From Lysobacterales bacterium (lineage in GTDB: Bacteria; Pseudomonadota; Gammaproteobacteria; Xanthomonadales; SZUA-5), in NCBI GenBank assembly GCA_022844165.1, contig JALHMH010000057.1, positions 1 to 17,269 of the forward strand: a stretch of 17,269 bases of DNA, given 5' to 3'. Of this stretch, positions 1 through 17,269 are shown piece after piece. Each line of letters begins with the position of its first letter. The first letter of the stretch is position 1. The notes below the pieces were generated by a model, which saw nothing but the letters and a program-made list of their open reading frames with translations, was not told the DNA's origin and did no database searches. A program made the translations under genes and the position numbers.

Positions 1-1061
1 GGCCCGGAAGGCAATACCGTTTACACCTACAACGCGCTCAGTCACCTGACCTCCGTGACGCCACCCAATCGCCCACCTGTGTCGATGACCGTCAGCCCCG
101 CCGGGCGATTGCTGGCCATCGATCACAACAATGGCGTGGTCACACAAGTCAGCCGCGATCCGGCGGGCCGCGTCACGGGCCTCGCGCACAAACTCGGCGC
201 CAGCGCACTGTTGCTGCTCAGCTACACACTCGATGCCAACGGCAACCGCACCGCCGAAGTGTGGCAACGCGGCAGCGAGCGGGTTGAGATCGGCTACACG
301 CTGGATCTGGCCGAGCGCCTGACCAGCATCACCACCGACGGCCAGACGCGCAGCTACACCCTCGATCAGCGCGGCAATCGCACGCAGGAGCAAAGCCCCA
401 GCGAAACCCTGGTGCACACCTACGACGAGCGCGACCGGCTCATCCAAACCCAGCGCAACGGCAGCCCACAGGCCAGCTACAGCTACGACGCAGCGGGGCG
501 GCAAACCCGCAAGACCGAAGGCGGCGTGAGTTGGGACTACGTCTATGACGCCAACGACCGCCTGATCGAAGTGCGCCAGGGCGGCACAACCATCGTCAAA
601 TACGAAGTCGACGCGTTCGGCCAACGCCGCCAACGCGAGGCCAGCGGCCAGATCGAACGTTATCACTGGGACGGCACCAGACTCGCATCGATCAGCAACG
701 CCGTCGGCAACACACTGGCCGACTACCAACACGCCTACAGCTGGCCCATCGCCAGCAAAGAAGGCAGCAACAGCAGAACCCTGCTCACCGACCGCCACGG
801 CACCGTACAAATGCTGCTCGACACCGGCGCCATCGTCGGCCACACCCGCAGCGACGTGTGGGGCGTCGATCGCGCGCAGAGCGGCGAACAAAGCCGCTTA
901 GGCCATACCGGGTATCTCAAAGACCCGCTGCTCGATCAGCTGTACGCACAAGCGCGCCAGTACACGCCGGGGCTGGGCCGGTTCACCAGCACCGACCCGT
1001 GGACCGGCGATGCGATGAATCCGGTGACGTTGAACAAGTATCTGGCGTTCAATGGGAATCC
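1..1061 (+). repeat. Rhs core direct repeat, copy 1 (partner 6409-7469)
   Basis: Offset 6408 bp. Identical by eye except at 897, 927, 948, 966, 973 and 975. It probably extends left of the window. Confidence 0.95.
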
Positions 1062-2046
1062 GACCGTGTATGTCGATCCGGATGGGCGCATCGCAATCCT
1101 GAAAGATCGGTTGCCGGGCATTGAGGCGTTCGGGCGCCATGCCGCCGATGCTGCGACGTACGCGTACGAACAGTTCGATAGCGCGCCGTGGTACATGAAG
1201 CCGAGCCTGGGAGCGACGTACCTCTTGGGCGGTGCTGGGTATCTCGGATCGGGTGTTGTGAGCGGCGTGGTGAGCGGCGCGAATGTAATCGCGAACGCCG
1301 GCGTGCTCGCCACCGAAATGGGCGGCAATCAACTCGGCACGACAACAGTGCTCGCGGGACTCGCTGGCGAAGCGCGCAGCGAGATCGAGGCCACCGTCGA
1401 TGCGGCCGGTCCGGTGATTCAGGCGTTCGGCGCCGACACTTGGGGCGCGACTAAGGCGGCCGGGCAAGCCGGCGTTTCGGCGATTGATCAGATGATTACC
1501 GCCGCGCAGAGCGGCGATGCGAAAGCGCAGTTCGACATCCTGGCGTTCATCAAAGACGGCGCCCAGAACATCGGTTCGGGAATCATGGCGCGGATGGCGA
1601 AGCCAAAGGCCGGCGCGCCGGAAGTTGCACAGATTGTTGAGGGCGGCGATGGTCAGGCCGCTCTAATCAATCCGGACCCGAAGCCGGTGCCGGACTATGG
1701 GTCAGGTCGCGGCCGTCGAGGCAGTTTCGAAACTCGACGTCACATCGACCAAGTTCGAGATGAGTTCTTGGCTCAGAATCCTGACTATCGTCATGTGGGT
1801 GGTGGAACCGATCGTCGAACTGGCGAGAAAAGGCCGGAGGTATACACGCCAGGTCCGACGGGCACTCAAAAAGGCGCGGCTTACGACGATCTGACGTTCG
1901 AAGCGCCGGATGGTAGCCGCGTTCACATTAACACTGTGGATACAGACAAGGATGGCGTGTGGACAGACCGAGAAGCGGATAACGCATACCGAATCCATAC
2001 CCAGACTGGCGAACCCGTTATCGCCGTTCCCAAACCGAGAGGTTGA
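1..2046 (+). CDS. Rhs/YD-repeat polymorphic toxin (5'-partial) with C-terminal toxin 1, putative PD-(D/E)XK-like nuclease
   Basis: Frame 1 is open from base 1 (GPEGNTVYTY...). Has YD repeats, an Rhs core (LGHTGY..LYAQARQYTPGLGRFTSTDP..NKYL..NP) and the cleavage motif PTVYVDPDGR ending at 1089. The ~318-aa CT ends in KGAAYDDLTF..HINTVDT..RE. The nuclease assignment is inference. Confidence 0.93.
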   Translation, partial: GPEGNTVYTYNALSHLTSVTPPNRPPVSMTVSPAGRLLAIDHNNGVVTQVSRDPAGRVTGLAHKLGASALLLLSYTLDANGNRTAEVWQRGSERVEIGYTLDLAERLTSITTDGQTRSYTLDQRGNRTQEQSPSETLVHTYDERDRLIQTQRNGSPQASYSYDAAGRQTRKTEGGVSWDYVYDANDRLIEVRQGGTTIVKYEVDAFGQRRQREASGQIERYHWDGTRLASISNAVGNTLADYQHAYSWPIASKEGSNSRTLLTDRHGTVQMLLDTGAIVGHTRSDVWGVDRAQSGEQSRLGHTGYLKDPLLDQLYAQARQYTPGLGRFTSTDPWTGDAMNPVTLNKYLAFNGNPTVYVDPDGRIAILKDRLPGIEAFGRHAADAATYAYEQFDSAPWYMKPSLGATYLLGGAGYLGSGVVSGVVSGANVIANAGVLATEMGGNQLGTTTVLAGLAGEARSEIEATVDAAGPVIQAFGADTWGATKAAGQAGVSAIDQMITAAQSGDAKAQFDILAFIKDGAQNIGSGIMARMAKPKAGAPEVAQIVEGGDGQAALINPDPKPVPDYGSGRGRRGSFETRRHIDQVRDEFLAQNPDYRHVGGGTDRRTGEKRPEVYTPGPTGTQKGAAYDDLTFEAPDGSRVHINTVDTDKDGVWTDREADNAYRIHTQTGEPVIAVPKPRG

Positions 2047-2055
2047 TTAGGTCGG

Positions 2056-2610
2056 ATGGAAAAACAGACCCAAATTCTCATGTTGCCTGGGGATGAAGCG
2101 GACTTCTCGAAGAAGCTACTTCAGCTTCGGCCTGGCATCAGATTCATTGACGACAATGTGTGGGACGGTCCGACGCCAAGACTGGTCGAGTCGATAGATC
2201 GATGCCAGACCAACTTCTGTTTCTTGTGGGACCCAGTTACTGGCAAATTACCGGTAGCTCAAAGGGAAGATGGCCGATTCGAGGGGCCAGGGGCCGGCAT
2301 GGTAGTCCAATGCGTCCGATGTCGGCTCGTTGGGAACATGTTGCTTTCTGGCCGCCTTGCGGCCGGATTTTCGGACACGACAGGCGAGATGGCGAAGTTC
2401 GTTCGCGACGTCTGGAAGGCGCTGCGGTCTGTGGTTGGCGCGCGGCCATCCGTGATCAACATCCAGACGGGCGAAATCATCCGGTCCGGCGTGACGGAAT
2501 ACCAGCTCGGACTGCACGCGGAGAAATGGGCATCGGATCCGCAGAACAAGCTAAGGGACCGAAGCTCACTGAATCTCTTCTTTGCTCCTAGCGCATCGCG
2601 AACTCCTTGA
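2056..2610 (+). CDS. Probable cognate immunity protein for Rhs-CT1
   Basis: 184-aa ORF starting 9 bp after the toxin stop, on the same strand, with no recognisable motif. This is the standard toxin-immunity arrangement. Confidence 0.8.
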   Translation: MEKQTQILMLPGDEADFSKKLLQLRPGIRFIDDNVWDGPTPRLVESIDRCQTNFCFLWDPVTGKLPVAQREDGRFEGPGAGMVVQCVRCRLVGNMLLSGRLAAGFSDTTGEMAKFVRDVWKALRSVVGARPSVINIQTGEIIRSGVTEYQLGLHAEKWASDPQNKLRDRSSLNLFFAPSASRTP

Positions 2611-2622
2611 TCCGATGGAAGC

Positions 2623-2655
2623 CGCGTATTCCACGCATGCCGGTCACCGATTCCA
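2623..2655 (+). mobile_element. Solo IS21-family terminal-repeat remnant
   Basis: cgcgTATTCCACGCATGCCGGTCACCgATTCCA matches the IS end at 10324-10356 (tgccTATTCCACGCATGCCGGTCACCaATTCCA) in the same orientation. Confidence 0.8.
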
Positions 2656-2760
2656 GGGAAACTGAGTTTCGGATAGTTGACCAAGTCCCGCAGATTTTTC
2701 TGGCCCTGGGGCAGGAAGTTCCCTAGGCTGGCCTAAGAACCTTGAAAGGATCCCAGCGTT

Positions 2761-4257
2761 TTGAGTGCCGTACTTGCCCAACTTGATCACGTTGATACTC
2801 GACGTCGCGATACGTCCCGCCAGCTCGATCCGGCGCGCAAGGCGGCACTAGGTCAGTTTATGACCCCGGCTAACACCGCCCGCTTTATGGCCGATATGTT
2901 TACCTCGACCACTGGTCGCACGGTTCGGCTTCTCGATGCCGGTGCGGGCGTCGGCTCGCTGACGAGTGCATTTCTTGACCGTTGCCTTGCCGGTCCCTGT
3001 GCGATGGTGGAAGTCGGCGCATGGGAGGTTGATCACGCCATGCGCGAAGGGCTGGCAAGCACCATGGCGGACTACAAAGAAGTGGCAGCTGCAGCCGGCC
3101 GACGATTGGATGCTCAGGTGTATGCGGAGGATTTTATCGAAGGCGCAACGCGGGGACTGTTCGCCGGATCCCGCTGCGGCTTCACACATGCGATTCTCAA
3201 TCCGCCGTACAAGAAAATTTCGACATCATCGGAGCATCGTTTGTTGCTCCGACGCGTCGGCATCGAGACGGTAAATCTATACGCGGCATTCGTTGCCGTC
3301 GCTCTCGATATGCTTGCACCCAATGGTGAGCTGGTGGCTATCTTGCCGCGCAGCTTCTGCAACGGTCCATACTATCTCCCGTTTCGGGACTACGTCTTCA
3401 GCCGCGCCGCCTTGCGTGCCATGCACTTGTTTGAGCGCAGAAATCGAGCTTTCAAAGAAGAGGGCGTGCTGCAGGAAAACGTCATCATTCATCTGGTCCG
3501 CGGTGCAAAGCAAAGCGACGTTCGCGTGACTACCTCAAGCGACGACACTTTTTCCGATCTTGTCGAGGCCTCGTACTCGTTCGACACCATCGTTAAACCC
3601 GATGACGCGCAGCGCTTCATTCACATACCGACGGGCGGCCTCCAAAGCGCTGTCGAGGCTTCGACCGTGGCCCGTCAGACTTTGGCCGCTTTGGGCCTGA
3701 CGGTGTCGACAGGCCCGGTGGTCGACTTCCGCATGCGTGAACACTTGTGCAAGATGCCGGAACCCGGAAGTGTTCCGCTTCTTTATCCCGCCCACTTCGT
3801 CGGCGTTCGAACGTCATGGCCATTGCAAGGCTTTAAGAAGTTCAATGCAATCGATCTCAACGACGAAACGGCGCGCTGGCTCTACCCTGCGGACCGCTAT
3901 GTCGTTGTTCGCCGTTTTTCATCGAAGGAAGAACGGCGGCGTGTCGTCGCATCTATCGTTGAGCAAGACGACTTCAACAGCACGTACATCGGATTCGAGA
4001 ATCACTTAAACGTTTTTCACACTGGTCGGCGTGGCTTGCGAGAAGACGTCGCCTATGGCCTTGCCGCGTGGCTCAACTCGACGGCCGTCGACGAACATTT
4101 CCGCCGCTTCAACGGTCACACGCAGGTCAACGCGACTGACCTTCGACAGATGCCATACCCGCCGCTTCCAGTTCTTGAGAAGCTCGGCGCTTGGTACATC
4201 AAGCACACAGCAGCCGAACAGCAAGAGATCGACAGAAAGATAGAGGGCGTTCTTTGA
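2761..4257 (+). CDS. Type II N6-adenine DNA methyltransferase (M.BsuBI/M.PstI-like, Eco57I-domain)
   Basis: GQFMTP, motif I LLDAGAGVG, catalytic NPPY, C-terminal FENHLN and FNGHTQVNATDL. TTG start with GAAAGGA RBS at 2744-2750. Confidence 0.93.
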   Translation: MSAVLAQLDHVDTRRRDTSRQLDPARKAALGQFMTPANTARFMADMFTSTTGRTVRLLDAGAGVGSLTSAFLDRCLAGPCAMVEVGAWEVDHAMREGLASTMADYKEVAAAAGRRLDAQVYAEDFIEGATRGLFAGSRCGFTHAILNPPYKKISTSSEHRLLLRRVGIETVNLYAAFVAVALDMLAPNGELVAILPRSFCNGPYYLPFRDYVFSRAALRAMHLFERRNRAFKEEGVLQENVIIHLVRGAKQSDVRVTTSSDDTFSDLVEASYSFDTIVKPDDAQRFIHIPTGGLQSAVEASTVARQTLAALGLTVSTGPVVDFRMREHLCKMPEPGSVPLLYPAHFVGVRTSWPLQGFKKFNAIDLNDETARWLYPADRYVVVRRFSSKEERRRVVASIVEQDDFNSTYIGFENHLNVFHTGRRGLREDVAYGLAAWLNSTAVDEHFRRFNGHTQVNATDLRQMPYPPLPVLEKLGAWYIKHTAAEQQEIDRKIEGVL

Positions 4258-5213
4258 CAAGAGCAAAACTTCTTCGCGACGCTACCGCGATTCTCACGGC
4301 GCTGGGCATGCCCCGTGGCCAGCAGAACGAGCGCTCTGCGCTGACCCTGCTCGCACTGGTCAACCTTAAGCCAGGCGATAAGATATGGGCGAAAGCCCAT
4401 GACGCTGGCACACTTCGCATTCGCGACGTACTCGATTTTTGCCGCAACGTTTTCAACAAGCTTTATGCGGAAAACACGCGCGAGACTTTTCGCCGCCAGA
4501 CCATGCACCAACTGATCGACGCCGGGATCGCACTTTACAATCCCGACGATCCTGGCCGGGCCATCAACAGTCCACACAACTGCTATCGAGTAGCACCTGA
4601 AGCGCTGCAAGTTATTCAGGCGTACGGGACAGCGCAATGGGCAGCCAAGCTCGAAGTGTTTCTGCTATCGAAGGCTACGCTTGCCCAGCGTAACGCCAGT
4701 GCACGCGACCAGTTCAAAGTGCCAGTCAAAATCAGCGACGACCAAGCAATCACACTCAGTCCTGGTGAACATAGCCAGCTGATCAAGGCCATTGTCGAGG
4801 ACTTCGCAGAGCGGTTTGTCCCTGGCGCCGATCTGATCTACGTTGGTGATACGGGAGAGAAATGGGGGTACTTCAACGAGCCGTTGCTAGAGCAGCTTGG
4901 CGTGAAGGTCGGTAGCCATGGAAAGATGCCGGACGCTGTCTTGTACTACCCCGAACGCAAGTGGCTGGTACTCGCCGAAGCCGTGACCAGTCACGGCCCG
5001 GTCGATCCTAAGCGACATCGCGAATTGGCAACTCTTTTTGCCGACGCAACGGCTGGGCTTGTCTATGTAACTGCCTTTCCATCTCGGCAAGTCATGCGGA
5101 GTTACTTGCCGGAAATCGCCTGGGAAACAGAAGTCTGGTGCGCTGATGCACCATCGCACCTAATCCATTTCAACGGTGAGCGCTTCCTTGGCCCCTACGC
5201 CAGCAAACCGTGA
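4254..5213 (+). CDS. BsuBI/PstI-family type II restriction endonuclease (probably recognises CTGCAG)
   Basis: YAENTRETFRRQTMHQ, HGKMPD, EAVTSHGP and IAWETEVW..HLIHFNGERFLGPY are family hallmarks. The probable TTG start at 4254 overlaps the MTase stop (TTGA), with AGAGGG upstream. Confidence 0.92.
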   Translation: MTRAKLLRDATAILTALGMPRGQQNERSALTLLALVNLKPGDKIWAKAHDAGTLRIRDVLDFCRNVFNKLYAENTRETFRRQTMHQLIDAGIALYNPDDPGRAINSPHNCYRVAPEALQVIQAYGTAQWAAKLEVFLLSKATLAQRNASARDQFKVPVKISDDQAITLSPGEHSQLIKAIVEDFAERFVPGADLIYVGDTGEKWGYFNEPLLEQLGVKVGSHGKMPDAVLYYPERKWLVLAEAVTSHGPVDPKRHRELATLFADATAGLVYVTAFPSRQVMRSYLPEIAWETEVWCADAPSHLIHFNGERFLGPYASKP

Positions 5214-5255
5214 CGAGACGATTGTACGGACCCATCGGAAGCAGCTGCCCGGCGA

Positions 5256-5445
5256 TCAAGGCGAGCGCTGCACTGCATTCTCATGGGGTTGCTGACGCCG
5301 GCCCTTGCGCTCGCTCGCAACGCTGAGCGCCATTTTGCTGATTTGCGTGCGCTTGACGAGCCCATCGAGTAAGACGATCAGCGCTTGCTGATCGCTGTCG
5401 GAGAATTCATCGACCTGTTGCACGAGTCGATGCAGCTCGGCGACG
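5256..5445 (-). pseudogene. C-terminal remnant of an XRE/HTH-type transcriptional regulator
   Basis: AELHRLVQQVDEFSDSDQQALIVLLDGLVKRTQ resembles the C-terminal helices of XRE repressors. There is no HTH N-terminus, and the sequence switches to Rhs coding on the opposite strand at about 5446. Confidence 0.55.
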
Positions 5446-8400
5446 CGCACGACACAACTCTGGACCTACGGCGCACTCGATCGCGAACTGAGCTTCACGG
5501 ATCGCAATGGCATCGTCACCCACTACGTGCGCGATGGGGAAGGGCGGGTGCGCGAGCAGCGCCGCGCGGGGCGGGTGGAGCTGAGCAGCTACGATACGGC
5601 CGGCCGACGACTCACCGCCACCGATGCACAAGGCAGCGTCACGCGCTACTTCTACGATGCCGCCGGGCGCCTGGAGCGCGAAGAAGGCCCGGCCTCGGCC
5701 ATCGCCCGCTACACCTATGGCCCCGGCGATGAGCGGCTGAGCAGCACCGACCGCGAAGGTATCGTCACCACCTACACTTACGATGATCGCCTGCGGCTGC
5801 GGACGGAGAGCAATGCGATGTCGCAGACGATGCGCTACGACTACGACAACCGCGATCTGCGCATCCAGATGGAACGCGCCGAGTCGCCCGAGCAGATTTG
5901 GCAATACAGCTACGATCTGGGCCGGCGTTCGATCAGCGTGACCGATCCGCAAAATGACACCACCGTGTACGAATACGATGCGGTGAACAACCGCACGGCA
6001 ATGGTGCGCCCCGGCGCGCAGCGCACCGAATACGATTACGACGATCAAAACCGGCTGATCGGCGTGCGCCATCCGCAGGGGCACGTTGAGACATTTGTCG
6101 TCGATGCGCAAGGCAATCGCACCCGCTGGACACGCGAGAACGCGCAAGTCATCGAGTATGATTTTGATGGCTTGAATCGTAACGTGCAGACCCGCATTGT
6201 GCCGGCGGCGGACGATGGCCTGAGCAAAGTCGAACGCAGTTACGACGGCAACGGCAATCTGCTGACGGCCACCGAGACCCGCAACGGCACGAGCAAAACC
6301 TGGAGCGCCAGCTACGATGCGTTCAATCGCCGCTTCCAATGGACCGATGTCAACGGCGTTACGCACACGCAGAGCTTCGATGCGCTGGACAATCGCACCG
6401 GTCGATCTGGCCCGGAAGGCAATACCGTTTACACCTACAACGCGCTCAGTCACCTGACCTCCGTGACGCCACCCAATCGCCCACCTGTGTCGATGACCGT
6501 CAGCCCCGCCGGGCGATTGCTGGCCATCGATCACAACAATGGCGTGGTCACACAAGTCAGCCGCGATCCGGCGGGCCGCGTCACGGGCCTCGCGCACAAA
6601 CTCGGCGCCAGCGCACTGTTGCTGCTCAGCTACACACTCGATGCCAACGGCAACCGCACCGCCGAAGTGTGGCAACGCGGCAGCGAGCGGGTTGAGATCG
6701 GCTACACGCTGGATCTGGCCGAGCGCCTGACCAGCATCACCACCGACGGCCAGACGCGCAGCTACACCCTCGATCAGCGCGGCAATCGCACGCAGGAGCA
6801 AAGCCCCAGCGAAACCCTGGTGCACACCTACGACGAGCGCGACCGGCTCATCCAAACCCAGCGCAACGGCAGCCCACAGGCCAGCTACAGCTACGACGCA
6901 GCGGGGCGGCAAACCCGCAAGACCGAAGGCGGCGTGAGTTGGGACTACGTCTATGACGCCAACGACCGCCTGATCGAAGTGCGCCAGGGCGGCACAACCA
7001 TCGTCAAATACGAAGTCGACGCGTTCGGCCAACGCCGCCAACGCGAGGCCAGCGGCCAGATCGAACGTTATCACTGGGACGGCACCAGACTCGCATCGAT
7101 CAGCAACGCCGTCGGCAACACACTGGCCGACTACCAACACGCCTACAGCTGGCCCATCGCCAGCAAAGAAGGCAGCAACAGCAGAACCCTGCTCACCGAC
7201 CGCCACGGCACCGTACAAATGCTGCTCGACACCGGCGCCATCGTCGGCCACACCCGCAGCGACGTGTGGGGCGTCGATCGCGCGCAGAGCGGCGAACAAA
7301 GCCGATTAGGCCATACCGGGTATCTCAAAGACCCACTGCTCGATCAGCTGTACGCGCAAGCGCGCCAGTACACACCGGGGATAGGCCGGTTCACCAGCAC
7401 CGACCCGTGGACCGGCGATGCGATGAATCCGGTGACGTTGAACAAGTATCTGGCGTTCAATGGGAATCCTGGGTCGTTCTTGGACCCGGATGGGCGATGC
7501 GCATCGGCGCCGGTGGTGTGTGCGTTCGGATTTGCGCGCAGCGAGGAAGAAAAGACCACGGTGCTGCGGAATTTTGCGAACGAGAATCCGACGCGCGGTC
7601 GAACCGTTGGCGCCGTGGTGCGTATTGGGCAAGGTGTTACGGCACCGATCTCCGCTGCGGATACGTTGGCATCGGCCGTTGCGGGCGATTCTGCGGCACA
7701 AACCGCGGTAGCCAACTCGGCATCGACGGTTGCCGAGTATCTGACGCAACGCACCAAAACACTCGTGACCGAGGGCATCGGCGAGTTGTTGCGCCAAGAT
7801 GTCACTGCTTTCGCGACTGGTCTTGGCGAAAACGCGGGAGAGGTGGCCGTCGCCGGCAGGCGTCGCGACTATGTCGGCCAGGGCATGGCCGGCGTCGATC
7901 TTGCGGGCCAGATGGCGGCCGTTGTGCCGGTGTTGCGCGCAACGTCGATTGCCAGAGCCAATGTCGCGCGAGCGGGCATCGAAGGAACGACGCCGATTCG
8001 ACTGGCAGAAGCGCCAGAAGGTGGCGTCGGCGCACAAATTGATGCCGAGTTAAACGTTGGATTCGATGCGGCTTCAGATCGCACGATTTCGCTACCGTCA
8101 GTCAGTTCGAAGGTGTCGCCTGACGTTGATCAGATTGATCGATTGATGGCACGATTTGGCCTCAGAGCACTGCGGGAATCGGGTGGCGACTTCCGCTTGT
8201 CTGAAAGCAAATTCGAGAGATACGCGTCGGCACTTGATGCGCGTCTGCAAGGTACAAGAAGCCCATATCGAATTGAATTCCAACCTGCCGCCATTCCTGG
8301 TGAGGGCCGAGTTCCCAATTTCATCCACCTTCATCACGGTGGTTCAAGTAGCCCGCTGATATCGGATGCACAAGGAAACCCAAGGCTGTTTGCTTACCCG

Positions 8401-8574
8401 GGATCGAGGCGACTGGATGCCGGGCTGATCGACCTCAGAGATGCTCCGAATGCTGACGATCTAAGGCCGGTGATCAGTGGCTATGACATTACCCTTGACG
8501 CGAACAAGCGTGCGATTGGTGACTACTACAGAGAGGCGTTTGGCGACATCAACATTCAAGACATTCGGCGTTGA
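5446..8574 (+). CDS. Orphan (5'-truncated) Rhs with C-terminal toxin 2, putative REase-fold nuclease
   Basis: YD-like sequence (RTTQLWTYGALDRELSFTDRNG) starts upstream of the called GTG at 5527. An in-frame stop lies at 5389-5391 and there is no Rhs N-terminus. Core motif PGSFLDPDGR ends at 7497. The CT ends in GSRRLDAGLID..GYDIT. Confidence 0.88.
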   Translation, partial: RTTQLWTYGALDRELSFTDRNGIVTHYVRDGEGRVREQRRAGRVELSSYDTAGRRLTATDAQGSVTRYFYDAAGRLEREEGPASAIARYTYGPGDERLSSTDREGIVTTYTYDDRLRLRTESNAMSQTMRYDYDNRDLRIQMERAESPEQIWQYSYDLGRRSISVTDPQNDTTVYEYDAVNNRTAMVRPGAQRTEYDYDDQNRLIGVRHPQGHVETFVVDAQGNRTRWTRENAQVIEYDFDGLNRNVQTRIVPAADDGLSKVERSYDGNGNLLTATETRNGTSKTWSASYDAFNRRFQWTDVNGVTHTQSFDALDNRTGRSGPEGNTVYTYNALSHLTSVTPPNRPPVSMTVSPAGRLLAIDHNNGVVTQVSRDPAGRVTGLAHKLGASALLLLSYTLDANGNRTAEVWQRGSERVEIGYTLDLAERLTSITTDGQTRSYTLDQRGNRTQEQSPSETLVHTYDERDRLIQTQRNGSPQASYSYDAAGRQTRKTEGGVSWDYVYDANDRLIEVRQGGTTIVKYEVDAFGQRRQREASGQIERYHWDGTRLASISNAVGNTLADYQHAYSWPIASKEGSNSRTLLTDRHGTVQMLLDTGAIVGHTRSDVWGVDRAQSGEQSRLGHTGYLKDPLLDQLYAQARQYTPGIGRFTSTDPWTGDAMNPVTLNKYLAFNGNPGSFLDPDGRCASAPVVCAFGFARSEEEKTTVLRNFANENPTRGRTVGAVVRIGQGVTAPISAADTLASAVAGDSAAQTAVANSASTVAEYLTQRTKTLVTEGIGELLRQDVTAFATGLGENAGEVAVAGRRRDYVGQGMAGVDLAGQMAAVVPVLRATSIARANVARAGIEGTTPIRLAEAPEGGVGAQIDAELNVGFDAASDRTISLPSVSSKVSPDVDQIDRLMARFGLRALRESGGDFRLSESKFERYASALDARLQGTRSPYRIEFQPAAIPGEGRVPNFIHLHHGGSSSPLISDAQGNPRLFAYPGSRRLDAGLIDLRDAPNADDLRPVISGYDITLDANKRAIGDYYREAFGDINIQDIRR
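6409..7469 (+). repeat. Rhs core direct repeat, copy 2 (partner 1-1061)
   Basis: Runs from ggcccggaaggcaatacc at 6409 to aatgggaatcc at 7469, diverging just before the DPxGR motif. Confidence 0.95.
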
Positions 8575-8577
8575 TCC

Positions 8578-8994
8578 ATGACGCTATTAGATCGAGCCTT
8601 TGAGGTAGTGCTGGATCAATACGTAGCCGTCGTGCTGAAGCGGTTGTGTACTGAGCGACAGCAAAGCTGCAAGCTGCAGGTGAAGTGCTTGGCTGAAGGT
8701 GAGTTTTCCACTGAGAGAATGCTGGAGGCTGGGGCTGGAGAAATGGCTTTCGGTGAAGCTCGGATTGTGTTGCGTTCGGGCTTCCGGACGAACTCGGTCA
8801 AGGTGCAGTTGAAAGCGGTCATTCGAGGCCTCGCTCCAGCGACCGGCTTCTCTGGGTTCTTTTCTGAAGGGCGTATAGAGTTCCACGAGTCGGGCGAGTT
8901 GCTGAAGCTGCCTACCGTTTTCGAGTACAACAGGTGGAGCTTCCTACCTCCGTTCGACTCTCCCGAATTTCAAACCATGCCGGGTTCGAGCTGA
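8578..8994 (+). CDS. Probable cognate immunity protein for Rhs-CT2
   Basis: 138-aa ORF starting 3 bp after the toxin stop, on the same strand. Confidence 0.72.
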   Translation: MTLLDRAFEVVLDQYVAVVLKRLCTERQQSCKLQVKCLAEGEFSTERMLEAGAGEMAFGEARIVLRSGFRTNSVKVQLKAVIRGLAPATGFSGFFSEGRIEFHESGELLKLPTVFEYNRWSFLPPFDSPEFQTMPGSS

Positions 8995-9005
8995 GCGGCG
9001 GCAAC

Positions 9006-10142
9006 GTGGCAGAGAGCGCAAACCAACACTATGTTCCGCAGTTCTATTTCCGCGGATTTTCCTCGGATGATCGGAGCGTATGCGTACTGAATCGCAGTAC
9101 TGGGAAGACAATTCCAGTCGCCTCGATCAAGGGGCAAGCGTCCAAGAAGTACTTCTACGGTGATGCTGCTGTCGAGAAGAGACTTCAGCAGGTAGACGGC
9201 GCTTTCAGCGGAGTTGTTCGGCGATTTCGGGAATGCGCAGCTTTCGACGAATTCTCCGGGGAGGACTACTACACCCTTCTGCAGAACATCATGCTTCAGA
9301 AGTCTCGGACCATGTCGGCGCGGACCCGAAGCAAGGCAATGCAAGACCACTTACTACAGCTGCACCTAGAGATAGGAGTTCATACGGACGAGTCACTTGA
9401 TGATGAGACTCGTCAAGCCTTCTTGAACTTCGCACGGGAAGCAGAGGCTGATCCGAGGCAGTACCAAACCCTTGAGATGTCGATAGCTCTCGACCGCGTC
9501 GACTCCCTGCTGGATCTGCGTCCTGTTGTGCTCGAAAACAGGACGAACCGGCCATTCATCTTTGGCGATGCTCCTGTCGTCTTTAGCAACCCCCATCTCC
9601 GCAAAGTCCGCTTGCGCGGTGTCTTGGGTGCTCAGACTCCCGGGCTCATGATCTTTTATCCACTGAGCCCCTTCAGACAACTTGTCTTCGTCGACGAAGA
9701 CGTCTATCGACTGAAACGCCAGACATCAGACTTCTTGCGAGTTCGCGACCTAAGAGACGTCTCTACCTTGAATCGGCTTCAGATTCAGAACGCGTCTTCC
9801 GCTGTTTACTTCCATACATCAGACTTCTTGCGAGTTCGCGACCTAAGAGACGTCTCTACCTTGAATCGGCTTCAGATTCAGAACGCGTCTTCCGCTGTTT
9901 ACTTCCATGACTATAAGTTCGCCCAGTACGTCGCCTCACTGTGGCAAGAGGAACGGGCGCGGCTAGCCGACCACCGCGGCGCCGTGGTCGAAGCACCTGG
10001 ATTCGACCGGAGCGGGAAATCCATGGGAAACATCTTCCACTCCTTCGACAGGCAATTGCCGCTGATTCCCCGGCTTAGCTTCGTTCAGTACGTCGAAGTG
10101 CCAGAACGCGAATACCGATTCTCACGCCGCAAGGAGCGTTAA
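9006..10142 (+). CDS. DUF4238-like protein
   Basis: N-terminal NQHYVPQFYFRGFS, plus FIFGDAPV and IFYPLSP, as in DUF4238. Probable GTG start at 9006, just after the immunity gene stop. Confidence 0.85.
   Translation: MAESANQHYVPQFYFRGFSSDDRSVCVLNRSTGKTIPVASIKGQASKKYFYGDAAVEKRLQQVDGAFSGVVRRFRECAAFDEFSGEDYYTLLQNIMLQKSRTMSARTRSKAMQDHLLQLHLEIGVHTDESLDDETRQAFLNFAREAEADPRQYQTLEMSIALDRVDSLLDLRPVVLENRTNRPFIFGDAPVVFSNPHLRKVRLRGVLGAQTPGLMIFYPLSPFRQLVFVDEDVYRLKRQTSDFLRVRDLRDVSTLNRLQIQNASSAVYFHTSDFLRVRDLRDVSTLNRLQIQNASSAVYFHDYKFAQYVASLWQEERARLADHRGAVVEAPGFDRSGKSMGNIFHSFDRQLPLIPRLSFVQYVEVPEREYRFSRRKER
9723..9908 (+). repeat. Exact 93-bp tandem duplication (31 aa, in frame)
   Basis: 9723-9815 equals 9816-9908, giving TSDFLRVRDLRDVSTLNRLQIQNASSAVYFH twice. 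Confidence 0.97.
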
Positions 10143-10328
10143 TGCCTCGAGCTAATATCGGTTACCCGCGAAAATGTTCGGCACTTTGAGGAAGCTCGTC
10201 TTGGGGGTATGAAAAAATCTCGTACTCTTTCGGCCGGCATGGATCAGGAAGCGCCGCAAAGGCTATCTCGCGCCGGCTCTGGCGCGCACGCTGTCTGGGT
10301 CTTTGGTGCGTTTGCTGGCGGTGTGCCT

Positions 10329-10415
10329 ATTCCACGCATGCCGGTCACCAATTCCACGCCATGCCGGTCGCACATTCCACGGCATGCCGGTCACCGATTC
10401 CACGGCATGCCGGTC
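10329..10415 (+). repeat. Four 22-23-bp IS21 transposase-binding terminal repeats
   Basis: ATTCCACG(g/c)CATGCCGGTC at 10329, 10351, 10374 and 10397, directly downstream of istB. Confidence 0.92.
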
Positions 10416-10459
10416 GGGTGCAACGGGTGATTTACTGTCCTAGAAATTGCATGGTTTCG

Positions 10460-11233
10460 TCAATGTTTTTTTGAGGTGTTTTGATCTCCTTTTGCTAAAC
10501 CGTTTGAACGGCGTGCGCGCATCGAGTCGCCTTTGAGCGTGATCCGATGTGCGTTGTGCACAAGACGGTCGAGGATGGCGTCGGCGAGCGTCGGATCGCC
10601 GAGGTAGGCATGCCAGCGTTCTATGGGCAACTGGCTGGTGATCAATGTAGCGGCGCGATCGTAGCGATCGTCGAGTAGCTCCAGTAGATCGCGTTGCTGC
10701 GCGCCGTGCATCGGCGTCAAGCCGAAGTCGTCGATGACCAGCAGTGCTGCCTTGGACAGATGCTTGAACAACTGGCTTTTTTTGCGCAGCTCCCCGGCCT
10801 TGATCAGCTCATCGATGAGCCGTGGCAAACGCAAATAGCGCACGCTAATCTCATGCTTGCAGGCCTGATGGGCGAGCGCGCAGGCGAGATAGCTTTTGCC
10901 AACGCCGGTAGGCCCAACGATGAGCAGGTTGAGTTTTTGATCGATCCATTGGAGCGTCGAGAGTTCGGTCAACTGACGCTTGTCCAGCCCACGGGGTGCA
11001 CGCGCATCGATGTCTTCGATACAGGCCTGCTGCTGTGGCAGTTTTGCCCACCGCAGCCGTTGTGCGTAGCGATAGTTGGCGCGGTCCAATTGTTCCTGAT
11101 CGAGCAGCATCGAGAGGCGATCGTCGAACGACAGATCGAGGGTATCGACACTCGCCTGTTGGCGCTCGAAGGCGCGCGCCATGCCACGCAGGCCGAGGCT
11201 TTGCAGTATTTCATTGATCGGCTGGCTCAGCAT
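10460..11233 (-). CDS. istB: IS21-family helper AAA+ ATPase IstB
   Basis: Walker A GPTGVGKS, Walker B LLVIDDFG, and ADAILDRLVHNAHRITLKGDSMR. Confidence 0.97.
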   Translation of the reverse strand: MLSQPINEILQSLGLRGMARAFERQQASVDTLDLSFDDRLSMLLDQEQLDRANYRYAQRLRWAKLPQQQACIEDIDARAPRGLDKRQLTELSTLQWIDQKLNLLIVGPTGVGKSYLACALAHQACKHEISVRYLRLPRLIDELIKAGELRKKSQLFKHLSKAALLVIDDFGLTPMHGAQQRDLLELLDDRYDRAATLITSQLPIERWHAYLGDPTLADAILDRLVHNAHRITLKGDSMRARRSNGLAKGDQNTSKKH

Positions 11234-11310
11234 GGCAGCGCCCCGTAGAACGCGTCGCCGCGTACATGTTCGTGAAATTCGTGGCGTGGCTGCGGTGGCG
11301 GATCGGTGGG
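11227..11310 (-). pseudogene. istA: IstA transposase C-terminal stub
   Basis: The minus strand reads TDPPPQPRHEFHEHVRGDAFYGALPC*, matching the IstA HxNxRGxxYY tail. Its stop overlaps the istB start (ATGCTGA). Confidence 0.75.
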
Positions 11311-11358
11311 CGGATGGAGGCTAAAATCGCCCCGAGAAATCGGGCCGAAGGAGACGCC

Positions 11359-11622
11359 GTGAATCTACGCGAAGCGTTGCATGGCTTGGCAGAGCGCCTG
11401 CCAGACGGCGCCACATGGGACGATGTAATTGAACACGCGCAATATCGGAAGGCGGTGCTTGAAGGCATTGCCCAAGCGGATCGCGGCGAGTTCGCCAGCG
11501 ATGAGCGTATCCAGCAGCTGTTCGCGAAGTTCGGCATTGGTGCTGACCGCGAACACGAGGAGGCTTACAATGGCGGCGACGAATCCACACCGGGCGACAA
11601 CGATGGCCGCGCGCTTCGATGA
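11359..11622 (+). CDS. Putative type II antitoxin, paralogue 1
   Basis: GTG start after GAAGGAG. LAERLPDGATWDDV..AVLEGIAQADRGEF..LFAK is typical of small RelE/ParE-partner antitoxins. Confidence 0.7.
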   Translation: MNLREALHGLAERLPDGATWDDVIEHAQYRKAVLEGIAQADRGEFASDERIQQLFAKFGIGADREHEEAYNGGDESTPGDNDGRALR

Positions 11623-11818
11623 GATCCAGACGCCAAGCGTTAAACAGCAAGCAATGGCGTTCTTGAGCCAGCTTCCGGATGACGTGAGTTGGGAGCAGCT
11701 GGCGCACGAGTTCGCGATCGCGGCGGGCGTTGCCGAATCGATTGAGGAAGATCAGATCGCCGATCCGGCGCAGGTTGCCGCGTTGTTCGCGAAGGCCGGA
11801 GTTCGTCTTGCGGCTTGA
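11570..11818 (+). CDS. Putative type II antitoxin, paralogue 2
   Basis: ATG after GAGGAGG (11557-11563). SVKQQAMAFLSQLPDDVSWEQL..LFAK is similar to paralogue 1. Overlaps the toxin start. Confidence 0.7.
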   Translation: MAATNPHRATTMAARFDEIQTPSVKQQAMAFLSQLPDDVSWEQLAHEFAIAAGVAESIEEDQIADPAQVAALFAKAGVRLAA

Positions 11819-12089
11819 GTGGAGCTTGCGAGCGGCGCGCGATCTTGAGCGCGAATACGAATACGCCGCCAAGCACAGCAATCCACAGAATGCGGCTGCG
11901 CTGATGGGCTACATCGTCTCAGCCGTCGAGCACTTGCGGATGGTGCCGCAGGCGGGGCGAGCGGGCCGCGTGGCGAATACGCGCGAATACGTGGTTCAGC
12001 GAACCAAGCTCTTGCTGATTTACCGCGTTCGCGGCGATGCGCTGCGCATCGAGCGGGTGTATCCGGCGCACCGGCGGGCGCCGAAGTAG
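11808..12089 (+). CDS. RelE/ParE-family toxin
   Basis: TTG start after GGAG. MRLEWSLRAARDL..P.AGRAGRVANTREYVV..LIYRV..LRIERV, 93 aa. Confidence 0.88.
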   Translation: MRLEWSLRAARDLEREYEYAAKHSNPQNAAALMGYIVSAVEHLRMVPQAGRAGRVANTREYVVQRTKLLLIYRVRGDALRIERVYPAHRRAPK

Positions 12090-12412
12090 GCGGCAACGAC
12101 GGCGGCCGACACGAATCGCACGGAACCCGGCGCGGCTTAAGCGCTGGCGCGCTTGAAGCCGACGCCTGGCGTGAGCGCGGGCCGAGTGGACGAGCGCGGC
12201 GACCGACACGCGACTCGATCCGACACGACACGCGGCCCGCGAGGACAAGCGCGCAATGGACGCCGTCACGCGGCTTGCTTGTGGCCGCCTGCGCCGCTTG
12301 GCGCGCGCATGCGGCGCAAGCCGCGCGCCGGCAGCGGTTCCGCGCCATGCCGGTCGCAGAGTCCAAGGCATCAGTAAGATGCGCGCGAGCGGGAGCCCAC
12401 TTGCCAAGGCAC

Positions 12413-12440
12413 AAAAAAAGCCGCAGATAGCGGCTCTTTC
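12413..12440 (-). terminator. Intrinsic terminator of the minus-strand gene ending at 12460 (possibly bidirectional)
   Basis: A7 run plus the stem-loop AGCCGC-agata-GCGGCT, followed by CTTTC. It lies about 20 bp past the stop codon. Confidence 0.8.
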
Positions 12441-12459
12441 CGTTCCATGTGGTGACCGG

Positions 12460-12951
12460 CTAGGCCGCCCGCTGAACCTCCGGCCCGTCCGTGGGCTTGG
12501 ATGGGCGTCTGCCACCGGAGAATCGCCCGGACAGATCGCGACGCAGGGATTCCAAGCCTTCGCTACGGCCGGTCAGCTTCAGCAGTCCATAGGCTTGCAG
12601 TGCAACGGTCATGATGTCGTTACCGAGTGCCGCATCGGTATCGTTGCCACGCTCACACAAGCTGGTCAATCGAGTCAGCACAGGGCGTAACTGATCCAAC
12701 ACCTTGAGATCGGCAATGGCTTTGTTGACTGGAACATTGGCCGGAATCATCTGCGGATTCTGGCTGATCACTTGCAAGGCCTGACGGCTAAAGCTCTCAC
12801 TCTTGATTCCCATCTTGCGCATCCGGCGCTTGTCCATTTCGCTCAGGGCAATCAGCCCAGTTAGTTCGGTTTCCAACGTGGTCAGCGCCGCGTTCACGGC
12901 AGCGATTTGGGTTTCAGTGAGGGTCAGGTTTACGAGGTTTTGCATGGTCAT
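12460..12951 (-). CDS. Conserved-looking all-helical hypothetical protein (163 aa)
   Basis: MTMQNLVNLTL..LIALS..RRMRKMGIKSESF..QNP..LGNDIM..ALQAYG with a basic tail. AAGGA RBS upstream of ATG 12951 and a terminator downstream. Function unknown. Confidence 0.8.
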   Translation of the reverse strand: MTMQNLVNLTLTETQIAAVNAALTTLETELTGLIALSEMDKRRMRKMGIKSESFSRQALQVISQNPQMIPANVPVNKAIADLKVLDQLRPVLTRLTSLCERGNDTDAALGNDIMTVALQAYGLLKLTGRSEGLESLRRDLSGRFSGGRRPSKPTDGPEVQRAA

Positions 12952-13141
12952 AGTGACTTTCCTTTTTAGCTTTTGATAGAGCGTCCGCACTGTGCGGATC
13001 GCTACCCGGCGTTGTTTCCGGGGTGTGGCTATCAGACGCCCGCGCCATGTCACTGGATGACACGTTGGTTAAGTACTACCGAACGAAGGTCTGGAAGGGC
13101 AGGACGCCCTTGCGCCAAGCACCGACGATCGATGCGAAAGC

Positions 13142-13565
13142 TTCGCGAACGAACGCCGCACATTCGATATCGGAGCTCAGACCTTCGCGATTGAATGGTG
13201 AGCATTCGATGACGAACAAAATTTGTTCGATCGCGAATGAAATTCGTTCGATGGCAAACGAAATCCACTCAATGGCAAACGCCGATCATTCGCGATCGAA
13301 TGGTCGAGCATTCAACGACGAACGCCAGCGGTTCGCGATCGAATGGTCGAGCACTCAACGACGAACGCCAGCCATTCGCGAGCGAATGGTTGAGCATTCA
13401 ACAACGAACGCCAGCCGTTCGCGATCGAATGGTCGAGCATTCAATAACGGAGCTCAGACCTTCGCGATCGAATGGTGGGTATTCAATGACGGAGGTGCGA
13501 CCTGCGTGGTCGAAGGATGAGCATTCAACGGCGAACCCTGGTCATTCGTTTTCGAACCGTCTGGG
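13142..13565. repeat. Array of ~20 units of 21 (22) bp, each starting with a TTCG-N4-CGAA-like palindrome; central part is a 43-bp higher-order repeat
   Basis: Unit starts: 13142, 13163, 13184, 13205, 13226, 13247, 13268, 13289, 13311, 13332, 13354, 13375, 13397, 13418, 13440, 13461, 13482, 13503, 13524, 13545. Confidence 0.9.
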
Positions 13566-13700
13566 CTTTGGAGGCCGCCGCCGGCCATCGCGACGGCGCT
13601 ACCATCTGGTGCCGCGGCCCCGGCGCTGCTGACTTCGGTCGGCGAAGCGCTGGCTGGCGCGGCGAATACGAGCCCACTTCACCCTTAAGAACTTCACCGC

Positions 13701-14660
13701 ATGGAACGCACAGAACGCATTGCCCTGCTGCATGGATTGCTCACGCGCAATCGTTACGGCCTCAGCAACGACCGCCTGATGCAGGAAGCGGGGTGCTCGC
13801 GCTCCACGCTGTATCGAGATCTGAGCTTTATGCGCGATACGCTGGGTGCGCCGCTGGTCCACGAAGGCGATCCGGGGCGCATCTGGCGCTATGTGCATCG
13901 TGAATCCGGCGCCTTCCAATTGCCCGGCGTTTGGCTGAGCGCAGACGAGTTGTACGCGCTGATGCTCGCGCAGGAAGTTTTGCAGCGCAGCGGCGCCGGC
14001 TTGCTCAGTCAGGCGCTGGGTCCCTTGCAGCCGCGCATCCAAAAACTGCTGGGCGACAAAGCCCGCCGTCTGCACCGGCTGCGCGTGCTGCGCACCCAGG
14101 CGCGGCAAGGCAACCAGACAGTCTTTCGCATCGTCACCGAAGCCGTGCTCGAAGGCCGCCAATTGCGCTTTGTCTATCAGGCGCGTTCCACACAAGAAGA
14201 GCGCGAACGCCAGGTCTCCCCGCAGCGCCTCACGCACCATCGCGACAACTGGTATCTGGACGCCTGGGACCCAACGCAAAACAGCCTGCGCCGCTTCGCC
14301 CTCGACCGCATCCGCAAACCGGAGCTTAGCGATGAGGCCGCCATCGAACTGCCCGCCGCCCAGCTCGACACCCACCAGGCCGCCGGATACGGCATCTTCG
14401 CCGGACCGATCATCGCCACCGCCGTCATCCGCTTCACCCCACACGCCGCCCGCTGGATTGCCGACGAGCACTGGCACCCCGCGCAACGCCAGCGCGTCCT
14501 GCCCGACGGCAGCCTCGAACTCACCATCCCGTACGCCAACCCGCGCGAGCTGCTGATGGACGTGCAACGCTACGGCGCCGACGCCGAAATCCTCGCGCCG
14601 GTGGAGCTGCGCGAGCAGATGCGGGGGATGCTGGCGGCGGCGTTGGGGAGGTATGGGTAG
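13701..14660 (+). CDS. WYL-domain transcriptional regulator (wHTH-WYL-WCX; YafY/PafB-like)
   Basis: HTH CSRSTLYRDL, WYL motifs VSPQRL..NWYLDAW..RRFALDRI, and C-terminal YGADAEILAPVELR. Confidence 0.95.
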   Translation: MERTERIALLHGLLTRNRYGLSNDRLMQEAGCSRSTLYRDLSFMRDTLGAPLVHEGDPGRIWRYVHRESGAFQLPGVWLSADELYALMLAQEVLQRSGAGLLSQALGPLQPRIQKLLGDKARRLHRLRVLRTQARQGNQTVFRIVTEAVLEGRQLRFVYQARSTQEERERQVSPQRLTHHRDNWYLDAWDPTQNSLRRFALDRIRKPELSDEAAIELPAAQLDTHQAAGYGIFAGPIIATAVIRFTPHAARWIADEHWHPAQRQRVLPDGSLELTIPYANPRELLMDVQRYGADAEILAPVELREQMRGMLAAALGRYG

Positions 14661-14840
14661 GGGCGATTTCTGATCTGTCCCAGATCATTGTTGTCTGGGA
14701 TCTCGACATTCACACGCGCAGTTGTTCGCGGCAGCGGATACTCCTTGAGGCGGCCTTCTAGATTGCAGTACGCTCTCGATTGCGATCCCCGCGAACAGTT
14801 CCAATGGACGCAGGGTGTGTTCAAAGTTCCAAAATGATAG

Positions 14841-15908
14841 GTGAGTTCGATGCTGCTTTGCCTTTCTTCAGGTGCAACTCCGCGCTATCGGCAGGACATA
14901 CTTCGGGCACTGTCCAAGCCAGAAGGTATGGAGTTGCGTTTCCGTTACGAACTCGATCTCGTCGAGGAGGAACTGAAGCAAGGCATTGCGTGTTTAGTTG
15001 GTGAGGAAGTCTGTATCGCTTATCTTGATCGTAGCAAGTCGAATAAAATGCCGAAAGTGGTGCCAGTTCGGAGCGGGATCGTCACAAATGTTGCGGTCCT
15101 TGGTGACTTCTGCGTTCTTGACTTCCAGTTGGGAATGCACTCTGCGGCGAACGACATAGACAAGCTCAATGATGAACTGCGTTTTGCAGTCCCAACCCTG
15201 CCGAAGTGGGATTCTGATGCGAATTTGATTGGCCAGTTTTGTCATCGCTTGGCGAATGTCCCGCCTTCGCTTATGAAGACGAACACCATCGAAGGCTGGC
15301 AGCGAATCTGCAAGGAATTGGCGACACATGGGGACTTTGGGACCGAGCCTTTTTTTTACCGAGTTGAAGGCATTTTTAACCTTGACACTAAAGCGCTGAT
15401 TCCAATCAATAGCGGTGCTTTTCACATCCCGTCAGACGCCTTCCTTGAACTGCGCCTGCTGCACTATGCGCCGTCACTCGACGTGAATAAGACTGGCTCT
15501 AGCGACACTAGTTGGCTGTCTGCACAGACCAAAGAGGACGACCTCGCAATCATCAGCAACCCTAGTCTGGCGATAGACTCCGGCTACGATCTCAAGGCCA
15601 TCCGAATGCGTGCGGCAACCGTCATGCGTGATTCGGAGAGCGTGATAACGCTGACGCGCAAGCCTCCCGCAGTGGCTGGTGTGGCGTCAGATTCCATATG
15701 GGACTTCGACCTGCCGGTTCGAGTAACGCGGAACCTCAAACGCCTGCTTTGGCAAGGTATGTTGGTTGGCCTGCTGGTCGCAAGTCAGGGTCTTGTCGCG
15801 ATTTGGAACAACGAGCACATCGCTGACAAATTGGTGCCTATGGTTCTGGTCGTGTTCCTGGGATTGGCAACTGGATACGTGGCAACCTTCAACTTGCGGA
15901 AGCCCTAA
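14841..15908 (+). CDS. Hypothetical protein with two C-terminal transmembrane helices
   Basis: 355-aa ORF. Hydrophobic segments LLWQGMLVGLLVASQGLVAIW and LVPMVLVVFLGLATGYVATF. Visibly more AT-rich than the WYL gene. Confidence 0.8.
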   Translation: MSSMLLCLSSGATPRYRQDILRALSKPEGMELRFRYELDLVEEELKQGIACLVGEEVCIAYLDRSKSNKMPKVVPVRSGIVTNVAVLGDFCVLDFQLGMHSAANDIDKLNDELRFAVPTLPKWDSDANLIGQFCHRLANVPPSLMKTNTIEGWQRICKELATHGDFGTEPFFYRVEGIFNLDTKALIPINSGAFHIPSDAFLELRLLHYAPSLDVNKTGSSDTSWLSAQTKEDDLAIISNPSLAIDSGYDLKAIRMRAATVMRDSESVITLTRKPPAVAGVASDSIWDFDLPVRVTRNLKRLLWQGMLVGLLVASQGLVAIWNNEHIADKLVPMVLVVFLGLATGYVATFNLRKP

Positions 15909-15913
15909 GTTTC

Positions 15914-16396
15914 ATGCACACAAAAATCGAAGTGAAACACCAAATGGATCGCAAGAAACTTGCTCTGTTGGTCGGGATTCGACGGACTCTTGTTAAGCAC
16001 TTCGCTCCTGATACTGCTTACCCGGGGACGCAGTCCTCAATACCTAGTGCTGGTCATTGCGCGATCGTCGCCGCGATTGCTGCGCTGGAGATCGGTGCGG
16101 GATTAGCCAGCACCTCAGTGCAGGGCGTTAGACACTGGATAAACCGGGTGTCGGATGGCAACTTGTTTTGGGATGTCGACTTAACTGGCGATCAGTTCGG
16201 CTTGCCAGAGATTCAGTTCGCTGAGGCCGGAAAACTCTATCCGGAGGTGAGGGACGAGAGCATGACGGCGCTGAAGCCCGAAACCCTTCAGCGTGCGCTC
16301 AAGTTGGCACAGCGCGCCGGCCTGCGTGATGTCATCCCGCCTCTCATGGCAATGCTGAGATCCAAGCAGGACCTCGAGGAGATTGTCCAAGCCTGA
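15914..16396 (+). CDS. YunG-like protein with putative papain/transglutaminase-type Cys-His-Asp triad
   Basis: PSAGHCAIVA, RHWINR and DVDLTGDQF motifs. Starts 5 bp after the upstream stop, so probably co-transcribed. Confidence 0.68.
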   Translation: MHTKIEVKHQMDRKKLALLVGIRRTLVKHFAPDTAYPGTQSSIPSAGHCAIVAAIAALEIGAGLASTSVQGVRHWINRVSDGNLFWDVDLTGDQFGLPEIQFAEAGKLYPEVRDESMTALKPETLQRALKLAQRAGLRDVIPPLMAMLRSKQDLEEIVQA

Positions 16397-16516
16397 AAAA
16401 ACATGCCCGACATACCGTGGCACCATGATGCGCGAACAGCGTCATTGAGGAACCGTTCGCTGCGTAGGTCCAGGTACATGACCGAAGACGGCCATCGAGA
16501 CGAAGGGCAGTGATAA

Positions 16517-16855
16517 ATGGGACGTGACTTTGTACTATTCCCGCCGACGACATTGGCGACGTGCTCTGGCGGATCTTTGAAAGTGGGGATGATTTGAGTA
16601 AACGCTGCGAGGTCGACTTTTGGACAGTGTTCCCCAGCGAAAAGCTGGCGCAGCAAATCTCGTTGAATTTTTGAAGGCGGGAGAGAAGGTCTTGACGTCA
16701 CGCTATGACCGAAAGCCTGGATTTCCTCGGCAAACAGGAGTACTTCGGGTGATGCTCCCCAGTCACGCGAGATTGCGGGCTTCGAGTCCCTCCTTAAAGT
16801 TGAGGCGAGGAAGGCAGACGGTGCTTTAGATGGACGGGGCTCGTTTCAGCAGTAG
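16517..16855 (+). pseudogene. Frameshifted RraB-like (RNase E inhibitor family) gene
   Basis: Joining frames gives MGRDFVLFP/ADDIGDVLWRIFESGDDLSKRCEVDFWTVFPSEKLAQQISLNF/LKAGEKV..VMLPSHA/EIAGFESLL..GALDGRGSFQQ*. GDDLS..EVDF and the degenerate DGWG are RraB-like. Confidence 0.72.
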
Positions 16856-16919
16856 ATCGGGGCAGCGTCAGCCGCGAGCCGTCCGCCGCCCTCCTCGCCC
16901 ATGACGCTGCCGACCTTGG

Positions 16920-17125
16920 AGCGCGACGTGCTCGTCGAGACAGCGCATGTCTCAAGACAAATCCGTGAGCCGTTTTCGGCGAACGTCGAGTGCGGCTTTG
17001 TCAGCACTTGGCGCGTTGATCTTTGCCACGTTCTGCTCCAGCTCACGTGCCGGAAACAACTGCAACCAGCGCTTGGCGACCAACTCGTCGCTCGTCCCTT
17101 GCTGCCGTCGGTTCGATCGCCAGCC
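16920..17125 (-). pseudogene. Internal fragment of a RAYT-like/Y1 (HUH) transposase
   Basis: SDELVAKRWLQLFP..RRKRLTDLS*DMRCLDEHVA matches the WSDEEVARRW..RLSDLSWFMRxLxExIAR signature, with a Trp-to-TGA stop at 16954-16952. Confidence 0.68.
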
Positions 17126-17269
17126 CGATTGAGCCCATTTCAGCGTCACCCCCAAGTTCGACAGTTCGCGAGCAAAAATTGCCCGTTTTTCACCCCGGAA
17201 CCCACTACTGGCGCGGTTTTCGCGGTCTGATGTGGAAAGCTCTGTAGTCACACGTTTTGTTCAGGTTCT

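Follow-up and report, generated by a model that had tools for sequence, protein, structure and literature searches.

What purpose might be served by some 20 short palindromes, set at near-constant spacing between an uncharacterised gene and a divergently transcribed WYL-type regulator? We examined this question in a 17,269-nucleotide stretch of DNA (hereafter the window), in which the array occupies positions 13142–13565. The puzzle posed by the locus and its relatives is that the period, polarity and dyad form of such arrays are conserved, but not their sequence.

A dyad scan, read together with the sequence itself, resolved the 424 bases of the array into 20 units stepped by 21 or 22 bp, which confirms the count of about 20 TTCG-N4-CGAA dyads given in the preliminary description of this locus. 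Units 1–10 start at 13142, 13163, 13184, 13205, 13226, 13247, 13268, 13289, 13311 and 13332, and units 11–20 at 13354, 13375, 13397, 13418, 13440, 13461, 13482, 13503, 13524 and 13545. Nine units match TTCG-N4-CGAA perfectly, seven have one mismatch, three have two, and the worst-fitting unit, at 13268, has three; all of the 12-mers quoted in the preliminary description are present, with TTCGcgatCGAA occurring four times as claimed. The constant 21-bp spacing that it reported stands as a regular phase but not as a uniform step, since 15 of the 19 steps are 21 bp, 4 are 22 bp, and the centre of the array is built of a 43-bp double unit. By unit type, the array falls into three zones, comprising seven 21-bp units with A/T-rich linkers (13142–13288), 43-bp double units (13289–13481) and degenerate units (13482–13565). 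Within the central zone two unit types alternate, TTCGCGATCGAA followed by tggtcgagca and TTCAACGACGAA followed by cgccagccg, to give 4.5 copies of the double unit. Tandem Repeats Finder reported a period of 43 in 6.1 copies, as well as a period of 21 at 13205–13264.

The motif is strongly enriched at this locus. Allowing at most one mismatch, TTCGNNNNCGAA occurred 38 times in the window, compared to 12.3 ± 3.5 times in shuffled sequence (none of 200 shuffles reached 38), and 16 of these 38 matches fell within 13142–13556. A genome-wide pattern search found the paired-dyad pattern in no second place in the 4.68-Mb genome. The fraction of mismatches to the column consensus was 0.10 in the dyad arms, 0.54 in the central 4 nt and 0.51 in the linker (chi-square 73.8), a statistic that overstates independence because the units share descent and fall into two alternating types. 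In four DNA metagenome runs, where only short, low-depth contigs carried the tract, a 467-nt contig was identical over 13171–13637, probably representing the sample of origin, and one variant contig had a different unit order.

Both neighbours of the array proved to be as the preliminary description had them, namely a gene for a 163-aa protein with an all-helical model and a divergent HTH_11/WYL/WCX regulator. The former (P0001; 12460–12951, minus strand) belongs to an uncharacterised family with 98 close homologues and 2371 cluster representatives at E ≤ 1e-3, and it matched no Pfam, NCBIfam, PADLOC or PHROG family. Its AlphaFold model was all-helical with a pLDDT of 74. Foldseek returned nothing against the PDB at E ≤ 0.001, a wide VIA-align search gave generic long-helix matches only (Z up to 6.4), a sequence profile search of the PDB gave one stray match (E 0.037), and the ESM Atlas yielded unnamed clusters only; across Pfam, the PDB and these fold searches the protein thus had no known DNA-binding domain or fold match. 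Downstream of the gene, on the same strand, a terminator-like hairpin and T-run (12405–12450) consists of a GC-rich stem (12419–12435, listed by a terminator scan) followed by TTTTTTT; it marks the lower end of a conserved module, and similarity to the G001 locus stops there. Upstream, the conserved leader and promoter region of the gene (12952–13075, minus strand) contains a ribosome-binding site, two hairpins (about 12984–12998 and 13005–13023) and an inverted repeat, TGTCA-N5-TGACA, at 13048–13062. In alignments of 29, 16 and 20 loci the inverted repeat and both hairpins held fixed places, with some compensatory changes.

On the other side of the array, a spacer on the plus strand (13566–13700) leads to the start codon of the regulator and presumably holds its promoter. 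The spacer contains one TTCG-N5-CGAA dyad (about 13634–13646) and is unrelated to the upstream region of a 99%-identical copy of the WYL gene on contig C12. The regulator itself (13701–14660, plus strand) forms the upper end of the conserved module and has the domain layout of HTH-WYL-WCX regulators of the BrxR/CapW/DriD/PafBC kind (Pfam WYL 7e-21, WCX 2e-18 and HTH_11 5e-5, with matches to PADLOC WYL models); its nearest solved relatives are PafBC (3.5e-23) and DriD-type chains. Together, this regulator, the array and the helical gene often make up a discrete 2.3-kb module within, and at the head of, defence islands that also hold DarTG, Cas, restriction-modification and an uncharacterised membrane protein; a 355-aa membrane protein is encoded downstream of the module. 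Loci L007 and L038 have the whole WYL/array/gene block in common at 94–100% identity, with no gap in the array and with unrelated flanks, and the paralogous cassettes L027 and L028 have array, leader and gene in common. In our reading, the array belongs to the helical gene and, in this lineage, is part of a portable module.

Homologues of the gene at 12460–12951 were screened for flanking 21-bp periodicity, as the preliminary description had proposed, with a positive outcome: arrays with a period of 21, 22, 43 or 44 bp lay beside 10 of the 32 loci from genomes and 12 of the 66 examinable loci from metagenomes. That description had named a lack of comparable arrays among the grounds for abandoning its idea, and such arrays clearly exist. 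The remaining 22 genome and 54 metagenome loci had no array; across the family, about two thirds of the members lack one. Arrays were concentrated in two clades of the helical-protein tree, both from Lysobacterales. Clade A (support 99; 16 rows) contained 14 strong arrays, 1 weak array and 1 unexaminable locus, clade B (support 97; 13 rows) contained 6 strong arrays, 4 weak arrays and 3 loci with none, and no array was found beside the other 64 rows of the tree. Briefly, the tree was a quick search with SH-aLRT support, from which two loci with short proteins (L034 and L037), two with partial genes (L102 and L112) and those metagenome loci that are cut at the gene were omitted; L043 was scored as lacking an array from 191 nt of upstream sequence. 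Arrays flanked 9 of the 11 examined loci of the WYL subgroup to which the regulator in the window belongs, and in two further genomes, from other families, all 5 gene copies had a 21/42-bp tract within about 700 bp.

The arrays of clades A and B comprise 10–30 units with periods of 21, 22, 43 or 44 bp. As a rule they lie upstream of the helical gene with a constant polarity, and the sequence of the unit varies between lineages: at least a dozen different unit sequences were found, every one with a period of 21, 22, 42, 43 or 44 bp. No array had a base period of 20 bp, nor one of 24 bp or longer, and L097 alone peaked at lag 23 (44 according to Tandem Repeats Finder). In nine arrays, a shared core, CGYCRTYG, occurred 39 times on the gene strand and twice on the other, at spacings that were multiples of 21–21.5 bp. 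At L165 and L167, the array instead lies downstream of the helical gene, past its terminator. The genome of origin was scanned with the same periodicity test, which 20 tracts passed at lags of 21, 22 and 42–44 compared to 7–17 at control lags, so that these lags are not generally enriched; two of the 20 tracts lie directly upstream of the two helical paralogues. A third, related array (contig C9, about 960–1355) precedes a Ser/Thr kinase gene and has no helical gene nearby.

Overall, the array is real, is linked to the helical gene family and has a constrained core, and although its sequence turns over, it is retained, along with its period and polarity. Because it recurs at a spacing of two helical turns with changing sequence, it looks like a functional landing platform on DNA. 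Our preferred reading, held tentatively and at slightly less than even confidence, is that the tract is a non-coding, phase-locked lattice of putative protein-binding sites that acts as DNA, with its sites on one face of the helix. Sites placed every 21–22 bp would face the same side, which would let numerous copies of a dimeric protein, or a single protein filament, load in a row adjacent to the promoter of the helical-protein gene. A protein would bind the array, and its binding would control or buffer the adjacent promoters; the array could be an operator with cooperative binding, a titration sink or a platform for nucleation. Counting against a lattice are the two thirds of the family that have no array, the downstream arrays of L165 and L167, and the kinase-linked array on contig C9.

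As to the binder, the helical protein itself is a possible candidate, though we consider it unlikely, and the WYL regulator, the other loader suggested in the preliminary description, seems less likely still; the larger share of this rough apportioning goes to some different factor of the host or to a role that is purely structural. In the regulator, the predicted recognition helix (SRSTLYRDL) was nearly invariant across loci with completely different array cores, as were two parts of the helical protein, its N-terminus and its basic helix, and no covariation of the core sequence with either the WYL helix-turn-helix or the helical-protein N-terminus was visible across loci. Since the parts predicted to read DNA stay the same while the cores differ, sequence-specific reading by either flanking protein is not supported. 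Neither proposed loader thus gained support, nor could a DNA-binding fold be recognised in the helical protein.

The period of the array could also be inherited by descent and not selected, and this is the core of one of the two alternatives that survive best, in which the tract is a minisatellite with no function of its own. An ancestral unit of 21–22 bp, either regulatory or palindromic, would have been amplified by slippage or unequal recombination and then homogenised, with period and position kept by descent. Unit turnover is indeed so fast that arrays beside genes that are 75–80% identical cannot be aligned, and higher-order repeats of 43, 64, 86 and 129 bp inside the arrays are typical of unequal exchange. 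Some arrays are degenerate (e.g., L125, L011 and L026), and that of L028 is interrupted by a transposase fragment. However, a neutral array should diverge evenly along its unit, whereas we observed that cores were kept and linkers were free. In the more diverged arrays of L012 and L013, a 9-column core had mismatch fractions of 0.10–0.13 compared to 0.35–0.42 elsewhere (corrected p 5e-4 and 3e-6, values that likewise overstate independence because units within an array share descent), with steps still of 21/22 bp. Between the window and the orthologous array of G001, 18 of 120 arm positions had changed compared to 93 of 277 other positions (Fisher p = 1.4e-4), i.e., the arms changed half as fast as the rest, in comparisons for which the arm mask was defined on one of the two compared sequences. 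In the near-identical arrays of L007 and L038, substitutions were not depleted in the arms (5/88 vs 13/313, not significant). Also contrary to neutrality, every member of clade A that could be examined had kept an array over about 35% protein divergence, the copy number was the same in L007 and L038, strains that are about 4% apart, the base period stayed within its narrow limits among unit sequences of at least a dozen types, and the genome of origin showed no general enrichment of these lags. We consequently regard a functionless minisatellite as improbable, and the selection on motif and phase proposed in the preliminary description gains support from the conserved cores with free linkers and the slower arms. 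A catalogue of intergenic direct repeats of 6–42 nt in Geobacter bemidjiensis (PMC2996986) offers a partial parallel, in that those arrays are unexplained, intergenic and in tandem, some are gene-linked, periods lie near 21 or 42 bp, and no function is given; unlike the present arrays, they are described there with no link to a helical protein family.

A second alternative of comparable standing, which we also consider doubtful, is that the array acts as RNA. It would be transcribed, most likely toward the helical gene, as a string of about 20 small hairpins that sequester a protein or are processed by one, in the manner of a type III antitoxin, or that serve as a protein sponge. The position of arrays upstream of the gene with polarity fixed toward it, and of the loci in defence islands, is consistent with such a role, and the 43–44-nt double unit is close in length to the ToxI repeat, reportedly 36 nt. 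Read on the strand of the gene, the second type of unit folds into a 7-bp stem with two G-U pairs, which are A-C mismatches on the other strand. The array folded at -175 kcal/mol in the sense direction (z -5.25) compared to -167.3 in the antisense direction (z -3.9), and the sense strand folded better in 15 of 22 arrays. However, in the other 7 arrays the opposite strand folded at least as well, with a strong difference in its favour in L027 and L028; the preference tracked G+T content and was inconsistent across the 22 arrays, and dyad DNA sites produce an equal folding signal. A scan of 12350–13750 for sigma-70 promoters found no sites, and thus none upstream of the array on either strand, Rfam gave three sub-threshold rows at chance level over 12300–14000 at E ≤ 1, and the arrays of L165 and L167 come after the terminator of the gene. 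Type III antitoxins are described as repeated RNA units that form an assembly with their toxin, an endoribonuclease (PMC8860590). Like ToxI/ToxN, the locus has tandem repeats directly upstream of, and on the same strand as, a gene for a protein of roughly 160–170 aa in phage-defence neighbourhoods, an arrangement seen at most loci apart from the two with downstream arrays. Unlike ToxI/ToxN, it has a far higher copy number, a protein modelled as helical and no toxin family, and most members of the family have no array. This lack would be intolerable for a toxin that needs its antitoxin, and on this ground a type III toxin-antitoxin system was rejected. Neither Pfam nor PADLOC returned a toxin family of the ToxN, CptN or TenpN endoribonuclease type or any other for the protein, and fold searches were uninformative.

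Far less probable, and already largely refuted, is that the array is a sopC/parC-type centromere, or else an iteron field, carried by a plasmid, a phage or an integrative element, with the helical protein as its centromere-binding or initiator protein. Its form does fit: the array is a phased series of tandem 21–22-bp direct repeats, each of which could hold a site for a dimeric protein of the sopC/parC/parS kind, it has a 43-bp double unit as in F sopC, and it adjoins a small protein gene whose product has an N-terminus, QNLVNLTLTETQ, that we take to resemble the strand-helix start of ribbon-helix-helix proteins (RHH_1 matched 1 of 27 family members, weakly, with E 0.74). The iterons of R6K, RK2 and P1 are direct repeats of about 17–22 bp set about 22 bp apart on one face of the helix, a spacing that the array shares at 21/22 bp over 20 units. 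Such iterons number 3–9, lie in the origin and are bound by a winged-helix Rep protein encoded nearby, and extra iteron fields serve as titration or handcuffing sites. In contrast, the present arrays have 10–30 units and no rep gene, and they are chromosomal, with several copies per genome. No ParA, ParM, TubZ or Rep family was found in the 16 ORFs of the window or in 105 neighbouring ORFs tested, neither the protein nor the array had a match among 72,556 plasmid records, and the protein had no relatives in a viral contig collection. Moreover, many helical-gene loci lie beside core genes on contigs of 100 kb to 1.4 Mb, and genomes hold 2–4 copies of the gene with different arrays. Plasmid iterons were thus rejected for want of a Rep protein in the window or its neighbours and of a plasmid match, and since there is neither a partition NTPase nor a plasmid match, the 'centromere-like' site of the preliminary description is unlikely in the strict sense.

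According to one account (PMC2910045), centromeres are typically multiple tandem repeats, small centromere-binding proteins lack sequence similarity, and F sopC comprises 12 repeats of 43 bp; a single SopB dimer binds the inverted repeat in each of them, and the intervening bases do not contribute to affinity. The array resembles sopC/SopB in its 43-bp period and short inverted repeats. It differs in that F sopC is a plasmid site next to the genes sopA and sopB, whereas here there is no NTPase, no plasmid and two dyads per 43 bp, and in that its unit sequence varies by lineage while the candidate proteins barely change. StbA of plasmid R388 is a small multifunctional DNA-binding protein that acts on the stbS array beside its own operon with no plasmid-encoded NTPase partner. 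It therefore offers a similar pairing of a small protein gene and an adjoining repeat array without an NTPase, although StbA itself has an identified DNA-binding domain and comes from a conjugative plasmid. The stbS repeat is reportedly 9 bp long, compared to 21–22 bp here.

Hardly credible at all is that the tract belongs to a known repeat class, CRISPR or REP/BIME, or encodes protein, even though its units are palindromic and roughly inverted with respect to their neighbours, as in BIMEs, and a 165-aa ORF (13023–13520) overlaps it. CRISPR arrays consist of identical repeats of about 23–50 bp with unique spacers of similar length; here the whole unit of 21–22 bp comprises a 12-bp dyad and a 9–10-bp linker, which is too short, the linkers recur and are not unique spacers, and the window has no Cas family. 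REP/BIME elements are scattered over the intergenic DNA of a genome in tens to hundreds of copies, whereas the array gave a single DNA match in 4.68 Mb, its paired pattern was confined to this one place, and a genome-wide scan found only the related array on contig C9. The heptad-repeat ORF that the preliminary description had raised as a competing explanation is excluded because periods of 22, 43 and 44 bp break the reading frame; no conserved ORF of that kind explains the arrays, and the ORFs that overlap the array have no family. None of these classes agrees with the array in every defining feature. The statement that it fits no CRISPR, REP or iteron type is borne out, and the array is neither a CRISPR locus nor the origin or centromere of a plasmid, nor does it belong to a dispersed family of repeats. 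Readings of the units as sigma-54, ECF or PIP-box (TTCGB-N15-TTCGB) sites were dropped by eye, as their spacings do not fit. Contig C4 of the genome does carry a true CRISPR array, with a period of 61 bp.

To return to the lattice of binding sites, the phased arrays known from plasmids, namely iterons and centromeres, are well understood, and here such a geometry is tied to a chromosomal, multi-copy and uncharacterised gene family. If a protein loads on the array, it would constitute a new element of defence islands, of a regulatory or architectural kind, and offer a first handle on an unannotated family of more than 2000 clusters. Searches of PubMed Central and bioRxiv full text found no description of a module comprising a WYL regulator, an array and a helical gene. 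A more specific proposal, which we regard as speculative and rather improbable, is that the helical family and its arrays constitute an undescribed chromosomal nucleoprotein device, in which a lattice of 0.4–0.7 kb is loaded by the helical protein or the WYL regulator and is read by two-turn geometry and dyad shape instead of a constant sequence, so that the array serves as the sensing or buffering element of a module that heads phage-defence cassettes. The WYL regulator would be its ssDNA-sensing partner; for example, stress from replication or supercoiling might cause the array to extrude hairpins or single strands, which would switch the regulator.

The array lies in the upstream region of a divergent HTH-WYL-WCX regulator. 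Regulators of this kind bind one or two inverted-repeat boxes close to their own promoter or that of a target. BrxR has one or two boxes of 10–11-bp inverted repeats with a 5-bp spacer (PMC9122601), and DriD has one ATACGAC-N7-GTCGTAT site (PMC13004042). Unlike these operators, it comprises 20 sites with no resemblance to known boxes, and the WYL helix does not covary with its core. The inverted repeat in the leader of the helical gene comes closer, as its 5-bp spacer and the lack of a -35 hexamer after it match the geometry of the BrxR and DriD boxes (PMC9122601, PMC13004042), and TGTCA-N5-TGACA at 13048–13062 is accordingly, on sequence grounds, a candidate box for the WYL regulator.

The array at 13142..13565 consisted of 20 units separated by 15 steps of 21 bp and 4 steps of 22 bp. 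Of the TTCG-N4-CGAA dyads in these units, 9 were perfect, 7 carried one mismatch, 3 carried two and 1 carried three. The tract began with seven 21-bp units with A/T runs among their linkers (13142-13288), continued as a 43-bp double unit in which two unit types alternate (13289-13481) and ended in degenerate units (13482-13565); Tandem Repeats Finder assigned the double-unit stretch a period of 43 with 6.1 copies. With up to one mismatch allowed, the dyad motif occurred 38 times in the window (16 of them inside the array) compared to 12.3 ± 3.5 times in shuffled sequences, and no match to dyad pairs at array spacing was found elsewhere in the 4.68-Mb genome. The mismatch fraction was 0.10 in the arms (the TTCG and CGAA half-sites), compared to 0.54 in the 4-nt centre and 0.51 in the linker. 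The unit count, the excess over shuffles and the better-kept arms confirmed the phased dyad array of the preliminary description, whose quoted 12-mers were all recovered from the array sequence; its constant 21-bp spacing held for 15 steps but not for the four 22-bp steps or the central 43-bp double unit. The tract is non-coding, since no reading frame survives steps of 22 and 43 bp and the ORFs that span it by chance had no family match, which also speaks against a heptad-repeat ORF as the source of the motif.

The gene on one side of the array (12460-12951, minus strand; hairpin and T-run at its 3' end) encodes a helical protein of 163 aa, modelled as five helices (pLDDT 74), that belonged to no family in Pfam, NCBIfam, PADLOC or PHROG and gave no informative match in structural searches. 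None of its 98 close homologues had a functional name, and a large library contained 2371 cluster representatives of the family at E ≤ 1e-3; the family was nevertheless sparse, being carried by 3 of the 401 Pseudomonadota genomes that were sampled, with 2–3 copies each. We fetched 31 genome and 80 metagenome loci and scored an array where autocorrelation reached at least 0.5 at lag 21, 22 or 42–44 in a stretch of the 1.2 kb upstream; in the metagenome set, lags 15–49 were all scored and a locus was counted if its best lag was 21–23 or 42–44. The periodicity sought beside homologues of the gene appeared at 10 of the 32 genome loci, window included. Among the metagenome loci, 66 had at least 200 nt upstream and 12 of these carried it; the other 14 were too short. 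Unit sequences diverged widely: TTCGATCGCGAA / TTCGTCGTTGAA here and in same-genus loci, CGTCGTTGGGC in L012, tCATCGwTGr in L013, two 43-bp types in L010, CGACTACTCCGCA in L025, L027 and L028, GAGTCTCTAAAAGTCTTGAC in L108, GTCTCGCGACAC in L112 and L158, and ATCTGCGCGCAGAT with GTCTGGCGCCGAGTAC in L042 and L162. Yet the base period was 21 or 22 bp in all, often doubled into a unit of 43 or 44 bp, and a short dyad was present in most units across loci.

In a quick maximum-likelihood tree of 93 proteins, clade A (SH-aLRT 99; 16 rows) had 14 strong arrays, 1 weak array and 1 row that was unexaminable, and clade B (SH-aLRT 97; 13 rows) had 6 strong arrays, 4 weak and 3 without; there were no arrays in the 45-row Dokdonella-type clade or in the 19-row clade of Aquabacterium and others. 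In two genomes from other families, all 5 additional copies of the gene had a 21/42-bp tract within ~700 bp, upstream in 3 and downstream, past the terminator, in 2. In five loci of Aquabacterium and other Burkholderiales (L029, L031, L033, L035, L037), the helical gene lacked an array, had its own, different conserved leader and lay in a conserved polysaccharide-type neighbourhood (AT3-SGNH acyltransferase, DUF5672, glycosyltransferase, T2SSE ATPase).

The same periodicity test over the 4.68 Mb of the window's own genome returned 20 tracts compared to 7–17 at control lags; several of the 20, with periods divisible by three, are presumed to lie in coding repeats. Two lay directly upstream of the two helical paralogues, namely the window array and a degenerate 21-bp array on contig C1. 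A third array, with related units (TTCGGCGTCGAG, TTCGTCGTCGAGTG; linkers AATTTTTG) and periods of 21/42/64, was found near a contig end (G000:C9 ~960-1355; L170), where it precedes a 934-aa Ser/Thr kinase-TPR gene by ~270 bp and has no helical gene nearby. The link between array and helical family is therefore strong, but not exclusive. Tracts of 61-bp period at G000:C4:211679-214334, whose 28-bp repeat is GC-rich and palindromic, have the appearance of a genuine CRISPR locus unrelated to the array.

Divergent from the helical gene, the WYL gene (13701-14660) encodes an HTH_11-WYL-WCX regulator whose nearest solved relatives are PafBC and DriD-type proteins. A WYL orthologue at 50–55% identity was nearly universal in the order (276 of 299 genomes), and the window's own subgroup (65–99% identity) occurred at 12 places among these genomes. 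Of 11 such places examined, 9 had a divergent helical gene with a periodic tract in between, 1 was cut by a contig end and 1, on the window's own genome, had neither gene nor tract. The distance between the two genes was mostly 704–761 bp (range 619–970 bp). Loci L007 and L038 shared a block from the WYL stop codon to the helical-gene terminator at 94–100% identity within unrelated flanks, and the window matched L007 over this block at 91% identity in the WYL gene and 79% in the array and helical gene. The own-genome copy without an array (G000:C12:11220-12176; L156 5221-6177) was 99% identical; it resembles the window only from the ATG onward, and its upstream region matches that before the same-genus WYL gene, which suggests that the ORF alone was exchanged. 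Arrays also occurred without an adjacent WYL gene, beside DarT and a Macro-domain protein (L013), ApbE (L027) or Cas1 with Cas2-3 and DUF6979 (L008), and paralogous cassettes had array, leader and gene in common. Thus, the array appears to be tied first to the helical gene. At L013 (3202-5138), the array separates the helical gene from a divergent pair of DarT (ssDNA ADP-ribosyltransferase) and Macro-domain genes, which is a system of DarTG type, and a Cas3 HD protein is encoded farther on.

The ~120-nt leader upstream of the helical gene (12952-13075, minus strand) was conserved across Lysobacterales, stood in the same place in L007-L028, L034 and L125, and had no Rfam family match. It contains an inverted repeat, TGTCA-N5-TGACA (13048-13062; family form GTCTCA-N5-TGAGAC), followed after ~10 nt by a TNNNAT element lacking a -35 hexamer and then by two hairpins with some compensatory changes. 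Operators described for WYL regulators comprise one or two inverted-repeat boxes (PMC9122601, PMC13004042); the 13048-13062 element is box-like in this sense but sits outside the array, and the TNNNAT element resembles DriD-type promoters, which lack -35 boxes (PMC13004042). The leader could be a WYL-type (DriD-like) promoter with a structured 5' UTR, and from this resemblance we infer that the helical gene is probably driven from that promoter, with the array immediately upstream.

Among loci with unrelated array cores, there was almost no change in the predicted recognition helix of the WYL regulator or, in the helical protein, in its N-terminus and basic helix, so neither protein looks, from its sequence, as if it read the cores sequence-specifically. 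The N-terminus of the helical protein is similar to the start of ribbon-helix-helix proteins (one weak match among 27 members), which we treat as a lead. The preliminary description had proposed both selection on motif and phase and possible recognition by one or other flanking protein; the former is supported by kept cores and slower arms, but the latter is not.

In the diverged arrays of L012 and L013, the mismatch fraction was 0.10–0.13 in a 9-column core compared to 0.35–0.42 elsewhere, with steps held at 21/22 bp. In nine arrays, the core CGYCRTYG, common to many arrays, occurred 39 times on the gene strand compared to 2 on the opposite strand, spaced by multiples of 21–21.5 bp; outside arrays in the same loci the strands were about equal. 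When the window array was aligned with its orthologue from the same genus (three gaps), differences fell at 18 of 120 arm positions compared to 93 of 277 others (p = 1.4e-4). Kept period, dyads, kept cores with free linkers, fixed polarity and module behaviour are best fitted by a lattice of putative binding sites that would act at the DNA level and present one face, a reading that we hold tentatively, at somewhat below even probability.

Transcription of the tract as an array of hairpins is unlikely: folding exceeded that of shuffles on both strands, by a slightly larger margin on the gene strand, which was also favoured in clade-A arrays, but strand preference tracks base composition and is reversed in other arrays, most family members have no array and two arrays are placed after a terminator. 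Equally improbable is a minisatellite kept by descent, which leaves unexplained the uneven conservation within units and the retention of arrays throughout clade A, even as it accounts for higher-order repeats and turnover. Arrays were unalignable where genes were 75–80% identical; the nearly identical strains L007 and L038 had no gap at ~4% divergence and a stable copy number, with 5 of 88 arm and 13 of 313 other positions differing, too few to separate. The L028 array was split in two (3829-4285, 5657-5830) by an insertion with a Mutator-family transposase fragment. Plasmid centromere or iteron, CRISPR, REP/BIME and coding repeats were each rejected on a defining test.

The described systems closest to the proposed binding-site lattice are the phased binding arrays found on plasmids, among which iterons are counted. 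These systems also include StbA-stbS of plasmid R388 and sopC of F, which has 12 x 43 bp with one inverted repeat per repeat for one SopB dimer (PMC2910045). Their geometry is like that of the array, but the array has no replicon, NTPase or initiator and is therefore not a member. Literature searches on defence-island tandem repeats, direct repeats in WYL operators and intergenic arrays of 21 bp (two turns) turned up no account of the module; unexplained intergenic direct repeats of 6–42 nt are listed for a Geobacter genome (PMC2996986). We regard the array as a putative phased binding-site array in an undescribed setting.

The window is an entire contig (C57, 17,269 bp) of the 59 in its genome, which named records of homologues assign to Lysobacterales, close to Rhodanobacteraceae. 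It is an accessory-gene island, with RHS-repeat proteins, a PstI-type restriction-modification pair, DUF4238 and an IS21 IstB fragment. Downstream of the WYL gene lie an ORF of 355 aa (14841-15908; hydrophobic C-terminus, no family, weak PHROG match at 4.5e-5) and a YunG-like protein (15914-16396), whose products are candidate WYL-controlled cargo; the cargo at this position varies among relatives. Two further tandem repeats were observed, one within the DUF4238 ORF (9719-9908; 93 bp x 2.0, 98% identity) and one in a small ORF adjoining the IS21 IstB fragment (10329-10415; 23 bp x 3.8).
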